IMG/VR virus record: IMGVR_UViG_3300030102_006934
Location: 248,001-312,000 of that record
DNA: 64,000 bases
Direction: 5' to 3' (one strand)
A model generated the notes under the pieces. That model did not search any database and was not told the origin of the DNA. It worked only from the letters and a program-made list of their open reading frames with translations. Below are positions 1 through 64,000 of the stretch, piece by piece (within the stretch, counting starts at the first letter, position 1; the number at the start of each line of letters is the position of its first letter). A program made the position numbers and the translations under genes.

Positions 1-2
1 AT

Positions 3-1451
3 GTCTTAGTAGCTCAAGAAGAAAGGGAAGATGACGCTCAAGAAGGCCAAACAGTAGACCAAATAGCTTGTAGAATATTAAATGGACCATTTAAATATGG
101 ACCTAACGATACTGGTAAAGGTTTAATAGAAGATTTAGGTTTAACAAAACAGCAAGCAGCAGGTGTTGTTGGTAATCTACAAGGTGAGTCAGGATTAATA
201 CCAGATAGAATACAAGGAGCTGGTACTAAAACGGGCACTATTGACCAATCTGGAAAAGGTGGATATGGTTGGGCTCAATGGACCTTCCCTAAATTAAAAG
301 AAGATTTTATTGCTAGTGCGAAAGCGGTAGGTGTTGACCTAAATAAAACACCAGCTGATATGGATATCAATTATAAGTATTTGGTTGAGTTCATACAATC
401 AAGTGGTAAGTTAGCGATACAAAAAGATAAATACGGTAATATAGCTACAGAACTGGGCATAGATAAATGTGGTGGTTTGGAAGGGTTTAAAAAAACAAAA
501 ACAGTAAGAGAAGCTACAGTTTATTTTATGGGATGTTATGAAAGACCAGCAGTTCAAGACGAAAAAGAAATAGTAAAAAGAACAACCTTTGCTAATCAAG
601 CCTACCAAACTTGTGAATCATCAAATACGGCGGTGACAAATGATGATACTGAAACCGTAACTGAAAATAGTATTATAGTACATTCTAATGTTAAAAACTT
701 AAATGAGGCATTAGGTATAGAGGGTCCTTACACAGCTAACTACCCACCACCAGCTGGAGCAATACCACAAAGTACGATAGACAAATTAGTTCTATTGAAT
801 GTTGAATATAAAAATCATTTAGGACAAGAGTGTAGGGGACAATTAGTTACTTATAAAGTTGCGGAAGAGAAAATGAAAAATATATTTAAAAAACTCAAAC
901 AAATAGAGTACCCAATAGAAAAATGTGATCTACCAGTTAAATATAATTGGAATGACGAAGACTTAATGAATAAAAACATAACGAATAGTTTTAACTATAG
1001 AGCAATAACGGGTGGAAACGGTATAAGTCCACATGGTACAAAACCAGTTTTAGATTTAAACCCACTATTTAATCCATACTTTAAACCAGGGTATATCAAC
1101 AACGATAAGTCCCAAGGGGTATCACCAGGACCATATAGTGAATTAACACCATCTAAAACACCTTATAAAACTGTTGAATCTTATTGGAAAAATACAATAC
1201 CACCCACTTTTGGGTTATTTGGTAGTTCATACCCAGTAGCCTTTAACTCAGTTACCAAGACAATGAATGTGGTAGATAAAAAATGGATACCAAATGGTGA
1301 AGAAATAACTACAACAGGACCCAACGCGGCAGGTAAAAAATCTAAAATAGTACAAATATTTAAAGAAAATGGTTTTAATAGATGGGGTGGAGCTTGGACA
1401 GACCAAATAGATGGACAACATTTTGAGATTGCTAACACTGGTAATATATAA
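3..1451 (+). CDS. Tail-associated multidomain peptidoglycan hydrolase (phage tail lysozyme domain + M15C peptidase), 5'-truncated
   Basis: The frame of the 360..1451 ORF is open back to position 3. It reads GLTKQQAAGVVGNLQGESGL..GYGWAQWT (Phage_lysozyme2-like). The C-terminus has SFNYR..SPHG..LDLNP..WGGAW..DGQHFE (M15 Zn ligands H, D, H). Confidence 0.8.
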   Translation, partial: VLVAQEEREDDAQEGQTVDQIACRILNGPFKYGPNDTGKGLIEDLGLTKQQAAGVVGNLQGESGLIPDRIQGAGTKTGTIDQSGKGGYGWAQWTFPKLKEDFIASAKAVGVDLNKTPADMDINYKYLVEFIQSSGKLAIQKDKYGNIATELGIDKCGGLEGFKKTKTVREATVYFMGCYERPAVQDEKEIVKRTTFANQAYQTCESSNTAVTNDDTETVTENSIIVHSNVKNLNEALGIEGPYTANYPPPAGAIPQSTIDKLVLLNVEYKNHLGQECRGQLVTYKVAEEKMKNIFKKLKQIEYPIEKCDLPVKYNWNDEDLMNKNITNSFNYRAITGGNGISPHGTKPVLDLNPLFNPYFKPGYINNDKSQGVSPGPYSELTPSKTPYKTVESYWKNTIPPTFGLFGSSYPVAFNSVTKTMNVVDKKWIPNGEEITTTGPNAAGKKSKIVQIFKENGFNRWGGAWTDQIDGQHFEIANTGNI

Positions 1452-1461
1452 CCTACCAATA

Positions 1462-1492
1462 TTGAATTAATTAATTAATTTGTCTATCTTTG
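1462..1492 (+). promoter_or_regulatory. Bacteroidota-type promoter (TTGAAT-17nt-TATCTTTG)
   Basis: TAnnTTTG at 1485-1492, 5 nt before the ATG at 1498. Confidence 0.55.
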
Positions 1493-1497
1493 TTGAT

Positions 1498-2052
1498 ATG
1501 ATAAAAGTTATAACAAATAATAGAGATGTTGTTGAAAAGTATCTAGATTCTAACTTTTCTTTTGAAAATGGGTTTATCACAGTTTACATAGGTTGGGATT
1601 TAGCTAAAGAAAATGGGGCTTCAATTTTAAATCATAAAATAGATGAAAGAACTTATTGGACTTTTTTACCCACAGAAAAAAGAAAAGTTTTTCAAGAATC
1701 ATTAGAAGAATTTAAAAGTATTGTTTTTAATAAGATTAAAAGTGAGATAAAATTCTATAATATAAACCCATTAGACCACAACACCAAAGAAGAAGTACTC
1801 TCTTTTATTTTAGACAAACTTATCGATTTTATTGGATATTTATATAAAGAAAAAATCTATTTTTATAAAAATAAAACAGTTTATCATTTAGATTTAGGTT
1901 TTTTAGATTTTATGAACTGGAACATAATTGATGAAATTACGAGTAAAATAAGTATCAGACCTTTAGAAGTGACTGATAATAACTTGGAAATAAAATATAT
2001 ACCATATCTGATAGATGCAGAAAAAAATAATATTATTAACAACGTTTGTTAA
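1498..2052 (+). CDS. Hypothetical protein
   Basis: ORF; the ATG at 1498 is preferred because the TTG at 1480 lies inside the promoter. Confidence 0.7.
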   Translation: MIKVITNNRDVVEKYLDSNFSFENGFITVYIGWDLAKENGASILNHKIDERTYWTFLPTEKRKVFQESLEEFKSIVFNKIKSEIKFYNINPLDHNTKEEVLSFILDKLIDFIGYLYKEKIYFYKNKTVYHLDLGFLDFMNWNIIDEITSKISIRPLEVTDNNLEIKYIPYLIDAEKNNIINNVC

Positions 2053-2419
2053 TCCTTCCTATCTAGAAAACTTTTTAAACATGTTAGAAAAAAGGCACTC
2101 CATAAAAAGAGAGAGTGTTTTTATTTTTGAAACATCGGGAGAAGATCTAATACTAACCTTCAAAATATATTTAAATATAGGTGAAAGAATAGATATTAGA
2201 AAAGAATTTAGAAGAACACTACAAATACATAAAAAAGGCAAAACCTTTTTCACTATCAACGCTTTAAATAGGTTGATAGAAATCGATTTTAATTTAACAC
2301 CTGGTAACATAGACTATAAAAGTCATGAGGTTGATTGGTCAAAATATTCTGATAAGATGATATTATTGAAAAATAACGAATTAGAGATTTTGGATATAAA
2401 AAGAAAGATTATAGAATAA
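2015..2419 (+). CDS. Hypothetical protein
   Basis: 134-aa ORF overlapping the upstream gene, typical phage composition. Confidence 0.7.
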   Translation: MQKKIILLTTFVNPSYLENFLNMLEKRHSIKRESVFIFETSGEDLILTFKIYLNIGERIDIRKEFRRTLQIHKKGKTFFTINALNRLIEIDFNLTPGNIDYKSHEVDWSKYSDKMILLKNNELEILDIKRKIIE

Positions 2420-2423
2420 GGGC

Positions 2424-2432
2424 ATATTTATA
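2424..2432 (+). promoter_or_regulatory. Putative late promoter ATATTTAT(A/T), first of at least 10 copies
   Basis: Same motif 4-27 nt before start codons at 2424, 10702, 26586, 44029, 47342, 47758, 48021, 49876, 52218 and 58050. Confidence 0.55.
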
Positions 2433-2445
2433 AGAAAAACTAGTT

Positions 2446-2631
2446 ATGGAAAACACTAATAAAAATAAAGAAAAAGAACTTAATAATAATCTAAACAACT
2501 TTTTGGATAAAAACACAAGTTGTGAAGGTGATGAGTGTTTAATAAAAGATAACGATGAGTTAGTTCAGAGAGAACATAAAAAAATCATCACCAATGATGG
2601 TAGACAACTATTAAGTGAATACACAAGATAA
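2446..2631 (+). CDS. Small hypothetical late protein
   Basis: 61-aa ORF directly after an ATATTTATA motif. Confidence 0.65.
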   Translation: MENTNKNKEKELNNNLNNFLDKNTSCEGDECLIKDNDELVQREHKKIITNDGRQLLSEYTR

Positions 2632-2632
2632 A

Positions 2633-3385
2633 ATGAAAAAGAGCAATTTAAATGAAGATTTAGAAAGATTTAATAATCTTATAGACTACAACCCATTAAA
2701 GGGTAATGTATTATCTGAAGCTAAAACTAGAAGAACTTATTTATCAGAAGAAGAACCAGAAGGTGAAGAAGCACCAGCTGAAGAAGAAGAAATAAATGAT
2801 TCCGATTTTGATTTCGGTGATGAAGGTTCACCAGAGGGAGAAGAAACATCATCTGAAGAAATGCCAGCTGAAGAAGAACCAGCTGAAGAAGAACCAGTAG
2901 AAGATGAATTCGGTACTGCAGATGAATTTACTGCTTCTGATGAGTTAGAAGACGAAGGTGAGGTTGAAGAGATTGATGTTACAGCGATAGTTGGTAAATC
3001 AGAAGAAGCTAAAGATTTAGCACAGAAAGCGGTAACAGTAGGTGAAAAAAATACTGAATTTTTACAATCATTAACAGATAAGTTAAATAACCTAGAATCT
3101 AGTTTATCTAAAATGGATACAATAGCTACCAAAATAAATAAATTAGAACAAGAAGTTAAAACACCAGAAGAAAAATTAGAACTGAGGTCTTTAGATAGTT
3201 ACCCCTTCAATATGAAATTGACTGATTATTGGGAAGAAAAAGCTTCTAAAGATAAAAATTATAGAATATCTGGTGGTGAAGAAATATCTAACGGTGAAGA
3301 AAAAGAATATGTTATAAAGCCAGAAGATATAGAAAACTTCAATGATAACGACATTGAAAAATCTTTTAGTCCAGAAAGTAACTAA
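2633..3385 (+). CDS. Highly acidic putative prohead core/scaffold-like protein
   Basis: E/D-rich centre (EEPAEEEP repeats), C-terminal coiled coil, LNE/LSE motifs near the N-terminus; ATG at 2633. Confidence 0.5.
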   Translation: MKKSNLNEDLERFNNLIDYNPLKGNVLSEAKTRRTYLSEEEPEGEEAPAEEEEINDSDFDFGDEGSPEGEETSSEEMPAEEEPAEEEPVEDEFGTADEFTASDELEDEGEVEEIDVTAIVGKSEEAKDLAQKAVTVGEKNTEFLQSLTDKLNNLESSLSKMDTIATKINKLEQEVKTPEEKLELRSLDSYPFNMKLTDYWEEKASKDKNYRISGGEEISNGEEKEYVIKPEDIENFNDNDIEKSFSPESN

Positions 3386-3410
3386 ATATAAAACATTATT
3401 ACATATATAA

Positions 3411-3441
3411 ATGGGGATAATTAATTTGTCCCCATTTTTTG
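3411..3441 (+). terminator. Rho-independent terminator
   Basis: ATGGGGATAA-TTAAT-TTGTCCCCAT followed by a T run. Confidence 0.85.
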
Positions 3442-3451
3442 TTTTTATGGC

Positions 3452-3480
3452 TTTACATTAAACTTTATTTATCTTATAAT
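3452..3480 (+). promoter_or_regulatory. Sigma70-like promoter TTTACA-17-TATAAT
   Basis: Near-consensus hexamers with 17-nt spacing, upstream of the SSB operon. Confidence 0.55.
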
Positions 3481-3521
3481 TAGAACAATTAAATAAATTA
3501 TAAATAAAAAAAAAGAAAATT

Positions 3522-4412
3522 ATGAGTGTACTCGATGCGATTGCGAAACAGTATGAAAAGAATAAAACTGGTGGTAACTCCGGTGGTAGTTCATACGAAC
3601 AAGATTGGAGCAAATATTTTGCTGTAAGATTAGAAGAAGGTGTTGATAATGGTGAATCTACCATTAGAATTATGCCACCCAAAAAATCTGTTCACCCAGT
3701 TATTAAAGAAGAGAATACACCTTTTGATGAAGGTCACTGGCATTCAGTAAAGGTAAATGGTAAATGGAGAAAAATTTATTGTAGAAAATACAATGATGGT
3801 GAACACTGTCCTTTGTGTGAAGTTGCTGATGAGTTATTTAAGTCTTGGAAAGAGACTGGTAACAAAGCAGATAAAGAATTAGCCACTCAATATTCAGCTA
3901 AAAAATACTACATAGCTAGAGTTATTGATAGGGATAAGGAAGATGATGGTGTTAAATTTTGGAGATTTCCTCACAATTATAAAGGAGAGGGAGCTTTAGA
4001 CAAAATAATTCCTTTATTTACAAAAAGAGGTGACATTACCGACCCTAGAGAAGGTAGAGACCTTACTTTAATTTTAGGTAGAGATAATAAAGGTTATTCT
4101 AAAATAACTTCTATTATGGCTGAAGATGTTGATGTTTTAACTGATCCTAAATCTGAAAAGGCTAAAACTTGGATGACTGACGAGACTACTTGGAAAGATG
4201 TCTACAAAGCACAACCATTAGATTATGTACAACTTATTGCGGATGGTGAAACACCACAGTGGGACAAGTCTTTAAACAAGTTTGTCGCTAAGGGTGATGA
4301 TGGAGAGTCTGAAACATCTATGAGAAGTTCTACTACAAACACGAACACGAATACAAACACAGAAGAAGAGATGTTTAGTACATCATCTAATGATGACGAA
4401 CAACCATTCTAA
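3522..4412 (+). CDS. Single-stranded DNA-binding protein, T4 gp32-like
   Basis: IRIMPP..PF..HWH..YC..CPLCE..A..YY..VIDRD..GVKFW..DITDPREGRDL motifs; acidic tail ending DDEQPF. Confidence 0.85.
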   Translation: MSVLDAIAKQYEKNKTGGNSGGSSYEQDWSKYFAVRLEEGVDNGESTIRIMPPKKSVHPVIKEENTPFDEGHWHSVKVNGKWRKIYCRKYNDGEHCPLCEVADELFKSWKETGNKADKELATQYSAKKYYIARVIDRDKEDDGVKFWRFPHNYKGEGALDKIIPLFTKRGDITDPREGRDLTLILGRDNKGYSKITSIMAEDVDVLTDPKSEKAKTWMTDETTWKDVYKAQPLDYVQLIADGETPQWDKSLNKFVAKGDDGESETSMRSSTTNTNTNTNTEEEMFSTSSNDDEQPF

Positions 4413-4424
4413 AAATTATATTAA

Positions 4425-5453
4425 ATGGCTAAAAAAGCAGCAATTAAGAAAAAAACTTTCGATATTGAAGCCTTATCTGATAAATTCAGTAGTAAGACAA
4501 AATATAAGAAAGATAGATTTATTGACTTAGGCGAGGTATTCCAAAAAGCTACTGGAGTACCTGGTCCAGCCATAGGTCATTTGAATGTCTTTTTAGGGCA
4601 TTCAGACACAGGTAAAACCACAGCTCTTATTAAAGCAGCTATGTGGTGTCAAAAAAATGATATTTTACCTGTTTTTATTATAACAGAAAAAAAATGGAGT
4701 TTCTCTCACGCTAAGTTAATGGGCTTTGAGTGTGAAGAAGTTTCACCAGGTGATTGGAAAGGATTCTTTTTATTTAAAGATGATTTTGATTACATAGAAC
4801 AAATCACTGATTATATCAATGAGGTGTTAGACGCACAAGAGAAAGAAATCCAAAAAGATATTTGTTTTCTTTGGGATTCTGTTGGGTCAATTCCTTGTAA
4901 AATGACTTTCGATGGAAAAGGTGGTAAGATGCATAACGCATCAGTACTAGCTGATAAAATTGGTATGGGTCTAAATGGTAGAATCACAGGTTCTAGAAAA
5001 GAAACATCACCTTACACCAACACAATTGTGTTTGTTAATCAACCATGGGTTGAGTTACCAGATAACCCTTTTGGACAACCTAAAATTAAGATGAAAGGTG
5101 GAGAAGCTATTTTCTTAAATAGTACACTTATTTTCTTATTTGGAAACCAAAAGAACGCTGGTACTAATAAATTAAACGCAGTTAAAGGTGGTAGAAAAAT
5201 CAATTACGCTACAAGGTCAAAGATATCTATCTTAAAAAACCATGTTAATGGTATAGGATATCAAGATGGTAAAGTAATTGTAACGCCACATGATTTCATT
5301 GAGGATAATAAAGCGGCTGAAACTTCTTACAAAGAAGAGTACGCTGATTATTGGATGGATATGTTTATCAAAAGTGGTTTAGAAGAATTGGATGAGAACG
5401 ATACCTCATTCGAAACAGAATTAGTGAAAGATAATATTCAAGGTTTAGCTTAA
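4425..5453 (+). CDS. recA: RecA/UvsX-like recombinase
   Basis: Walker A GHSDTGKT, Walker B FLWDSVG, FVNQ and KMKGG motifs. Confidence 0.85.
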   Translation: MAKKAAIKKKTFDIEALSDKFSSKTKYKKDRFIDLGEVFQKATGVPGPAIGHLNVFLGHSDTGKTTALIKAAMWCQKNDILPVFIITEKKWSFSHAKLMGFECEEVSPGDWKGFFLFKDDFDYIEQITDYINEVLDAQEKEIQKDICFLWDSVGSIPCKMTFDGKGGKMHNASVLADKIGMGLNGRITGSRKETSPYTNTIVFVNQPWVELPDNPFGQPKIKMKGGEAIFLNSTLIFLFGNQKNAGTNKLNAVKGGRKINYATRSKISILKNHVNGIGYQDGKVIVTPHDFIEDNKAAETSYKEEYADYWMDMFIKSGLEELDENDTSFETELVKDNIQGLA

Positions 5454-5461
5454 TATACACA

Positions 5462-5713
5462 ATGAGAATAGATTATAATAGATTGTTAGAATTAAATAAA
5501 AACGCTTTGGTTGATGACGGCAGGACACAGATGAATGCTTACTATGTGATTCAAATGACAACGGAAAGATTTATCAATGGGGAACACATAACCGAAGAGG
5601 CTAAAAATTTATTAATTGAATTGGGTGTGTTACAGTTAACTGAAGAGGATATTGCGAGAGAACAGATTGTTGGACCTTTTAATTTTAGCCAACATGGGTC
5701 TCAAGAAGCCTAA
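5462..5713 (+). CDS. Hypothetical protein
   Basis: 83-aa ORF within the replication operon. Confidence 0.65.
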   Translation: MRIDYNRLLELNKNALVDDGRTQMNAYYVIQMTTERFINGEHITEEAKNLLIELGVLQLTEEDIAREQIVGPFNFSQHGSQEA

Positions 5714-6731
5714 AGGTAAACCTAAGAGTACAAAAACACTTATTGTCGATGGTAACGTTCTTATGAAACGTTCATACAACGGAGCTAAGAACGTTTACCA
5801 TAAAGACAAACACATAGGAGGCATATCAGCTTTTTATAGTATCCTACGAAAAATAGTTATAGAACATAAGATAGATAAGTTAGTTATCACATGGGATGGA
5901 GAAAGAGGTGGTACATTAAGACTTGACCACTACCCAGAGTATAAAGAAAATAGACCTAGATTCTTTGATAAAGAATATGAGTTACAGAAGTTAAGGGTTA
6001 AACAATACGCAGAAGATCTTTTTATCAGACAATACGAACATCCAGATGTAGAATCTGATGATTTAATAGCTTATTATTGTTTAAACAGACTTAAAAGAGA
6101 GGATGTGATGATTTATACTAGTGATAGAGACATGTGTCAACTCATAAACGAAAATGTGACAATATATTTAGCTGATAAAAAAACAGAGGTAGGTATAGGT
6201 AACTATAATTGGTATTTTCAACACCACTACCAAAATGCTGGATTAATAAAAATAATAGAAGGTTGTTCAACAGATAATATAAAAGGCATTGATGGGGTAA
6301 CAGAGAATACTCTTTTAACTCATTTTCCAGAATTAAAAAAACGTAAACTTACTTTAGAGGAAATATTTGAACAAAGTAAGGTTATACAAGAATCTAGAGG
6401 TAATAAACCATTGAAAGTAATAGATAACATTTTAAATGGAAAAACCAAGGGGAGTCAAAAAGACTCATTTTATGACATCAATAAAAAAATAGTTGATCTA
6501 AATGAACCTTTATTACCAAAAGAAGCTAGACAATCAGTTAAAAATTTAATAGACTTACCGTTAGACCCTAGTGGTAGAGAATATAAAAATGTTCTTAAAA
6601 TGATGATAGAGGATGGTGTTATAAATGTCTTACCTGGTGGTGAGAATGGTTATTTAAATTTTATGGAACCATTTATAAGATTATCCAAAAAAGAAAAAAC
6701 AAAATTTAAAAAAAAAATAATTAAAAAATAA
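5694..6731 (+). CDS. 5'-3' exonuclease/flap endonuclease (Pol I N-domain / T4 RNase H family)
   Basis: LIVDGN, WDG, YKENR, ESDDLIA, SDRDMCQL and STDNIKGIDGV (H3TH) motifs; ATG at 5694. Confidence 0.9.
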   Translation: MGLKKPKGKPKSTKTLIVDGNVLMKRSYNGAKNVYHKDKHIGGISAFYSILRKIVIEHKIDKLVITWDGERGGTLRLDHYPEYKENRPRFFDKEYELQKLRVKQYAEDLFIRQYEHPDVESDDLIAYYCLNRLKREDVMIYTSDRDMCQLINENVTIYLADKKTEVGIGNYNWYFQHHYQNAGLIKIIEGCSTDNIKGIDGVTENTLLTHFPELKKRKLTLEEIFEQSKVIQESRGNKPLKVIDNILNGKTKGSQKDSFYDINKKIVDLNEPLLPKEARQSVKNLIDLPLDPSGREYKNVLKMMIEDGVINVLPGGENGYLNFMEPFIRLSKKEKTKFKKKIIKK

Positions 6732-6736
6732 GAAAA

Positions 6737-7177
6737 ATGAAGAAGTGTGAATTTATTTTATATATCAATAAAAACATTATATGCCAAAGGTATTTCAATG
6801 TAAAAAGATTTAATAAAAAATCTATTAATTCTATAGATATGTGTTATTGTGTGACAGACGTTGTAGATTTGATTAATAGTGACTTAAAGAAAAAGTCTAG
6901 AGACTATCTTTGGAGGTCTTATAACCCCTACAAAAAACAAACTGAGGAAGAAATAGTTAGGGAAGACATTTTTGAGAATGAGGATATTTTCGATTTGGAA
7001 ATAAAGGTCGATGATAGAGTGGTTGCTACTAGACAATTTACTGGAAATCTGTATCAACAAAGAATAAGATATTCAGTAGATATTAGAAAAATGATACCAA
7101 AGATCATATCTATAATCACTGAAACACTATCTAACGAAAATATAAATGTGGAATATAGTTCAATCAATTTAAATTGA
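6737..7177 (+). CDS. Hypothetical protein
   Basis: 146-aa ORF between the exonuclease and the helicase. Confidence 0.7.
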   Translation: MKKCEFILYINKNIICQRYFNVKRFNKKSINSIDMCYCVTDVVDLINSDLKKKSRDYLWRSYNPYKKQTEEEIVREDIFENEDIFDLEIKVDDRVVATRQFTGNLYQQRIRYSVDIRKMIPKIISIITETLSNENINVEYSSINLN

Positions 7178-7203
7178 TTATTTATTATTAAATAGTTTAC
7201 ATA

Positions 7204-8616
7204 ATGAGTGATAAAAAAGTTACATTAAAGTACCTAGGTTATAAATTTCAAACGGAACTCATAAATCAAGTACTACACCCAGCAAATAAAAAATTCGCTG
7301 ATAGAATAATTGATATTTTAGATACCAGTTATTTCGACAATGAATATTTTAGACTTGTAATGGCTACGGTAAAAGATTATTTTGAGAGATTTGAAAAAAT
7401 ACCCACATGGGATACTTTAGAGACAATTTTAAAGGTTGAAATTAAAGATAAAATAACACAAGACTATGTCTTTGAGATAACCAAAGAAATTAGAAAGTTG
7501 GAAGTAGAAGATTGGGAGTACGTTCAAATAGAGTCCCTAAACTTTTGTAGACAACAAGAACTAAAGAAAGCTAATGATAAAATATCTACTATAATTGACA
7601 ATGGTGAGTTTGGTAGATATGAGGAGTGTGCTGAAATCATGAAAGAGGCTCTATCGGTGGGAGCGGAAAAAGATGATGGTACCTCTATTAGTGAAGGATG
7701 GGATACAGTTTTAGAAGAAGACTTTAGACACCCAATTCCCACGGGAATAAGTGGTATTGATGAATTAACCGATGGTGGTTTGTCTAGAGGAGAACTTGGT
7801 GTTGTATTAGCTCCATATGGGGTTGGTAAGACAACGATACTTACTAAAATTGCTAATTCAGCTTATAATGTAGGTTACAATGTTTTACAAATTGTTTTTG
7901 AGGACATGCCAGATGTAATCAAAAGAAAACATGCCTCATGTTGGAGTGGCATTGAATTAAATAATTTATCTGATGAACAAGAAACTGTGATAAGTGTGAT
8001 TCAAGAAAAAACTGATGGGGTTGAAAACGATTTGATTATAAAAAAGTTTACTTCAGAAGGTGTTACTGTTAATCATATTAAATCATATATCAGACATCTA
8101 ATATCTACTGGTTTTAAACCAGACATGGTAGTATTGGATTATATCGATTGTGTTGAATCTACTAGGAGATATAATGATGAATGGTCAGGTGAAGGTAATG
8201 TTATGAGAGCTTTTGAATCTATGTTAGTTGAGTACAACTTAGTGGGTTGGACAGCGGTACAAGGAAATAGAAGTTCAGTTTCAGCAGATGTGGTTACTGG
8301 TGACCAAATGGGTGGCTCCATAAAAAAGGCTCAAATAGGACATTTTATAATGTCAATCGCTAGGACACTCTCACAGAAAGAGGGTAATAGAGCAACTATA
8401 GCGGTTTTAAAATCTAGATTTGGTAAAGATGGTGTTATCTTTGAAGATTGTACATTTGATAACGGTAGGGTTTATATAGACACTGAAAGTTCAGATACTT
8501 TTTTAGGGTATGAAAGAAAAGTGGTTGAAAGAAAAGAAGAAAACACTAGGGAAAGGTTAAGAATGGCAAAAAAAAGAAGAGAAAATAAAGATATCGAGTC
8601 TGATCAAAATCAATAA
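7204..8616 (+). CDS. dnaB: Replicative DNA helicase (DnaB/T4 gp41 family)
   Basis: PTGISGIDELTDGGL, Walker A APYGVGKT, VLDYID, WTAVQGNR, KSRFG. Confidence 0.92.
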   Translation: MSDKKVTLKYLGYKFQTELINQVLHPANKKFADRIIDILDTSYFDNEYFRLVMATVKDYFERFEKIPTWDTLETILKVEIKDKITQDYVFEITKEIRKLEVEDWEYVQIESLNFCRQQELKKANDKISTIIDNGEFGRYEECAEIMKEALSVGAEKDDGTSISEGWDTVLEEDFRHPIPTGISGIDELTDGGLSRGELGVVLAPYGVGKTTILTKIANSAYNVGYNVLQIVFEDMPDVIKRKHASCWSGIELNNLSDEQETVISVIQEKTDGVENDLIIKKFTSEGVTVNHIKSYIRHLISTGFKPDMVVLDYIDCVESTRRYNDEWSGEGNVMRAFESMLVEYNLVGWTAVQGNRSSVSADVVTGDQMGGSIKKAQIGHFIMSIARTLSQKEGNRATIAVLKSRFGKDGVIFEDCTFDNGRVYIDTESSDTFLGYERKVVERKEENTRERLRMAKKRRENKDIESDQNQ

Positions 8617-8641
8617 CTAAAATTAAAAATTAATTAAAAAA

Positions 8642-10543
8642 ATGGAATTATCTAAACAAATTCTATCAGACATAACTGTCTACATGAAATACGCTAAATT
8701 TCTACCAAAAAAACAAAGAAGGGAGACTTGGGAAGAGTTAGTAACTAGAAATAAAAAAATGCATCAAAAGAAATACCCTAAATTAAAAAAAGAAATCGAA
8801 GAGGTTTACAAATACGTTTATGATAAAAAAGTATTACCCTCCATGAGGTCTTTACAGTTCGGAGGCAAACCTATTGAAATATCACCAAATAGGGTCTATA
8901 ACTGTGCTTACCTACCAATTGACCACATAGATTCATTCTCTGAGACAATGTTTTTATTGTTGGGTGGAACTGGAGTAGGTTATTCTGTACAGAAACATCA
9001 CGTTGAAAAGTTACCAGAAATAAGAAAACCAAACCCAAATAGAACTAGGAGATACTTAATCAGTGATTCTATAGAAGGTTGGGCTGACGCTATTAAAGTA
9101 TTAATGAAATCTTACTTTGGAGTTACTTCATCCACACCAATATTTGATTTTTCTGACATTAGAGCTAAAGGAGCTCTGTTAGTAACATCTGGTGGTAAAG
9201 CACCAGGACCACAACCATTAAAAGATTGTATTCACCATATTACAAAGGTACTAGACTCCAAAAGTGATAGGGACAGAATGACTACATTAGAAGTTCATGA
9301 TATTGTTTGTCACATCGCAGACGCTGTCCTAGCGGGAGGTATTAGAAGAGCGGCTTTAATATCCTTATTCTCAGCTGACGACAATGAAATGATTTCTTGT
9401 AAGTCAGGAGCATGGTGGGAACTAAATCCACAAAGAGGTAGAGCTAATAACTCAGCCGTACTATTAAGAAATAGAATTACAAAACAATTTTTCCTAGATT
9501 TATGGAAAAGAGTTGAGTTGTCTGGAGCTGGTGAACCTGGAATTTACTTTTCATACGATAAAGATTGGGGTACAAACCCATGTTGTGAAATTGCTCTAAG
9601 ACCTTTCCAATTTTGTAACCTATGTGAGGTTAACGCATCCGACATAGAGTCACAGGAAGACTTCAATAATAGAGTTAAAGCAGCTTCTTTTATTGGAACA
9701 TTACAAGCTGGTTACACAGATTTTCATTACTTAAGAGACGTGTGGAAAAGAACTACAGAAAAAGACGCTCTTATTGGTGTGTCTATGACTGGTATAGGTT
9801 CAGGTGTTGTCTTGGGTTATGACATGAGTTTAGCAGCAAATATTGTAAAAGAAGAAAACACTAGGGTAGCTAACTTAATTGGTATTAATGAGTCGGCTAG
9901 AACAACCACTGTGAAACCAGCGGGCACAACATCTCTTACTTTGGGTACGGCTTCAGGTATTCACGCTTGGCATAACGATTATTATATCAGAAGAGTTAGA
10001 GTTGGTAAGAATGAGGCTATATACACATATCTTTCAGTCTACCACCCAGAACTAGTAGAAGATGAAATTTTCAGACCACACGATACGGCAGTAATTTCAG
10101 TTCCACAAAAAGCACCAGAAGGTTCTATTCTTAGACATGAATCTCCTTTTGAATTGTTAGAGAGAGTAAAAAGAGTTTCACAGGAATGGATTAAACCAGG
10201 ACATAGAACAGGGCAAAACTCACACAATGTATCTGCAACTGTTTCTTTAAAGGAGGAAGATTGGGAATTAGCTGGAGATTGGATGTGGGAAAACCGTGAA
10301 CATTATAATGGACTATCTGTCCTACCTTATAATGGAGGTACTTATCAACAAGCACCATTTGAAGATTGTGACGAAGAAACTTACACAAAGATGATGAAAT
10401 CACTTAACGATATAGATTTAAGTAAAGTTGTCGAACTTGTAGATAACACTGATTTATCTGGTGAAATAGCTTGTGCTGGTGGAGCTTGTGAGGTTGATGT
10501 TGATATCACAAAAATACAACCTAACGGAGTTGAAGATGTGTAA
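8642..10543 (+). CDS. nrdJ: Class II (adenosylcobalamin-dependent) monomeric ribonucleotide reductase
   Basis: VLPSMRSL, YNCAY, GGIRRAALI, GTNPCCEI, FCNLCEV, TVKPAGT and C-terminal CAGGAC. Confidence 0.92.
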   Translation: MELSKQILSDITVYMKYAKFLPKKQRRETWEELVTRNKKMHQKKYPKLKKEIEEVYKYVYDKKVLPSMRSLQFGGKPIEISPNRVYNCAYLPIDHIDSFSETMFLLLGGTGVGYSVQKHHVEKLPEIRKPNPNRTRRYLISDSIEGWADAIKVLMKSYFGVTSSTPIFDFSDIRAKGALLVTSGGKAPGPQPLKDCIHHITKVLDSKSDRDRMTTLEVHDIVCHIADAVLAGGIRRAALISLFSADDNEMISCKSGAWWELNPQRGRANNSAVLLRNRITKQFFLDLWKRVELSGAGEPGIYFSYDKDWGTNPCCEIALRPFQFCNLCEVNASDIESQEDFNNRVKAASFIGTLQAGYTDFHYLRDVWKRTTEKDALIGVSMTGIGSGVVLGYDMSLAANIVKEENTRVANLIGINESARTTTVKPAGTTSLTLGTASGIHAWHNDYYIRRVRVGKNEAIYTYLSVYHPELVEDEIFRPHDTAVISVPQKAPEGSILRHESPFELLERVKRVSQEWIKPGHRTGQNSHNVSATVSLKEEDWELAGDWMWENREHYNGLSVLPYNGGTYQQAPFEDCDEETYTKMMKSLNDIDLSKVVELVDNTDLSGEIACAGGACEVDVDITKIQPNGVEDV

Positions 10544-10629
10544 AAAAGTGAGTTGGGGTAATGATAAAACATTAACACAACAAGTTTTAGAAGCCCTTTA
10601 TCAAATCAGAAAAGACAAAGGATAAAATT

Positions 10630-10653
10630 AACCCCCTTAGTAGGGGGTTTTTT
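10630..10653 (+). terminator. Rho-independent terminator
   Basis: AACCCCCT-TAGT-AGGGGGTT followed by TTTT. Confidence 0.88.
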
Positions 10654-10721
10654 ATGCTTAAAATTTACATTTGTCAATTATTGTATAAATTAATTTATTA
10701 GATATTTATAATAAAAAAACT

Positions 10722-11105
10722 ATGGCTGAATCATTCATTAATATTAGATTTCCTTTTTACGATTCCCAAAAAGGTTACTTCATAGATATGAATAAACAAA
10801 ATAAGAGAGCTGTAAAGTCTAACTTAATGCATCTTTTATTAACCAATAAAGGAGAAAGATTATATTCACCGGACTTTGGTACTGATTTGAAAAAATATCT
10901 TTTTGAACCCAATATCGTAACAGTACAAAATGATATTAGAGATGAGATACAAAAAGCTATAGATAGATATATACCTAATTTAAAAGTAGATAGGTTAGAG
11001 GTTTTACCAATAGAGGGTAATGACCACTCAGTTATAGTTAAATTAGAATATACAATAACTAACGGTACGTTTACTGAAACAGATTTTGTTACGATAGAAC
11101 TTTAA
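10722..11105 (+). CDS. Baseplate wedge subunit, gp25-like
   Basis: LLLTNKGERLYSPDFGTDLKKYLFEP motif; preceded by ATATTTATA at 10702. Confidence 0.9.
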   Translation: MAESFINIRFPFYDSQKGYFIDMNKQNKRAVKSNLMHLLLTNKGERLYSPDFGTDLKKYLFEPNIVTVQNDIRDEIQKAIDRYIPNLKVDRLEVLPIEGNDHSVIVKLEYTITNGTFTETDFVTIEL

Positions 11106-11106
11106 T

Positions 11107-12927
11107 ATGGCACAGAAAAAAATTAATTACTTAGCTAGAAATTTCGCTGACGTTAGGTCAGAGTTATTTACATTCATTAAAAAATATTATCCTGAAATAT
11201 TTTCGGATTTTAGTGATTCCTCAGTTGGTACAATGATGATAGAGTTAAATGCGGCAGTTGCCGACATGTTATCTTACCATACCGATAGAATGTATAACGA
11301 AACTCAAATAGAGTACGCTCAAGAAAGAAAGTCACTATTGAGTATGGCTAGGACAATGGGTATTAAAATACCTGGACAAAGACCAGCCGTAACATTAGTA
11401 GACTTTCAGGTAACAGTACCAGTTTTCGGTGATAGTTACGACACTAGATATACACCAGTATTAAGGAGTAATGCACAAGTACTGGGTGGGGGGCAGGTTT
11501 TCGAAAATTTAGAAGATATAGACTTCAATTCACCATTTACTGCTGGAGGTATACCCAACCGTACAATAGTACCCAATTTTAATGGTAATGGTGATTTGGT
11601 CAACTACACTTTAACTAAAAGAGAGTTAGTAGTAAACGGTAAGACAACTTATTTCAGTAAGTCTATTAGTCCGTCAGATGTTAAACCATTTTTACAATTA
11701 GTGTTACCACAAACAAATGTCTTATCGGTTGATAGTATTATAACATTAGAAAACCCAACCGATGGTATTCCAAATTTAGATGTGTTTAATAATCCTCAAT
11801 TTAGGTGGTATCAAGTAGACTCTTTAGCAGAGGATAAAGTTTTTGTTGATGATAATTCTAGGACTAGTGATAATAAATCCATCACACCAGCCAAATGGAA
11901 AAACGTAACCCAAAGATTTATAACTGAATACACAGACACTGGATATTGTAAAATTACTTTTGGTAGTGGTACTGGTAATGAAACATCACCTATTATAGAC
12001 ATTGCTAATAACTACGGTAATTTAATAAACACCACTGCTTTAGGTGAGATACCTAAAGAAGGTAACACTATGTATGTTAAGTATAGAGTCGGTGGTGGTA
12101 CAGGTTCTAATATAGGTCCTGGTGCAATAACTAGTTTAGGTAACTTTAGTTTGGAGGTAGATGGACCAAACTCTACAATTAGTTCAAGAGTTAGTAAGAC
12201 ATTAAGAGTTTCAAACCCAATACCCGCCGTAGGGGGATCTAATTCACCCTCATTAGAAGAAATTAGAAATTTAGTTAAATATAATTTCGCTTCACAAAAT
12301 AGAGCTACAACTACTAAAGATTATGTGGCACAAGTATTGAGAATGCCAGGTAAATATGGACTACCTTTTAGGTGGAGTGTAGAAGAAATTTCTAACAAAA
12401 TAGTTATAACAACTATAGGTTTAAATGCCGAAAACAAATTAACCAACGTATCTTCAAGTACATTAAAACAAAATCTATCAACTTGGTTGGCAGATTATAG
12501 AATGATAAATGATTATGTAGAAATAACAGATGGTAAAGTAATAAACTTAGGTTTAGATCTAGACATATTTGTGGATAAGAGTTTTAATCAATCTGAGGTT
12601 GTTAATAATGTAATTAGAAGTGTTATAGAATATTTTGACGTTAAAAAATGGTCCATGGGACAAGACATATTTGTTTCAAATTTAGTTGAGACAATAAACA
12701 ATGTTGGTGGGGTATTAAACTTAGTTAATTTTAAAGTGAATAACTTAGTTGGGGGTAACTATTCCAACAACAGAACCAATCAGACAACATTAAGTTTTGA
12801 TGATCAATCTATACCGGCTGTCTATGGTTTAGATATGAGTGATTACACTATATTCGGACAAAATAACGGAATGTTCGAAATTAAAAACCCAAATAGAGAT
12901 ATTACTGTTAGAGTAAAAACAAACTAA
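11107..12927 (+). CDS. Baseplate wedge subunit, gp6/Baseplate-J-like
   Basis: YLARNFADVRSEL..FSDFSDSSVG..LSYHTD, YRVGGG..NI and ASQNRATT..DY motifs; adjacent to gp25. Confidence 0.88.
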   Translation: MAQKKINYLARNFADVRSELFTFIKKYYPEIFSDFSDSSVGTMMIELNAAVADMLSYHTDRMYNETQIEYAQERKSLLSMARTMGIKIPGQRPAVTLVDFQVTVPVFGDSYDTRYTPVLRSNAQVLGGGQVFENLEDIDFNSPFTAGGIPNRTIVPNFNGNGDLVNYTLTKRELVVNGKTTYFSKSISPSDVKPFLQLVLPQTNVLSVDSIITLENPTDGIPNLDVFNNPQFRWYQVDSLAEDKVFVDDNSRTSDNKSITPAKWKNVTQRFITEYTDTGYCKITFGSGTGNETSPIIDIANNYGNLINTTALGEIPKEGNTMYVKYRVGGGTGSNIGPGAITSLGNFSLEVDGPNSTISSRVSKTLRVSNPIPAVGGSNSPSLEEIRNLVKYNFASQNRATTTKDYVAQVLRMPGKYGLPFRWSVEEISNKIVITTIGLNAENKLTNVSSSTLKQNLSTWLADYRMINDYVEITDGKVINLGLDLDIFVDKSFNQSEVVNNVIRSVIEYFDVKKWSMGQDIFVSNLVETINNVGGVLNLVNFKVNNLVGGNYSNNRTNQTTLSFDDQSIPAVYGLDMSDYTIFGQNNGMFEIKNPNRDITVRVKTN

Positions 12928-13754
12928 TGATTAAACATAAAATAGTTAATAATTTTGTTTTAGGTGAAGATAACAAGAATTTATACACCATACCTAGTGG
13001 TGCTTTGAGTGGTAACGATGTTTTAATAAAATCAATTCCTATTACCCTAAATTCACAGAATAGAGATACAGGATATGAGGATGTTGTAAATAACTTATTT
13101 AAAGAAAACGAAAAAAAAGTTATAAACCCCTTTGTGGACACAGAAAAAATAAAATTTAATTCAGCAAAAAGAATAGTAGAAGGTGGTTTTTACGTTTATA
13201 GTGATTTAAAACTAAAATTTTATTTTTCATCACACGATAACCCAAATATAGTTAGTACACCAGCAACCAATTGGGAATCAGCTGGTTTTACCCCTGATGA
13301 AATAAATAATTCACTAAACAGTTTAAGGTTTAGTTTTTTTAGAGTTGATTTTTATGATTCTGAAAACACTAGAGAACAGAATTTTTTATTCTCCGAGTTT
13401 TTAACAGTGGGATTCAATCAAACAACCCAATTTAGTTTTAATAGGTTGTATTGGTTTAAAGAAGATCAAAATTTTAAAAACGACACTTATGTGGATTTAT
13501 ATTTCGATGTTACTTTTTTCAATGCTAAAAACGGTAGTAGTGTTAGGTTTATAAATAAAACAAACCCAGAAGTAGATGCCACAGTGGAAAGTTACAACCA
13601 AAACCCAGATTGGAGATTTACAAAGATAAGGTTGTTAAATCCATATTTTAACCTTTTAGGTGTCGGTAGTACTAATAAAGTTTTTTATGTTGATCCTAGA
13701 AATGATAATCAAGATGATTTGATAAATTTTACTGAGTTACATTTTATTGACTAA
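12927..13754 (+). CDS. Putative virion structural protein
   Basis: Translationally coupled to gp6 in the baseplate operon. Confidence 0.6.
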   Translation: MIKHKIVNNFVLGEDNKNLYTIPSGALSGNDVLIKSIPITLNSQNRDTGYEDVVNNLFKENEKKVINPFVDTEKIKFNSAKRIVEGGFYVYSDLKLKFYFSSHDNPNIVSTPATNWESAGFTPDEINNSLNSLRFSFFRVDFYDSENTREQNFLFSEFLTVGFNQTTQFSFNRLYWFKEDQNFKNDTYVDLYFDVTFFNAKNGSSVRFINKTNPEVDATVESYNQNPDWRFTKIRLLNPYFNLLGVGSTNKVFYVDPRNDNQDDLINFTELHFID

Positions 13755-14005
13755 TGGAAATATATAAAAAAAAGATTGTAATAGACAGTAGACTCTATAA
13801 AATTAATTTTAGTGGTGACACTGAATCTAACTATGATTTGGGTATGGTGAGAATTAAAAATGGTGAAACACCAGAGTCGATTGAGGGTCCAGACTTAAAT
13901 ATAAATTTTTTTATTAAACAAAAGGTAAAAGATTTAGGTATATATGAAACATACCAGTATGAAGAACCAACGATACTTAATAATACACAAGTATACGGTA
14001 ATTAA
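13754..14005 (+). CDS. Hypothetical protein (baseplate operon)
   Basis: 83-aa coupled ORF. Confidence 0.6.
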   Translation: MEIYKKKIVIDSRLYKINFSGDTESNYDLGMVRIKNGETPESIEGPDLNINFFIKQKVKDLGIYETYQYEEPTILNNTQVYGN

Positions 14006-14013
14006 AAACAAAA

Positions 14014-14652
14014 ATGAGTATAACAGGGGTAACAAGCAGTAAATTATTTAAAGTAAAAACAACTGATTTATCAGACCCATATAAAGTCGGAGTTAATGGT
14101 GTATTATCTATTTTTAGTGAGGGAATAGATGGCACTGATAGTATAGAAAAAGAAATTACTTATCTTATAGATGATATTATATATAAAACTACAATAGATG
14201 TAGAACAAGTAGGTGGTTATAGTTTTCAGTCTTTAATAAAAAACTCACCCACAAACACTAGTGTACTTAGTAAAAAAAGAGCTAGTATTAATGAGGCTAC
14301 AATAATAGAACAACCTAAAAACGGATCTAAAATGGTTAACTTTTTTAAGTTAGACAGGACCAAAGGGGTTGAGAACATTAACGAAAAAACCCAACCACTA
14401 AGTATCAATATAAATCCTAATACAACATTTATAACTAATCAATACTCCTATAATCATTTTATTAGTGAGGATGTTTATAAGGAAAGTGACTATGTTGGTT
14501 TAATTGGTGAGCCAATAATAGAATCTGAAATATTTATTGAAAGGGATACTGGTAGTATTTTTGAGAGACATCAAAGGTTATCAGAAATTAATAGTATAAA
14601 TGAATTAGAAACCTATAGAAACGGTTATTACGAAAATGTAAATACAATATAA
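14014..14652 (+). CDS. Putative virion structural protein
   Basis: 212-aa ORF in the operon. Confidence 0.6.
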   Translation: MSITGVTSSKLFKVKTTDLSDPYKVGVNGVLSIFSEGIDGTDSIEKEITYLIDDIIYKTTIDVEQVGGYSFQSLIKNSPTNTSVLSKKRASINEATIIEQPKNGSKMVNFFKLDRTKGVENINEKTQPLSININPNTTFITNQYSYNHFISEDVYKESDYVGLIGEPIIESEIFIERDTGSIFERHQRLSEINSINELETYRNGYYENVNTI

Positions 14653-14653
14653 A

Positions 14654-15529
14654 ATGGCAACAGGAAATTATGGTATAGTTAGACCAGCAGATGTAAATAA
14701 TGAGGATATACAAATATTCTATAATTACACACCATCAAGACAAACAATATCTGGTACTATGACAGAATTAGATAGTGCTTCTTTAATCACAGATGTAAAC
14801 GGTGGTATAAACTCAGTAATAAGTGGAATTAAAAATTTAAATCTACCAGCGGATATTTTTGGTTCTACTGGTATATATAATATTTTAATTAGACCTAGAG
14901 AAACTAACATAAATATTATAGACTGTGGTGTTTTATCTGTATCACCAGACGTTAAAGGTATTTTATTCAATGTTAGTGATTTACCAACAGAACTAGCTTC
15001 TGATAATTCTTTAATCGGTTTTAGGGTAGAGTATTTTAATTTAGAGACTGGTATAAAAGAACAAAATTTATTTAGAATAATAACATCTAGTGGTAGAGTA
15101 GAACCAGTGAATCAAAATTTAAATAATACAAACCAAAAGGCAATACGTTATAGGTATAACGATGCTGGTAGTTTAGTTTTTTGTACACTAACACCAACCT
15201 CTACAGCTATAACACTACCTAATCAACTACCTTTTATAGGCCAACCTAATCAACAAGTAACTTTAACAAATACTTATTTCGATCCAATACACATAGAGTT
15301 AGAAATGGTAGAACACAATTCTGAAACACTTGCTTACGCTCTATACGGTAATCAATCTAAGTCTATTCAAGATGGTATATATACTATTTACGATAATGAA
15401 AATAACATTTATAAACAATATAACTTATTTGAAGTACAAGATGATGCGGGTAACCCATTATTTGAGGCTAGAGAAATTAGGTTAAATATCGATGACTCTA
15501 AATCCTTTAGTAATATATTTTCAGTTTAA
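14654..15529 (+). CDS. Putative virion structural protein
   Basis: 291-aa ORF (MATGNYGIVRPADV...) in the baseplate operon. Confidence 0.6.
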   Translation: MATGNYGIVRPADVNNEDIQIFYNYTPSRQTISGTMTELDSASLITDVNGGINSVISGIKNLNLPADIFGSTGIYNILIRPRETNINIIDCGVLSVSPDVKGILFNVSDLPTELASDNSLIGFRVEYFNLETGIKEQNLFRIITSSGRVEPVNQNLNNTNQKAIRYRYNDAGSLVFCTLTPTSTAITLPNQLPFIGQPNQQVTLTNTYFDPIHIELEMVEHNSETLAYALYGNQSKSIQDGIYTIYDNENNIYKQYNLFEVQDDAGNPLFEAREIRLNIDDSKSFSNIFSV

Positions 15530-15542
15530 AAATTAAATAAAA

Positions 15543-18053
15543 ATGGCAAAAAGAGTAGTACCAGGTTCGTTAACTAAAGTATATCAAAATGAGGATAGAG
15601 ACTTTTCACCTAACTTAGTGGGCCAACAATTTACTGATCCAAACTCTTTTTTTACCCTAGGTAACTTTTCTTTAACCACAAATAACTCTAACATAACTGG
15701 TGAGTTCTTCAATACAGGAGAATTTTCTAAAAAATTAACTTTAGATAATTTAGAAATAACTACCGAAGAATCTGTAAAAATAAATCAAAAAACTAGTAAT
15801 AGATTAGATGTTAGATTAAAGAGTAGTAAAAATGATTTATTATCTTATGTTTATTTTAGTGATGCGAGTAAGTTTGTAGAATCTGAGATAATTGGTGTTA
15901 TAGAAAAATGGAAAGGTAGCTTATTTGTTAGGTTTTCATACATAAACGATACTGTAACAGATTTTAATTACGATGAAGATAAAAATATTAGTTATTTTAC
16001 TGTTTCTAAAAATGTTATAACAAACTTCTTTGAGTTAGTAACAAATGAAGAGGCTGAATTTGAAGTTAATAACCAAAATGATATTGCTTATTTACCAAAC
16101 AACTTTAGTAAGTACGAAGTGTCAAACGATTTCGGTAAGTTTTCAATAATAGGTTATACTGGTGATACCTTCACTGATGATTACATAAAAATAAAAACAA
16201 AAGGTTTAACTTGGCCTACATTATTAGATAATGGTAGTAGTGCTGGGTCTTTTAGGTATCACATTAAACCCAATGATGATGTTTTAGAAGATGTTTTCTA
16301 TAGTGAGTTAACACCCTTTCAGTCACAGTTAATGAATCGAGACACTATCCCTATATATACTATTAATTTAAAAAACAATAGTGAAGCCAAATTGGGTTTT
16401 AGAACGGAGTCTTTTAATACCTTTACTTGGCCATTAGAAGATGGTTATAATATATCTATACAAGGTAGGGATTATGCAGATTATTTATTGGGTATGATAA
16501 GTTTTGCTGAGGCTTTTGATTCTAAGAGAACTAATATCATGAGTAGGAAATTAGTTGCAGGTGCTATATTTGAATTTGATACAGCTGGGGATGGTAACGA
16601 CCCTACTAGTGGGCGTAAAATAAATAAATTAATTAAAATATGGGGTAGAGAGTATGATAAGGTAAAAACTTATATTGACGCAATTTCTTTCGCTAATGTA
16701 GTTAGTTATGATGATAATGAAAATACACCAGATGAACTAATTAAAATGATGGCCACAACGTTAGGTTTTGATACTCTACAATCTTATAGTAGTGAAAAGT
16801 TGTTAGAATTTTTTAGATTAACAAACCAAAGTGACTTTCCTTCTAATACTAAAGGTACCTCATTTAAAGAAATGGATATTGAGTTATGGAGAAGATTAAT
16901 TATTAACGCTTGGTGGTTATTTAAATCTAAAGGTACCAGAAAAGTTATTGAATTCTTTTTAAATTTATTTAGGATAGATGAATGTTTAGTTGATTTAGAT
17001 GAGATAGTATATGTTGTGGACCAAAAATTAGACTACCAAGAAATTATTACTGAGTTAACATCTTACTATGGGTTTCAACCAGATGAATCACAATTAAGGG
17101 TTGATACCGATGGTTACCCCAAAATACTACCTAATACACCAGATTACTATTTTCAGTTAAATGGTTTTTGGTATGATGGTGGTGTACCAGAAAATACTAA
17201 ACCAGATGTGAAAGGTAATAACCCACACTATGGTCCTTACGATTATGGTAGAGCTTATTTCGATAAGTATAGATGTTTATTGGAAAACTTTGTCCCACAA
17301 GATATAATCACTCAGTTGAATTTATTAACCTTTAATTATTTTACTGATTATAGTTTAGGTACTATTGAGGGTGTCGGCCAAACAACCATAGACATTAGTA
17401 ATCAGGAAGCTGAACAAATAAACGATGGTAATACACTAATAGAATATAATAACACAACCAACAACTCTTTCTACGCTAATATAATGAATGATGTTGATAA
17501 TATTAGAGTATTAAATGCACAAGTAATTAATGCTGGTAGAGATGATGAAACTAGTAGTAACGGTGAAAGTTCTTTTCATATTAATATCTTTACTGGTGGT
17601 GAAGATTTTTGTGAGAATGAATTTTGTCCACAAAATATTTATCCACACCCAGACGGCTCTGGTATTTTTGTTTACTCAACTGAACAACCAAGTCCAGTAC
17701 CACAATTTTTACCACTAGAAAATGAATTTTGTTGTGGACAAATAGGTGGTATTAATTATGTAGATGTTTCTAATGGTACAACACCTTGTTATCTTTGCCC
17801 ACCTATTGAATATGAAATTTTGGATACGAACTCAGAGGGTGAAGAAATAGTTGTAGGTTTTACGAAACCAGATGGGACTGTTAAGCAGATAGACCAAACA
17901 TGTTGTAATTTAAGATATGGGGTGAATAACTGGATTACACCACCAGGTGAGATAGTAGTAGTGGAAGGAACTGTAATAGAATTAGCTGGTGTACCTTACT
18001 GTCTTAAACCACAAACAGTAATTGATTCAGAAGAAAATAACGAATCCTTTTAA
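15543..18053 (+). CDS. Baseplate wedge protein, gp7/P2 gpI-like, with Cys-rich C-terminus
   Basis: PDELIKMMATTLGF..WRRLIINAWWLFKSKGTRKVIEFFL resembles the gpI/gp7 core; operon position. Confidence 0.65.
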   Translation: MAKRVVPGSLTKVYQNEDRDFSPNLVGQQFTDPNSFFTLGNFSLTTNNSNITGEFFNTGEFSKKLTLDNLEITTEESVKINQKTSNRLDVRLKSSKNDLLSYVYFSDASKFVESEIIGVIEKWKGSLFVRFSYINDTVTDFNYDEDKNISYFTVSKNVITNFFELVTNEEAEFEVNNQNDIAYLPNNFSKYEVSNDFGKFSIIGYTGDTFTDDYIKIKTKGLTWPTLLDNGSSAGSFRYHIKPNDDVLEDVFYSELTPFQSQLMNRDTIPIYTINLKNNSEAKLGFRTESFNTFTWPLEDGYNISIQGRDYADYLLGMISFAEAFDSKRTNIMSRKLVAGAIFEFDTAGDGNDPTSGRKINKLIKIWGREYDKVKTYIDAISFANVVSYDDNENTPDELIKMMATTLGFDTLQSYSSEKLLEFFRLTNQSDFPSNTKGTSFKEMDIELWRRLIINAWWLFKSKGTRKVIEFFLNLFRIDECLVDLDEIVYVVDQKLDYQEIITELTSYYGFQPDESQLRVDTDGYPKILPNTPDYYFQLNGFWYDGGVPENTKPDVKGNNPHYGPYDYGRAYFDKYRCLLENFVPQDIITQLNLLTFNYFTDYSLGTIEGVGQTTIDISNQEAEQINDGNTLIEYNNTTNNSFYANIMNDVDNIRVLNAQVINAGRDDETSSNGESSFHINIFTGGEDFCENEFCPQNIYPHPDGSGIFVYSTEQPSPVPQFLPLENEFCCGQIGGINYVDVSNGTTPCYLCPPIEYEILDTNSEGEEIVVGFTKPDGTVKQIDQTCCNLRYGVNNWITPPGEIVVVEGTVIELAGVPYCLKPQTVIDSEENNESF

Positions 18054-18086
18054 ATAGTGATAAAAAATTTATAAATAAAATAAAAA

Positions 18087-20822
18087 ATGGCTTGTATTAC
18101 AGAAGATTTAAATCCCTCAGTACCTATACTAGGTTGTACGGACCCAACAGCTACTAATTATAATGCTGATGCTAATACAGATGATGGTAGTTGTATATTT
18201 AATGAACCACAAATCTCTGGTTGTACAGACCCTACTGCCTCTAATTATAATCCAGAAGCTACTATACAACCAGACAATTGTGAATGTACGTATATTATTG
18301 ATGACTGTCCTACTGAGTTGGTTATAATCAACAACGTAATAAAAACCCCAGTTACCATAGATCCAGACGATGATTCAGCAGATGACGAATCTGACGTTGA
18401 GGCATTCAGTGTTCCAAATGAAAACACCTTCCAACCCCTAAGTATAACAACAAATCAACCAATACCAGAAGAATGTTGTACAAATACAAATCCAATACTA
18501 AATGAACTAGTAAATGGGCAAGAAGTTTTTTACAACCAAGAAACAGAAGAATGTGAATTAGTAACACCATTGGGTTGTCCAGAGAATATAACTGTTATAG
18601 ATGGGGTTCTTTATGGTGGTTCGGGTGATAATGTAAATCCAGTTAATGAAGATTGTTGTTCTAACGCAGAGGGCTTCACATACCAAAACAATTTCTTAAA
18701 TCCAAACGGCAGTTTAGGTGCTTGTGTAGAAGAAGTTAATTTTACAGAGGAAGATTGTAGTTTAACACTAGCCGATGTTTCTTATGTAAACAATACTGTG
18801 GTTTTTGATACTAGTCAACCATCAGAACCATTAGATCCTAATGAACCAGCTGGGTTTAATAATGAACCACAATTACTAAATATAAATCAAAACTCATCCC
18901 AAAACTGTTTCGCAATCGACTCATGGTATTTTAGAGATGTAACTAATTCTGACGAATTAACCAACCCACTTAATCCAAACGAAAATTTTTCTGGGGGTAC
19001 AAAATTATTAACTTTTTCAATTTCAGAATTGCCTAATATACAAATAGGGGGGCAAATAAGCAGTTTCGGTTTAACTACAAACCCAAACAGCTGTTTTTCA
19101 AATTCACAAAACGGAGAAAATATTAGTAACTTTTTAAATGGTACGTCCATTATTGTTGATATTAACCCAATTGTTGGAGAACTTGGTTTTATAATAACTA
19201 CCAATGTAGAGATAGGTAATTTCTTAAATGTTACAAATACAAGTGGATGTGAACCACAAACACAACAAAGTGCACAAGCTTGTTCAGTTGTTATAGATGT
19301 GAATACCCTTGACGCAGAGTCACCAAATCAATTACCAGAATTTGAAATAGATCCAGAAGTAGAATTACCTTCAGACCCATGTAACGTTGAGATACAACCA
19401 TCAACACCAGCACCAGGTAACCCATATCAAAATTTAAGTGAGGCTTGTTGTTCAGTTTTAGGTTCAGATTTAGGTTGGGAGTATTTAGATGGTGTATGTT
19501 ATTGGAACCCACCTACACCCACACCTACAGTTCAAATAGGTTTAAGTGAAACAGATATACAAGTTTTAGACCCAGATTGTACAAGTCTAACGGTTACGGC
19601 GTCTTTTTATTTAGAGAGACCAGATAGTAGTGATTGTGAGGCAAACGATGGGCAAGATATATCAGCATCTTTAGCAATTTATAGTGGTAACAACGTTAAT
19701 AACGCTTCAACAATGGTGGCAACACCACAACAAAGTTATTCACTTTCAAATAATGGTTATTGTCAGTGGACAACTATAACTAGTAATATAAACGTCAACG
19801 ACAACACACCATTTAAAGTTAAAGTAATTGTAGAAGGACTTAAAGAATGTTGTAATTATGATATATTTGTTGATGATATAGCCGTTAATTGTCAAAAACA
19901 AGACGTTATTGTTACGGAAGATTATACAACATGTCCTGGTTTTAATTTAACAAAAGTAATTGATAATAAAAAATCATGGGTTAGAAATACTGAGACACCG
20001 ATAAATAGAAAATTCGCACCAAGTCCTGATGCTGAATTACCTTGGAGGTATACCGATTACTTCCAACAATCTGGTGTTTATGAAAATGATAGTAGGTTGG
20101 TTTTAAACAGTAAAGAACTTTTTTTAAACTTTAACATGAAAAAAGTCCAACCTAAATGTCCTAGTGGATATACCCTTTTTAATAATCAATGTATTAAGCA
20201 AACAAGTTCATGTCCTAGTGGTTACACAGTTAGTGGTAGTACATGTGTTAGTGGTACAACTACAGTAGAACCGATAATTAAAAATAATTTTAAACCGATA
20301 AACTTAAACGGATGCCAAGAAGAACTCAGTATTTATGAGTTAATAAATTATAAAAAGAACTTTCAAAATTTTTGGGTTAAGTTTATAGAACAATTTGTTC
20401 CAGCCACCACAATATTTGTTTCTGGTGAAAAGTGGTCTAATAGAGAAGATGAAATATGTGAAGTATTAGAACCTTGTGATTATATAAATAATTTTAGTGA
20501 GTCAGGTTTAGGTTTAAACAGTACTAGTGGAATACCATCAGTACAAAGTACAAATAAAAATATAAACAAAAAGGCTAATGTGGTTTCTTCAAATGATAAG
20601 GTAACCTCAACAAAAAATGGTGATTATTCTGATAATAAAACAGACAAACCAATTTTATTCGACAATTTTAAAGCTTCTTTTTTAAAGAAAGATGATTCTA
20701 TTTTAACCTCTAGAAGATTGACTTTAAGAAGTGGTGAATTAGAATTACTTAAAAAGGGTCAGAAAAGTTACCAAAATAAGTTTAAAGAAAAAGTTTACAT
20801 ATTAGAGACTAATGAAAGTTAA
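18087..20822 (+). CDS. Large Cys-rich, acidic virion (baseplate/receptor-binding) protein
   Basis: Two GCTDPxAxNYN repeats, two CPSGYT repeats, many CC pairs; C-terminal FWVKFIEQFVPATTI. Confidence 0.65.
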   Translation: MACITEDLNPSVPILGCTDPTATNYNADANTDDGSCIFNEPQISGCTDPTASNYNPEATIQPDNCECTYIIDDCPTELVIINNVIKTPVTIDPDDDSADDESDVEAFSVPNENTFQPLSITTNQPIPEECCTNTNPILNELVNGQEVFYNQETEECELVTPLGCPENITVIDGVLYGGSGDNVNPVNEDCCSNAEGFTYQNNFLNPNGSLGACVEEVNFTEEDCSLTLADVSYVNNTVVFDTSQPSEPLDPNEPAGFNNEPQLLNINQNSSQNCFAIDSWYFRDVTNSDELTNPLNPNENFSGGTKLLTFSISELPNIQIGGQISSFGLTTNPNSCFSNSQNGENISNFLNGTSIIVDINPIVGELGFIITTNVEIGNFLNVTNTSGCEPQTQQSAQACSVVIDVNTLDAESPNQLPEFEIDPEVELPSDPCNVEIQPSTPAPGNPYQNLSEACCSVLGSDLGWEYLDGVCYWNPPTPTPTVQIGLSETDIQVLDPDCTSLTVTASFYLERPDSSDCEANDGQDISASLAIYSGNNVNNASTMVATPQQSYSLSNNGYCQWTTITSNINVNDNTPFKVKVIVEGLKECCNYDIFVDDIAVNCQKQDVIVTEDYTTCPGFNLTKVIDNKKSWVRNTETPINRKFAPSPDAELPWRYTDYFQQSGVYENDSRLVLNSKELFLNFNMKKVQPKCPSGYTLFNNQCIKQTSSCPSGYTVSGSTCVSGTTTVEPIIKNNFKPINLNGCQEELSIYELINYKKNFQNFWVKFIEQFVPATTIFVSGEKWSNREDEICEVLEPCDYINNFSESGLGLNSTSGIPSVQSTNKNINKKANVVSSNDKVTSTKNGDYSDNKTDKPILFDNFKASFLKKDDSILTSRRLTLRSGELELLKKGQKSYQNKFKEKVYILETNES
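18132..18251 (+). repeat. Intragenic tandem duplication (87-nt period) encoding GCTDP-A-NYN
   Basis: ggttgtacggacccaacagctactaattataat (18132) vs ggttgtacagaccctactgcctctaattataat (18219). Confidence 0.85.
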
Positions 20823-22914
20823 TAAAAGTATTAGATTAAGAACAGAACCTGGTTTAAGTAAAAATATAAGTTTCAAAATAGAACAAGAGTTCGACACTTT
20901 GGACTTTTTAAGTTTACAGATAACCCAACAAGAGGCTTATCGTGACTTTTGTTCAGATTATGGTGTTGTTGCTGGTAGAGTAATAGCAAACGATGGTTTT
21001 GGTGTTGCTAACGCTAAAGTCTGTATTTTTATACCTGTTACGGATGAGGACCTAGAAGACCCAATAATTAGTGAAATATACCCATATACCACACCAACCG
21101 ACACGGACAGTGACGGTGTTAGATATAATTTATTACCAAAAGTAGGTAGAAGATTTTTTATTAGGGTTAAGATAAATAATATAGGTGGACTACCCCAAAC
21201 TCCAACAGAATTTAGTGATGCCTATGCAATTACATCTTTAGGTACTTTCGTACCAGGTAGTTCTTGGGAAATTATCCCATCATTAAGTACCACTGGTTTT
21301 GCTGGGTATTCTATATACGAAAGAGAAGTTATAGCTAATACTGGACCACAAACCCCAGTAGGTACCTTTCCCAGTAAGTTTGAGACTTTGGATGATGATG
21401 TACTTTTAGAGGTGTATGAAAAATATTATAAATTAAGTACTAGAACAAATGAATCTGGTGATTATATGATATTTGGAGTACCTATTGGTACTAAAACAGT
21501 TCATATGGATGTAGACTTGAGTGATACAGGTTCAGTTAGTTTATCACCAGCCGATTTTATATCACAAGGATTTTCAGCGGATTTATTTACAGCTGATTTT
21601 GGTTTCCCTAGTAGTACTAATTTAGATTCTTTACCACAAATAGAATCACAAAATCTAGGGGTGGATGTTGTACCTTTTTGGGGTGACCTAGAACAATGTG
21701 AAATTGGTATTACTAGATTAGATTTTAATTTAAATAAAAAAATAGTCCCATCATCCCTATTAGTATTTCAGGCATTCACACAAAAAGATAGTGCAGGATT
21801 TATGAAAGTAGATACTAACGGTATTGGTGATAGTAATGTTAATAATTATACTGATATATCTAATATGGAACCTTTAGACGTGACCGTTGCCTGTACCAGA
21901 GGTGCTATTGATTCTGATATAAAACAGCAAGTACAATTTGAGGATGGTAATGTTATTTTACCATTACCTATGTACTCAGACTTCAAAGTCACTAATGAGT
22001 TTGGTGAACTAGTAGACGGAGCAGATGGTAAGGGAGTACCAACTGGTGGTTTATACTCTACATTTGTATGGGGTACTCAAACTAGACATGTTGGTAGTCA
22101 AAAAGATAGAGGTACAGCCTTACACAACATTTACTATGTAAAATATAGGTATGATTTATTAAATAGAAAAAGATTAATTTATACCCCTGGTATCTGTATT
22201 TTAAGTAAAGACGAAGCGACAAAAATAAAAGGTTTAACCTCACTACCTAGGTTATCTTACCCTACAAATAACTCAACTAGTGGTGGTAATGTCTTTGGTA
22301 CAATATCAGAGACTAATGAAATAGGTCCAGAGGGGTTACCAATCAGTTTTAATTTCTACGATTCACCAGTTTTTGGATCTTTATATTTCCCAAAACACAG
22401 ACAAAAGAGTAACGGAAGTGTAAATGGAAACGTATCATTCCAAAATGAAAGTTACGGTCAGTTTGGTGGTTCTGCTACAGTACACGTTTATGGTCGAACA
22501 CCATACGCGGTGGGTGTTTTGGATATAACAGATATTTTAGATACATTCGCCCCTTTCGGAAATATTGCACCTACCAGTGCAAATAACGGATTATATGGAG
22601 ACCCACCTGCCCCAACAAGTCCAGATACATTCATTCCTCAAGGTAACCAAACCCTTCTGTTTAGAGGTGATAACGAATCAAATAATGGGGGGATAGAGTT
22701 TCCGAATAGACTAAATACTTTACAAACACAAAATATAACTGATAATGGATTTGCGATTATAAACCCAAATAACGGAGATGGTAACGCAACTAGATTACAC
22801 ATGAATGAAGGATCTAGTGGACAATTTAGTAAAAGAGGTAGGTATTATTTCTATTTTGGTTTAAAAGAAAACAATAATATTTTAAAAAGTTTAAAAACAT
22901 ATCTAGGTGAGTAA
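20812..22914 (+). CDS. Putative virion structural protein
   Basis: 700 aa; YGVVAGRVIANDGFGVANAKVCIFIP resembles a carboxypeptidase-regulatory-like beta-sandwich. Confidence 0.6.
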   Translation: MKVNKSIRLRTEPGLSKNISFKIEQEFDTLDFLSLQITQQEAYRDFCSDYGVVAGRVIANDGFGVANAKVCIFIPVTDEDLEDPIISEIYPYTTPTDTDSDGVRYNLLPKVGRRFFIRVKINNIGGLPQTPTEFSDAYAITSLGTFVPGSSWEIIPSLSTTGFAGYSIYEREVIANTGPQTPVGTFPSKFETLDDDVLLEVYEKYYKLSTRTNESGDYMIFGVPIGTKTVHMDVDLSDTGSVSLSPADFISQGFSADLFTADFGFPSSTNLDSLPQIESQNLGVDVVPFWGDLEQCEIGITRLDFNLNKKIVPSSLLVFQAFTQKDSAGFMKVDTNGIGDSNVNNYTDISNMEPLDVTVACTRGAIDSDIKQQVQFEDGNVILPLPMYSDFKVTNEFGELVDGADGKGVPTGGLYSTFVWGTQTRHVGSQKDRGTALHNIYYVKYRYDLLNRKRLIYTPGICILSKDEATKIKGLTSLPRLSYPTNNSTSGGNVFGTISETNEIGPEGLPISFNFYDSPVFGSLYFPKHRQKSNGSVNGNVSFQNESYGQFGGSATVHVYGRTPYAVGVLDITDILDTFAPFGNIAPTSANNGLYGDPPAPTSPDTFIPQGNQTLLFRGDNESNNGGIEFPNRLNTLQTQNITDNGFAIINPNNGDGNATRLHMNEGSSGQFSKRGRYYFYFGLKENNNILKSLKTYLGE

Positions 22915-24892
22915 TGTAGATTATAATATAAAAATTTTAACACCTTCTTTAAAGAATGCTTTAGCTCTGCCTGAACAAAACTTTATTCCTTTAGAAATAA
23001 AATCTAAGAGAGCTCTATTAGAACCAGATAAAATTATAAAAGTTATAGACGCTTTCGAACAAACAAATATAGAAAGAAATGAGGTTAAAAAATATAGGAT
23101 AAATGGTAAGTTAAATATATTAACTGATAATAACATTATACCTGGTAATAGTTTAAGTGGTATTTTACCACAAGAAGCTTGGGACCCCACTAAATTAGAT
23201 AATACCTTTTTATATAGTAATTGGGCTTTTCAAATAACGTACCCCAGAAGTAAAGATAATACTAGATTATTAAATACGGCGGGGTACCCACAAGTATATT
23301 TTCAAAACCCAGTAGCTTCTAGTAAAGCTTATCAGGGTTTCCATATTACACAACTAATACCATACAGTACTACCCTTGGACCAATTGAAGGACTACCACA
23401 GGTGGGTGTAAAATATAAAGTTTTGGTTAGAACATCACAAAAACACGGTGTTGAAAATATAGGTGATTTTATTTACCTAAGTCCCCAAGTAGGGTTGACA
23501 GCAATAAATAGTTATCAATATTTAGGTTATCACAGAGTTCTTGATTTTGAAGTTGGTAACGAAGATTATGGTTTGGTTTTAGATTTAGAGTATATAATTG
23601 AAGGTTTCGGTGGTATCCCAACACAACCCTCCCCTTTCTTCGCTCTTGGTAAAACAGTATTTCAACCCTCCGCTGATGATATTGTTTTTTTGGGTAGTAA
23701 AAATATAACAACAATAAGGAGATCTAATAGGGTTGGTGATAACACAACAACCCCTCTAGAATATATAAAAATATATAGTGAAAAACACGGCCTAAAGGTA
23801 AACGATTTTATTGAACTTAGAAACAGTGAGAATGATCCAATAAACAATCTATATAAAATAGTCTCCACCCCAAACATAAACGAGTTTGTTATTCAATACG
23901 AATATGATGATACAACTCTTGATTTTATAGATGTAGATTTAAATTATAGATTCTGTGATGGTACTCCATCAGAATATTATTATTTAGATTTAGAAGTAAT
24001 AACCGAATTAACAGATTTTGAGATATATAACGCTGGGTTTTCAATTAATGTATTTGATGACCCTTATTCTGAAAAAAATTATCTATATCACTTTAATGGT
24101 GAAATAGATTTAGAAAATTTAAGGGACAATTTAAATAGACCTATAAGTGAACTTTATTTAACAATAACTAAAAGAGCTGGTGTTTTAACTGGTGGTACTT
24201 TCAACGGAACAAGTGCTTGGTCAGATGTATACAGTATTTTGGATTCTAATAAAAGCATTCAAAACAATAACAACCCATATGATATAAATAACGAATCACC
24301 CGAAAAATTACAATTCCTATCTTTTTGGAACAATGGTAATCCCGCAAATGGTAACAACCCCAACACGGCGGGGTCTATCACAAAATCTAATGTGGGTGAT
24401 AGATATATCGGAGACTTTGTTACTTACAATAGGTCTACTTTAACAGAAAAGACATTATCTAATGTACTGGGTAGAGCCGGTATTGTACAAGCAATAAAGG
24501 TATATGATGGTTCAGGTAATCAGATAGACGAAGACTATAAAGATTATGATGGTTATACCTATCAGTTACACAATAAGTTTAAAATAAGAGATTTCTCAGA
24601 CGCTATAGAAACAGTACCTAACAAAGACAATGAGATATATCCAGATTATGCTCAAATAAATAATGATGGTACATTATCTTGGAAAGATTTATTAACTGTT
24701 GGTTTCTTGGAATCGTCTAATAATAAAACATTGGGGGTTGATTATCCCTTTGTTAATGGAAAGCATTATTTATATGTGGACACGCCTATTTATATGAGAA
24801 GACAATTACCAACACAAATAGGTGAAGAAAGTTTAAATAGAACTAGATACGTTAAATTTGATACAGATAAAACACCTAATGATGAATGTTAA
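22907..24892 (+). CDS. Putative virion structural protein
   Basis: 661 aa, GTG start overlapping the previous stop, beta-rich composition. Confidence 0.6.
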   Translation: MSNVDYNIKILTPSLKNALALPEQNFIPLEIKSKRALLEPDKIIKVIDAFEQTNIERNEVKKYRINGKLNILTDNNIIPGNSLSGILPQEAWDPTKLDNTFLYSNWAFQITYPRSKDNTRLLNTAGYPQVYFQNPVASSKAYQGFHITQLIPYSTTLGPIEGLPQVGVKYKVLVRTSQKHGVENIGDFIYLSPQVGLTAINSYQYLGYHRVLDFEVGNEDYGLVLDLEYIIEGFGGIPTQPSPFFALGKTVFQPSADDIVFLGSKNITTIRRSNRVGDNTTTPLEYIKIYSEKHGLKVNDFIELRNSENDPINNLYKIVSTPNINEFVIQYEYDDTTLDFIDVDLNYRFCDGTPSEYYYLDLEVITELTDFEIYNAGFSINVFDDPYSEKNYLYHFNGEIDLENLRDNLNRPISELYLTITKRAGVLTGGTFNGTSAWSDVYSILDSNKSIQNNNNPYDINNESPEKLQFLSFWNNGNPANGNNPNTAGSITKSNVGDRYIGDFVTYNRSTLTEKTLSNVLGRAGIVQAIKVYDGSGNQIDEDYKDYDGYTYQLHNKFKIRDFSDAIETVPNKDNEIYPDYAQINNDGTLSWKDLLTVGFLESSNNKTLGVDYPFVNGKHYLYVDTPIYMRRQLPTQIGEESLNRTRYVKFDTDKTPNDEC

Positions 24893-24904
24893 AATTAAAG
24901 TTCT

Positions 24905-26581
24905 ATGAGTTTATGTAAACAAAATACAATACCTTCAATACCTTTGGACGAATTAGTAGTTCAGGAGATAAAAAAAGATTATGGACTATTCCCAATAAAC
25001 AACATCAATAGTGGTGTTAATATATGTACCGAAATTTTTAATGGACCTTTATATACCTCTAATTTAACTAAAATAATGACAGGGTTAACAGAAACATCAA
25101 AAGGTGTTTTCAACGTTAGTAACTCTAGTATGAGTTTCGATTATATTTTTACTGGTAACGTAGAAACCTTAAGTGCTTACACTGGTGATTTCCAATTTCA
25201 AATATACCCTAGAGTAACACAAGGAGAGGAGATACAATCAGCTCCGCTAGCACCAAATACAAATGCCATACTAGAGGAACCTAAAGTATTTAATAGTATA
25301 CCAACCTTTACAGGTTCAACAGAATTTAGTGCCATAACAGCTAATAGTTATTCTGGTTCTACCCTACTAATAGACCAAAAAAATGGGGTGACACTCAGAC
25401 TACCACTAAAAGACGAAGAATATCTTTTAAATAGTAATTTTAGTTTTATTCAAAAGAATTGTTTTTATCGTGATAGATATACTGAAGATAATTTAGGTAA
25501 TACTTATTCTTCTGGTAGTAGTTTATATTTTGTAACTTTATTAAATCCAGAAGAACCTATTTTAGGACCATTTAAAACTGATGAACCTAATTTAACCCCA
25601 CAAAGTTTACTAGTTACTAGGAGTAATTTTAGTGATGAAAACCTTTCCGAAGGTGAAAATCCAGTTTATAGATTTGCTATACCCACTAAAGAAGATTTAG
25701 ATACTACTTGTAGACTTGTAAATGAAACCTTAACCATATCACCTATAGATGGTTCAGTATTTAGCATTAATACCAAACCATCGTCTAACACATTACTAAT
25801 ATCTGTTAATGGTATTACTCTAAGTAAATCTGATTATTCTATAAGTGCTGACACTATAATACAATTAACACAAACTCTAGATCCTAACAAAGATATTATT
25901 AGTGCTAGTTATTTAGATTGTCAAGAAGACTTAGATAGTATATATTCTGAACAATATAAAGTATTATCTGCCGTAACTAGTGGTGTTACTTCGGCAGTTA
26001 CTACAACTGATAAAGTTTATTTTAACACAGAACAAAGTAGGTATGAATATTATTTAGATTATGTACCCAATAATCCAGATAGTGAGATGACATTATTCTT
26101 AAACGGTGTTAAATTAACTTTTGGCATTGATTATTATATGAGTGTTTCAGTGGAAAATAGGGTTATTTTTAATAGTTTACCTTTAGTCGTTAATGACATA
26201 ATTTACATCGTTTATTCGTTAGATGGTAAAATAGAGGGTGATTACGAAGTCGTAATAAAAGAAAGTACTTTAGAGTGGAAAGTACCCAATGAACCAATTG
26301 TTGATGAAAGGTCAGACGGTAAGTTCATTGTAGACATAACGGAAAGTAATGATCCAAAATTTACTTCGACTGGTGTGACTACAGGTATTACAGTTAACTA
26401 CAGAGTTAATATTAAAGATTATAGCATACCAATACCACAAGATTTAGAAGCTAATAAAGATTATATATGGAGAGTTACCAGTAAAAAGGTTTATTCTGGC
26501 ATATTAGACAATATATTTACAACAAGTAATGTTAGTAGAGTTGGTAAGTTCTCAACAAATAATAAGATAAATTCTTACTAA
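24905..26581 (+). CDS. Putative tail/baseplate protein with two VNG..L....DY Ig-like repeats
   Basis: ISVNGITLSKSDY..DIISASY and LFLNGVKLTFGIDY..DIIYIVY. Confidence 0.6.
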   Translation: MSLCKQNTIPSIPLDELVVQEIKKDYGLFPINNINSGVNICTEIFNGPLYTSNLTKIMTGLTETSKGVFNVSNSSMSFDYIFTGNVETLSAYTGDFQFQIYPRVTQGEEIQSAPLAPNTNAILEEPKVFNSIPTFTGSTEFSAITANSYSGSTLLIDQKNGVTLRLPLKDEEYLLNSNFSFIQKNCFYRDRYTEDNLGNTYSSGSSLYFVTLLNPEEPILGPFKTDEPNLTPQSLLVTRSNFSDENLSEGENPVYRFAIPTKEDLDTTCRLVNETLTISPIDGSVFSINTKPSSNTLLISVNGITLSKSDYSISADTIIQLTQTLDPNKDIISASYLDCQEDLDSIYSEQYKVLSAVTSGVTSAVTTTDKVYFNTEQSRYEYYLDYVPNNPDSEMTLFLNGVKLTFGIDYYMSVSVENRVIFNSLPLVVNDIIYIVYSLDGKIEGDYEVVIKESTLEWKVPNEPIVDERSDGKFIVDITESNDPKFTSTGVTTGITVNYRVNIKDYSIPIPQDLEANKDYIWRVTSKKVYSGILDNIFTTSNVSRVGKFSTNNKINSY

Positions 26582-26598
26582 GACTATATTTATAAGAG

Positions 26599-28668
26599 AT
26601 GAGTTATATAAGTAAAAATACGGGAGCGTTTGTTAACGCTAGATTAACAGATAAAGGTAGAGAACTTTTATCTATTGGACAACTAAATTTCACAACATAT
26701 AGGTTGGGTGATTCGGAAGTTGATTATAGTACTTTAGGTGCGAATTATGATTTGGCTTTAGAAAATATATTAAAACCAAAATCTAACCAACCTAATATAA
26801 AAACAGCTATACTACCAACTAGTAACGCGATAACACCAAACGTATCTATTTCATCACTACAACCAATAGAATTAACTAATGTTATTAACTCACCCGAAAA
26901 AGGATTTTTTGAGTATTTTAGTGGAGCGACACCAATAGAGTTTACAGCTTACACAAACTCTAACTATGTTGTACAGGCAGATACTTTCATTTCAATACCC
27001 AACATGGATGGTTCCAATATTGTTAATATATCACAGGGGCCTAGTTACCAATCGGGTAGTACTGAACCCTCTGTTGGTGATTATATGTTGGTTAAAATGA
27101 GTAACCCAGACTTACTAAGTACACAAACTAAAGGTGTCGTTGAGGTTGACTCACCAGTACCTTATCTTTGGTATAAAGTACAATCATTGAGTGGTACTGT
27201 TTCTGCTGATACACTTCAGGTAACTGTAGATAGAAACTTACCTAATTTTAGTAGTTCACCATCAACTAACAGAGCATTAACTTTATTTTATCCAGGTCCA
27301 GCAAGTGGTTACACTTTTGACACTGGTATATATTCTGGTGGTACTGTGTGGAACATGAATAATGTTTGGTCTGATAATATTATAGGTGTTGATACTTCGG
27401 TTTATGAAAGTTTTGCTAATTATGGTTCAGAATCTTTCGTAGGTTCTAAAGAGTATTATGGTTATACATCAGAATTACAATTAGACGATGATGCAGATGG
27501 TTTTTCTAATAACATAAATTCAATATCTATACTACACTACTCTAACTCTGAAAGTTGTGAAAATCAACCAGAGAAAATATATGGACAAAAATTTTATGTA
27601 GACACAACCATTAATCAGACACCAGTGGTTAAAATGCCTACTTTGATGTGGCACAGAAGAGAATTTTCTGGTTCTGGGACTGCTGACTTAATTGGTTATA
27701 ATTTTATAACTACAGGTAGTACAGAAGCGGTAACCTTAAATGGAAGTGTTACCGACATAAAATATTACAACTTAGTAGACCCAAACACACCAACTATTTC
27801 TGTAGGTAGATTGTTCCCAGACTTACAAACTATAACTTTAGATAATCAAGAATTAGTCGCAGCTTTATCCTATAAATCTAATAGGAATTGGACTTTACCA
27901 ACATTAGAGTATGGTTTAACAACTAATACAAATGGTTTCTTTAGTCAAACACAAGATGTTTATATCACCTACTTATTGTCTAATGGTGGGACTGGTTACA
28001 CAACAGGACTACATTGTCAAAACGTAACACCAGTTGTTTTTGGTGGTGTTAATAATGATCCTTGTACCCCAGACGCTTCTAGAAAAGACATAGATGTAAT
28101 ATTCCCAACAGGACAACTACCATATATGATGGCTTCAGGTGGTACTGGTTGGTACGCTGACACTTTCGAATTACTAGTACAAAGGGTAACGTCAGGTACA
28201 GCACCTAACCCAGCCAATTGGACTAAAATAGATTATACATCTACAATAAATGGTCATACACTAGGTAATAAAATAGATGCAAATAGTTTAGAAAGTACTA
28301 CCTATACTATAACAGAAGACCTGTTCACCAATAGTGGTTCAACATTTAATTTAGATGATTACATTAATATACCAGAAATAGGTGAAACAGAAATATTACA
28401 ATTTGGTGATGAGTATTTCTTTTATGGTAACATGGAAGCTTCTGGTATTGAAACTAAATATAGAACCCTATTTAATTTTACCATACCACCCACACAATTT
28501 AATAATTCAACAAACCCTACTTTCGTTAATAGTGGTAAAAATGTACATATTTCTGAATTGGGTGTGTATGATAACGTTGGTAATTTGGTGGCTATAGGTA
28601 AGTTTATAACACCTATTGAAAAAACAAATGTAACAACGATAATATTAGAAGTAGCTTTAGATTTTTAA
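26599..28668 (+). CDS. Tail-fibre/collar attachment-like protein (DUF3751-like N and C halves)
   Basis: N-terminal ARLTDKGRELL..GDSEVDY and C-terminal ISELGVYDNVGNLVAIGK..PIEK; own ATATTTATA motif. Confidence 0.6.
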   Translation: MSYISKNTGAFVNARLTDKGRELLSIGQLNFTTYRLGDSEVDYSTLGANYDLALENILKPKSNQPNIKTAILPTSNAITPNVSISSLQPIELTNVINSPEKGFFEYFSGATPIEFTAYTNSNYVVQADTFISIPNMDGSNIVNISQGPSYQSGSTEPSVGDYMLVKMSNPDLLSTQTKGVVEVDSPVPYLWYKVQSLSGTVSADTLQVTVDRNLPNFSSSPSTNRALTLFYPGPASGYTFDTGIYSGGTVWNMNNVWSDNIIGVDTSVYESFANYGSESFVGSKEYYGYTSELQLDDDADGFSNNINSISILHYSNSESCENQPEKIYGQKFYVDTTINQTPVVKMPTLMWHRREFSGSGTADLIGYNFITTGSTEAVTLNGSVTDIKYYNLVDPNTPTISVGRLFPDLQTITLDNQELVAALSYKSNRNWTLPTLEYGLTTNTNGFFSQTQDVYITYLLSNGGTGYTTGLHCQNVTPVVFGGVNNDPCTPDASRKDIDVIFPTGQLPYMMASGGTGWYADTFELLVQRVTSGTAPNPANWTKIDYTSTINGHTLGNKIDANSLESTTYTITEDLFTNSGSTFNLDDYINIPEIGETEILQFGDEYFFYGNMEASGIETKYRTLFNFTIPPTQFNNSTNPTFVNSGKNVHISELGVYDNVGNLVAIGKFITPIEKTNVTTIILEVALDF

Positions 28669-28892
28669 TGGCGTTTGTTAACATAAATAAAAAAGTTAGG
28701 TTAATCTTAACCGAGTATGGTAAAGAAAAACTAATAAATAGTGGAGATATAGGATTCAAGTATTTTAGTTTTTCAGACGATGGTGTTAGGTATGACATAA
28801 TAAATGAACCAAGTATAGTGATAGAAACACAGGGTAATTCTGACACTACACTATACAATGGTAATAAAAGTCCTATAATATATAAAAATTAA
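28668..28892 (+). CDS. Small paralog of the N-terminal half of 26599
   Basis: LILTEYGKEKLINSG..FKYFSFSDDGVRY. Confidence 0.65.
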   Translation: MAFVNINKKVRLILTEYGKEKLINSGDIGFKYFSFSDDGVRYDIINEPSIVIETQGNSDTTLYNGNKSPIIYKN

Positions 28893-28895
28893 AAA

Positions 28896-30011
28896 ATGGC
28901 TTTTGAAGAAGTAAGTACAGCAGGATTTAAAACTTATCTAACTAGATATGGCATTTCTAGGTTACTAGATCCTAAAGGTAATTTTGATATAAAATATTTT
29001 AGTTTAACCGATGAAGGTATAAATTATGAACAGACAGTAGATTCATCTGTCTTAGTTTCATCAGTAAATGGTGAAGATTTAAAAACATTATACAATGGTG
29101 GTGAGATTTTAGATTTTATCGGTAATGAAAAAGACGAAGAAACTAGTGAAATGACGATAAGTAAGTCAGAAATTGTTTTTGTTAATGATTGTGACAATTT
29201 GGAGTATAAGAATCTAGATGTAACAGTTTATTTAGGTAATTATTTACAAAATTTAAGAGATACTAACTCTAATATAGAAAATGTATCTAGAGGTTATGAA
29301 CCTTTCATTAGGTTATACGATTTTGTCAATGTTTATGAATATACTGAGAATGCTTTTGGTGAGTATAAACTTTGGGATACTAAAAATTATAATTTAAATT
29401 ACGTTTTTGAAAATGACAGTGATTATAATAACTACAAGACTTTCGTAAATACGTTTGTCTCAAAAGTAGGCACAAACGCTAAAGTTAATTACGACACCAA
29501 TAGATTTAAATCACCCTTTCAATTAACAATAGGTAGTCATAAATCTAATACAACTAATACGGTAACACAAAATGGTGGACTAACCATTCAATTATACCCA
29601 GTAAACAACATTGTCTATAGAACTGATACAAGTGATGTTCAAATACAAAATTTAAATGAGAATTCGTATGAAACCAATAAAAATATCATACCTTCAGTTA
29701 ATTTTAATGGGGTGAACCATAATATTAAAATGGATAGAAACGTTGTTTACAGAGATAATGTTAATCTACCTATTTTTAGGTTTGATAATCTATTAGAATC
29801 TGGTATTACTGCTGCTAAGAATATGTTTGAGTTTTATGGTGTTGACTCCGCTTCAGATTCCAATGTTAAAGTCATTACAATAAACATGGAGGTTATGGTT
29901 AATGACGATACTTTTAAACCAAGACCCGCTAAATTAAAGTTAAATTTAACATTAGATTTAAATGAATCAAATTGGGTGGGTACTAACGATTTTACAAAAA
30001 TAAACCAATAA
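28896..30011 (+). CDS. Tail protein with the same N-terminal motif
   Basis: TYLTRYGISRLL..FDIKYFSLTDEGINY. Confidence 0.65.
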   Translation: MAFEEVSTAGFKTYLTRYGISRLLDPKGNFDIKYFSLTDEGINYEQTVDSSVLVSSVNGEDLKTLYNGGEILDFIGNEKDEETSEMTISKSEIVFVNDCDNLEYKNLDVTVYLGNYLQNLRDTNSNIENVSRGYEPFIRLYDFVNVYEYTENAFGEYKLWDTKNYNLNYVFENDSDYNNYKTFVNTFVSKVGTNAKVNYDTNRFKSPFQLTIGSHKSNTTNTVTQNGGLTIQLYPVNNIVYRTDTSDVQIQNLNENSYETNKNIIPSVNFNGVNHNIKMDRNVVYRDNVNLPIFRFDNLLESGITAAKNMFEFYGVDSASDSNVKVITINMEVMVNDDTFKPRPAKLKLNLTLDLNESNWVGTNDFTKINQ

Positions 30012-30015
30012 TAAA

Positions 30016-30324
30016 ATGCAACAAACATATACATTATTTAGTCAAAATTGTACTTCTTGTACACAGTTCGCCAAAGGTGATGAATTAGGGTTAGACCAAG
30101 GAAAAATATACGGTAAAAATATTTTCAATATACCAGATAACTTTACACCTAATTCTGGTTCTGTAAGAGCTACTAACTTTTATGGGTTATCAATTTCAGA
30201 GTTCGGTAGATTTATTTATAAATCAAATAATGAACAGTTTGAGTTACAAAAAATGGCATTCCCAAATGTGGATAGTGTTTACGCCACACGTAAAAATAAT
30301 AAATGGGTGTTAGGTATATCTTAA
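30016..30324 (+). CDS. Hypothetical protein (tail operon)
   Basis: 102-aa ORF. Confidence 0.6.
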   Translation: MQQTYTLFSQNCTSCTQFAKGDELGLDQGKIYGKNIFNIPDNFTPNSGSVRATNFYGLSISEFGRFIYKSNNEQFELQKMAFPNVDSVYATRKNNKWVLGIS

Positions 30325-30344
30325 CAGATAAAAATGAATAAAAA

Positions 30345-31466
30345 ATGAAAAAATTAATAAAACCAATTGATAGTATTAGTTACACTGAGGAAGTGGTTAA
30401 AGATAATTTAAAGACAGTTTCTGGTAGTGACTTAGAGTTTATACTAAGTCCTAAGTCTGGTACCACATATTCACACTTGTGGTTAGGACCCTTATTTAGT
30501 TTACCTGTTAATGATAGGATGCAAAAAGAATTTATAACACCTTATGTAGACGGTGGACTTTCTGGTACATCTTTAGAGTATCTAGTTAAAGAGGTTGGTG
30601 ACAATGTAATTATAGCCAGCATAAGTAAAAATTCTTTTGAATCTGGTATTGATGGTTTGAACTTTAGGTTAAACATTCCACTAGATCCTTCATACAGTGG
30701 TACTAGTTTCTCTGGGTTAAGTACTACATCATTATATGGTTCTTATTTAAAAACAGAACTTTATGATAGAAAAAACACAACAGGACCTTGTTCTTGTTCT
30801 GTTATGGATACCTTGTTGTCAGAAAATTCACAAAAAGTAACGACTGAAATTTCACAAGGGTTATCATTTCAAAAAGGAGTTAATCCTAAAAATAGTAACT
30901 CTTTTTATAGTAGTGGTTTGGTTTATTTATTTTCAGATGATGTTAAAAGACCTAACATAAGTGCTAGTACAGTACCAACAGTAAACTCATGGGCAACAGG
31001 ATTTGGTAGTGAGTGTCCCTATACATTCAATAAAAAATTCCCATTTAATTTAACAACAGACTTAATAAACGGTTATTTTTACGACCAACCAGTCGGTGTT
31101 GTTGATTTATTGGGTGGTAAAGTAACTATATTTAATAAAGACTTAGTTGATGGGTTTAATTTTTCTGGTTCAACTGGTGGTACTAGTACTACTGGAGCCA
31201 CTTTCCCTATTAGTGCCGCTAGTACAAACTTTGTTTCTTACGATGTTGAACAAGGGTTGGATATGACATTAATAGCTGGTAAGAATGAATTTATAACATC
31301 TACTAACCCAACCTATGACCCACAATCTTGTGACGGTAAAATTTACATCACTTATGTTGACTTTTACGATAGTAGTGGTAAATTAGTAGCTAAGGGTGTG
31401 ACAGAAACACCACTTAGTAAAGAAAGAGACGAAATATTAGTGTTAAACGCTAATATCAAGTTATAA
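30345..31466 (+). CDS. Tail protein carrying the C-terminal half motif of 26599
   Basis: F..STNPT..IYITYVDFYDSSGKLVAKG..PLSK..ILVL. Confidence 0.65.
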   Translation: MKKLIKPIDSISYTEEVVKDNLKTVSGSDLEFILSPKSGTTYSHLWLGPLFSLPVNDRMQKEFITPYVDGGLSGTSLEYLVKEVGDNVIIASISKNSFESGIDGLNFRLNIPLDPSYSGTSFSGLSTTSLYGSYLKTELYDRKNTTGPCSCSVMDTLLSENSQKVTTEISQGLSFQKGVNPKNSNSFYSSGLVYLFSDDVKRPNISASTVPTVNSWATGFGSECPYTFNKKFPFNLTTDLINGYFYDQPVGVVDLLGGKVTIFNKDLVDGFNFSGSTGGTSTTGATFPISAASTNFVSYDVEQGLDMTLIAGKNEFITSTNPTYDPQSCDGKIYITYVDFYDSSGKLVAKGVTETPLSKERDEILVLNANIKL

Positions 31467-31485
31467 AGTTTTTAAAATGTTTTAA

Positions 31486-32136
31486 ATGGAATCAAAAAAT
31501 AAACCTGGTAGGGTTTTAGGCTTAGACGTATCAACAAAAACGATTGGTATCGCTCTTTTCGAGGGAAATGGTAAATTACTTGAGTTAACACACATTACAC
31601 CTAAAATTAAACCAAAACCAGAAACCAAACTAGAAGAGTTATTTAAAAAAGTAGATGCTTTTGAAAAATTAATAACTAGATATATTGAACTAGATATTGA
31701 AAGGGTTATTATAGAAGAACCACTTTTAAATAGTAACAATGTTTATACTGTTGGCACACTATTAAAGTTCAACGGTATGATATCTAAAGTTGTATCCGAA
31801 GTTTTAAATGTTATACCAGACTTTGTATCTTCTTACGATGCTAGAGCTTATTCCTTCCCAGAATTAATGGAAATAAGAAAGTTTAATAAAAAAGGTGAAC
31901 CTTACCCAGAAAAAGAAATAAAAAAGAAAAAACCAGTTTTATTCGGTGGTTACCCTTGGGATGTGGACAAAAAAAATATTATTTTGGAAAAAGTGGCAGA
32001 CTTAGAACCACAGATTGTTTGGGAGTACACTAAAAACAATACTCTTAAAAAAGAAAACTTTGATATGACCGATGCATACACTTGTGTTAGAGCGGTTATG
32101 TGTAAAGACGGTTTGTGGAACTGTAACCAAAACTAA
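31486..32136 (+). CDS. RuvC-like Holliday junction resolvase
   Basis: VLGLDVSTKTIG, IIEEP and FDMTDAY acidic catalytic pattern. Confidence 0.8.
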   Translation: MESKNKPGRVLGLDVSTKTIGIALFEGNGKLLELTHITPKIKPKPETKLEELFKKVDAFEKLITRYIELDIERVIIEEPLLNSNNVYTVGTLLKFNGMISKVVSEVLNVIPDFVSSYDARAYSFPELMEIRKFNKKGEPYPEKEIKKKKPVLFGGYPWDVDKKNIILEKVADLEPQIVWEYTKNNTLKKENFDMTDAYTCVRAVMCKDGLWNCNQN

Positions 32137-32179
32137 ACACCCCCTTTATTATTTAAAATAAATTTATTATACTTGTACT

Positions 32180-33145
32180 ATGGCTGAGAACAGACTCATT
32201 TATGGTATATTGATAGATGTTTTAGGTAGACCTAAAAAAAAGAACGAATCAAAGCAACAATTTGCCTTTGATTGTCCAGTGTGTTCCGCTGAAAAAGGCG
32301 AATGTGATGGTGACGGTAAAGGTAACCTAGAGGTTAATTTAGCTGAAGGTTTATATCATTGTTGGGCTTGTGGTGACATAAATGGTACCAAAGGGGGGTT
32401 AAAAAAATTATTTAAATCTTTTGCTAACCCAAACCAAATCAAAAAATTAAAAATGATTGGTTTTGATTTAAGTAGTTTCAAAACCAAAGTAAAAGAAAAA
32501 AATGTAATAGACAACCTAATATTACCAAAGGGGTATATTAGTTTTGAAGAGGGTAATCCCAAGTCTCTACTATATAAACAAGCTTGGAATTATTTAACGA
32601 AAGAAAGAAAGATAGACCCTAAGTTAATTATAAAAAGAAAAATGGGTTTTGTTAATGGTGGTCAGTATGATTCTAGGGTTGTAATACCTTCTTATGATAT
32701 TAATGACGAACTCAATTATTGGGTAACTAGAACTTATGTTAATGCTAGACCTAAATATTTAAACCCAGACTCAGATAAAGAACAAATAATATTTAATGAG
32801 TGTTGTTTAAATTGGGATTCTGATGTATATTTAGTTGAGGGACCTTTCGATCATATGGTGGTCTACAATTCAATACCAATACTAGGTAAAAAAATATCTG
32901 ATAAGTTAATGGCTTCACTATTTAACAAAACTAGTGCTAACATAATAATTTTATTAGATTCTGACGCTTGGTTGGATGCTAAAAAACATTATGCTAAATT
33001 AAACGTGGGTAGATTGTTTGGTAGGGTTAAAATAATTAGATTAAAAGAAGGTTATGACATAGCTAAAATCCAAGAGGAGTATGGTCGTGAGGGTGTGATT
33101 AAAACTATGAAGACCTCTTTCCATTTAAAAGAAAGTGAATTATAA
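32180..33145 (+). CDS. DNA primase (Zn-finger + TOPRIM)
   Basis: CPVC..YHCWAC, YLTKERKI, RVVIP, PKYLN, LVEGPFD, LDSDA; TATACTTG at 32168. Confidence 0.9.
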   Translation: MAENRLIYGILIDVLGRPKKKNESKQQFAFDCPVCSAEKGECDGDGKGNLEVNLAEGLYHCWACGDINGTKGGLKKLFKSFANPNQIKKLKMIGFDLSSFKTKVKEKNVIDNLILPKGYISFEEGNPKSLLYKQAWNYLTKERKIDPKLIIKRKMGFVNGGQYDSRVVIPSYDINDELNYWVTRTYVNARPKYLNPDSDKEQIIFNECCLNWDSDVYLVEGPFDHMVVYNSIPILGKKISDKLMASLFNKTSANIIILLDSDAWLDAKKHYAKLNVGRLFGRVKIIRLKEGYDIAKIQEEYGREGVIKTMKTSFHLKESEL

Positions 33146-33369
33146 TGGGTTTAAGAGTTGATTACATAATAAAAAGACCAAGAGGTAAAATGACCTATAG
33201 AATATTAGACATAATTTATATTGATGGTGTAAAGTTTTTTAATCTAAAAAATATGATAAATGGTAAGGTTTACCATACTAGAGCAGAAGATAATTGGCAA
33301 TACTATGGTAGGGTATATGATACTATTGAACCTCAAAAAACATTTCCTAAATTTAACTTTAAAAAATGA
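33145..33369 (+). CDS. Small hypothetical protein
   Basis: Coupled ORF ending PQKTFPKFNFKK. Confidence 0.65.
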   Translation: MGLRVDYIIKRPRGKMTYRILDIIYIDGVKFFNLKNMINGKVYHTRAEDNWQYYGRVYDTIEPQKTFPKFNFKK

Positions 33370-33575
33370 GTTTTAATAAAAAATATATCAACAAAGAAGC
33401 TTTAATAGAGAGGTTTAAACTAGAAGGATACCAAGGTGTTATTAGTTACATCGGAAAGGCGGATGCTATAATAGGTTTAACAGACGATTTGGAAGAAATA
33501 TTAGACATCAGCCATCGTGATATTTGCCCAACACAAAAAAACGATAAAATTAAGAAAATAATAAATGGCGAGTAA
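33366..33575 (+). CDS. Small hypothetical protein
   Basis: ATGA-coupled 69-aa ORF. Confidence 0.65.
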   Translation: MSFNKKYINKEALIERFKLEGYQGVISYIGKADAIIGLTDDLEEILDISHRDICPTQKNDKIKKIINGE

Positions 33576-34332
33576 AAGAGAATCAAAGGTTTGGTTAGAA
33601 CCAGAAGAACATGTTTATATACATAAAGACACTGAGGTTAAATATAAATCTGTTACAACAGTTCTTTCTTTATTGGAACCCCATTTTGATACGGAGGGTG
33701 TTGCTAGAGCAATATCCTTACAATCGGATGAAGATAAAAAACCAGAATATATTGGAATGTCCAAGGAAGAAATATTAACTGAGTGGGAACGTATTAATCG
33801 TGAAGCTAATGAGTATGGTACTGAGGTTCACGAAATACTAGAAAGATATTTGTTGGCAGATAGAATATATATTCCCCAAAGTGATTATGAAAAAGAGATT
33901 ATAACAAAGTTTCAAAAAATAGATCCAATGACTACAGGTGTCGTTTATCCCGAAACAATACTTTTTTCAGAAAAACACTCTTTAGCTGGGACAGCTGATA
34001 TAATAGAGGATTGTGGTAACCATTTTAATGTATGGGATTTTAAGACAAATAAAAAATTAAACTATATCTCACAATATGGACAATGGTTAAAAAAACCAGT
34101 ATCACACTTATCAGATTGTCAGTTTAATGTTTATGCGTTACAAATGTCAATTTACGCATATATGTTTCAAATGGAAACTAGAAAGAAAGTGGGTAGGATG
34201 GCTTTATTTTATCTTAACCCAGAAAAAGACTATGAGTTTGAGGTAATACCTGTTAATTATATGGGGTATGAAGCTAAAAAAGTTTTAGATTTTTGGTTGG
34301 AAAAACAAGAAAAAGATGGTAAAAAAGTTTAA
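33565..34332 (+). CDS. PD-(D/E)XK (Cas4/RecB-like) exonuclease
   Basis: YKSVTT, GTEVHEILE, LAGTADII, WDFKT, YALQMSIY. Confidence 0.85.
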   Translation: MASKRESKVWLEPEEHVYIHKDTEVKYKSVTTVLSLLEPHFDTEGVARAISLQSDEDKKPEYIGMSKEEILTEWERINREANEYGTEVHEILERYLLADRIYIPQSDYEKEIITKFQKIDPMTTGVVYPETILFSEKHSLAGTADIIEDCGNHFNVWDFKTNKKLNYISQYGQWLKKPVSHLSDCQFNVYALQMSIYAYMFQMETRKKVGRMALFYLNPEKDYEFEVIPVNYMGYEAKKVLDFWLEKQEKDGKKV

Positions 34333-34717
34333 CGAAGAAGATTTTATATTCTACAATAAAGTACAATTATTTATGTGGAGATGTTGGGGGGTTTATCGTA
34401 AGGATAAAGACTCAAGTGTTAATGAAAAATTAAACACAATGTCTACATGGTTTTTGGAGTTATTTCCAGAAGTGATGAATAGTAGAATTCAAATCTTAGA
34501 TGATAACTTTCTAGAAATACCACTAAATAGGTGTGACGAAACTAATCACCATATAGTATATATGAGTATCCAACACACCAACCGACTTGAAGTCGTTTTG
34601 TTACGTTTTGATCTAAGAGAGAGCCCAAACGAACACCAATTAACAAATATATGTTGGGTCGATGAAATATCTGATCGACCTAAATATGCTTATAAAAAAA
34701 CACCTAAAGTATTTTAA
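34316..34717 (+). CDS. Hypothetical protein
   Basis: 133-aa overlapping ORF. Confidence 0.6.
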   Translation: MVKKFNEEDFIFYNKVQLFMWRCWGVYRKDKDSSVNEKLNTMSTWFLELFPEVMNSRIQILDDNFLEIPLNRCDETNHHIVYMSIQHTNRLEVVLLRFDLRESPNEHQLTNICWVDEISDRPKYAYKKTPKVF

Positions 34718-34783
34718 TATTATTTTAAGTATTTAAAGTTTAATTTATTTTACTTATTATTAAAAAAAAAGATTAATAAAACA

Positions 34784-36043
34784 ATGAAGTATTCAAATCC
34801 AAATCAACTAAGTCTATTTCCAGATTATTTCGGAGAAGATGAAAACCATTTAACAGTAGAGGGTAATATTACTACAGCAGTAGAAAATTACCCAATAATG
34901 GATCCAGAATCACCCTTTCAGTTTTCAGAACAAGAGACTTTCGATATTAGAGATAGTTTTGTCAATTTCTATCAAGGATTAAATACAATACAAGATTATT
35001 TTTTATCTAGGAAAAAAGAAAAGATAGTTGGTATTGACCACAATAAATATACACATTTAATGTTTGACAACTACGATATCGAACCCAAGGACATGGAGTT
35101 TGACATTGAAGTGATGACAGGTACAGAATTCAACCCAATAGTACAGATTGTAACATCATTACCACTAGAATCACAAATAGGTAGACAAATATCTTTAGCT
35201 GTTAAAGAAAGAAATAGTGGTAAGTATGTTGGTTTTGTAAGAGTAGCATCACCAGTACTAACTATTAAACCTAGAAATAATTATTTTGGCGAAACTTTAC
35301 AAGCGACTGAGGTAAATAGACACATGATAAACGGAGCGATAATAGTACCAGTTCAACCATTTGGGTTTAACTACTTGGGTGGTAAATTATTGGCTGCTAT
35401 AGCTTGTTCACACAAAGTAAGACGAATGTTAAAAGAAAAATATGGTGAAAAAATAGAACCTTGTTTTTTTGAGACCACTTCTTTGTATGGTGACATGAAG
35501 GGTGTTAGTCAATACGATGGCATGAAACCCAGAATAAGGTATCAAGACATGACAGAATCTAATTTATTTTTGTTCCCAACGGAAGAAGTTTACGCACCAA
35601 TTAGAACAAGAATGCGACATTTTTATGGTAAAGAGGAGTGGAGAGGAAATATTATTGACCCAATACCTTCTGGACCTAAAATGAGAGAGTTTAATAAAGC
35701 TATTTCTATATTAAAAAACCATCTAAAACATTATGATGAGGAATCATATAAGGAATTTTTAGAATTTACAAAAACTAATATGAAAGCTAAAACTAAGAAA
35801 AGGTATTACTACTCAAACTTTGGTTTTGATAATGTCAAGGAACACATTACTTCTGGTGGGGAAACACCACTCCAAAAAGGCCAAAACTACCATAAACACG
35901 AAATAGAACATATTCTTGAATGGTGGAAGAAAAAAGCACAGAAAAGATATGATAAACTTAAGGTCGATGGTCGGTTAAGAAGAGAGATAGAGGTATATAC
36001 TGAAGATAGTATAGACAATAATGTGGTAGATATGGTAAGATAA
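34784..36043 (+). CDS. DUF4338/Druantia DruA-like (Mom-related GNAT fold) protein
   Basis: VKERNSGKYVGFVRVASP..RN, IVPVQPFGFNYLGGKLLA..ACS, FETTSLYG..SQYDG. Confidence 0.7.
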   Translation: MKYSNPNQLSLFPDYFGEDENHLTVEGNITTAVENYPIMDPESPFQFSEQETFDIRDSFVNFYQGLNTIQDYFLSRKKEKIVGIDHNKYTHLMFDNYDIEPKDMEFDIEVMTGTEFNPIVQIVTSLPLESQIGRQISLAVKERNSGKYVGFVRVASPVLTIKPRNNYFGETLQATEVNRHMINGAIIVPVQPFGFNYLGGKLLAAIACSHKVRRMLKEKYGEKIEPCFFETTSLYGDMKGVSQYDGMKPRIRYQDMTESNLFLFPTEEVYAPIRTRMRHFYGKEEWRGNIIDPIPSGPKMREFNKAISILKNHLKHYDEESYKEFLEFTKTNMKAKTKKRYYYSNFGFDNVKEHITSGGETPLQKGQNYHKHEIEHILEWWKKKAQKRYDKLKVDGRLRREIEVYTEDSIDNNVVDMVR

Positions 36044-36063
36044 TAAACTAAAAAAAAAATACG

Positions 36064-36288
36064 ATGAAAGAAAGATTATTAAAAATGTTACAAGCGAAAG
36101 CTATTGAAAAAAGAGAAAAAGCTTTAACAAGTTTAGAGTTGTTAATGAATAATTCAGTTGGTATTGGAGACCATTCGACAGATGACTTCTACAAAAACGT
36201 AGAAGAAGCATTTGAAAACCTATCAGAAGCAGATGACATGTTAGAGACTTTAGAAAAATACGATTGGAATAACATAGAAGAGATGTAA
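36064..36288 (+). CDS. Small conserved-looking phage protein
   Basis: Helical hairpin with VGIGDH motif. Confidence 0.65.
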   Translation: MKERLLKMLQAKAIEKREKALTSLELLMNNSVGIGDHSTDDFYKNVEEAFENLSEADDMLETLEKYDWNNIEEM

Positions 36289-36294
36289 TATGAT

Positions 36295-36696
36295 ATGTAT
36301 TTAGAGGTTAAAGAAAGGGGTTCGGGTAAAACAACTAGGTTAATAGATGAAATAGTAGATTTCTTATTAGAAAACGCTGATAAAGTTGCTTTAATAGTCA
36401 CACCACTTAACAGTGAACGCAGGTTTATACAAAAAAAAGTACATGAGAGATGTGGTGATTTATGTTCCAAAAGAACTATAACATCATATAAAATGTTGGA
36501 ACCTTGTGAAACTATAAAACAGTTTGTGGATGAGTTTGATTGTATGTTACCAGAAAGATTATTTTTAGATAAAGAGGCTTATTATAGTACAACAAACTGT
36601 GAAAGTCAAAAATGTAGGGAGATTTCTGATGTATATAAACAAATCAAAACTGGTTCAGTAAAACCAAATAAATTTATTAAAAAACACGAATTATAG
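36295..36696 (+). CDS. Small P-loop-like protein
   Basis: RGSGKTT and FVDEFD within only 133 aa. Confidence 0.55.
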   Translation: MYLEVKERGSGKTTRLIDEIVDFLLENADKVALIVTPLNSERRFIQKKVHERCGDLCSKRTITSYKMLEPCETIKQFVDEFDCMLPERLFLDKEAYYSTTNCESQKCREISDVYKQIKTGSVKPNKFIKKHEL

Positions 36697-36698
36697 AA

Positions 36699-36980
36699 AT
36701 GTATCAAAAATTAAAATGTTGGTTTGATTTTAACTATAATCATTTAGGGTATCAGATAACACCTTGTTATACAACTGAAGATCTAATTACCAAGTTTGAT
36801 GTGTTAAGATTTGGTAGAGAGACTGAAATAAAAGAATTAAATCTAGAAAAAATTATGGATTTTTCTGTTGGTGATAGAGAATTAAGAAAACTTCTTTTTG
36901 ATGCTTTATTTAGACAACATGGTTATAGAGTGGATAATGATTTTACCCCATTAAAAGAAATTAAAGAATTTAAATTATGA
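36699..36980 (+). CDS. Small hypothetical protein
   Basis: 93-aa ORF ending PLKEIKEFKL. Confidence 0.6.
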   Translation: MYQKLKCWFDFNYNHLGYQITPCYTTEDLITKFDVLRFGRETEIKELNLEKIMDFSVGDRELRKLLFDALFRQHGYRVDNDFTPLKEIKEFKL

Positions 36981-37786
36981 TAAAACATTTATACCACTGT
37001 GCAGACATTCACATTAGACTTTATAAAAGACATGATGAATATAGAGAACAGATTCAGAAATTTTTTGATTCTGTAAGGGAACATATGGAAGATAATGAAC
37101 TAACTAGAGAAGAAGTTAGAATTGTTATTGCTGGAGATGTTGTACACTCTAAAAACCAAATGACACCAGAACTAATTAATATTGTTACTTGGTTTTTTAA
37201 AGGTTGTTGTGACATAACAGATACTATTGTTATCTTGGGTAATCATGATTTTTTAGCTAATAACCTAGATAGAATGGATGCTCTCTCACCAATAGTGGAA
37301 ACAATGTGTGATAACAGACTTAAATTTTTAAAACATACAGGGTGTTATGAGGACAATAATATAGTTTGGTGTGTCTATGGTCATATGGAAGGTTCTGAGA
37401 GACCTAACATAGAAGAGGCAAGAGAAAAGTATGGTGAAAAAAAATATGTTGGTTTATATCATGACCCACTTATTGGTTTAAAAACAAATGTTGGTTTTGA
37501 ATTTGAAGAAGCACAAGATATATCAATATTCGATGGTTGTGATTTTGTCTGTTGTGGTGACATCCATTTATATCAAGTAATGAATTATCATGGTATACCC
37601 ATTGTACAACCTAGTTCAATGGTACAACAGGATTTTGGTGAGTCTGTGAACAACCATGGTTATGTTATTTGGGATGTTGAAACAAAAGAACATAAACATA
37701 TCAATATAGAATCAGATTATGGTTTCTATACATTTAAAATAAGTTCAATAGAAGATATTGAAGAAGAAGTGGAAAAGTTGGTATGA
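36977..37786 (+). CDS. Mre11/SbcD/gp47-like metallophosphoesterase nuclease
   Basis: ADIH, AGDVVH, LGNHD, GLYH, GDIH and QQDFGE motifs. Confidence 0.9.
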   Translation: MIKHLYHCADIHIRLYKRHDEYREQIQKFFDSVREHMEDNELTREEVRIVIAGDVVHSKNQMTPELINIVTWFFKGCCDITDTIVILGNHDFLANNLDRMDALSPIVETMCDNRLKFLKHTGCYEDNNIVWCVYGHMEGSERPNIEEAREKYGEKKYVGLYHDPLIGLKTNVGFEFEEAQDISIFDGCDFVCCGDIHLYQVMNYHGIPIVQPSSMVQQDFGESVNNHGYVIWDVETKEHKHINIESDYGFYTFKISSIEDIEEEVEKLV

Positions 37787-38280
37787 GACCTAAAGATTAC
37801 ATAGAAGATATAACCACGTTAACAAATACTTTAACAGAGAGTATGACTTATTCCCAAGACACGGAACTTGATGAGTATGTGGATTTTATATCTGAGTTTT
37901 TAACAGAATTTAGGAATGAAAAAGTTTATGTTACACCTTTACCTTGTTTGGTGATACAACATCCAGAGGGACTGAGAAGGCATTTAATAGATACACCTCA
38001 CAACCTTGTAGATACACCAACTGACAGAACGGTTGTCTCAGAGTTCCATTTTATGGGTAGTTTTGAAACATTAAAACATTCTGTTATACGAGAATTGAAT
38101 TTAAATAAAGAAGTTTTTATTTACAATATACTTCCTTATAGACACATGGATTCAGATGGAGAAATAAGATATGAACCAGTTATGAGATGGACTAGGTTAC
38201 CTTTGGAGATGTGGTATAATGATGTACCCCCTACAGACCCAATTAATATAATAAAAATGATTAAAAAACATAAATTATGA
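37783..38280 (+). CDS. Hypothetical protein
   Basis: 165-aa coupled ORF ending IIKMIKKHKL. Confidence 0.6.
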   Translation: MRPKDYIEDITTLTNTLTESMTYSQDTELDEYVDFISEFLTEFRNEKVYVTPLPCLVIQHPEGLRRHLIDTPHNLVDTPTDRTVVSEFHFMGSFETLKHSVIRELNLNKEVFIYNILPYRHMDSDGEIRYEPVMRWTRLPLEMWYNDVPPTDPINIIKMIKKHKL

Positions 38281-38504
38281 AAATAGGTGACAAAGTAAAA
38301 CTTGAGGACCCAATTAATGGTACCCTAATAGGTATTATAATAGACAAAATAACACCGTCATGTAAATGTAAAGGTAGGGGTGAATGGGTTGTAGACTTCG
38401 AAGATCATGGTAAGAGAAGCATTAAAGTAAAAAATTCTAAGTTAAAAAAATTGGGGGACCCATTTAAGGCTAAACCCAATAAATTAGGTTTTAAATTTAA
38501 TTAA
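38277..38504 (+). CDS. Small SH3/KOW-like hypothetical protein
   Basis: MKIGDKVKL..GIII..WVVDF pattern. Confidence 0.55.
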   Translation: MKIGDKVKLEDPINGTLIGIIIDKITPSCKCKGRGEWVVDFEDHGKRSIKVKNSKLKKLGDPFKAKPNKLGFKFN

Positions 38505-38506
38505 AT

Positions 38507-38911
38507 ATGATGAGAAATAGACCAGACAATATAGTTTTCGATGAAAATAAAAAAATGTTTGATGCTAATATTAAACACTACCCCACAACCGTAGGTGGAC
38601 AAAAATTTGAGGTTCTTAAGGTGGATAAATCTGATGCTTTAAAAGCTGACAAATACTTTAATAAAAGATTAGGTGAATTAAAAGAAGAGTGGGATAAATT
38701 AGTGGGTGAGTACGAGTCTACCAAACTTATTTATGATACCACCTATAACTTTCAGCCCATATTGGGTGAGGTTTACCATATTTATAGAACTAATAACGAT
38801 AAAACCTTTCTTAGTTTAATTAACCCTAATGAATGGGATAAAGAACACTTAGGTTCTTATAGGTTAAACACAAACGGTACTTGGGAAGAAGTTGATTATG
38901 GAAATACCTAG
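38507..38911 (+). CDS. DUF2452-like protein
   Basis: YNFQPILGEVYHIY..FLSLINPNEW motif. Confidence 0.65.
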   Translation: MMRNRPDNIVFDENKKMFDANIKHYPTTVGGQKFEVLKVDKSDALKADKYFNKRLGELKEEWDKLVGEYESTKLIYDTTYNFQPILGEVYHIYRTNNDKTFLSLINPNEWDKEHLGSYRLNTNGTWEEVDYGNT

Positions 38912-39524
38912 AAAATTAAAAGATGAGATTTGGGAATATTGTAGATTAAATGATATAACCGACATTGATGCTTTTATAATCAATTCTACACAACAAGGGT
39001 TTAATATTGAGAAGTATGGTACCACACCTTTTAAAATAGGTGGGGACCCTGAAGTTATAGAAAAAGAGGTGGTAAAAGTTGTTACCGCAACAACAGAGGT
39101 TGAGGTTATAAAAGAAGTACCCATAGAGGTTGAGGTCATTAAAGAGGTAGAGAAAATAGTTGAGGTTACTATTACAGATAACGAATTAATAGATAAATTA
39201 GAGTTAGAAAAAAAAGATTTAGAGGATAAAATAGAAGACCTAAACCAAAAGGTAGACCACTTAAAAGAAGACCTAAAAAAAGAGGGTGAGAAAGTTAATG
39301 AGTTATTAGATTCTGACGCTGGTTTAATAAAATCTCTAAATCAAAAATTAAAAAACTTAGAAATAGAGTTAGAGTTAGAGAAAAATAGGCATAAAAAACC
39401 TAAAAAAAGAGAAAAAAACAAAGAAGACGACAAAAGAAAACCAAGATTCGGTAATATCATCAACTGGGTACCTCAATCTGAAAGAGAAGAAGGGGATGAA
39501 AATTTAGATTTATATGGGGAATAA
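38898..39524 (+). CDS. Coiled-coil protein with VEVIKEV repeats
   Basis: EVEVIKEVPIEVEVIKEVEKIVEV followed by heptads; ATG at 38898. Confidence 0.65.
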   Translation: MEIPRKLKDEIWEYCRLNDITDIDAFIINSTQQGFNIEKYGTTPFKIGGDPEVIEKEVVKVVTATTEVEVIKEVPIEVEVIKEVEKIVEVTITDNELIDKLELEKKDLEDKIEDLNQKVDHLKEDLKKEGEKVNELLDSDAGLIKSLNQKLKNLEIELELEKNRHKKPKKREKNKEDDKRKPRFGNIINWVPQSEREEGDENLDLYGE

Positions 39525-39527
39525 TTA

Positions 39528-39812
39528 TTAATCCATTACTAATCCATGACTACATATTATTTCTCTCATAAGTGTTTTTTTGATTTCAGAGAACTCAATA
39601 TCTAAATCACCATCAACTATTGTTGTAGAATCGTAAACGTAAATACCTAAGTTATTTAATAATTCAAAATTAAATTCCCAAGCTATTGTTGATATTGTTA
39701 TCTTACCACCTTCTATAACGGTGTTTATTGATTTGTTTTCTACCATAGATGAAACTTTTTCTACCATTTTAGGTAAACTCATCGTCTTCATGGTCTTTTT
39801 TTTTAAGAGCAT
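39528..39812 (-). CDS. Hypothetical protein (counter-oriented)
   Basis: Fills the intergenic gap; ATATTTATT on the minus strand at 39843-39851; true start may be 39791. Confidence 0.55.
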   Translation of the reverse strand: MLLKKKTMKTMSLPKMVEKVSSMVENKSINTVIEGGKITISTIAWEFNFELLNNLGIYVYDSTTIVDGDLDIEFSEIKKTLMREIICSHGLVMD

Positions 39813-39860
39813 TTATTTAATTAAAATAAATGTTTATATTTCAATAAATATAGTAACCAT

Positions 39861-42236
39861 ATGGAAAAAACATTAGAACTAACAAAGGTTGACATACCCT
39901 CAAAAGCTAAAGTCAGAGTTTTATGGGAGGATAATCCAGAGAATTATACACAAGAAAAAGCTAAGTTGGTACATAGGTATTTTAGTGAAAAATACAATAA
40001 TTTGAACGTACAAGTGGTTTTTAAACCTAAAAAGATTGTTACAAAAGATGGTGAAGTCGAAATGACTGTGGCTGATAATGTCATGGACCCCACCTATCAA
40101 AGAAAATTATTCAAAAAGTGGTTGGAAAACACTAACATAGAAGTAGATTGGGATAGAATAATAAGACTAGATACTAAGGTTAATGAGAAACTTTCTCAAA
40201 AAAGAGAAACTGATTATAGGTATAGGAACTGGGCAATTAAAGAATTAGAATGGTCAAATTTTTTATCTTATGGTGATAATAATAAAATATCTTTTAAAGA
40301 GCTAGAGGGTATTACAGTTATCACATCTAACCCATTAAATATGGGTGGTAAAACTACGTTAGCTTTGGACTTATTATTATTTCTATTTTTTAACACGACA
40401 ACTAAAGGCAGCACGGCATCAAAAATGTTCAACCTATTTAGAGATAAAAATGAGGTTTCGGTTAAGGGTACTGTAGAAATAGACGGTGTTGATTATGTAA
40501 TTGAAAGGGTTGTAACTAGAAAATTAAAAAAAGACAAAATAAACTATAACACTAGGACCGATTTATCTTTTCATAGAATATTACCAGACAACACAATTGA
40601 AAATTTAGAAGGTGAACAAAGGCGAGAAACAGAAGAATTTATTAAAAAATCTATAGGTTCTGTTGATGATTTCTTATTAACTATTATAGCTGATTCTGAT
40701 AACCTAGAGGACATAATACACACTAAACCAACCGAAAAAGGTAGAATATTATCTAGATTTATCGGTTTAGAAGTTATCGAAGACAAAGAAAGCATAGTTA
40801 AAGAAATGAAAAGTAATTGGTCCAAAGGATTAAAATCAGACCAATATAATATTTTAGATTTAAAATCTGAAATAAAAAAATTAAAAACCACTATAGAAGA
40901 AAATCACAAAACTGTAACCGATAACGAAAAAGATATTTTAAAAATAAATTCTGATATTAAAAAATCTATACAGAAAAAAGAGGTTTTAATTGGTAAAAAA
41001 ATTAATATAGACGAGGAAGTAATAAATCTTAGGGAAGAGGATATTGATAGGGAAATAGACTCCATTAACAAAAATGGTATTAAGAAAAAGAAAGAGTATG
41101 AAGAAGTTAAAAAAATATTTGATTCAATAGAAGAGCCCAACTACGATGAAGATTACCATAATGAACAAATTAAATCAGAGAGAGAACTTACCTTGGAGTT
41201 AAGTATTTTAAATTCTAAGATAGATGTAGTTTTAGAACGTATAAAAAACTTAGAAGAAGGTGAGTTTTGTTCATTATGTGGACAAGCTTTAGCTGATGTA
41301 GACCACTCAGAAGAAATAAAAGAAAATAAAAATAACTTAAAAAAAATGAAGTCCGAACATACTAAATTAGTGGATGAAATTGGGAAAACTAATCAGCTTG
41401 TAATAGAGCAGGATAACTTAAAAAATTCTGTATCAGAGTATGATAGAACTTCTTTAAAGGTAGATAAGTTAGACTTAGATTTGGAAAAATTAAGAATAGA
41501 AAGAAAAGAAAAAATGTCCCTAAAAAAGAGGTATGTGGATAATATTGATAATATAGAAGCAAATAAAACTCTTGATAGTAAAATATTAGGTTACAACACA
41601 AAAATATCTAACCTAGAATTAGATAAGACTGTTAAAATAAAGTTAAATGAACGTTTGATTAGTGAGAATTCACAAAACGAAATGGAGATAAATAAAAAAG
41701 AAGAATATATTAAAACAATTAAATCTGAAGAAGAAATAAAAACCATTTTTGAAATTTATCAAAGGATGGTCGGTAAAAACGGAATTTTAAAAATGGTGAT
41801 GAAGAGTGTTATGCCTATGATAAATTCTGAATTAGATAGGTTATTGATAGATACCGCACCATTTAAGTTAGAGGTTGAGATTAATGATAAAAAAGAGGTT
41901 GAGTTTATTGTTATAAAAAATGGTGATAATGATGGTGTCATCAGATACCCACTAAATGAGTGTAGTGGTTTTGAAAAAACGGTTTCATCATTGGCTTTAA
42001 GATGTGTTATGACCAAAGTTAGTTGTTTACCAAAACCTAATATAGTAGTTTTTGATGAGGTTTTTGGTAAGGTAGCAAATTCTAATTTAGAACTTATTGG
42101 TAACTTCTTTCAGAAATGTTCAGAAATGTTCCCAAATATATTTTTAATTACCCATAACGAAATGGTTAAAGATTGGTCTAATAAAATATTAACTATCAAT
42201 AAAAGTAACAACATATCCTCTTTGTTATTAAAATAA
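39861..42236 (+). CDS. Rad50/SbcC/gp46-like ABC ATPase with N-terminal extension
   Basis: NFLSYG, NMGGKTT, long coiled coils with a CSLC hook, CSGFEK signature, VVFDEVF, LITH. Confidence 0.9.
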   Translation: MEKTLELTKVDIPSKAKVRVLWEDNPENYTQEKAKLVHRYFSEKYNNLNVQVVFKPKKIVTKDGEVEMTVADNVMDPTYQRKLFKKWLENTNIEVDWDRIIRLDTKVNEKLSQKRETDYRYRNWAIKELEWSNFLSYGDNNKISFKELEGITVITSNPLNMGGKTTLALDLLLFLFFNTTTKGSTASKMFNLFRDKNEVSVKGTVEIDGVDYVIERVVTRKLKKDKINYNTRTDLSFHRILPDNTIENLEGEQRRETEEFIKKSIGSVDDFLLTIIADSDNLEDIIHTKPTEKGRILSRFIGLEVIEDKESIVKEMKSNWSKGLKSDQYNILDLKSEIKKLKTTIEENHKTVTDNEKDILKINSDIKKSIQKKEVLIGKKINIDEEVINLREEDIDREIDSINKNGIKKKKEYEEVKKIFDSIEEPNYDEDYHNEQIKSERELTLELSILNSKIDVVLERIKNLEEGEFCSLCGQALADVDHSEEIKENKNNLKKMKSEHTKLVDEIGKTNQLVIEQDNLKNSVSEYDRTSLKVDKLDLDLEKLRIERKEKMSLKKRYVDNIDNIEANKTLDSKILGYNTKISNLELDKTVKIKLNERLISENSQNEMEINKKEEYIKTIKSEEEIKTIFEIYQRMVGKNGILKMVMKSVMPMINSELDRLLIDTAPFKLEVEINDKKEVEFIVIKNGDNDGVIRYPLNECSGFEKTVSSLALRCVMTKVSCLPKPNIVVFDEVFGKVANSNLELIGNFFQKCSEMFPNIFLITHNEMVKDWSNKILTINKSNNISSLLLK

Positions 42237-42265
42237 TATTATTATATTTGTTAAAAAAAAGATAG

Positions 42266-42697
42266 ATGGAAAAAAAATATAGGTATTTATTAATTTTAAT
42301 AGGTTCTAGTAAAAATATAGAAGATGACTTAAATCAGGTATCAATACCAGAAGAAACGGTTAATTTTGTTGATGGAAACGGAATATTTATGGCAACCTTC
42401 TATAGTAGGTATCAAACGGATGAATTATATAATTTATTAGCTCATAGAGAAGCGTATCTACTTTTTAGTATTGATGATTTTACAACTTATGGCGTCAACC
42501 TGCCAAGAAAATTTTACAAAGGACTATTTCCAGAAATAGAAAAAATAATACCAAACGTAGAAAAAATAATGACAAAACCCACTGAAACTGAGGGTGAATT
42601 AACCGATATAAACGATATACTAGATAAGTTAAGTAAAAACGATTTTGACACCTCCTGTTTAACAAAATCAGAATTAAAAATATTAAATAATGTTTAA
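42266..42697 (+). CDS. Hypothetical protein
   Basis: 143 aa; TATATTTG at 42243-42250. Confidence 0.65.
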   Translation: MEKKYRYLLILIGSSKNIEDDLNQVSIPEETVNFVDGNGIFMATFYSRYQTDELYNLLAHREAYLLFSIDDFTTYGVNLPRKFYKGLFPEIEKIIPNVEKIMTKPTETEGELTDINDILDKLSKNDFDTSCLTKSELKILNNV

Positions 42698-42760
42698 ATT
42701 TATTTTTTAATTCAGAAAAAAACACTACATTTGTTAAAAATTAGTTAAAAAATATAAATT

Positions 42761-43138
42761 TTGGACTTTAGGTTATACGAAAAAATTATTAAAGAGGGTG
42801 AAAAAATAGATTGGTATGGTACTGAGGTACCGAAAGATTTGATAAATAAAAAAGTTATTTTTATATCTGAAAATCTACACAAAGAAATAGATGATTTAAA
42901 ATCAAAATTATTAAATACTAGAGGTAGTGGCTTTGATAAGATGGAACATTACATAAAAGCACTAGAAAATAACCTAAAGAACCTACCCTATAGTTTAAAT
43001 GGTGATTGTTATTTGAAAAAGAAAAAAATTATTGAACAATCCATACAAGAAAAACAACCTAAACAAACAAAAACAAGTAAAAAAAAGGTGAAAAAGACTA
43101 AGAATAGTAACATAATATTTGGTAATAAAACAAAATAA
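42761..43138 (+). CDS. Hypothetical protein
   Basis: TTG-start ORF after TACATTTG (42726-42733). Confidence 0.55.
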   Translation: MDFRLYEKIIKEGEKIDWYGTEVPKDLINKKVIFISENLHKEIDDLKSKLLNTRGSGFDKMEHYIKALENNLKNLPYSLNGDCYLKKKKIIEQSIQEKQPKQTKTSKKKVKKTKNSNIIFGNKTK

Positions 43139-43142
43139 AAAT

Positions 43143-43958
43143 ATGGTAACCAACAAAAAATATATTGACCAATCAGAAGAGTCGATATCTAAATACCTAA
43201 AAGAGGTTAGAAAGACAAATACACTAACACCAGAAGAAGAGGTTGTTATAACTAAAAAAATATTTGAGGGGGATGAGTCTCAAATTGAGTTGTTAGTAAA
43301 AGCAAATCTCAGATTTGTTATATCTATAGCTAAAGAGTATCAAGGACAAGGAATACCTTTAGTAGATTTAATAAATGAGGGTAATTACGGCTTAATAAAA
43401 GCTGCTAAAAAATTCGACTATACTAGAGGTTTTAGATTTATTTCTTACGCCGTTTGGTGGATTAGACAATCTATTCTACAATCATTATCTGATAATAGTA
43501 GAACAGTTAGATTACCAGTAAACATAACTAACCAACTATCTAAAATTAGAAAAGAGATAGCACAGTTTGAACAAGAAAATCAAAGAAAACCAATCCATGG
43601 TGAGATGGACCTATCTGTTTTAAACCACCCAACATGTGGATCTTTAAATGATAAGGTAAATGAAGATGGTGATGAAGTTTTAGATTTAGTGGAAGACACT
43701 TCTTTCGAGAGACCAGACTCTGACTTTTATAGTGATGATATTTTGAAAAAAAATATAGAAAAAACACTAAGTATTTTATCTGATAGGGAGAAAACAATAA
43801 TAAACATGTATTTCGGTATAGATGGTAGTCCAATGACCTTAGAACAGATTGGTGAAGAATATGATCTAACGAAAGAAAGGATTAGACAAATAAAAGAAAA
43901 GAGTTTACGTAAACTTAGATCCAATTGTGATAACCTTTTCGATTTTGTGTACAAGTAA
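43143..43958 (+). CDS. RNA polymerase sigma70 factor, Bacteroidota primary-sigma-like
   Basis: YLKEV..LTPEEE, ANLRFVISIAKEY, DLINEGN.GLIKAA..FD..GFRFISYAVWWIRQSIL, RTVRLP, region 4 TLEQIG..LTKERIRQIKEK. Confidence 0.92.
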   Translation: MVTNKKYIDQSEESISKYLKEVRKTNTLTPEEEVVITKKIFEGDESQIELLVKANLRFVISIAKEYQGQGIPLVDLINEGNYGLIKAAKKFDYTRGFRFISYAVWWIRQSILQSLSDNSRTVRLPVNITNQLSKIRKEIAQFEQENQRKPIHGEMDLSVLNHPTCGSLNDKVNEDGDEVLDLVEDTSFERPDSDFYSDDILKKNIEKTLSILSDREKTIINMYFGIDGSPMTLEQIGEEYDLTKERIRQIKEKSLRKLRSNCDNLFDFVYK

Positions 43959-43990
43959 TTTGTAATAACATTTTAAAGTGTTGAAAATTA

Positions 43991-44019
43991 AACCACGGTG
44001 TAGTAATCGTGGTTTTTTT
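43991..44019 (+). terminator. Rho-independent terminator
   Basis: AACCACGG..TCGTGGTT followed by a T run. Confidence 0.8.
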
Positions 44020-44094
44020 ATTTTACAAATATTTATAATAGAAATAAAGTATATACTTTCAGAGAAAAGTAATTAATTTAAAAGAAAAATATTT

Positions 44095-44394
44095 ATGAAA
44101 AAGATAGTTAGTTTTATCGATGAGTGGGGTTCTAGAATTATTTTCCCCCTAGTTATTATCATGTTCTTTAAAACATGTACAACAAATAATAACATACAAA
44201 GTACAGAATCTAGATTAAAGGAAGATATAACCAAAGTAGATAGTTTAATTAAAAAAATAAATGAAAATTATGTTACCAAAGAAAAGATGGTAGATTTATT
44301 GAAAACTACACCTAATTGGAAAACTTTGGAATTAGAGGAATTGTCGGACAAGAATAGAATACCGATCAATAAGTTAAAAAACGATGAAGAATGA
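44095..44394 (+). CDS. N-terminally anchored coiled-coil membrane protein (lysis cassette?)
   Basis: IIFPLVIIMFFKTC hydrophobic segment followed by a coiled coil. Confidence 0.55.
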   Translation: MKKIVSFIDEWGSRIIFPLVIIMFFKTCTTNNNIQSTESRLKEDITKVDSLIKKINENYVTKEKMVDLLKTTPNWKTLELEELSDKNRIPINKLKNDEE

Positions 44395-45065
44395 AAACCA
44401 TCTTAAGTTGGGTTAAAAATAACCCCAATAGGTCTATGTTCCTTCTACCAATCATATTGGTAGCTTTAATATCAATATCACACGTAGTATCATGGTATGA
44501 AATGACAAACCCAATTACTTGGGCTATATACCTATCTGTAGCTATAGAGGTTGGTGCGATTACAGCTCTAGTTGCTGCAACAAATAAGATAAAGGGTGGT
44601 ATATGGTTTATGTTTGGTGTAGTAACTTTTATACAAATGGTGGGTAATATTTTCTACTCATTTAAAGAAATTGATGCTAATGGTGACTTATTCATTTCTT
44701 GGGTAGAATTGACGGGTCCAGTTTGGGAGTTGGTAGGTACAGATATTACAGACATAACCGCCATGAAGAGATGGTTAGCTTTCTTAGAGGGTGGTTTATT
44801 ACCTGTTATATCTTTAACTTCATTACACTTTTTCGTTAAATATGAAAAATCAGAAGAAGAAGTGCAAAAGGTGATAACTAAAGATTCTAAATCTGTGGTG
44901 GAAGATAGAAAAGATGAAGAGAAACCAAAAGTAGAAAAGTCAGAAGAGAAAGAAGTTACAGAAAAATCTATTGAAATGGTTAAAAGACCGAAAAAGATAA
45001 CCCCAAATGAAATCAAAAAAAAGGGTAAATCTATTAAAAAAAATAATATAATAAATAGGCTGTAG
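44391..45065 (+). CDS. Multi-pass membrane protein, holin candidate
   Basis: About 4 hydrophobic segments and a charged C-tail; directly upstream of the amidase-like gene. Confidence 0.5.
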   Translation: MKTILSWVKNNPNRSMFLLPIILVALISISHVVSWYEMTNPITWAIYLSVAIEVGAITALVAATNKIKGGIWFMFGVVTFIQMVGNIFYSFKEIDANGDLFISWVELTGPVWELVGTDITDITAMKRWLAFLEGGLLPVISLTSLHFFVKYEKSEEEVQKVITKDSKSVVEDRKDEEKPKVEKSEEKEVTEKSIEMVKRPKKITPNEIKKKGKSIKKNNIINRL

Positions 45066-45661
45066 TGACTATAGATAAAAAAAAATATAAATTAAATGAT
45101 TCTAATTATTATGACCATGTTTATGAAAAAACACAAATAGTTATTGGTCACAATAGTAGAAAAGACATGAGACATGTGGAGGGTTGGTCCAGAAGAGATT
45201 TCGGTAATTATAAAAGAACAGCTTCCCATAGTATTGATAGAGATGGGAAAGTATACCAACACTTTGACCCTAAATACTATTCGGACTTCATAGGTCATGA
45301 ACAAGATAAATGCTCAATATCCATATGTTTAGTTAATGTGGGTTGGTTAAAGTATAATGATTTCCTTAAAAACTACACCGATTGGTTAGGTCATACTTAT
45401 AGTTCTAAAAATAAACTAGTAAAAAAGTCTTGGAGAAATAAAGATTTTTGGTTTCCTTATACAAAAAAACAAGAAGTCTCACTACTTAAACTTTTAGATA
45501 AATTGTGTGAAGATTTTAATATAGAAAGAGATTTCATAGGTAATAATGTTTATAACGAAAATGCAGATATTTATAAAGGAATAGTGTTTAGAAGCAACTA
45601 TGACATTAAATTAACAGACGTTAGTCCAGCTTTTAACATGGACGCATTAAAAACAATATAG
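45065..45661 (+). CDS. N-acetylmuramoyl-L-alanine amidase-like protein (degenerate active site)
   Basis: QIVIGHN, SHSIDRDGKVYQHFDP, SISICLVN, YT..QE.SL..L, DVSPAF. Confidence 0.7.
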   Translation: MTIDKKKYKLNDSNYYDHVYEKTQIVIGHNSRKDMRHVEGWSRRDFGNYKRTASHSIDRDGKVYQHFDPKYYSDFIGHEQDKCSISICLVNVGWLKYNDFLKNYTDWLGHTYSSKNKLVKKSWRNKDFWFPYTKKQEVSLLKLLDKLCEDFNIERDFIGNNVYNENADIYKGIVFRSNYDIKLTDVSPAFNMDALKTI

Positions 45662-45663
45662 AA

Positions 45664-46206
45664 ATGGATGAAAGAGAATTCTTAAAAAAGATAAGAACAA
45701 TACAAGAAAGTGATAATAAAATTAGTCTCACAGATTTTCCAGTAAATAAATTGGACGGAACAGTAAATGTTGCTAGATTAATAAGTGAAGAGTCAGAACC
45801 ATTAAAACTTCTAAGAGAAGATGTTCAAACATTAGAAGCTCAAGAACAAAAAGAAGAAGAAAATAAATTTAAAGATATAGTTTCTAAACTTGTAAAATTT
45901 GAACCTATTAAAGTTTATCCAGAAAACGTTGAGTGGTCGGGTCATTTAATTAGAGAAAAAGTTGATTGGACCTTTTCTTTGGATGATACAACTGGTTGTT
46001 ATATATACACAACTGAATTAATACAGTTAAGAGATGAAACATTAGAAGTGTTGAAAAAGTTGAGGGGTTACTACGATGTTTGGGCAGATGAATGGTCTTC
46101 TAGACTCACAGGATTACCAACAGAAGAAAGTGGTGAAGAAGTTTTAGATGACACAACAGATACTGGTTTTGGTGAAGATTCTGGGTCTGAAGAAATGAGT
46201 TTTTAA
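45664..46206 (+). CDS. Hypothetical acidic protein
   Basis: 180 aa with IQE/ISE/LRE motifs. Confidence 0.6.
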   Translation: MDEREFLKKIRTIQESDNKISLTDFPVNKLDGTVNVARLISEESEPLKLLREDVQTLEAQEQKEEENKFKDIVSKLVKFEPIKVYPENVEWSGHLIREKVDWTFSLDDTTGCYIYTTELIQLRDETLEVLKKLRGYYDVWADEWSSRLTGLPTEESGEEVLDDTTDTGFGEDSGSEEMSF

Positions 46207-46997
46207 TGAATAAAAATAAATTCAAAGATACCGTACTTTATGGTTTGATAATAGTTTTAGTACTATTATTAATATTTGGTGCTTGGAGGTCTAACGTTGA
46301 GAGGAAAAAACTAGAAGAAATAATCCAAGAAGGTAATAAAATGATAGTTAAATTAGATAAAACCACAAAAGAGGGCGATGGACAATACTCAAAATTAATT
46401 AACTACTTTAACACCGAAAAAGATTTAAACAAAGAATTAAAAGAACAAAACAAAGATTTATACAATCTTATAAAAGAACAAGACGAGAAACTTTTGGTGT
46501 TAAATAATAGTATCTTATCTTTAAAGGGCCAAATAAACGAAGGTTTTGGTTCTGTAAATCAAGAAGATACTAATAAGATAGACATAGAGTTAAACTATCC
46601 CAATGACGAAGATAATTTTATAACGTGGGATGGTTACGTAAATAAACAAAGTTCATTCTATAAAGGTGAGTGGAGATTCGGTGAACTACCATTACAGGTA
46701 ATTATGACTGAGACTAATAGGGGGTTGTGGAAATCTAGATTGGTAGGACCCAAATGGTTAAAGGTTGATTCTATAGAGGTAAATAGTTTACCACTACCAA
46801 TAAAAGAGAAGAAAAGTAATCTAAGTTTAATTCTAGGTGGTGGGTATATCAAGTCCTTTAGTGACACACCAAACGCAGTTTCAATTGGTGCGGGTATAAG
46901 ATTTAAAGACCATAAATTGATCATAAATGGAACAACCAACCAATCCGTAGGCTTTAGTTATTACTATAATATATTTAATTTTAATAAAAAAAGATAA
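46206..46997 (+). CDS. N-terminal TM + coiled coil + C-terminal beta-strand protein (spanin candidate)
   Basis: YGLIIVLVLLLIFGAW, coiled coil, amphipathic strands ending VGFSYYYNIFNF. Confidence 0.5.
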   Translation: MNKNKFKDTVLYGLIIVLVLLLIFGAWRSNVERKKLEEIIQEGNKMIVKLDKTTKEGDGQYSKLINYFNTEKDLNKELKEQNKDLYNLIKEQDEKLLVLNNSILSLKGQINEGFGSVNQEDTNKIDIELNYPNDEDNFITWDGYVNKQSSFYKGEWRFGELPLQVIMTETNRGLWKSRLVGPKWLKVDSIEVNSLPLPIKEKKSNLSLILGGGYIKSFSDTPNAVSIGAGIRFKDHKLIINGTTNQSVGFSYYYNIFNFNKKR

Positions 46998-46998
46998 T

Positions 46999-47322
46999 AT
47001 GGACAAAAAGAAAATTTTTAAACTATTAAAAGAAATCAAAGACAATGACCACAAAAATATTTCTGTTTATGCTTTAAACGGTTGTCCAGCTTGTGACGAG
47101 TTAAAAAAGAAATTAAACAATATAGGTATAACATATGAAGAAATAATCATGAATGGTAATGACGATATGTGGTCAAAATTAGAAGAATGGGGTGGTAGTG
47201 ATTTTGCTCCACAAGTTAAAGTAGAAGATTACCTAATAAAAGAAGATGAATATGAAACTGTTAACGAATTAATCAGTAAAACAGTTTCTTTAGTTATAGA
47301 TAGAAGGGTGGTTTTAAAATAA
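46999..47322 (+). CDS. Glutaredoxin/NrdH-like redoxin
   Basis: VYALNGCPAC..LKKKL, APQV. Confidence 0.8.
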   Translation: MDKKKIFKLLKEIKDNDHKNISVYALNGCPACDELKKKLNNIGITYEEIIMNGNDDMWSKLEEWGGSDFAPQVKVEDYLIKEDEYETVNELISKTVSLVIDRRVVLK

Positions 47323-47356
47323 GTTTTTTTTATTTTACAATATATTTATAATAGTA

Positions 47357-47734
47357 ATGGGTTCATTAAAATTAAAAACAATCTTAGAAAAAACAAATAC
47401 AGAAAACCCTTTTGATGTAGAAAAGGAGTATGACTTATTTGAACCGAAAACAAAATCAAATGAAATAACAAAGATAGAAGACGATATCAAAGATATCAAA
47501 TCCGACATTAAAGATATTAAAAAAGATATCTTAGACTTAGCTGATGATTTAAACGATGATGTGGGTAGAATGTCTTATGTTAGACAATTAAGTGGTGAAT
47601 TCTTAGAGTATTTAAATACATTAGATACAGAACTACAAGGACAAGTAGAAACACCAGAATCAAATGAATTAATGAACAAGATAATGGGTAGGTCGGAAAG
47701 AAAAAAATATTATATGAGTAAGTTTAGGTTATAA
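47357..47734 (+). CDS. Putative head-interior protein
   Basis: ATATTTATA at 47342; ILE motif; IKDIKSDIKDIKKD coiled coil. Confidence 0.55.
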   Translation: MGSLKLKTILEKTNTENPFDVEKEYDLFEPKTKSNEITKIEDDIKDIKSDIKDIKKDILDLADDLNDDVGRMSYVRQLSGEFLEYLNTLDTELQGQVETPESNELMNKIMGRSERKKYYMSKFRL

Positions 47735-47792
47735 TTTGTTTTTTTCTATAGAAACATATATTTATTATAAAATAATCGATTATTAAAATAAA

Positions 47793-47960
47793 ATGAAAAT
47801 GGCTAAAAAAGTATTAAAGTACACAGAGGAAGAATTTGTTACTTTGTTAGAGAACATAGTAAAAAGGGTAAAAAAAGAGAACGTATTAGAAGAATCTAAT
47901 AAGTCTAGAGTTAGAGAATCTAGAAGAGGTAACTTAAGGTCTAGAAGATCTAGGAAATAG
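47793..47960 (+). CDS. 55-aa protein with Arg/Ser-rich basic tail (not in the ORF track)
   Basis: MKMAKKVLKYTEEEFVTLLENIVKRVKKENVLEESNKSRVRESRRGNLRSRRSRK; ATATTTATT upstream, terminator downstream. Confidence 0.75.
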   Translation: MKMAKKVLKYTEEEFVTLLENIVKRVKKENVLEESNKSRVRESRRGNLRSRRSRK

Positions 47961-47977
47961 TTTTATTTTTTTATTTT

Positions 47978-48009
47978 AAAAAAAGAGGGGTTAACTCCTC
48001 TTTTTTTTT
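47978..48009 (+). terminator. Rho-independent (bidirectional-looking) terminator
   Basis: AAAAAAAGAGGGG-TTAA-CTCCTCTTTTTTTTT. Confidence 0.85.
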
Positions 48010-48044
48010 GTTTATACTTTATATTTATATAATAAAATTGGGTT

Positions 48045-48314
48045 ATGAAAAATGCAATCAAGAAGATAATAAAAGAAGAATTAACAAGGGATGATAAGGC
48101 AGAGATTAAAAAACTGGCCAGAAAAGAGTTTGAGGACATGTTGAAAACAACTGACATTAAAACTAAAATAGAGAACCTAGTTAAAAAACAAATGAAAAAC
48201 GATAAACCCACACAAAAAGAGATTGCTAAAATATCAGAAAAAGTATTAGTACAATTCTATAAAACTTTATGGACTAGAAGAAGTTTTTGGTCTAATAAAC
48301 TAGATAACATATAA
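48045..48314 (+). CDS. Putative head-interior protein
   Basis: MKNAIKKIIKEE; ATATTTATA at 48021. Confidence 0.6.
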   Translation: MKNAIKKIIKEELTRDDKAEIKKLARKEFEDMLKTTDIKTKIENLVKKQMKNDKPTQKEIAKISEKVLVQFYKTLWTRRSFWSNKLDNI

Positions 48315-48316
48315 TA

Positions 48317-49858
48317 ATGGAAAGAAACATCGACCCAACGGCTAAACAAGGTATGAGAATCCGTATGCAAATGATGGTTGACGATAGACCAGTATCTTCA
48401 GGTATGGAAGGCACAATCAAATGGATTGATAGTTTAGGTACTCTACATGTTAAGTGGGACAATGGTAGAACATTAGGTGTCATACCCAATGAAGATAAAT
48501 ACGAGTTACTCCCATCAGAAGAAGACCAAATAGACTTTGATGTATTTGAAAACTCAGCTGAAAGGTTAATGAAAAAAATTTCCAAAAAACCTATAAGTGG
48601 TTCTATAGATAAGACATTTAAAAAAGCTTACACAAAAAATGATTTAAAAGCCGAATCAGAAAATGATTCTGAAATAGATTATGATGAAATTTTAGAATTG
48701 ATGAAAGAGAAAGGCTGGGGAGATGGTGTATCTAACCATATAGAGGATTTTGAATCTTCAGACTATTATCCAGCAAGGTCCATCTATTCCACAAACGAAG
48801 ACCCTACCATGAACTATTTAGAGACTTTCCATAAATACATGCAAGACCTATCTACAGGAAATAATGAAATAGAAGAAACTACCACCGCTGGAGCCGCAGG
48901 AGCTTATAACGCACCTCTTTTTGGTAAACCAACAACAATAAAAAAAGCTAAAACCAAAAAAACTAGTTCTAATGTGATTACAAAGGGTGATTTAAAAAAC
49001 CCATTAGGTAAAGTTTACTCCTTAAAATCGAAAAATGAATCTAAAGTCTTTAAAGTTGGTGACCTATTAAATGAAATATCATCAACACACGCCTCAAAAC
49101 TAAGAGCGGCTGAGGGTACTTACGATGGTGACCCATGGGTTGGTAAGAAGGGTTGGATGAGAAGAGATGAACTAGCTTGGGAAGGTGGTGAAATAGCTGA
49201 TATAATGGCTAAATTAAATATTAATTGGAATGATTCTGATTTAACTTTAACGGATATGGAAACCGATGCCATCAATGAAACATCAGTAAAGAAAAAAGTT
49301 AAAAAAAAGAAAGAAAAAGAGGAGGATTTAGAAGAAGCAACAACTTTTAATTCAGTTTTCGGAAGTGGTTTTCCAGTAACACCCTTTATGTTTGCCAAGA
49401 AAGGTAAACACATACCCTCAAAGAAACCTATATGGAAAGGTGGTAAGATTGTACAAAAAGCTGATAAAGCTGATTTATTGGGTGAGTCTAATAAAAAGTT
49501 TAGTAAATCTACCCTCCTTGATGAAATCAACAAAGTTAAGTGGGTTAAAGGTGGTAAGTATGTTAAGATTAAAGATAGATGTGCTAAATACAATAATAAA
49601 CCTTGGTGTAGTCAGGGAGCAATTGATAATCCTTTGGAATTAAGTGATACTGTTTTTGAGAATATTGAAAAGATTTCTAAGAAGACTGGTGTTTCTGAAG
49701 AAAAAATTTATGATAAAATAAAGGCTAAACTAAATGGTGTTAGTAAAGAACAAATAGATTATAATAAAGAACATGGATTGCCAATATGGTGGAGAGGAAC
49801 TAAAGAAGGGTTTTATGAAAAAATGGAACCCAGAAAGAATAATACTGGTAGTAATTAA
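48317..49858 (+). CDS. DUF4314-domain fusion protein, putative head protein
   Basis: N-terminal GMRIRMQMMVDD.PV..GMEGTIKWIDSLGTLHVKWDNGRTLGVIP; EETTTAGAAGAY.AP and LNE/INE/LEE sites. Confidence 0.65.
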   Translation: MERNIDPTAKQGMRIRMQMMVDDRPVSSGMEGTIKWIDSLGTLHVKWDNGRTLGVIPNEDKYELLPSEEDQIDFDVFENSAERLMKKISKKPISGSIDKTFKKAYTKNDLKAESENDSEIDYDEILELMKEKGWGDGVSNHIEDFESSDYYPARSIYSTNEDPTMNYLETFHKYMQDLSTGNNEIEETTTAGAAGAYNAPLFGKPTTIKKAKTKKTSSNVITKGDLKNPLGKVYSLKSKNESKVFKVGDLLNEISSTHASKLRAAEGTYDGDPWVGKKGWMRRDELAWEGGEIADIMAKLNINWNDSDLTLTDMETDAINETSVKKKVKKKKEKEEDLEEATTFNSVFGSGFPVTPFMFAKKGKHIPSKKPIWKGGKIVQKADKADLLGESNKKFSKSTLLDEINKVKWVKGGKYVKIKDRCAKYNNKPWCSQGAIDNPLELSDTVFENIEKISKKTGVSEEKIYDKIKAKLNGVSKEQIDYNKEHGLPIWWRGTKEGFYEKMEPRKNNTGSN

Positions 49859-49897
49859 TTTTATCAGATAAACTGATATTTATTAAAAAAGATTGAT

Positions 49898-51061
49898 ATG
49901 TCAAAAAATATTAAAAAATTATTAAAAAAGAATTTAAACACATTACTTGAAACAAAAGGATTCGAACATATGGAGGTTGCTTTTGGTTTACAAGAAAAAA
50001 GTGATAACCTTTCAGACGCTGAAAAAAAACAATTCGGTGAGATGGAAACAATACAAAATGAGAAAGGTGTTAATTTAGGAGACGCCACAGTTCAACCAGC
50101 TTTAAATAAAGTACATAAAGAAGATAAAAAAGATGAGGAAACTTATTTTAAGGATGTTGAAAAGAAAATGAAAGATTTTCAAACCACATCTGAAGCCGAA
50201 CCAACACAGATTGGTGAAGCTTTTGAACCACCAAAGGTCAACAGAGAAGACGACCAAACAGAACCAGAGGAAGTTTATTCAACTGAAGCTTTAGGTCCTG
50301 GTATGTTAGCTTTAAGGTATGACAATAGAGATACTGAGGTTCATAAAAAATTTGAAGAAAGGGTTGATGATTTAAATGGTGATGATTTAACTTATAAAAA
50401 ATTGAAACAATATGGTGAAAAGTATTTAAAACATAAATATGAAAAACCAGATGAATACCATTATTCACCTAAAGTTAGGGCAACAGTAAAAGAAAGTGTT
50501 ATGGAAACATATGTAGACGTATTAGAAGAAAATATATTTAAGGTTAAAGGAACCATAAAAGCTAAAGAACAGGTCATTAGTTTAGTGGATAAGTTACCTA
50601 ATAGAGTTAAAGTTAATGAAACTGTTTTTGCTATTACTGATGGTGAGAATGAGTATAGGTTATTGTGGGAAGGTTCAGAAGATGGTGAAGCCGTAATTAC
50701 ACATGAAAAAAATGTTACTACAATAAATGAGAGTATCGATAAAATGAAACACCTTTGGGAGTTTAAATCTTCAAACTCTAGTAAAAGGAGTATTAAAGAA
50801 AATGATGACGTATTCTTTAAGATGATGGATAAGGTTAGAGGTAAAGAAACTTTAAACGAAGCTGTTGCGGTTGATGCGAAAGCTAATAAATCAACAATCA
50901 AAAAATTAGCTAAAGAATTATCTAATGACGCCGACTTAGGTGCTAAGTGTAGACAACTAATCAAAAAAGATGGTGATTGTTCACAAGAGTTAAAAGATAT
51001 GGCTAAAGAAAATTCTAATGACGCTGATTTAGGTGCAGCTTGTAGAGAAATGTGCAAGTAA
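49898..51061 (+). CDS. Putative head-interior protein with C-terminal tandem repeat
   Basis: ATATTTATT at 49876; LLE/VKE/INE/IKE/LNE sites. Confidence 0.6.
   Translation: MSKNIKKLLKKNLNTLLETKGFEHMEVAFGLQEKSDNLSDAEKKQFGEMETIQNEKGVNLGDATVQPALNKVHKEDKKDEETYFKDVEKKMKDFQTTSEAEPTQIGEAFEPPKVNREDDQTEPEEVYSTEALGPGMLALRYDNRDTEVHKKFEERVDDLNGDDLTYKKLKQYGEKYLKHKYEKPDEYHYSPKVRATVKESVMETYVDVLEENIFKVKGTIKAKEQVISLVDKLPNRVKVNETVFAITDGENEYRLLWEGSEDGEAVITHEKNVTTINESIDKMKHLWEFKSSNSSKRSIKENDDVFFKMMDKVRGKETLNEAVAVDAKANKSTIKKLAKELSNDADLGAKCRQLIKKDGDCSQELKDMAKENSNDADLGAACREMCK
50909..51046 (+). repeat. 93-nt-period duplication encoding AKE-SNDADLGA-CR
   Basis: gctaaagaattatctaatgacgccgacttaggtgctaagtgtaga vs gctaaagaaaattctaatgacgctgatttaggtgcagcttgtaga. 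Confidence 0.85.
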
Positions 51062-51062
51062 A

Positions 51063-52166
51063 ATGAAAAATTTAAAAGAAATAAAATTAATGATGGAGAG
51101 ATTAGAATCTCCAAGGTTAACCGAAACTGAGTTAAACTATAAGAAAAGTCTTTTAAAAGAAGAGGATGAAGAGGTAACCAAAGACCCAGACCAATTAGAT
51201 TTATTTACTGGTGAAACAAAAGAAGTAAATGAGCTGGTAAGACAATTCGAGGAGTTAAAAAGATTGATATTAGATGAAATAGAAGGGTTAGATGTAAACT
51301 ACATGCATACAGCTATGGTGAACGGTGAGTTAGATTCAGCACTATCGGAGTACTATAGTTTGGTTAATGAACTTGAATATTGGATAGATAATAACGATTT
51401 TGAGGGTGAGTTATTGAGGGAAGCTAATAATCTATTAGAGGTACTTCAGTATGGTCCTGTTGATTTTGAAATTACTTTAACCCCAGAAGTCGAAGAACTA
51501 TTAAAAAGAGAAAGACCAGGTATAAAAGTTGGTTCCGAAAAAGAAATAGCAGACATGTCTGAAGGAAAAGATAAAATGGGTCTTTTGAAAGAAGAATATA
51601 AACACCAATGTTATGAAATTGATTTAGGTTTAGACTCTTTAATTGGACAAGAACTATCTAGAATATTTGTTCCAGGACAATATAAAAGTCGTAGTCCTTT
51701 TGGGGCCGAATCTATACATATGCAGGATGTTTTTACACCACCATCAAAAGATGAAAACGGTAATTTAACTTATACCCTACCAAAAATAACACAATTTTAT
51801 TCTTATTTTTGTCCTAGAAAAAGAGAAAACTACCCAGAGTTAAAAGATGGTCAATTTATAACTTTCCCTAGTGACACGGATGTTACTAATATTTATGTTG
51901 GTCTTGATGGTGGTAAAATTACCCCATTCGGTATGTCTGGAAAAGTTGTTGATGTTTCGGGTAACGCAATAGTTTTACATGGAGGAAGAAAAGGCTTTGT
52001 AGATAGATTATCTGTTTACCAAAATGGTAAATATATTAAATCATTAGATGATGGTCAATTTATTGTTGGTGCGAAAAATAGTGATACCTCAGTATATGAT
52101 AAAATAAAATCTAAACTAGGTGAAAAAGTGGACCCCAGTGATACCAAAGAAATAGAGATGCAATAA
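51063..52166 (+). CDS. Putative head-interior protein
   Basis: ATG at 51063; LTE/LKE/LRE sites. Confidence 0.55.
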   Translation: MKNLKEIKLMMERLESPRLTETELNYKKSLLKEEDEEVTKDPDQLDLFTGETKEVNELVRQFEELKRLILDEIEGLDVNYMHTAMVNGELDSALSEYYSLVNELEYWIDNNDFEGELLREANNLLEVLQYGPVDFEITLTPEVEELLKRERPGIKVGSEKEIADMSEGKDKMGLLKEEYKHQCYEIDLGLDSLIGQELSRIFVPGQYKSRSPFGAESIHMQDVFTPPSKDENGNLTYTLPKITQFYSYFCPRKRENYPELKDGQFITFPSDTDVTNIYVGLDGGKITPFGMSGKVVDVSGNAIVLHGGRKGFVDRLSVYQNGKYIKSLDDGQFIVGAKNSDTSVYDKIKSKLGEKVDPSDTKEIEMQ

Positions 52167-52183
52167 TAAAATAATAAAAAATT

Positions 52184-52211
52184 AAATAAGGTCTTCGGAC
52201 CTTATTTTTTT
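52184..52211 (+). terminator. Rho-independent terminator with cUUCGg loop
   Basis: AAATAAGGTC-TTCG-GACCTTATTT followed by TTT. Confidence 0.92.
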
Positions 52212-52238
52212 GCCAGCATATTTATAATAAAAAAAGAA

Positions 52239-53450
52239 ATGTTAATAAAAAAGGGAGACAGTGGTCCAAATGTGAGAGAATTACAAACACTATTAAATGA
52301 CAATGGTTTTTGGACTTATCATACAATTACGGATTATTTTGGGGACATAACAGAAACTGCGGTTAAGAATTTCCAAGAAGCAAAAAAAATAACAGTAGAT
52401 GGTTTAGTGGGTAATACAACCTACAGTTATCTAATAGACGGTGTAAGAGATAATATTATGTTAAAAAAGGGTGATAGAGGACCACAAGTAAAGGAAGTAC
52501 AACAAATGTTGGGTATTAGTGATGATGGTATATTTGGTTCTGATACCGAATCATCAGTAAAAAGATTTCAATCAGATAAAGGTTTAGTTTCTGATGGTAT
52601 TGTAGGTCCTAAAACCTATGAAACTTTAGTTAATGAAACCATGGGTGTTAATTTCGATAACAATCAAGATATAGATACTGATAGAACTGATTTTGATGAC
52701 TCTAACGATATAGATGATAAATTAAATTATTTAGGTTCTTACATCACAGAAGATGGTTTAGAAATAGATAAAGCCTATTTGGATGGTGATGAATATGTGA
52801 AAGATTATGGTAAGATAGAACCAGAAAACTTTTTTATCCATCACACAGCCGGTTGGAACAATCCTTATAATACTATTAATAGTTGGAACAAAGACGATAG
52901 AGGTCGTGTGGCAACACAATATTGTATTGGTGGAACAAGTGTTAAAATAGGTAGTTACGGTGATGACAAATACAATGGGCAAGTTGTAGAGTGTTTCCCT
53001 GATAATTACATCGGATGGCACTTAGGAAAAGTAGGTGACTTCAACATGTCTAAATACTCTTCAGCGGTTGAGATTAATAATTTTGGATACGCTATCAAAA
53101 AGAATGGTAAGTATTATAACTATGTCAATAGTGAAATACCTGAGAGTATGGTATGTGATTTAGGTTATGAATTTAGAGGACACCAATATTGGCACGCATA
53201 TACTTTAGAACAAATAGAAAGTTTAGGTTTGTTAATCAAACATGTACAAAGAATCTACCCTAATATTGATATGTCAGCAGGTTTACCTCAGTTATTAAAA
53301 GACGGAATCCACCCTAAAGAAGCTTTTGAATTTAATGAAGATGCGTATTGGGGTAGAGTTAAAGGTCTGTGGACGCATACTAATACTAGAACAGACAAGT
53401 TTGATTGTTTCCCACAATCAGAATTGATAGACCTGTTAAAGTCATTATAG
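52239..53450 (+). CDS. Endolysin: PG-binding domains + Amidase_2
   Basis: Repeated L.KGD.G..V..LQ..L..DG.FG..TE.AVK.FQ...GL..DGIVG..T; FIHHTAG, AVEINN, GLWTHTNTRTDKFDCFP. Confidence 0.88.
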   Translation: MLIKKGDSGPNVRELQTLLNDNGFWTYHTITDYFGDITETAVKNFQEAKKITVDGLVGNTTYSYLIDGVRDNIMLKKGDRGPQVKEVQQMLGISDDGIFGSDTESSVKRFQSDKGLVSDGIVGPKTYETLVNETMGVNFDNNQDIDTDRTDFDDSNDIDDKLNYLGSYITEDGLEIDKAYLDGDEYVKDYGKIEPENFFIHHTAGWNNPYNTINSWNKDDRGRVATQYCIGGTSVKIGSYGDDKYNGQVVECFPDNYIGWHLGKVGDFNMSKYSSAVEINNFGYAIKKNGKYYNYVNSEIPESMVCDLGYEFRGHQYWHAYTLEQIESLGLLIKHVQRIYPNIDMSAGLPQLLKDGIHPKEAFEFNEDAYWGRVKGLWTHTNTRTDKFDCFPQSELIDLLKSL

Positions 53451-53492
53451 AATTAGTATTTAGTTTTGGGTCAAATGACCTAAAATTGTATT

Positions 53493-53975
53493 ATGAAAAG
53501 GATTGATAAAATATTAAAAAGTTTTGATTTTATAGAATATATATCTAAACCAATGGAAAGAAAAGACATACACCTAATATTGAAAATAAATGGTTTTATC
53601 ACCGAAAGGGGTGATTTATTATTAGATTTTTGTAAATCGATAACACAAAAAATTATAAAAACTTATTTAGGTGATGATGTAATGTCTGAAGATGATAAAG
53701 AAAAACATTTTCAGTGGTGCTGGGATAGTGTTTTGGAAGACTTTGGCAAAGAGTTGATTTATTTTAATAAAAAAGGTGATTTAAAAGATTATTTTAAATA
53801 TTTTTTTTATGAGATATTCTATAAAGAAGAAAGTAAAGAAGAAAAAAGCTTTGAAAAAACTTTATATTTTGTAATAAAATCTTTTAATTATAACGGAATA
53901 CGAACAAAATCTGAAATAGATAATTATTTAGATTTATACAAAATATTCAATAAAAGTTATAATGTTAGTGTTTGA
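53493..53975 (+). CDS. Hypothetical protein
   Basis: 160-aa ORF. Confidence 0.65.
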   Translation: MKRIDKILKSFDFIEYISKPMERKDIHLILKINGFITERGDLLLDFCKSITQKIIKTYLGDDVMSEDDKEKHFQWCWDSVLEDFGKELIYFNKKGDLKDYFKYFFYEIFYKEESKEEKSFEKTLYFVIKSFNYNGIRTKSEIDNYLDLYKIFNKSYNVSV

Positions 53976-54205
53976 TGGATATAAATAAAAAATTTGATTT
54001 ACTTACAAATCACTTAGTTTTAGAAAAAGAAAAAAAACATCTAGAATTAGAACGTTTTATAAACGATAATATAGTCATAGATGATATGTGTCATGATTTA
54101 AGTAACAAAATAACTGATTATAGAAATTCTATAGACAACCTACGTATATGGTTAGAGTTTATAGAACCAATAAATAACACCGAAAAAGAAGAAGGTGAAA
54201 ATTAA
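53972..54205 (+). CDS. Hypothetical protein
   Basis: Coupled helical ORF. Confidence 0.6.
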   Translation: MMDINKKFDLLTNHLVLEKEKKHLELERFINDNIVIDDMCHDLSNKITDYRNSIDNLRIWLEFIEPINNTEKEEGEN

Positions 54206-54216
54206 AATTACATAAA

Positions 54217-54411
54217 ATGATGGAAGAAAACAGAACAAATGAAATGGAGACTTTAGTTGAGAACTTTAAATCAGAGTACTCTAAATTTACCGAAAAAGGT
54301 AATAAAGCGGCAGCAACTAGAGCTAGAAAACATTTACAAGATATTCGTAATTTAGCAAAAGACTTAAGAGACGAAATAAGTAAGACTAAAAAAGAAATGG
54401 TCACCGCGTAA
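54217..54411 (+). CDS. Hc1/histone H1-like small nucleoprotein
   Basis: KFTEKGNKAAATRARKHLQDIRNLAKDLR matches the Hc1-family GNKAA.TRARK motif. Confidence 0.75.
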   Translation: MMEENRTNEMETLVENFKSEYSKFTEKGNKAAATRARKHLQDIRNLAKDLRDEISKTKKEMVTA

Positions 54412-54605
54412 TGTTAGTTGAAAAAATATTATACCTATTATTTTTTTTAAGTGTATTGAATGTACTATCACACTTATTTAATTTAGTAGTAGAAATTAGA
54501 AAGGAAGAACCAAAAGAAATAGAAAACACTAAGTTTAGTATATTTCTTTTTGGTTTATCCTTATCATATATCTTAACGATAATTTTTACAAGTTTTCAAA
54601 TATGA
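54411..54605 (+). CDS. Small two-TM membrane protein
   Basis: Two hydrophobic segments. Confidence 0.6.
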   Translation: MLVEKILYLLFFLSVLNVLSHLFNLVVEIRKEEPKEIENTKFSIFLFGLSLSYILTIIFTSFQI

Positions 54606-55111
54606 TACAAGAAAGAATAGATAAATTAAAACCTTACTTTAGGGGGTTAAAAGTAGCAGATAATTATAGAATAGTCGAATTTAACCTAAAAAATACTTGG
54701 GTGATAGAAAAATCTGATGGTATAGAATTACAACAGAAAAAAATAAAAGAATCTGATAATGTACTATATAGTATGTTTTATTCGGAAAAAATTTCTTTTG
54801 ATGATATACTAGATTATGTTGAAAATGAAGTTATAAGATATAACCTAGATTTAGAAGAAAAAGAACGGTTACTAATGATGAAGGTTGAAGAACTAAAACG
54901 TGTTTTTGAAGATAAAGATTTAGATGAACTAAACAGCTTAAAATTTACAACATCAGACCCAACCATTAAACTAGGAAAAAAAAAGAAACCAACACCACCA
55001 AGTCAAATGATAAAAGAAGGTGAAAACTCAATCAAACCAGAGTATCTTAACGGTATTGATGATAAAAATAAACAGAATGGGCATACCAAAGAATTATCAG
55101 AACAAAGTTAA
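54602..55111 (+). CDS. Hypothetical protein
   Basis: 169-aa coupled ORF. Confidence 0.6.
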   Translation: MIQERIDKLKPYFRGLKVADNYRIVEFNLKNTWVIEKSDGIELQQKKIKESDNVLYSMFYSEKISFDDILDYVENEVIRYNLDLEEKERLLMMKVEELKRVFEDKDLDELNSLKFTTSDPTIKLGKKKKPTPPSQMIKEGENSIKPEYLNGIDDKNKQNGHTKELSEQS

Positions 55112-55370
55112 TTTAGAGAATAGGGTTAAAGCTCTTAACGAAGTAAACTTTTACATGGTTAAATCTGAATACACCCCAAAAGATGGTGGTGACAAGGTAA
55201 CTTCAATTATTGAGGTAAACGCATTAAATGAGGAACAAATGGAAAAGAAGTTTGATAAAATAATGTTTAAAGAGGGTATATCTGATTACAAAATATTGAA
55301 TTATCAAACTTCTTCTTTTTCAGACAGAATTAATAACCTAGGTTTAGATTCTATATTAAATCCTAATTAA
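55077..55370 (+). CDS. Hypothetical protein
   Basis: ATG at 55077, in the frame of the listed 55020 ORF. Confidence 0.55.
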   Translation: MGIPKNYQNKVNLENRVKALNEVNFYMVKSEYTPKDGGDKVTSIIEVNALNEEQMEKKFDKIMFKEGISDYKILNYQTSSFSDRINNLGLDSILNPN

Positions 55371-55686
55371 AAGCTCTCTCACACATTTCTTGAAAAGTGT
55401 GAATCAACCAAACAGTACCAGAAGCTAATATACCATCAAAAAAGACAGATGTAAAAATACTAGGTATAACTACACCCCCCAAACCGTAATACTCAGTTGG
55501 CGAGAAGAAAAACAAAGATAGGAAAAAACCTACCCAAGTAGGGAAACAAATCATACAGCTCACCAGTTCTCCCCAAAAATTAGGACTAACCTTTTTTAAA
55601 AAATTTCTCATTCCTTTAAATATAGATCCATAAACTACGATATTAGAAAAACCGTAGGTAACTAAAATAAATAATAATGTGTTCAT
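55363..55686 (-). CDS. DUF1360-like membrane protein
   Basis: Three TM segments with LVSCMICFPTWVG (CxxC..W) motif. Confidence 0.65.
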   Translation of the reverse strand: MNTLLFILVTYGFSNIVVYGSIFKGMRNFLKKVSPNFWGELVSCMICFPTWVGFFLSLFFFSPTEYYGLGGVVIPSIFTSVFFDGILASGTVWLIHTFQEMCERAFN

Positions 55687-55809
55687 AATATTTTTGTATT
55701 TATTTAATTATAGTACATTTTTTTTAAAAATAAAAGATTAGTGTAGTGAAAAACTTTCCAATTAGTAAAAAATAAGTTATCTTAGAGATAATAAGTTAAA
55801 ATAAAAATC

Positions 55810-56010
55810 ATGGGTAGTAGAGAAGACTGGGCATTAGAAAAAGAAAAAAGAAAACTTTTACAAGATCAAATAGTTACAGAACATAAGAAAAATAAATTTA
55901 TAAGAGAAATGAAATCTGGTTTAGGTGAAAAAATACTAAAGGAACCTAACAAGATACAGAAAAAAATAACTTTTATACAAAAAATTAAAAAACTAGTAGG
56001 ATGGAATTAA
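55810..56010 (+). CDS. Small basic hypothetical protein
   Basis: 66-aa ORF in a divergent unit. Confidence 0.6.
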   Translation: MGSREDWALEKEKRKLLQDQIVTEHKKNKFIREMKSGLGEKILKEPNKIQKKITFIQKIKKLVGWN

Positions 56011-56246
56011 AAAATTTTGTGGACTTTGCCTACTCACTAACCAACATGGAAGAGGTAAAAGACGGTGTTTTCAAACTACCCAAAGAAATAGTGTTTGAGT
56101 TAGATAAAAAACAACACATAAATATTGAAAAGGAGGTTTTACGACAGAAAGGTGTTAGTGATAGTGATATTACACATTTTGAAGAGTTCGATGTTTCTAT
56201 TTTAGGTGTTAATTTTAAATTTAAAAGAACGGATGAAACCCAATGA
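56001..56246 (+). CDS. Hypothetical protein
   Basis: 81-aa overlapping ORF. Confidence 0.6.
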   Translation: MELKNFVDFAYSLTNMEEVKDGVFKLPKEIVFELDKKQHINIEKEVLRQKGVSDSDITHFEEFDVSILGVNFKFKRTDETQ

Positions 56247-56427
56247 CATTGGACCGTACATAGAAAGTCTAAAAAATAGTGTGTCTAAAATATTACCAAA
56301 AAAAAATATAGAAAATGCTATGGTGGATATATCTAATTACTTTTTAAGTAGGTGGGTTATTGATAATAATTTCTTATTGAGTAAATCAGATATTAATAAT
56401 ATTGTGAAAAAATATATTAACGACTAA
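56233..56427 (+). CDS. Hypothetical protein
   Basis: ATG at 56233, in the frame of the listed 56206 ORF. Confidence 0.5.
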   Translation: MKPNDIGPYIESLKNSVSKILPKKNIENAMVDISNYFLSRWVIDNNFLLSKSDINNIVKKYIND

Positions 56428-57058
56428 TTTTACGATATAAACGGTTATAACTAACACCAGTTTGTTCGTGTATTCTTTTATACCATAAACCTTTATCTTG
56501 TTTGTGTACCTCACCAAAAAACACAACGTTAGGTATAGACTTATCCCAACATAATTTCCTTAAGTAGTTGTATAGTCTAATCACTTCTGATACGTCTTTA
56601 CATGTAACCATGTTTATAACCAAACTATCTATTATTAATTTATTATTTAACATTAGTACTTGTTTTGTATTTTTTTCAGATATTTTATTTAGTAAAACAC
56701 TATTAAGTATTTCCGAAGCGGATAATTTACGATTTGCCCCAGTAACACTATACTGTTCTTCTATTTCATAATCAGAAACACTAATAACAACCTCATTTGG
56801 GTCATTCATTATCTTTTCTAAAATCTTACCATATCCATCTCTAACAACAACACTCTTATCACCTTCTTCTCTTTTTTTAGTTAGTAGTATCCTGTAAGAA
56901 ACATCTTTAAGTTCTTTATTTTTGTATACTACCTCTTTTTTAAGTGAAACTTTTTTACTGGTCAAAGATTTTAATCTATAGGTGGCATCTTTTCTCCTAC
57001 TATAGTTGTATAAAACCTTTAGTTTGTCATTATTTTCATATAAAACTAATTTGTACAT
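56417..57058 (-). CDS. Hypothetical basic protein
   Basis: 213-aa minus-strand ORF with no competing + strand ORF. Confidence 0.7.
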   Translation of the reverse strand: MYKLVLYENNDKLKVLYNYSRRKDATYRLKSLTSKKVSLKKEVVYKNKELKDVSYRILLTKKREEGDKSVVVRDGYGKILEKIMNDPNEVVISVSDYEIEEQYSVTGANRKLSASEILNSVLLNKISEKNTKQVLMLNNKLIIDSLVINMVTCKDVSEVIRLYNYLRKLCWDKSIPNVVFFGEVHKQDKGLWYKRIHEQTGVSYNRLYRKISR

Positions 57059-57115
57059 AAATATTAAATAAGTTTATACATTTACAAAAATGTATTTTGT
57101 ATTAATATTAATCAT

Positions 57116-58048
57116 ATGAATCCACATTATCAAGTCTTAGGTTTAAATTCTAACGCCACTGAAGAAGATATAAAAAAAGCTTATAGAAAATTAAGTAAAA
57201 AATATCACCCAGATTTAAACCCAGAAAACCCAAATGCTGAAGACATGTTTAAGAAGGTTTCAGAGGCCTATACTCACTTAACCGATACTAAAAAACATAC
57301 ATATAACAATAATGATTTTTTTAGTAGTTTTCAAAGAAGAAGAAAACCAAAGGCTAGAACAATACTATATAATCTAGAAATAACATTAGAAGAGGCATTT
57401 TTCGGTACTGAAAAACAATTAGAAATTGTTAGGGATGTTGTTTGTGATAGCTGTAAAGGAGATGGTGGTATAGATAAAGTTAGTTGTAATCAATGTAATG
57501 GTCAGGGAATATTAAAGGGTGATAATACTTTTTATATGTGTAATAATTGTATGGGTAAAGGATTTTTATTCATGAAAAAATGTGGTACTTGTCACATGTC
57601 TGGTTATAAAACAGAAAAAAAAATAATTACCATAAATATAAACCCCAGTATATTAAATAACATGAATATAACTAAATTTGGTGTTGGTAGTGAGGTTAAA
57701 GATGGATTGACTGGGGACGTTTTAATTTCAACATCCATAAAAAAACACAAACACTTTACCCTAGAAGGTTACGATTTAAAGATGAAAAAACCATTATCAG
57801 TATTAGATGTTATTTTAGGTGGTGAGTTTAATGTAAAAACGATAGATGGTGAGGTTAAAATAAAGATACCACAATTCTCAGATATTAATAATTACTTTAG
57901 GGTTAAAAATAAAGGTATGAGAAAAGAAAACAACAAAAGAGGTGATTTATACGTCAAGATAGAACCCAAGTACCCTAAAAAAATAAACCCTCAAGAAATG
58001 GCTCTAATAAATGCCTTAAAAAACTCACCCAACTTTAAACTAGACTAG
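57116..58048 (+). CDS. dnaJ: DnaJ (type I) co-chaperone
   Basis: J-domain [12 protein letters not shown], four CxxCxGxG-type repeats, C-terminal GDL/GDV and TIDG motifs. Confidence 0.92.
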
Positions 58049-58065
58049 AATATTTATATTATGAA

Positions 58066-59274
58066 ATGTATAAAATAAAAAAAGGTCATCTAATCAATGA
58101 GATAATGGGGGTACCCCAACAACTAGAACCTTGGACGAACTCTTTTAGTGAGATAATAGTAGATGTTATAAAAAAAGAAATTGCTAAAGGTTGGCCTTAT
58201 TCTGGTGAAGTAATCTATATTAATGATGATGGTGATGAGATTACTGATATTGCTCATAAAACAGAGAATATAAACATAGGTGGTAAAGAGTTTATGAAAC
58301 TTTTAGCGAAAAACAAAGGTTTTTCTAATGAAAAAGAACTTTTAAAATCCAAAATGTTTAAAGATTTTCCACTATGGAGACCAGAAATAAGAGTAGAGGT
58401 AAAGGCGATACCCAAAGAACTTTACGAAAAAGAGAGAACAACAGTTCAAGCAGATTTTGGTATGGAAATGCAACAAGAGTTAAGTACTCTAGCTGGTCAA
58501 AAAGTATTACCTAAATCTAAATTTGGTTTTGATATAATAACTGCGTTAAAAGATGGTGGTGACTTTGATAGTAAATTGGTGGGTGAATTAAAATCAAGTA
58601 TAGCACACGAATTATTACACGCATATCAAAAATATAAACAACTACAGGCAGGCGGTAAATCACACTATGGTCGTGAAACGGTTTTAAACGCACTATCACA
58701 AAACCCAACACTAACCGATATAGAAATTAATTGGTGGAAATCATTTTTACATTTAATATATCTACACTTATCTTTTGAAATAAACGCTAGAGTCACTCAA
58801 CTATATCATGAAATGCTAGATAAAGGAGTCAAAACAAAAGAAGATTTTTTAAAAGAGTTAAAAAATTCTCAAGTATGGAACGAGATGAAAAATTTAGAAG
58901 AATTTAATGCTAAAGAATATATTGAAACTTTTAAAATACCGAAGTTAAATAATCTAAATGATATCACGGAAAACCCACTACTTTACTTATCTAAATTACA
59001 AAAATTAAAAAATATAAAAGATAGGGGGGTTGATATATTGGACAAGAATCAAACCCTAAAAGATTTAATTAATCTGTGGGACGATGTCTTACGTATAGGT
59101 AATAAACATGTTAAAAATACTACAGGTATAGACTTCAATATGTTACCAGTTCCAGAAAGTGCTAGAGAAAACCCATTTTTATTCTTTAAATTTTTCGAAA
59201 AAAGATTTCACAAAAAGGCAAAAAAATGGAAGAAAAAACTATATAGATTAGCTAGTTTATTGATTAAAGACTAG
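58066..59274 (+). CDS. Putative zincin metalloprotease (HExxH)
   Basis: SIAHELLHAYQ with downstream FEINARV; ATATTTATA at 58050. Confidence 0.6.
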   Translation: MYKIKKGHLINEIMGVPQQLEPWTNSFSEIIVDVIKKEIAKGWPYSGEVIYINDDGDEITDIAHKTENINIGGKEFMKLLAKNKGFSNEKELLKSKMFKDFPLWRPEIRVEVKAIPKELYEKERTTVQADFGMEMQQELSTLAGQKVLPKSKFGFDIITALKDGGDFDSKLVGELKSSIAHELLHAYQKYKQLQAGGKSHYGRETVLNALSQNPTLTDIEINWWKSFLHLIYLHLSFEINARVTQLYHEMLDKGVKTKEDFLKELKNSQVWNEMKNLEEFNAKEYIETFKIPKLNNLNDITENPLLYLSKLQKLKNIKDRGVDILDKNQTLKDLINLWDDVLRIGNKHVKNTTGIDFNMLPVPESARENPFLFFKFFEKRFHKKAKKWKKKLYRLASLLIKD

Positions 59275-59333
59275 TTTAGTTGTTTACATTTAAAATAAAT
59301 AATACTAAGTTTATAAAAAAATAAATATATATT

Positions 59334-59756
59334 ATGAGCAAAATTGAAAACGGAAAAACTGTTAAAGTACATTATACTGGTAAATTCGATGACCAAAATG
59401 TATTTGACTCTTCTCTAGAGAGAGAACCATTAGAAGTAACTTTGGGTAAAGGTCAGTTAATACCTGGGTTCGAAAAAGGGTTAGTTGGGTTATCTGAAGG
59501 TGATAAGAAAACTATTGAAATACAAGCTTCTGAAGCTTACGGTGAATTAAGAGAAGACTTAATTCAAGAAGTAGGCATAACTCAACTACCAGAAAATGTA
59601 CAGGTAGGTGACAGATTACAAGCACAAGCTGAAAACGGAAACCCAATCCCAGTAGTAGTTACTGAAATCAATGGGAGTAAGGCAAAAGTAGATGCTAATC
59701 ATCCATTAGCTGGTAAAAATTTAATTTTCGATGTCGAGGTACTTGAGGTAGTTTAA
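59334..59756 (+). CDS. FKBP-type peptidyl-prolyl isomerase (SlyD/FkpB-like, no His tail)
   Basis: VKVHYTG..VFDSS..PLEVTLG.GQLIPGFE..L, AYGE, VDANHPLAGKNL.FDVEV. Confidence 0.92.
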   Translation: MSKIENGKTVKVHYTGKFDDQNVFDSSLEREPLEVTLGKGQLIPGFEKGLVGLSEGDKKTIEIQASEAYGELREDLIQEVGITQLPENVQVGDRLQAQAENGNPIPVVVTEINGSKAKVDANHPLAGKNLIFDVEVLEVV

Positions 59757-59785
59757 CATTAGGTGTTAAAAAAACATAAAAATTT

Positions 59786-59815
59786 AATCCGATATTTTTT
59801 ATATCGGATTTTTTT
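59786..59815 (+). terminator. Rho-independent terminator
   Basis: AATCCGATAT-TTTTT-ATATCGGATT followed by a T run. Confidence 0.85.
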
Positions 59816-59852
59816 ATATATATTTGTTTTTTAAAAATCAAAAACTAAAAAG

Positions 59853-59883
59853 TTGACTAATTAAAATAAATTTTTTATGTTTG
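59853..59883 (+). promoter_or_regulatory. Promoter TTGACT-17-TATGTTTG
   Basis: Shares TTGACTAATTAAAA with the 60462 promoter; Bacteroidota -7 element. Confidence 0.7.
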
Positions 59884-59903
59884 AAGAAAAAAAAGAATAT
59901 ATT

Positions 59904-60068
59904 ATGAAATTTTTAGAAAAATACTACCCAGTGATATTGGCTTTCGTGAGCTTTTTATTTTCTGTAACTCTATGGTTTAAGGGTTATAAAGATGAGGGAA
60001 TGTTTGTTGGGATATGGGTACCCTCAATACTAGGATTAGGTAATTTCTTTAACACAGTCAAGAAATGA
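59904..60068 (+). CDS. Small two-TM membrane protein
   Basis: Start moved to ATG 59904; GMFVGIWVPSIL segment. Confidence 0.65.
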   Translation: MKFLEKYYPVILAFVSFLFSVTLWFKGYKDEGMFVGIWVPSILGLGNFFNTVKK

Positions 60069-60253
60069 TGGAGTATTATATCTTTGGTATTGGTTTACTT
60101 ATTTTTATGACTTATATGTTTTTCTTAGTTAGGATGATAAATATAACACATAAACAACAAGAAAAAGAAGATGGACCTAATGATAATAAAACAACAAAAC
60201 AACTTGTGGATAAGATATTAAAAACTTGGTCTGAAAATAAAATAAATGAGTGA
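60065..60253 (+). CDS. Small single-TM protein
   Basis: YIFGIGLLIFMTYMFFL. Confidence 0.6.
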   Translation: MMEYYIFGIGLLIFMTYMFFLVRMINITHKQQEKEDGPNDNKTTKQLVDKILKTWSENKINE

Positions 60254-60465
60254 TGATAGGTTTAATATTTATAGTAGGTTGTCTTATATCTTCATTGTAT
60301 GTAACATTTTTTTTATTTGAAAATCGTGTAGATGAAAAAAATGGGAACAATATTAAAATAGACGATGCTATGGATTATGATGGCCATGGTAATTGGGGTA
60401 GATTTCCACCTAAAAAGATTAAGATTAAAGAGGGTGGTGTAAAAAAAATAAATAAAAACTATTGA
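60250..60465 (+). CDS. Small single-TM protein
   Basis: LIFIVGCLISSLYVTFFLF..DYDGHGNWGRF. Confidence 0.6.
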   Translation: MMIGLIFIVGCLISSLYVTFFLFENRVDEKNGNNIKIDDAMDYDGHGNWGRFPPKKIKIKEGGVKKINKNY

Positions 60466-60492
60466 CTAATTAAAAAACATTACTTATATTTG
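60462..60492 (+). promoter_or_regulatory. Promoter TTGACT-17-TATATTTG driving the DUF2828 unit
   Basis: Exact 17-nt spacing; -7 element ends 22 nt upstream of ATG 60515. Confidence 0.7.
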
Positions 60493-60514
60493 TATAATTA
60501 AAAATTTGGAAACT

Positions 60515-61933
60515 ATGTCAAAATTAATGGAAGCTTTACAAAGAGAGAACACAACTACTACTAATGGTATGACCACAAGTTCATCATCATTAAATAATTG
60601 TGTTAACTTGTTTTTCTCCATCGGAGCGATGAGAGGGAAGAACAAAAATAGGGTAATTTCTATTTTTTCCAAAGCTTTCAATGAAGATGCTAGAACTGCG
60701 ATGAGAATTTTATTCTGGTCTAGAGATGTTAGGTTTGGAGCAGGTGAAAGACAAATCTTTAGAGATGTGTTATCTTACCTAGTAGAGAACCATACTGAAG
60801 TGGTTAAAGCTAATCTTGACTTAATTCCAGAGTACGGAAGATGGGATGATGTTCATGGACTAATCGGAACCGATTTAGAAAATGAAGCTATCTCACTTCT
60901 TGTATATGGTTTAAAAGAAGCTAACGGTTTAACAGCTAAATGGATGCCTCGTAAAGGTTTAGTATTTAATAAAGTACGAAAACATTTAAAAGTCACCCCA
61001 AAAGAGTTGAGAAAACTAATAGTTTCACTATCAAACACAGTTGAACAAAAAATGTGTTCAGGTAAGTGGGGAGAAATCGAATACCATAAATCACCATCAT
61101 TAGCTATGTCTAGATATAGTAAAGCTTTTGGTAGGAATGATTATGATAGATTCACTGAATTTATACAAAATCTAAAAAAGGGTAAAACCACAGTTAACGC
61201 TGGAGCTTTATACCCTTATGATATAACTAAAAATGTGTCTTATGGGGACGCTGATTTAGCTAGTGAACAATGGAAAGCTTTACCTAATTGGATGGAGGGT
61301 TCAGATGAACTAATCCTACCTATGGTTGATGTTTCTGGTTCTATGGGTTGTTCCGCAGGTAACAATAAAAATTTATCTTGTATGGACGTAGCTGTATCAT
61401 TAGGTTTATATATTTCAGAAAGAAACGAGGGAGCTTTTAAGGATATGTTTATGACATTTTCTTCAACACCCAAAGTTCAAACTTTATTGGGTTCATTGAA
61501 AGATAGAATGTTACAATTAAGTAGAGCTGAGTGGGGGTTCAGTACCAACATCGAAGCTGCTTTTCAAACCATCTTAGACCAAGCTGTTAAATTTAATATA
61601 CCACAAAATGAAATGCCAACCAAGGTATTAATTTTATCGGATATGGAATTTGATTCAGCGGTTAAAGGTAAAGAAATTAACCCTAGTGTTATGACTATGA
61701 TTGATGAAATGTATACCGAAGCTGGTTATACCAGACCTGGTATTATATTTTGGAATATTAATAGTCATGGGGATAACTTCCCAGCTAAGTTTGATGAAAT
61801 GGGTACCGCTTTAATTAGTGGTTTTAGCCCAAGTATAATGAAGTCAGTGATTTCAAATCCTAATAGTTTAACACCTATTAATATTATGAATGAAACTGTT
61901 AATTCAGAAAGATACGAATCGGTAACGATTTAA
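60515..61933 (+). CDS. DUF2828-family Ro60/TROVE-like protein with C-terminal vWA domain
   Basis: TTNGM, LFWSRDVRFGAGER..F, IPEYGRWDD, AKWMPR, VNAGALYPYD, vWA MIDAS VDVSGSM, ILSDMEFD, IIFWN, SGFSP. Confidence 0.82.
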   Translation: MSKLMEALQRENTTTTNGMTTSSSSLNNCVNLFFSIGAMRGKNKNRVISIFSKAFNEDARTAMRILFWSRDVRFGAGERQIFRDVLSYLVENHTEVVKANLDLIPEYGRWDDVHGLIGTDLENEAISLLVYGLKEANGLTAKWMPRKGLVFNKVRKHLKVTPKELRKLIVSLSNTVEQKMCSGKWGEIEYHKSPSLAMSRYSKAFGRNDYDRFTEFIQNLKKGKTTVNAGALYPYDITKNVSYGDADLASEQWKALPNWMEGSDELILPMVDVSGSMGCSAGNNKNLSCMDVAVSLGLYISERNEGAFKDMFMTFSSTPKVQTLLGSLKDRMLQLSRAEWGFSTNIEAAFQTILDQAVKFNIPQNEMPTKVLILSDMEFDSAVKGKEINPSVMTMIDEMYTEAGYTRPGIIFWNINSHGDNFPAKFDEMGTALISGFSPSIMKSVISNPNSLTPINIMNETVNSERYESVTI

Positions 61934-61945
61934 GTTCTTTGACAT

Positions 61946-62086
61946 AAAGTATTGTGGTATTAAGGAATAATTGCAGCAATTATCTTTAAACGATCAAATA
62001 GAGAAAAGGCTTTGATAACCTTAAAGGTGGTGATTTATGTCACTACCATATAAAAGAGTCAAACGATTCTGTTACCACAAAACTTT
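61946..62086 (+). ncRNA. Candidate structured ncRNA module 1 (DUF2828-associated)
   Basis: Ends pair: AAAGT/ACTTT, TTGTGGTA/TACCACAA, GGAAT/ATTCT. Internal hairpins AAGG/CCTT and GGTGGTGAT/GTCACTACC. Confidence 0.6.
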
Positions 62087-62088
62087 TA

Positions 62089-62352
62089 GATATAAAACGA
62101 ATGGATTCTGCAACCTATAACTTCAAAAATAGAAACGTAGAATAGAGGTTTTATCCCACCTTTACCCAAAATTTATAAAGGGGGTGACCATAGGTAAGTT
62201 TAAACGTAGGACAATCCTACACTTGAGGTCGTAAAACATACCTCTTGGATTTGTCTCAAGTAAAATAAAGACATTCAGTGGGGCTGAATTAAAAATCTAC
62301 CGTATCTACAGTGGTTACGTGAAAAATAAAAACTGAACACCATTCCGATATC
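62089..62352 (+). ncRNA. Candidate structured ncRNA module 2 (DUF2828-associated)
   Basis: Ends pair: GATAT/ATATC, GAATGG/CCATTC. Internal helices ACCTAT/ATAGGT, CCTTTA/TAAAGG, GTAGGA/TCCTAC, ACTTGAG/CTCAAGT, ATTCAG/CTGAAT, CGTA/TACG. Confidence 0.6.
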
Positions 62353-62360
62353 AAAAAACT

Positions 62361-62392
62361 AGGGGGGGAAATTATTTTCCCCCTTTTTTTTT
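62361..62392 (+). terminator. Rho-independent terminator closing the DUF2828 + ncRNA unit
   Basis: AGGGGGGGAA-ATTATT-TTCCCCC followed by a long T run. Confidence 0.88.
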
Positions 62393-62447
62393 ATAAAGCT
62401 TTTTTTATTTTTAAAAAATAACTATAATTATTTAAAATGTTATAACA

Positions 62448-63230
62448 ATGAAATATTTTTTCGACATAAAAGAGATAGATAAAAATTTAGCAATAGATTT
62501 TATACAAGAAAGACACTACTCTAAAGTACTACCTAGATTGACTAAACACTGGTTGGGTTGTTTTTACGATGGTGAACTAGTGGGTGTTTTAACTTTAGGT
62601 TGGGGTACACAGCCTTTACAGACAATAAAAAAATTATTCCCTAAGTTGGTATCACAAGATTATTATGAAATCGGTAAAATGTGTATGGATGATAAAATGC
62701 CTAGGAACTCAGAGTCTCAAATGATATCTTCAGTTGTCAGATGGATTAAAATTAATCTACCAGAAAAAAAATTTTTATACACATGGGCTGATGGTATTGT
62801 AGGTAAAGTGGGTTACGTTTATCAAGCTTCAAATTTCATATATGGTGGTTTTATATGGACAGATATCTATATATCTCCGAAAGGTGAAAAAATACACCCT
62901 AGAAGTTCTAAGTCACTACTAAAAGAAAATGCTGATTTTTTGGGTAAAGATAAGTTATTTTGGATGACCCCAGATTTTATGAAAACAAAGGGTATTAGAA
63001 GGATAAGGGGTAAACAATTTAGGTATATTATACCCCTAAGTAAAAGTTCTAAAAAAATATTAAAAAATGGGTCCACTGTCACTTGGGGTATAGAATACCC
63101 TAAAGCTAAAGATCTATTATGGAAAGAACAAGTTGCTAAAGGTAAATATGATACACTAAAAGAGATACCACAAATGAATTTAAGTGTTGTAGAGATTAAT
63201 GAAAAAAATGTGAACGCACATAAGAATTAA
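62448..63230 (+). CDS. Mom-like GNAT-fold DNA modification protein (paralog 1)
   Basis: FIQERHYS, GELVGVLTLG, YEIGKMCM..PRNSESQMIS, YTWADG..G.VYQASNFIYGG. Confidence 0.75.
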   Translation: MKYFFDIKEIDKNLAIDFIQERHYSKVLPRLTKHWLGCFYDGELVGVLTLGWGTQPLQTIKKLFPKLVSQDYYEIGKMCMDDKMPRNSESQMISSVVRWIKINLPEKKFLYTWADGIVGKVGYVYQASNFIYGGFIWTDIYISPKGEKIHPRSSKSLLKENADFLGKDKLFWMTPDFMKTKGIRRIRGKQFRYIIPLSKSSKKILKNGSTVTWGIEYPKAKDLLWKEQVAKGKYDTLKEIPQMNLSVVEINEKNVNAHKN

Positions 63231-63264
63231 ACACTTTTTTTGATACTTATTAATAAAGTGTCAC

Positions 63265-63444
63265 ATGTCAACAATAGAAGATATTCTATACAAAGCTCAA
63301 GAACTTAATCTGAGAGATGAGTTATTCAGAAATTTAAAGAAAATAAAAAATAAAGATGAATATAAATATTTAGATTTAAAGTCTTTATATGAAATAGCCT
63401 TTAATGATTTAGTTTGTGATTTTTCTGAAATTAAAAACACTTAA
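63265..63444 (+). CDS. 59-aa hypothetical protein (not in the ORF track)
   Basis: MSTIEDILYKAQELNLRDELF...; GATACTTATT late-motif variant upstream. Confidence 0.6.
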   Translation: MSTIEDILYKAQELNLRDELFRNLKKIKNKDEYKYLDLKSLYEIAFNDLVCDFSEIKNT

Positions 63445-63504
63445 TTATTTTTTATTTAAATTAATTTTATTATATTTGTGTTATTAAATGTAAAACACAA
63501 AAAA

Positions 63505-64000
63505 ATGAAATACGATTTAATACAAAAATTTATCAACAGAGAGGTCAAAGCTAAAAGTATTTTTACCATCAAAAAGATAAATAAGAGTGAAGCTTATGAC
63601 TTTATTAAAAAGTATCATTATTTAGGTGACGCAAAATTTTTCTCTAAATTTGCGTATGGTTTATTTAGTAGAGAGGATGATGGTCTTATTGGGGTCACCA
63701 CTTTTTCTAACCCACAAGGAGCCACAACTATGAAAGGTTGGTTTAACCTAACTAACCAAGATCAATCTGTTTTGGAACTAAGTAGATTGTGTGTTATACC
63801 AGAACTAAATGGGACTAACGCCACATCTTTCTTATTGGGTAATAGTATTAAGATGTTGAAGAAAGAAGGTATAAGATCAGTAATAACTTTAGCTGATAAT
63901 TCTAGACATAGTGGCAGTATCTACCAAGTTTGTAACTTCACTTATTTTGGTTTATCTAATAAAAAGAGTGATTTTTTCTTATACAAAGGTGATGGTACCT
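63505..64000 (+). CDS. Mom-like GNAT-fold DNA modification protein (paralog 2), 3'-truncated
   Basis: Open frame from ATG 63505 to the window end: FIKKYHYLG, LIGVTTFSNP, VLELSRLCV..N..SFLLG, VITLADNSRHSGSIYQVCNFTYFG; TATATTTG at 63471. Confidence 0.8.
   Translation, partial: MKYDLIQKFINREVKAKSIFTIKKINKSEAYDFIKKYHYLGDAKFFSKFAYGLFSREDDGLIGVTTFSNPQGATTMKGWFNLTNQDQSVLELSRLCVIPELNGTNATSFLLGNSIKMLKKEGIRSVITLADNSRHSGSIYQVCNFTYFGLSNKKSDFFLYKGDGT

What the first reader, a model, noticed from the sequence alone, without database searches (positions are those of the whole stretch)
60462..62392. Ro60/TROVE-like DUF2828 gene transcribed with two tandem end-paired RNAs: candidate phage Y-RNA-analogous RNP system
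Seen in sequence: one unit runs from promoter (60462-60492) through the DUF2828-vWA gene (60515-61933) and ~430 nt with no ORF of 60 aa or more to a strong terminator (62361-62392). Other intergenic gaps in the window are short and almost pure A/T. This one is visibly richer in G/C and resolves into two back-to-back modules (61946-62086 and 62089-62352, 2 nt apart). In each module the 5' and 3' ends pair into a helix interrupted by an internal loop, enclosing variable hairpins separated by A-rich linkers. Established: Ro60 (TROVE+vWA ring) binds the end-paired stem of Y RNAs, which tether it to nucleases such as PNPase, and bacterial Ro genes often sit next to their Y RNA genes. Inference: DUF2828 is a Ro60-like ring protein and these are its cognate RNAs. 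They lack the canonical Y-RNA GGUCCGA stem, so they would be a distinct RNA class. Possible roles include RNA repair or decay control, or countering host RNA-targeting defences.
Basis: partly seen in the sequence, partly recalled or inferred. Interest (0 to 1): 0.88.

Follow-up and report, generated by a model that had tools for sequence, protein, structure and literature searches.

The report
Ro-like phage protein with partner RNAs
A jumbo phage carries a gene for a Ro60-like ring protein followed by two real, conserved structured RNAs; these belong to a widespread, apparently undescribed RNA family that travels with this gene in phages and prophages and shares its hallmark with the enigmatic Class I RNAs of Dictyostelium.

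Summary
Gene 60515-61933 (DUF2828+DUF7788) is followed by 430 nt with no ORF of 28 aa or more, then a strong terminator. Its AlphaFold model matches only Ro60 structures over its full length. The tract is conserved in relatives and forms two tandem RNAs, each closed by a bipartite end helix that covaries (module 2: 26 of 53 pairs compensatory).

Outside the window a general rule emerged. DUF2828 genes in diverged phages and prophages (Felix O1, mycobacteriophage Faith1, Listeria, Staphylococcus, Campylobacter and Bacillus phages, many MAGs) are flanked, always on the same strand, by 1-4 RNAs. Each has a 7-bp end helix, the loop motif UUACAGCAA beside its 5' strand, and an unpaired G after its 3' strand. 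All 145 covariance-model hits at E<=0.1 lay on the gene's strand.

Small copies (about 60 nt) match the Rfam model of Dictyostelium Class I RNAs below threshold. Copies of about 125 nt enclose a T-arm and a D-arm-like hairpin, as in YrlA Y RNAs. The window's RNAs are enlarged, divergent members.

Best reading: cognate Y-RNA-like partners of a Ro-like protein. Binding and function remain untested.

The parts
60462..60490 (+). Promoter-like site, TTGACT-17 nt-TATATT. A candidate only.
   Evidence: 10 of 12 matches, but such sites are not enriched over shuffles in this AT-rich region.
60515..61933 (+). Gene for a 472-aa Ro60-like protein: DUF2828 helical-repeat domain plus a DUF7788/vWA domain with an intact MIDAS motif.
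   Evidence: Pfam PF11443 and PF25043, and PHROG 850 'RNA-binding protein'. AlphaFold model and Foldseek matches to Ro60. Invariant D272, S274, S276.
61946..62086 (+). RNA module 1 (141 nt), a multi-hairpin RNA closed by helices P0 and P1.
   Evidence: z = -5.8. Conserved in 12 relatives and, by nhmmer, in L040, L042 and L043.
61952..61959 (+). Module 1, P0 5' strand (UUGUGGUA). Pairs with 62073-62080 (UACCACAA).
   Evidence: Compensatory changes in L040, L043 and L030. Coordinates verified.
61964..61968 (+). Module 1, P1 5' strand (GGAAU). Pairs with 62066-62070 (AUUCU).
   Evidence: First pair is GC in 8, GU in 2 and AU in 2 relatives.
61969..61979 (+). Module 1, family motif next to P1 (AAUUGCAGCAA). 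Invariant in all relatives.
62089..62352 (+). RNA module 2 (264 nt), a multi-branched RNA closed by helices P0 and P1.
   Evidence: 26 of 53 consensus pairs carry compensatory changes and 97.8% of cells are paired.
62089..62093 (+). Module 2, P0 5' strand (GAUAU). Pairs with 62348-62352 (AUAUC).
   Evidence: Becomes GGUGU/ACACC in relatives and AAUGU/ACAUU in L030.
62099..62104 (+). Module 2, P1 5' strand (GAAUGG). Pairs with 62340-62345 (CCAUUC).
62105..62113 (+). Module 2, family motif next to P1 (AUUCUGCAA). It reads UUACAGCAA in relative L012.
62361..62394 (+). Intrinsic terminator: 11-bp hairpin followed by a U run.
   Evidence: Relatives also place a terminator directly after the last module.

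Best explanation
The gene and the two downstream RNAs form one expression unit encoding a ribonucleoprotein of the Ro60/Y-RNA type.

The protein is a ring of helical repeats closed by a vWA domain. Each RNA is closed by a terminal helix (P1, extended here by an outer helix P0). The 5' strand of P1 runs straight into a conserved single-stranded motif. The family consensus is UUACAGCAA; the window has UUGCAGCAA in module 1 and UUCUGCAA in module 2.

My proposal is that helix plus motif is the platform the Ro-like protein recognises, as Ro60 recognises the conserved end stem of Y RNAs. The variable interior of each RNA would be the working part. It could tether or sequester a host RNA-handling or defence factor, or gate access to the ring. 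The likely benefit to the phage is protection of its RNAs or tRNAs, or escape from a host defence.

Shown: the fold of the protein, the structure and conservation of the RNAs, and the strict same-strand genomic linkage across very different phages.

Inferred: co-transcription, physical binding, and the cellular role.
For: Protein: the AlphaFold model matches only Ro60/TROVE structures at full length.

RNA reality in the window's clade:
- Covariation in both modules.
- G-U pairs far outnumber A-C cells, 42 to 5 in module 2 and 18 to 6 in module 1. Alifold energy is better on the + strand.

Family-wide signature:
- A descriptor (6-bp helix, then 2-3 nt, then CNGCA[A/C], and a G two positions after the 3' strand) hits 69 of 77 viral loci just downstream of the gene. 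Density is 2.2 per kb there against 0.26 per kb elsewhere.
- In 33 small modules the seventh base pair, which the descriptor did not impose, is paired in 33 of 33 (AU 24, UA 7, GC 2).

Covariance model R1:
- 62 of 62 hits on the gene's strand in the viral loci and named-phage loci searched together.
- 83 of 83 hits on the gene's strand in an independent set of 80 genome loci, covering 52 loci.
- In the first 45 kb of Felix O1, all four hits on the gene's strand lie within 1.1 kb downstream of the gene, between tRNA genes. The only other hit is a weak one on the opposite strand (E = 0.44).

Other support:
- Named phages with 2-4 copies next to the gene: Felix O1, Faith1, S-CoN_Ph6, LMTA-57, NCTC12673, Tsamsa.
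- The 122-125-nt copies in Felix O1, Tsamsa and Faith1 enclose a perfect T-arm, a hairpin and a D-arm-like hairpin. Rfam YrlA aligns end to end to the Faith1 copy (21.7 bits, E = 0.027).
- Precedent: bacterial and phage Ro60 genes sit next to their Y RNAs (PMC4201824), and Thermus phage phiLo Ro60 binds two adjacent Y-like RNAs and host PNPase (PMC12135203).
- Function hint: Bas63 gp130 is described as Ro60-like, lies just upstream of that phage's tRNA cluster, and counters the Ppl defence (PMC11482910). Felix O1 has the same layout.
Against: - No binding, expression or processing data exist for any member.
- The window's own RNAs are too enlarged and divergent for model R1 to detect. Their membership rests on position, tandem order, the helix-plus-motif arrangement and intermediate forms: L012 has the canonical motif, and L040 and L043 combine a module 1 homologue with a canonical small module.
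- Module 2 is not convincingly stable on energy alone (z = -2.0).
- No copy was found within 2 kb of the gene in Aeh1, fHe-Yen9-04 or Astolliot, and only a doubtful one in nt-1.
- Pfam's TROVE model does not hit the protein, and a profile search of PDB sequences gives only E = 0.12 to the phiLo protein.
- That Bas63 gp130 is a DUF2828 protein is my inference from synteny in Felix O1-type phages. I did not test it directly.
Confidence: 0.7

Rival explanations
1. The RNAs are real and functional but act without the DUF2828 protein. They could be tRNA-like decoys, or processing or spacer elements of phage tRNA operons handled by host enzymes. They would sit near the gene only because both belong to the same early or tRNA region.
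For: In Felix O1 and Tsamsa the copies are interspersed among tRNA genes, and in NCTC12673 they follow a tRNA cluster. The approximately 125-nt copies carry T- and D-like arms.
Against: The window and most viral loci have no tRNA gene nearby, yet they keep the RNAs directly after the gene. The linkage holds in phages of Gram-negative, Gram-positive and actinobacterial hosts and in prophages, with 145 of 145 model hits on the gene's strand. That pattern fits a two-part module that moves together.
Confidence: 0.15
2. The tract is a cis-acting 3' untranslated region. It would stabilise the DUF2828 mRNA, or act as an operator through which the protein regulates its own mRNA. It would not be a set of free RNAs.
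For: No promoter-like site lies between the gene and the RNAs, and the terminator follows them. They are therefore probably made as part of the mRNA.
Against: In many loci the modules lie upstream of the gene (LMTA-57, NCTC12673, Tsamsa, L069-L076, most genome loci), after an intervening ORF (L019-L026), or between tRNAs up to 1.1 kb away. A 3'-UTR role does not fit that. The look-alike Class I RNAs of Dictyostelium are free, abundant RNAs (PMC7919456).
Confidence: 0.1
3. The modules are DNA-level elements, either miniature inverted-repeat mobile elements or recombination sites. Their terminal inverted repeats would only mimic covariation.
For: They occur in multiple tandem copies, each with a 7-bp inverted repeat at its ends.
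Against: G-U pairs are tolerated and A-C is not (42 to 5 and 18 to 6). The asymmetric motif and every model hit are on one strand, the gene's. The internal helices of module 2 also covary.
Confidence: 0.03
4. The tract is a leader or riboswitch for the downstream Mom-like gene, a small-protein gene, or a chance fold.
For: A Mom-like gene starts 55 nt after the terminator.
Against: A strong terminator separates the two. The downstream gene differs among relatives that keep the RNAs. No ORF exceeds 27 aa and none is conserved. The covariation excludes chance.
Confidence: 0.02

Closest known systems
Ro60-Y RNA ribonucleoproteins, including bacterial Rsr with YrlA/YrlB, mycobacteriophage Ro with YrlA (PMC4201824), and Thermus phage phiLo Ro60 with Yrl1/Yrl2 (PMC12135203)
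   Same: - A ring protein of helical repeats plus a vWA domain.
- One to several small RNAs encoded next to the gene on the same strand.
- RNAs closed by a helix formed by their 5' and 3' ends, with a conserved element at that helix and a variable interior.
- A larger tRNA-like RNA plus smaller ones: Felix O1, Tsamsa and Faith1 parallel YrlA plus YrlB.
   Different: - The protein belongs to Pfam DUF2828/DUF7788, not TROVE. Sequence similarity to Ro60 is at noise level.
- The conserved RNA element is UUACAGCAA, not GGUCCGA or GNCGAAN0-1G.
- Rfam Y_RNA and YrlA models do not reach threshold. The best score is 21.7 bits against a cut-off of 69, in Faith1 only.
- The window's RNAs have no canonical T-arm.
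Dictyostelium Class I RNAs (Rfam RF01414; PMC7919456)
   Same: - A short helix joining the 5' and 3' ends, whose sequence varies while pairing is kept.
- An adjacent conserved single-stranded motif. The Rfam consensus is CUUACAGCAA and the phage consensus is UUACAGCAA. C6, C9, A10 and A11 of the 11-nt motif are near-invariant in both.
- A 5' G and a 3' end reading C-U-G-U, where the C pairs with that G.
- Length of about 60 nt, a variable A/U-rich remainder, and several different copies per genome.
- RF01414 is the best non-tRNA Rfam family on the small phage modules.
   Different: - Class I RNAs are eukaryotic, individually transcribed from DUSE promoters, and reported as unique to dictyostelids.
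- Their known direct partner is the RRM protein Rnp1A.
- Phage copies score 15-32 bits, below the cut-off of 41.5.
- The window's own RNAs are 141 and 264 nt with altered motifs.
- I could not test whether Dictyostelium has a DUF2828 protein.
Bas63 gp130, the Ro60-like counter-defence protein of a Felix O1-type coliphage (PMC11482910)
   Same: It is described as structurally Ro60-like and lies directly upstream of the tRNA cluster. This is the position of the DUF2828 gene in Felix O1 and in 260 related records. Its authors guessed that some neighbouring 'tRNAs' might be Y RNAs.
   Different: The partner RNAs proposed here are not the tRNAs. They are four unannotated RNAs lying between the tRNAs. 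The identity of gp130 with the DUF2828 family is inferred from synteny, not tested. The window's phage is an unrelated 380-kb jumbo phage.

Membership tests
Ro60/TROVE protein family | N-terminal ring of HEAT-like helical repeats (TROVE domain) | tested here: inconclusive
   At fold level the feature is met. The six best Foldseek PDB matches are Ro60/TROVE structures aligned over 494-560 columns (TM 0.53-0.63). At sequence level it is not met. Pfam TROVE gives no hit, phmmer against PDB finds nothing, and the profile search gives only E = 0.12 to the phiLo protein.
Ro60/TROVE protein family | C-terminal vWA domain with a MIDAS motif | tested here: met
   DUF7788 E = 7e-44, with VWA_2 below its cut-off. 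The DxSxS residues D272, S274 and S276 are invariant in 38 sequences. vWA domains fill the lower ranks of the fold search.
Ro60/TROVE protein family | Binds Y RNA and misfolded RNA | not testable with these tools
   Needs EMSA, RIP-seq or a structure.
Y RNA / YrlA (Rfam RF00019, RF02553) | Encoded close to the Ro gene on the same strand | tested here: met
   In the window the RNAs start 13 nt after the stop codon. Family-wide, 145 of 145 model hits lie on the gene's strand.
Y RNA / YrlA (Rfam RF00019, RF02553) | 5' and 3' ends pair into a long stem interrupted by a loop or bulge | tested here: met
   P0 and P1 are separated by an asymmetric internal loop in both modules, and both helices covary.
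Y RNA / YrlA (Rfam RF00019, RF02553) | Conserved Ro-binding sequence GGUCCGA, or GNCGAAN0-1G / CGAA | tested here: not met
   Module 2 reads AACGAAUG at P1, but the C is an A in 5 of 13 relatives. The family-wide conserved element is UUACAGCAA.
Y RNA / YrlA (Rfam RF00019, RF02553) | tRNA-like domain with T and D arms (YrlA) | tested here: not met
   The window has no ARAGORN hit, no YrlA or tRNA hit at E up to 10, and no 5-bp T-arm. The feature is present in the 122-125-nt relatives of Felix O1, Tsamsa and Faith1.
Y RNA / YrlA (Rfam RF00019, RF02553) | Reaches the Rfam gathering score | tested here: not met
   No hit in the window. The best related score is 21.7 bits against 69, in Faith1.
Dictyostelium Class I RNA (Rfam RF01414) | Short helix joining the 5' and 3' ends | tested here: met
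   P1 is present in both window modules. In the small relatives it is a 7-bp helix that is 100% paired, and all seven pairs covary.
Dictyostelium Class I RNA (Rfam RF01414) | 11-nt motif (CCUUACAGCAA) adjacent to the 5' strand of the helix | tested here: inconclusive
   Small relatives have UUACAGCAA, with C, G, C and A invariant. The window has the variants UUGCAGCAA and UUCUGCAA.
Dictyostelium Class I RNA (Rfam RF01414) | Length 42-65 nt, 3' end CUGU, gathering score 41.5 bits | tested here: not met
   The window RNAs are 141 and 264 nt and get no RF01414 hit. Small relatives are 50-65 nt and mostly end in CUG(U), but they score only 15-32 bits.
Dictyostelium Class I RNA (Rfam RF01414) | Eukaryotic gene with a DUSE promoter; partner protein Rnp1A | not tested
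   Not applicable to a phage. Whether dictyostelids have a DUF2828 protein could not be checked with these tools.

The most novel reading that the evidence does not exclude
The RNAs linked to DUF2828 in phages and prophages, and the Class I RNAs of Dictyostelium, are one family. They would be the 'Y RNAs' of a second, DUF2828-type lineage of Ro-like ring proteins, present in viruses, bacteria and eukaryotes. That reading predicts the missing protein partner of Class I RNAs, and hence a function for RNAs known since 2004 and thought unique to social amoebae. It also identifies the RNA cofactors of the phage counter-defence protein gp130.
Probability: 0.35. Interest if true: 0.92.

Novelty: new variant of a known kind. 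Interest (0 to 1): 0.82.

Why it matters
Ro60/Y-RNA particles are conserved from bacteria to humans, yet their roles are only partly understood.

The evidence here points to a second, much more widespread phage lineage of Ro-like proteins. It occurs in 710 phage records and in thousands of metagenomic protein clusters. It appears to have its own dedicated RNA family, recognisable by a simple signature. In model phages such as Felix O1 those RNAs sit unannotated between tRNA genes.

This makes three things directly testable:
- what the widespread 'RNA-binding protein' of phage annotation actually binds;
- whether the counter-defence activity reported for Bas63 gp130 needs these RNAs;
- whether Dictyostelium Class I RNAs, whose mechanism has been open for two decades, work through a Ro-like protein.

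Tried and rejected
Searches that found nothing:
- Rfam at gathering thresholds on the whole window, and ARAGORN.
- Rfam at E up to 10 on the tract. Only terminator-driven noise appeared.
- blastn of the tract against 50,697 phage records.
- Sequence searches of PDB. Nothing was significant; the only related hit was the phiLo TROVE protein at E = 0.12 with a profile.
- Literature on 'DUF2828'. The five papers found are all unrelated to function. No paper describing these RNAs turned up.

Searches that fell short:
- Model R1, built from small modules, does not detect the window's own enlarged modules.
- Rfam YrlA does not hit the tRNA-like copy of Felix O1.
- MAFFT misaligned the 3' ends of the module 1 homologues L030, L040 and L043. 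I read their helices directly from the sequences instead.
- The large protein search returned only unnamed close relatives, so it could not show whether Dictyostelium has a DUF2828 protein.
- Avesson 2011 and Aspegren 2004 are not held, so the three other Class I RNA-binding proteins remain unknown to me.

Explanations rejected: a leader for the Mom-like gene, a small ORF, a DNA-level inverted-repeat element, and a chance fold. Reasons are given under the rival explanations.
Full report
**The locus.** The window comes from a 380-kb IMG/VR jumbo-phage contig.
- The gene at 60515-61933 (+) encodes 472 aa with Pfam DUF2828 (E = 2e-33) and DUF7788 (E = 7e-44), plus a sub-threshold VWA_2 match. It belongs to PHROG 850, annotated 'RNA-binding protein'.
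- Downstream, 61934-62447 holds no ORF above 27 aa. It is the longest internal ORF-free gap of the window, and its GC matches coding sequence.
- A strong intrinsic terminator lies at 62361-62394. A promoter-like site lies at 60462-60490, although such sites are not enriched here.
- The next gene is Mom-like.

**The protein.**
- An AlphaFold model built on 38 homologues is confident (pLDDT 88, pTM 0.89).
- Its six best PDB matches are all Ro60/TROVE proteins aligned over the whole chain: Thermus phage phiLo Ro60, Xenopus Ro and human Ro60. After them come isolated vWA domains.
- The MIDAS residues are invariant.
- Sequence methods barely see the relationship, which is why Pfam keeps DUF2828 apart from TROVE.
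- The family occurs in 710 phage records from many host groups. Some are already labelled 'Ro-like RNA binding protein'.

**The two RNAs in the window.**
- Module 1 (61946-62086) is much more stable than shuffled sequence (z = -5.8). Module 2 (62089-62352) is marginal on energy (z = -2.0).
- The tract is conserved at 62-84% identity behind the orthologous gene in about 20 viral contigs, giving 12 distinct sequences.
- RNAalifold on module 2 gives 53 pairs, 26 of them with compensatory changes. 97.8% of cells are paired, against 35-46% when partners are slid by 1-3 columns.
- Module 2's outer helix switches from GAUAU/AUAUC to GGUGU/ACACC.
- Module 1 keeps P0 and P1. P0 covaries in the more distant L040 and L043.
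- G-U pairs greatly outnumber A-C cells, and the + strand gives the better consensus fold. The structure is therefore an RNA structure on the gene's strand.

**The general rule.** Long ORF-free gaps follow the gene in many distant loci. Reading them revealed a shared signature:
- a terminal helix whose sequence differs from group to group;
- a 5' strand that runs straight into (U)UACAGCAA;
- a 3' strand followed by an unpaired G;
- one to four such modules in tandem, then a terminator.

The tests of this rule:
- A simple descriptor finds the signature downstream of the gene in 69 of 77 viral loci, about eight times denser than elsewhere.
- In an alignment of 33 small modules (50-65 nt), all seven pairs of the helix covary. 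The seventh pair was not part of the descriptor, yet it is paired in 33 of 33.
- Covariance model R1, built from that alignment, gives 62 hits in the viral and named-phage loci and 83 hits in an independent set of 80 bacterial and archaeal genome loci. Every hit is on the gene's strand and close to the gene, upstream or downstream.
- In the first 45 kb of Felix O1, all four hits on the gene's strand lie in the spacers between tRNA genes just after the gene. The only other hit is a weak one on the opposite strand.
- Faith1, Staphylococcus phage S-CoN_Ph6, Listeria phage LMTA-57, Campylobacter phage NCTC12673 and Bacillus phage Tsamsa each carry two or three copies beside the gene.
- Aeh1, fHe-Yen9-04 and Astolliot show none within 2 kb.

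**How the window's RNAs fit.** They are enlarged, divergent members of this family.
- Module 2 has P1 GAAUGG/CCAUUC followed by AUUCUGCAA. Its orthologue in L012 has the canonical UUACAGCAA.
- Module 1 has P1 GGAAU/AUUCU followed by AAUUGCAGCAA.
- L040 and L043 pair a homologue of module 1 with a canonical small module.
- Both window RNAs add an outer helix, P0.
- A second DUF2828 paralogue elsewhere in the same phage (L038) has its own single 133-nt module and terminator.

**Relation to known RNAs.** No Rfam family reaches threshold anywhere. Two sub-threshold matches are informative.

First, YrlA:
- Rfam YrlA aligns end to end with the 122-nt Faith1 module, including its T-arm and D-arm.
- The 125-nt Felix O1 copy and the 123-nt Tsamsa copy have the same layout. 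It runs P1, hairpin, perfect T-arm (loop UUCGAUU), hairpin, D-arm-like hairpin.
- A locus can therefore hold one tRNA-like RNA plus small ones, as Salmonella has YrlA plus YrlB (PMC4201824).

Second, Dictyostelium Class I RNAs:
- RF01414 is the best non-tRNA family on the small modules, scoring up to 32.4 bits against a cut-off of 41.5.
- Its consensus is a 6-bp helix, then CUUACAGCAA, then a variable stretch, then the helix again, then UG. That is the phage signature.
- Kjellin et al. describe Class I RNAs as 42-65 nt with a 6-bp covarying end helix. They report an adjacent 11-nt motif in which U3, C6, C9, A10 and A11 are nearly invariant, a conserved 5' G, and a 3' CUGU.
- They also report that no such RNAs exist outside dictyostelids (PMC7919456).
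- I could not determine whether dictyostelids encode a DUF2828 protein. Homologues do exist in plants, as noted in the Aeh1 record.

**Mechanism.** The best-supported reading is a Ro60/Y-RNA-type particle.
- The helix plus motif would be the protein's docking platform.
- The variable body would be the effector.
- Precedents are the Rsr-Y RNA-PNPase machine and phiLo Ro60, which binds adjacent Y-like RNAs and host PNPase (PMC4201824, PMC12135203).
- A biological hint comes from Bas63 gp130. It is Ro60-like, lies directly upstream of the tRNA cluster, and is needed to escape the Ppl defence (PMC11482910). I infer from Felix O1 synteny that gp130 is this family.
- Binding, processing and role are all untested.

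**Verdict.** The finding is a new variant of a known kind of system, with an unexpected and testable link to Dictyostelium Class I RNAs.

Noticed in passing
L038:3001-4640 (same phage contig, outside the window): The phage carries a second DUF2828 paralogue (57% identity). It has its own single 133-nt module (GAAUGC | AUUCAGCAA ... GCAUUC | UG) and a terminator.
   Followed up: partly
L081:3669-4501 (Salmonella phage Felix O1, record 23873-24705): Four unannotated RNAs with the helix-plus-UACAGCAA signature lie in the spacers between tRNA genes just after the DUF2828 gene. The fourth (125 nt) has a perfect T-arm and a D-arm-like hairpin. In the old record, 'unknown' ORFs are annotated on the opposite strand of these spacers.
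   Followed up: partly
L087:3429-3776 (Staphylococcus phage S-CoN_Ph6): Three small modules directly after the gene overlap tiny CDSs annotated as hypothetical. These are probably miscalled RNA genes.
   Followed up: no
Loops of small modules (alignment A6): The A-rich, G-poor loops contain extra AGCAA copies: 11 observed against 1.4 expected from shuffles, in 8 of 33 loops. The motif may therefore be bound more than once. The sequences are not all independent.
   Followed up: partly
L085:470-1021 and L085:4850-5497 (Listeria phage LMTA-57): A ROOL RNA match (88.5 bits, just under the cut-off of 99.1) lies about 1 kb upstream of the DUF2828 locus. A 'tRNA-splicing ligase' (RtcB-type) gene lies 1.3 kb downstream, which recalls bacterial rsr-Y RNA-rtcB operons.
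   Followed up: no
L048:5793-6285: A phage-borne tmRNA gene (tag EEVELAVAV; Rfam 80 bits) lies 1.4 kb downstream of the DUF2828 gene.
   Followed up: no
window 57116-59756: Just upstream of the locus the phage encodes a full DnaJ-type co-chaperone (J domain, zinc-finger domain and C-terminal domain) and an FKBP-type prolyl isomerase. A 402-aa ORF (58066-59274) lies between them and has no Pfam or PHROG match.
   Followed up: no
window 62448-63230: A Mom-like DNA-modification gene follows the terminator. An ORF of similar size (241-264 aa) follows the RNAs in L002, L003, L015 and L016, but not in the other relatives.
   Followed up: no
window 62006-62024: Module 1 contains a conserved, covarying hairpin with the loop UUUGAUA, at about the position where the 125-nt relatives have their T-arm (loop UUCGAUU). 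It may be a degenerate T-arm.
   Followed up: no

What the first reader, a model, noticed from the sequence alone, without database searches (positions are those of the whole stretch)
61962..62347. Identically spaced motif shared by both RNA modules: AA[GC]GAAT-N5-C[AT]GCAA ... ATTC[TC]G
Module 1 has AAGGAAT-AATTG-CAGCAA (61962-61979) and ATTCTG (62066-62071). Module 2 has AACGAAT-GGATT-CTGCAA (62096-62113) and ATTCCG (62342-62347). In both, GAAT pairs with ATTC, an asymmetric AA-containing internal loop separates that helix from an outer stem of unrelated sequence, and C[AT]GCAA lies unpaired exactly 5 nt after GAAT. Conserved core sequence with freely changing flanking stems and interiors (140 vs 264 nt) is what a protein-binding site on a modular RNA scaffold looks like, not a recent duplication.
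Basis: seen in the sequence. Interest (0 to 1): 0.7.

Follow-up and report, generated by a model that had tools for sequence, protein, structure and literature searches.

The report
Docking motif of phage Ro60-partner RNAs
The repeated motif is real: it is the signature of a widespread small phage RNA family, not found in Rfam 15 or the searchable papers, that sits beside a Ro60-like protein gene or inside phage tRNA clusters, so it is most likely the handle by which that protein holds its partner RNAs.

Summary
The two modules (61952-62080 and 62089-62352) lie between a DUF2828/DUF7788 gene and an intrinsic terminator. The gene's predicted fold is a full-length Ro60 ring plus vWA domain.

The shared motif generalises. 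In 65 of 71 distinct related loci, and in named phages (Listeria P100-like, Felix O1-like including Bas63, Campylobacter CP81, Staphylococcus, Enterococcus, Bacillus, mycobacteriophage Archie, KVP40, Serratia BF), one to nine tandem hairpin RNAs occur on the gene's strand. They sit next to the gene or inside tRNA arrays.

Each RNA has a 7-8 bp stem of free but covarying sequence whose second pair is G-C. Two or three nucleotides follow, then CNGCAA, then a variable insert of 20 to 250 nt, then the 3' arm and a G. "GAAT/ATTC" is only this phage's version of the stem.

Four marine metatranscriptomes cover exactly the gene plus both modules and nothing beside them. Rfam 15 has no matching family and the YrlA model does not hit.

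Best reading: these are Y-RNA-like partner RNAs of a divergent phage Ro60, and the motif is the docking site. Binding itself is inferred, not shown.

The parts
60462..60498 (+). Sigma-70-like promoter of the unit: TTGACT, 17 nt, TATATT, overlapping an extended -10 TGTATAAT.
   Evidence: Consensus scan and sequence. Metatranscriptome contigs begin at 60490-60529 and there is essentially no cover upstream. Function as a promoter is inferred.
60506..61933 (+). Gene for a Ro60-like RNA-binding protein (DUF2828 + DUF7788/vWA, PHROG 850). The real start is probably the ATG at 60516.
   Evidence: Pfam and PHROGs. The AF2 model has pLDDT 85.6. Foldseek matches Ro60 structures over the full length, E 1e-8 to 1e-6, TM 0.53-0.65. 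The MIDAS-type residues D275, S277 and S279 are invariant in 38 homologues.
61952..62080 (+). RNA module 1. Its outer stem pairs 61952-61959 with 62073-62080.
   Evidence: The single-sequence fold has z = -6.0. The outer stem and core helix are recovered by RNAalifold with compensatory changes. The module is conserved in 13 relatives.
61964..61979 (+). Module 1 core, 5' side: stem arm GGAAU (61964-61968), spacer AAUUG, CAGCAA (61974-61979).
   Evidence: It aligns position by position with the family consensus.
62066..62071 (+). Module 1 core, 3' side: arm AUUCU (62066-62070) and the conserved unpaired G62071.
62089..62352 (+). RNA module 2. Its outer stem pairs GAUAU 62089-62093 with AUAUC 62348-62352. 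The interior holds several conserved hairpins.
   Evidence: RNAalifold on 14 sequences gives 53 pairs, 26 of them with compensatory changes. The outer stem is GAUAU/AUAUC here, GGUGU/ACACC in most relatives and AAUGU/ACAUU in L027.
62098..62113 (+). Module 2 core, 5' side: C62098, stem arm GAAUGG (62099-62104), spacer AUU, CUGCAA (62108-62113).
62340..62347 (+). Module 2 core, 3' side: arm CCAUUC (62340-62345), C62346 (a C-C mismatch or a bulge) and the conserved G62347.
62361..62395 (+). Intrinsic terminator that ends the unit: an 11-bp G+C-rich stem followed by a T run.
   Evidence: Every relative has a terminator at this position, though with a different sequence. Metatranscriptome cover stops at 62339.

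Best explanation
The two modules are non-coding partner RNAs (functional analogues of Y RNAs) of the Ro60-like protein encoded just upstream.

The unit runs from a promoter in front of the gene, through both modules, to the terminator at 62361-62395.

Each module is closed by a short helix. On its 5' strand the helix is followed at a fixed distance by single-stranded CNGCAA, and on its 3' strand by a G. This closing helix, hexamer and G form the common docking site for the protein ring.

Everything inside the helix is a freely evolving cargo or effector domain: about 30 nt in minimal family members, and 79 and 221 nt between the two halves of the core in the window's modules. The extra outer stems of this phage's versions are also free to vary.

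In other phages the same RNAs are made from tRNA operons and are probably released when the neighbouring tRNAs are processed.

The resulting RNP most likely acts on RNA metabolism during infection: quality control or repair of tRNA and other RNA, or recruitment or blocking of a nuclease. That would fit the reported counter-defence role of the Bas63 orthologue.

Shown: the conserved motif geometry, covariation, the genomic association, transcription of the unit, and the Ro60 fold.

Inferred: binding, processing and function.
For: (1) Family signature. 54 minimal modules from different loci align without a gap over the first 18 columns. All 8 stem pairs show compensatory change. A covariance model built from them gives 81 hits at E<=1 in 554 kb, all on the gene's strand, nearly all within a few hundred bases of the gene, and none on the other strand.

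(2) Association, tested three ways. 65 of 71 distinct loci carry at least one module.

(3) The same genome has a second DUF2828 paralogue followed at once by a module with the same geometry and a terminator.

(4) Named phages from Firmicutes, Actinobacteria, Campylobacter and enterobacteria have 2-4 modules beside the gene. In KVP40, Serratia BF and Bas63 the modules sit in gaps of tRNA arrays on the tRNA strand. Genome-wide hits fall nowhere else apart from one weak hit at E 0.05 in HK3.

(5) Of the records with tRNA-array modules that could be searched, G001, G003 and G004 encode a DUF2828 protein elsewhere and G005 has only a weak vWA-region match.

(6) The protein has the Ro60 fold with a conserved MIDAS motif.

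(7) Four metatranscriptomes cover 60490-62339 and neither flank. A 4.4-kb control stretch of the same genome is silent. Module 2 has 4-6 times the depth of the gene in two runs.

(8) Literature. Ro60 genes of bacteria and phages have adjacent Y RNAs (PMC4201824, PMC12135203). Bas63 gp130, here shown to be a DUF2828 homologue, counters the Ppl defence, and its authors guessed at unidentified Y RNAs among the tRNAs (10.1101/2024.10.10.617714). In a Listeria P100-like phage, very abundant unannotated transcripts lie within 2 kb upstream of the Rsr-like gene (PMC12282133).
Against: - No direct evidence of binding. The one complex-prediction job was not folded.
- The covariance model of minimal modules does not score the window's own modules (E>1). 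Their helices are short (5-6 pairs plus mismatches) and their inserts long, so their membership rests on motif geometry and on orthologues.
- In KVP40 and Serratia BF the RNAs are 7 kb and 200 kb from the gene, so neighbourhood is not universal.
- Several fragmentary contigs have modules but no DUF2828 gene. This is uninformative, not contrary.
- The hexamer's single-stranded state is not settled in the long modules.
- The RNAs do not match YrlA or Y_RNA models or the GNCGAAN0-1G motif, and no tRNA-like domain was found.
- The higher depth over module 2 could partly be cross-mapping of relatives' conserved RNA.
Confidence: 0.6

Rival explanations
1. The stem, CNGCAA and G form a maturation or stability element, or a self-contained fold, of RNAs that act without the DUF2828 protein. 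Examples would be a recognition site for a host or phage RNase that cuts them out of tRNA or mRNA precursors, or a decoy for a host nuclease. On this reading the link to DUF2828 reflects a shared pathway rather than physical binding.
For: Many modules lie inside tRNA arrays and abut tRNAs within 1-3 nt. In some phages they are far from the gene. An orphan tandem pair in this genome lies 8 kb from either paralogue's nearest neighbour.
Against: A pure processing signal would not be expected to track one protein family at both neighbourhood and genome level. It would also not be expected to persist where no tRNA is near, as in this window. Ro60 proteins are known to bind exactly this kind of adjacent RNA.
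Confidence: 0.2
2. The modules are tRNA acceptor-stem mimics (minihelices) meant for tRNA enzymes or anticodon-nuclease defences. The conserved U and A after the stem would play the roles of U8 and A9, and an A of the hexamer the role of A14.
For: A 7-8 bp stem beginning with G-C, then U and A, then an invariant A five positions later. The modules are interleaved with tRNAs. YrlA Y RNAs mimic tRNA (PMC4201824).
Against: No D-arm partner for CAGC, no T-arm and no CCA or discriminator pattern. ARAGORN and the Rfam tRNA model find nothing in the modules. The position that would be the discriminator covaries with the nucleotide before the stem, so it is paired.
Confidence: 0.08
3. The modules are cis-acting parts of the DUF2828 mRNA (trailer or leader) through which the protein regulates its own message or stabilises it.
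For: In the window the modules are co-transcribed with the gene. They lie directly 5' or 3' of the gene in most loci.
Against: They occur on either side of the gene, in arrays of up to 6-9, inside tRNA operons far from the gene, and as orphans. Module 2 is 264 nt long with many conserved, covarying hairpins. That is more than an autoregulatory site needs.
Confidence: 0.07
4. The shared strings are chance, or the residue of a recent tandem duplication.
For: None beyond the small size of the strings.
Against: for chance. Against duplication: the modules share nothing but the core, and each has separate orthologues in relatives down to 55% protein identity.
Confidence: 0.01

Closest known systems
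Bacterial and phage YrlA/Yrl-type Y RNAs with Ro60 (Rsr): Salmonella YrlA/YrlB, mycobacteriophage YrlA, Thermus phage phiLo Yrl1/Yrl2 (PMC4201824, PMC12135203)
   Same: Non-coding RNAs encoded next to, and on the same strand as, a Ro60-fold protein gene. There are often two or more per locus. Their 5' and 3' ends form a closing stem that carries a short conserved motif on the 5' strand. A variable effector domain lies inside. Some are made together with tRNA-like elements.
   Different: The protein belongs to the DUF2828/DUF7788 clade, with no Pfam TROVE hit and 12-15% identity to solved Ro60s. The conserved motif is stem-N2-3-CNGCAA plus a 3' G, not GNCGAAN0-1G. Only module 2 contains CGAAUG, by virtue of its particular stem. 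The Rfam YrlA model does not hit. No tRNA-like D/T domain is detectable. Many copies are embedded in true tRNA arrays.
Metazoan Y RNAs (Rfam RF00019) with Ro60
   Same: The same logic: a terminal helix is bound by the ring protein, a variable loop serves other partners, and there are several paralogous RNAs per genome.
   Different: No sequence or model similarity. The conserved bulged helix GGUCCGA is absent. The RNAs are of phage origin. Minimal size is about 62 nt.
Type III toxin-antitoxin RNA arrays (ToxI and the like)
   Same: Tandem small RNA units beside a protein gene that is presumed to bind them.
   Different: ToxI units are near-identical direct repeats cut by the toxin. Here the units have different, covarying stems and unrelated interiors. 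The protein is a Ro60-fold ring with a vWA domain, not an endoribonuclease toxin.

Membership tests
Ro60 / TROVE protein family (for the neighbouring gene) | Ring of HEAT-like helical repeats closed by a C-terminal vWA domain | tested here: met
   The AF2 model (pLDDT 85.6) aligns over its full length to Xenopus, human, Deinococcus and Thermus-phage Ro60 structures, E 1e-8 to 4e-5, TMq up to 0.65.
Ro60 / TROVE protein family (for the neighbouring gene) | MIDAS motif (DxSxS) in the vWA domain | tested here: met
   D275, S277 and S279 are invariant in 38 homologues.
Ro60 / TROVE protein family (for the neighbouring gene) | Match to the Pfam TROVE profile | tested here: not met
   Only DUF7788, DUF2828 and a sub-threshold VWA_2 hit appear at E<=0.01. 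Similarity is at the fold level, with 12-15% identity.
Y RNA in the functional sense (Ro60-bound ncRNA) | Physically bound by the Ro60-type protein | not testable with these tools
   The complex-prediction job with protein plus RNA was not folded. A pull-down or EMSA is needed.
Y RNA in the functional sense (Ro60-bound ncRNA) | Encoded near the Ro60-type gene on the same strand, and transcribed | tested here: met
   for position and strand. for transcription of the window's unit.
Y RNA in the functional sense (Ro60-bound ncRNA) | A terminal stem formed by the 5' and 3' ends that carries a conserved motif and encloses a variable domain | tested here: met
YrlA (Rfam RF02553) | Score above the family's covariance-model threshold | tested here: not met
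   No hit in the window at the gathering score or at E<=10 over 61850-62450. In the whole genome the model gives only weak hits (about 11 bits) among the tRNA genes.
YrlA (Rfam RF02553) | 5' motif GNCGAAN0-1G | tested here: not met
   Module 1 has AAGGAAUA. Module 2 has AACGAAUG, that is CGAAUG without the leading G. Across the family the stem is AGGAU, AGAAU, GGAAU, AGGUU and so on.
YrlA (Rfam RF02553) | tRNA-like domain with T and D arms | tested here: not met
   ARAGORN finds none in the window. The Rfam tRNA model does not hit any module.
The stem-CNGCAA-G hairpin family defined here (model R1) | 7-8 bp closing stem, G-C second pair, 2-3 nt, CNGCAA, insert, 3' arm, G | tested here: inconclusive
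   The window's two modules keep the register, the G-C pair, the U before the hexamer, CNGCAA and the G. Their helices are only 5 and 6 pairs plus mismatches, and R1 does not reach E<=1 on them. Membership is supported by the paralogue's module and by relatives L036-L038, whose module 2 is a minimal 60-nt member.

The most novel reading that the evidence does not exclude
A virosphere-wide class of Ro60-like ribonucleoproteins. A hairpin of about 62 nt (stem, CAGCAA, 3' G) is the universal docking unit. It is produced from tRNA operons or from the Ro60-like gene's own transcript. In jumbo phages such as this one it is expanded into 130-270 nt scaffolds that carry conserved cargo domains. The RNP is a counter-defence device, as suggested by Bas63 gp130 against Ppl, that recruits, blocks or decoys nucleases acting on tRNA or phage nucleic acid.
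Probability: 0.3. Interest if true: 0.85.

Novelty: new variant of a known kind. Interest (0 to 1): 0.7.

Why it matters
Ro60-like DUF2828 proteins are encoded by at least 710 sequenced phages. These include Felix O1-like, P100/A511-like, KVP40-like, Campylobacter, Staphylococcus and Enterococcus phages and many jumbo phages.

Two recent papers suspected that such proteins have Y-RNA partners but could not name them (10.1101/2024.10.10.617714 and PMC12282133).

The motif gives a concrete definition of the candidate partners that can be searched for. It also gives exact coordinates in genetically tractable phages. In Bas63 these are three modules in the gaps of the tRNA cluster just after gene 130. 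This makes the question 'what RNA does the phage Ro60 bind, and is it needed for counter-defence?' directly testable.

It also explains short 'hypothetical protein' ORFs and unannotated gaps in phage tRNA clusters. Finally, it adds an RNA family that Rfam 15 lacks.

Tried and rejected
- **Rfam.** The scan of the whole window at gathering scores gave nothing. The scan of 61850-62450 at E<=10 gave only terminator-driven noise. An Rfam scan of 15 module-bearing loci found only tRNA and tmRNA.
- **tRNA search.** ARAGORN found no tRNA in the window.
- **YrlA model.** No hit on the whole genome.
- **Model R1.** It finds no significant hit on the window's own modules.
- **Complex prediction.** The protein plus module 1 RNA job was not folded and gave no verdict. 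It is not evidence either way.
- **Paralogue expression.** Laying the same four RNA runs on the paralogue locus gave no cover. This is useful only as a silent control.
- **Chen et al. 2014 supplements** (YrlA alignments) are not held. The Sim et al. 2020 review is not held.
- **Bas63 accession.** A guessed accession was wrong. The right record was found by BLAST.
- **Promoter before module 1.** A sigma-70 promoter directly before module 1 was considered and dropped. TTGACA at 61939 has no -10 at a usable spacing.
- **Pseudoknot.** A pseudoknot between CAG of the hexamer and the 3' CUG was considered and dropped. The middle positions do not covary: module 2 has U against C, and CCGCAA modules have C against U.
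- **tRNA reading.** Reading the motif as acceptor stem, U8, A9, D-stem and A14 of a tRNA was dropped. There is no D-arm partner and the 'discriminator' is paired.
- **Listeria transcripts.** Equating the abundant Listeria CKA15 transcripts with these modules was dropped. If coordinates match those of phage cka18, the most abundant region is a different 500-nt non-coding stretch.

Full report
**Setting.** The window is bases 248001-312000 of a 380-kb, 31% G+C marine jumbo-phage record. The finding lies in the 514-base gap between a 475-codon gene (60506-61933, +) and a Mom-family gene (62448-63230, +).

The upstream gene carries Pfam DUF2828 and DUF7788 with a weak vWA signal, and it belongs to PHROG 850 'RNA-binding protein'. 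An intrinsic terminator (62361-62385 plus a T run) closes the gap.

**The observation.** GAATN5CNGCAA occurs twice in 64 kb, both times here. The expectation is 0.15, and no shuffle out of 100 gave two matches. In the whole genome it occurs five times on the + strand and never on the - strand.

**Related loci.** A search of IMG/VR with the protein gave 80 loci (43-77% identity), 71 of them distinct. In relatives with 55-77% identity, the non-coding stretch after the gene is alignable.

- Module 1 keeps GGUAUU-RRGGAAUAAYUGCAGCAAA on its 5' side and CAAACGAUUCYG-UUACCAC on its 3' side. Its interior is replaced between lineages.
- Module 2 keeps A-N-GAAUGGUUNCNGCAA and CCAUUCYG, a covarying outer stem, and a long conserved interior.
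- RNAalifold recovers outer stem, core helix and interior hairpins. For module 2 it gives 53 pairs, 26 of them with compensatory changes. The hexamer is left unpaired.

**Generalisation.** A descriptor scan (stem of at least 7 bp, 2-5 nt, CNGCA[AC], insert, 3' arm, G) showed tandem hairpins of this design in loci too diverged for BLAST. There are one to six per locus, on the gene's strand, just before or just after the gene.

Fifty-four minimal examples (50-70 nt) align without a gap over their first 18 columns. Beyond the positions the scan demanded, these are nearly fixed:

- G at stem position 2 (51 of 54), paired to C.
- U at stem position 5 (53 of 54).
- U two positions before the hexamer (49 of 54).
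- A at hexamer position 2 (49 of 54).

All eight stem pairs show changes on both sides. The seeds were chosen for pairing, so the following tests count more.

**Tests that are not circular.**

1. Taking every CNGCAA regardless of context, 94 of 183 sites on the gene's strand within 700 nt of the gene have the stem and the G. Elsewhere the figure is 54 of 653, and it is 17 of 183 after the downstream sequence is shuffled.
2. A blind 6-mer count in those flanks ranks TACAGC (6.3x), ACAGCA (4.7x) and CAGCAA (4.2x) at or near the top.
3. Model R1, built from the 54 seeds, gives 81 hits at E<=1 in 554 kb, all on the gene's strand. They include loci that were not seeds.
4. In reverse, I took 83 exact matches to a 14-base 5' half-pattern in IMG/VR. 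Of these, 27 form full modules. Four of the 27 lie within 410 nt of a DUF2828 gene on its strand, and 16 lie within tRNA arrays, always on the tRNA strand. Of the 56 matches that do not form modules, none is near a DUF2828 gene and three are near tRNAs.
5. Eight records with tRNA-array modules could be searched. G001, G003 and G004 encode a DUF2828 protein elsewhere. G005 has only a weak match to the vWA region. The other four, only 3-25% complete, have none.

By scan, motif or model, 65 of the 71 distinct loci carry at least one module. Three of the remaining six are cut off right after the gene.

**The same genome.** A second DUF2828 paralogue (58% identity, genome 75494-76942) is followed at once by AAAGAAUGCAUUCAGCAA, 105 nt, GCAUUCUG and a terminator. 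An orphan tandem pair lies at genome 84645-84771.

**Named phages.** R1 finds modules beside the gene in these phages:

- Listeria LP-124 and cka18 (three, upstream).
- Campylobacter CP81 (two, upstream, under an annotated ORF).
- Staphylococcus S-CoN_Ph6 (three, downstream, under tiny ORFs).
- Enterococcus TJE1.
- Bacillus Thrax1.
- Mycobacteriophage Archie.
- Felixounavirus HK3.

Genome-wide, hits fall only there or inside tRNA arrays, apart from one weak hit (E 0.05) elsewhere in HK3. KVP40 has three and Serratia BF eight or nine, some ending 1-3 nt before a tRNA. Rfam 15 sees only tRNAs and a tmRNA in these loci.

**The protein.** With a 38-sequence alignment, AlphaFold2 gives a confident model with pLDDT 85.6. 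Its only full-length structural matches are Ro60 proteins: Thermus phage phiLo, Xenopus, human and Deinococcus, with E 1e-8 to 4e-5 and TM up to 0.65 at 12-15% identity. The MIDAS residues are invariant. The protein does not reach the Pfam TROVE profile.

**Transcription.** Contigs from four independent marine metatranscriptomes cover 60490-62339, that is the gene plus both modules. They cover neither flank, although 700 and 1000 bases of flank were offered. A 4.4-kb stretch elsewhere in the same genome is silent in the same runs, so carried-over DNA is an unlikely source.

In two runs the module 2 region has 4-6 times the depth of the gene. That fits a stable processed RNA, but contig depths are crude and relatives' conserved RNA may add to them. 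A sigma-70-like promoter lies at 60462-60498.

**Literature.**

- Y RNAs (YrlA/YrlB) sit beside Ro60 genes in more than 250 bacteria and 22 phages and carry GNCGAAN0-1G (PMC4201824).
- Thermus phage phiLo Ro60 binds two adjacent Yrl RNAs and host PNPase (PMC12135203).
- 'DUF2828' retrieves no relevant paper.
- Bas63 gp130 is described as Ro60-like and as a counter to the Ppl defence. Its authors guess that some neighbouring tRNAs are Y RNAs. bas63_0130 is a DUF2828 homologue, and three modules fill gaps in the tRNA cluster after it.
- In the Listeria phage CKA15, the Rsr-like CKA15_055 is found in virions. The most abundant phage transcripts come from unannotated regions within 2 kb upstream, and the authors suggest these may be Y RNAs. 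I could not map those regions onto the modules.

**Interpretation.** The data show a structured RNA family tied to one protein family at neighbourhood and genome level. It has one small invariant feature and an otherwise free body. That is the pattern of Ro60 with its Y RNAs. I therefore read the stem, CNGCAA and G as the docking site for the Ro60-like ring, and the interior as cargo.

The window's modules are expanded, derived versions. Binding, processing and biological role are inferences, and my confidence is 0.6.

The main rival is that the motif serves maturation or another partner, with the link to DUF2828 being one of pathway only (0.2). The tRNA-mimic and cis-regulatory readings are less likely, and chance is excluded.

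**Novelty.** The protein's Ro60 likeness is already known. Partner RNAs had been guessed at but not identified. The RNA family, its motif and its embedding in tRNA operons are not in Rfam 15 or in the searchable literature. I rate it a new variant of a known kind (Ro60 with Y-type RNAs).

Noticed in passing
L083:1501-3200 (genome G000 75494-77150): The same phage has a second DUF2828 paralogue (58% identity). It has its own single module and terminator directly after the stop codon. It is not seen in the four metatranscriptomes that cover the window's copy.
   Followed up: partly
genome G000 84645-84771 (outside the window): An orphan tandem pair of minimal modules lies in a 360-nt intergenic gap, followed by a terminator. 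It is not next to either DUF2828 gene or to tRNAs. The first unit has CAGCCA instead of CAGCAA.
   Followed up: partly
L086:1789-1926; L089:3429-3776; L101:3030-3304: Short 'hypothetical protein' ORFs in public records overlap predicted modules and are probably not genes. Examples are Campylobacter CP81 ORF140, Staphylococcus S-CoN_Ph6 CDS0028/0029, and Bas63 0137 on the opposite strand (0138 lies in the same unannotated gap).
   Followed up: no
L099:1416-1950: In Listeria phage cka18, a strong TTGACA/TATAGT promoter drives about 500 nt of non-coding sequence between tRNA-Pro and tRNA-Met. This is probably the 'most highly transcribed region' reported for phage CKA15. It is not a member of the module family and has no Rfam name.
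   Followed up: partly
record G004 85924-88275 (behind L134): In a complete 362-kb phage record, the DUF2828 gene matches in two pieces separated by about 940 bases. This suggests an intron, intein or homing-endonuclease insertion.
   Followed up: no
window 62448-63230 and 63478-63999: Two consecutive Mom-family (DNA-modification) genes lie directly after the RNA unit. The second runs off the end of the window.
   Followed up: no
window 57116-58048 and 59334-59756: The phage encodes DnaJ and an FKBP-type prolyl isomerase, separated by a 402-codon gene with no Pfam or PHROG match. All lie just upstream of the Ro60-like gene.
   Followed up: no
L004:4420-4470 and the same place in L002, L010-L012, L015, L016, L047: Several relatives have an extra conserved 45-nt element with a GAUAC-UCG-GUAUC hairpin between the stop codon and module 1. 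The window lacks it.
   Followed up: no
alignment A4 columns 24-59 (for example L003:4607-4637): In most relatives, the A-rich 5' internal loop of module 2 holds an additional covarying hairpin, making a three-way junction. The window, L015 and L027 lack it.
   Followed up: partly
window 60506-60518: The listed ORF starts at TTG 60506, but an ATG at 60516 (MSKLM...) is the more likely start. Metatranscriptome contigs begin at 60490-60529.
   Followed up: no
L075:2302-2971: Modules and tRNAs alternate with gaps of 2-18 nt (module, tRNA, ..., module, tRNA, module). This implies that the RNAs are released by tRNA processing.
   Followed up: partly
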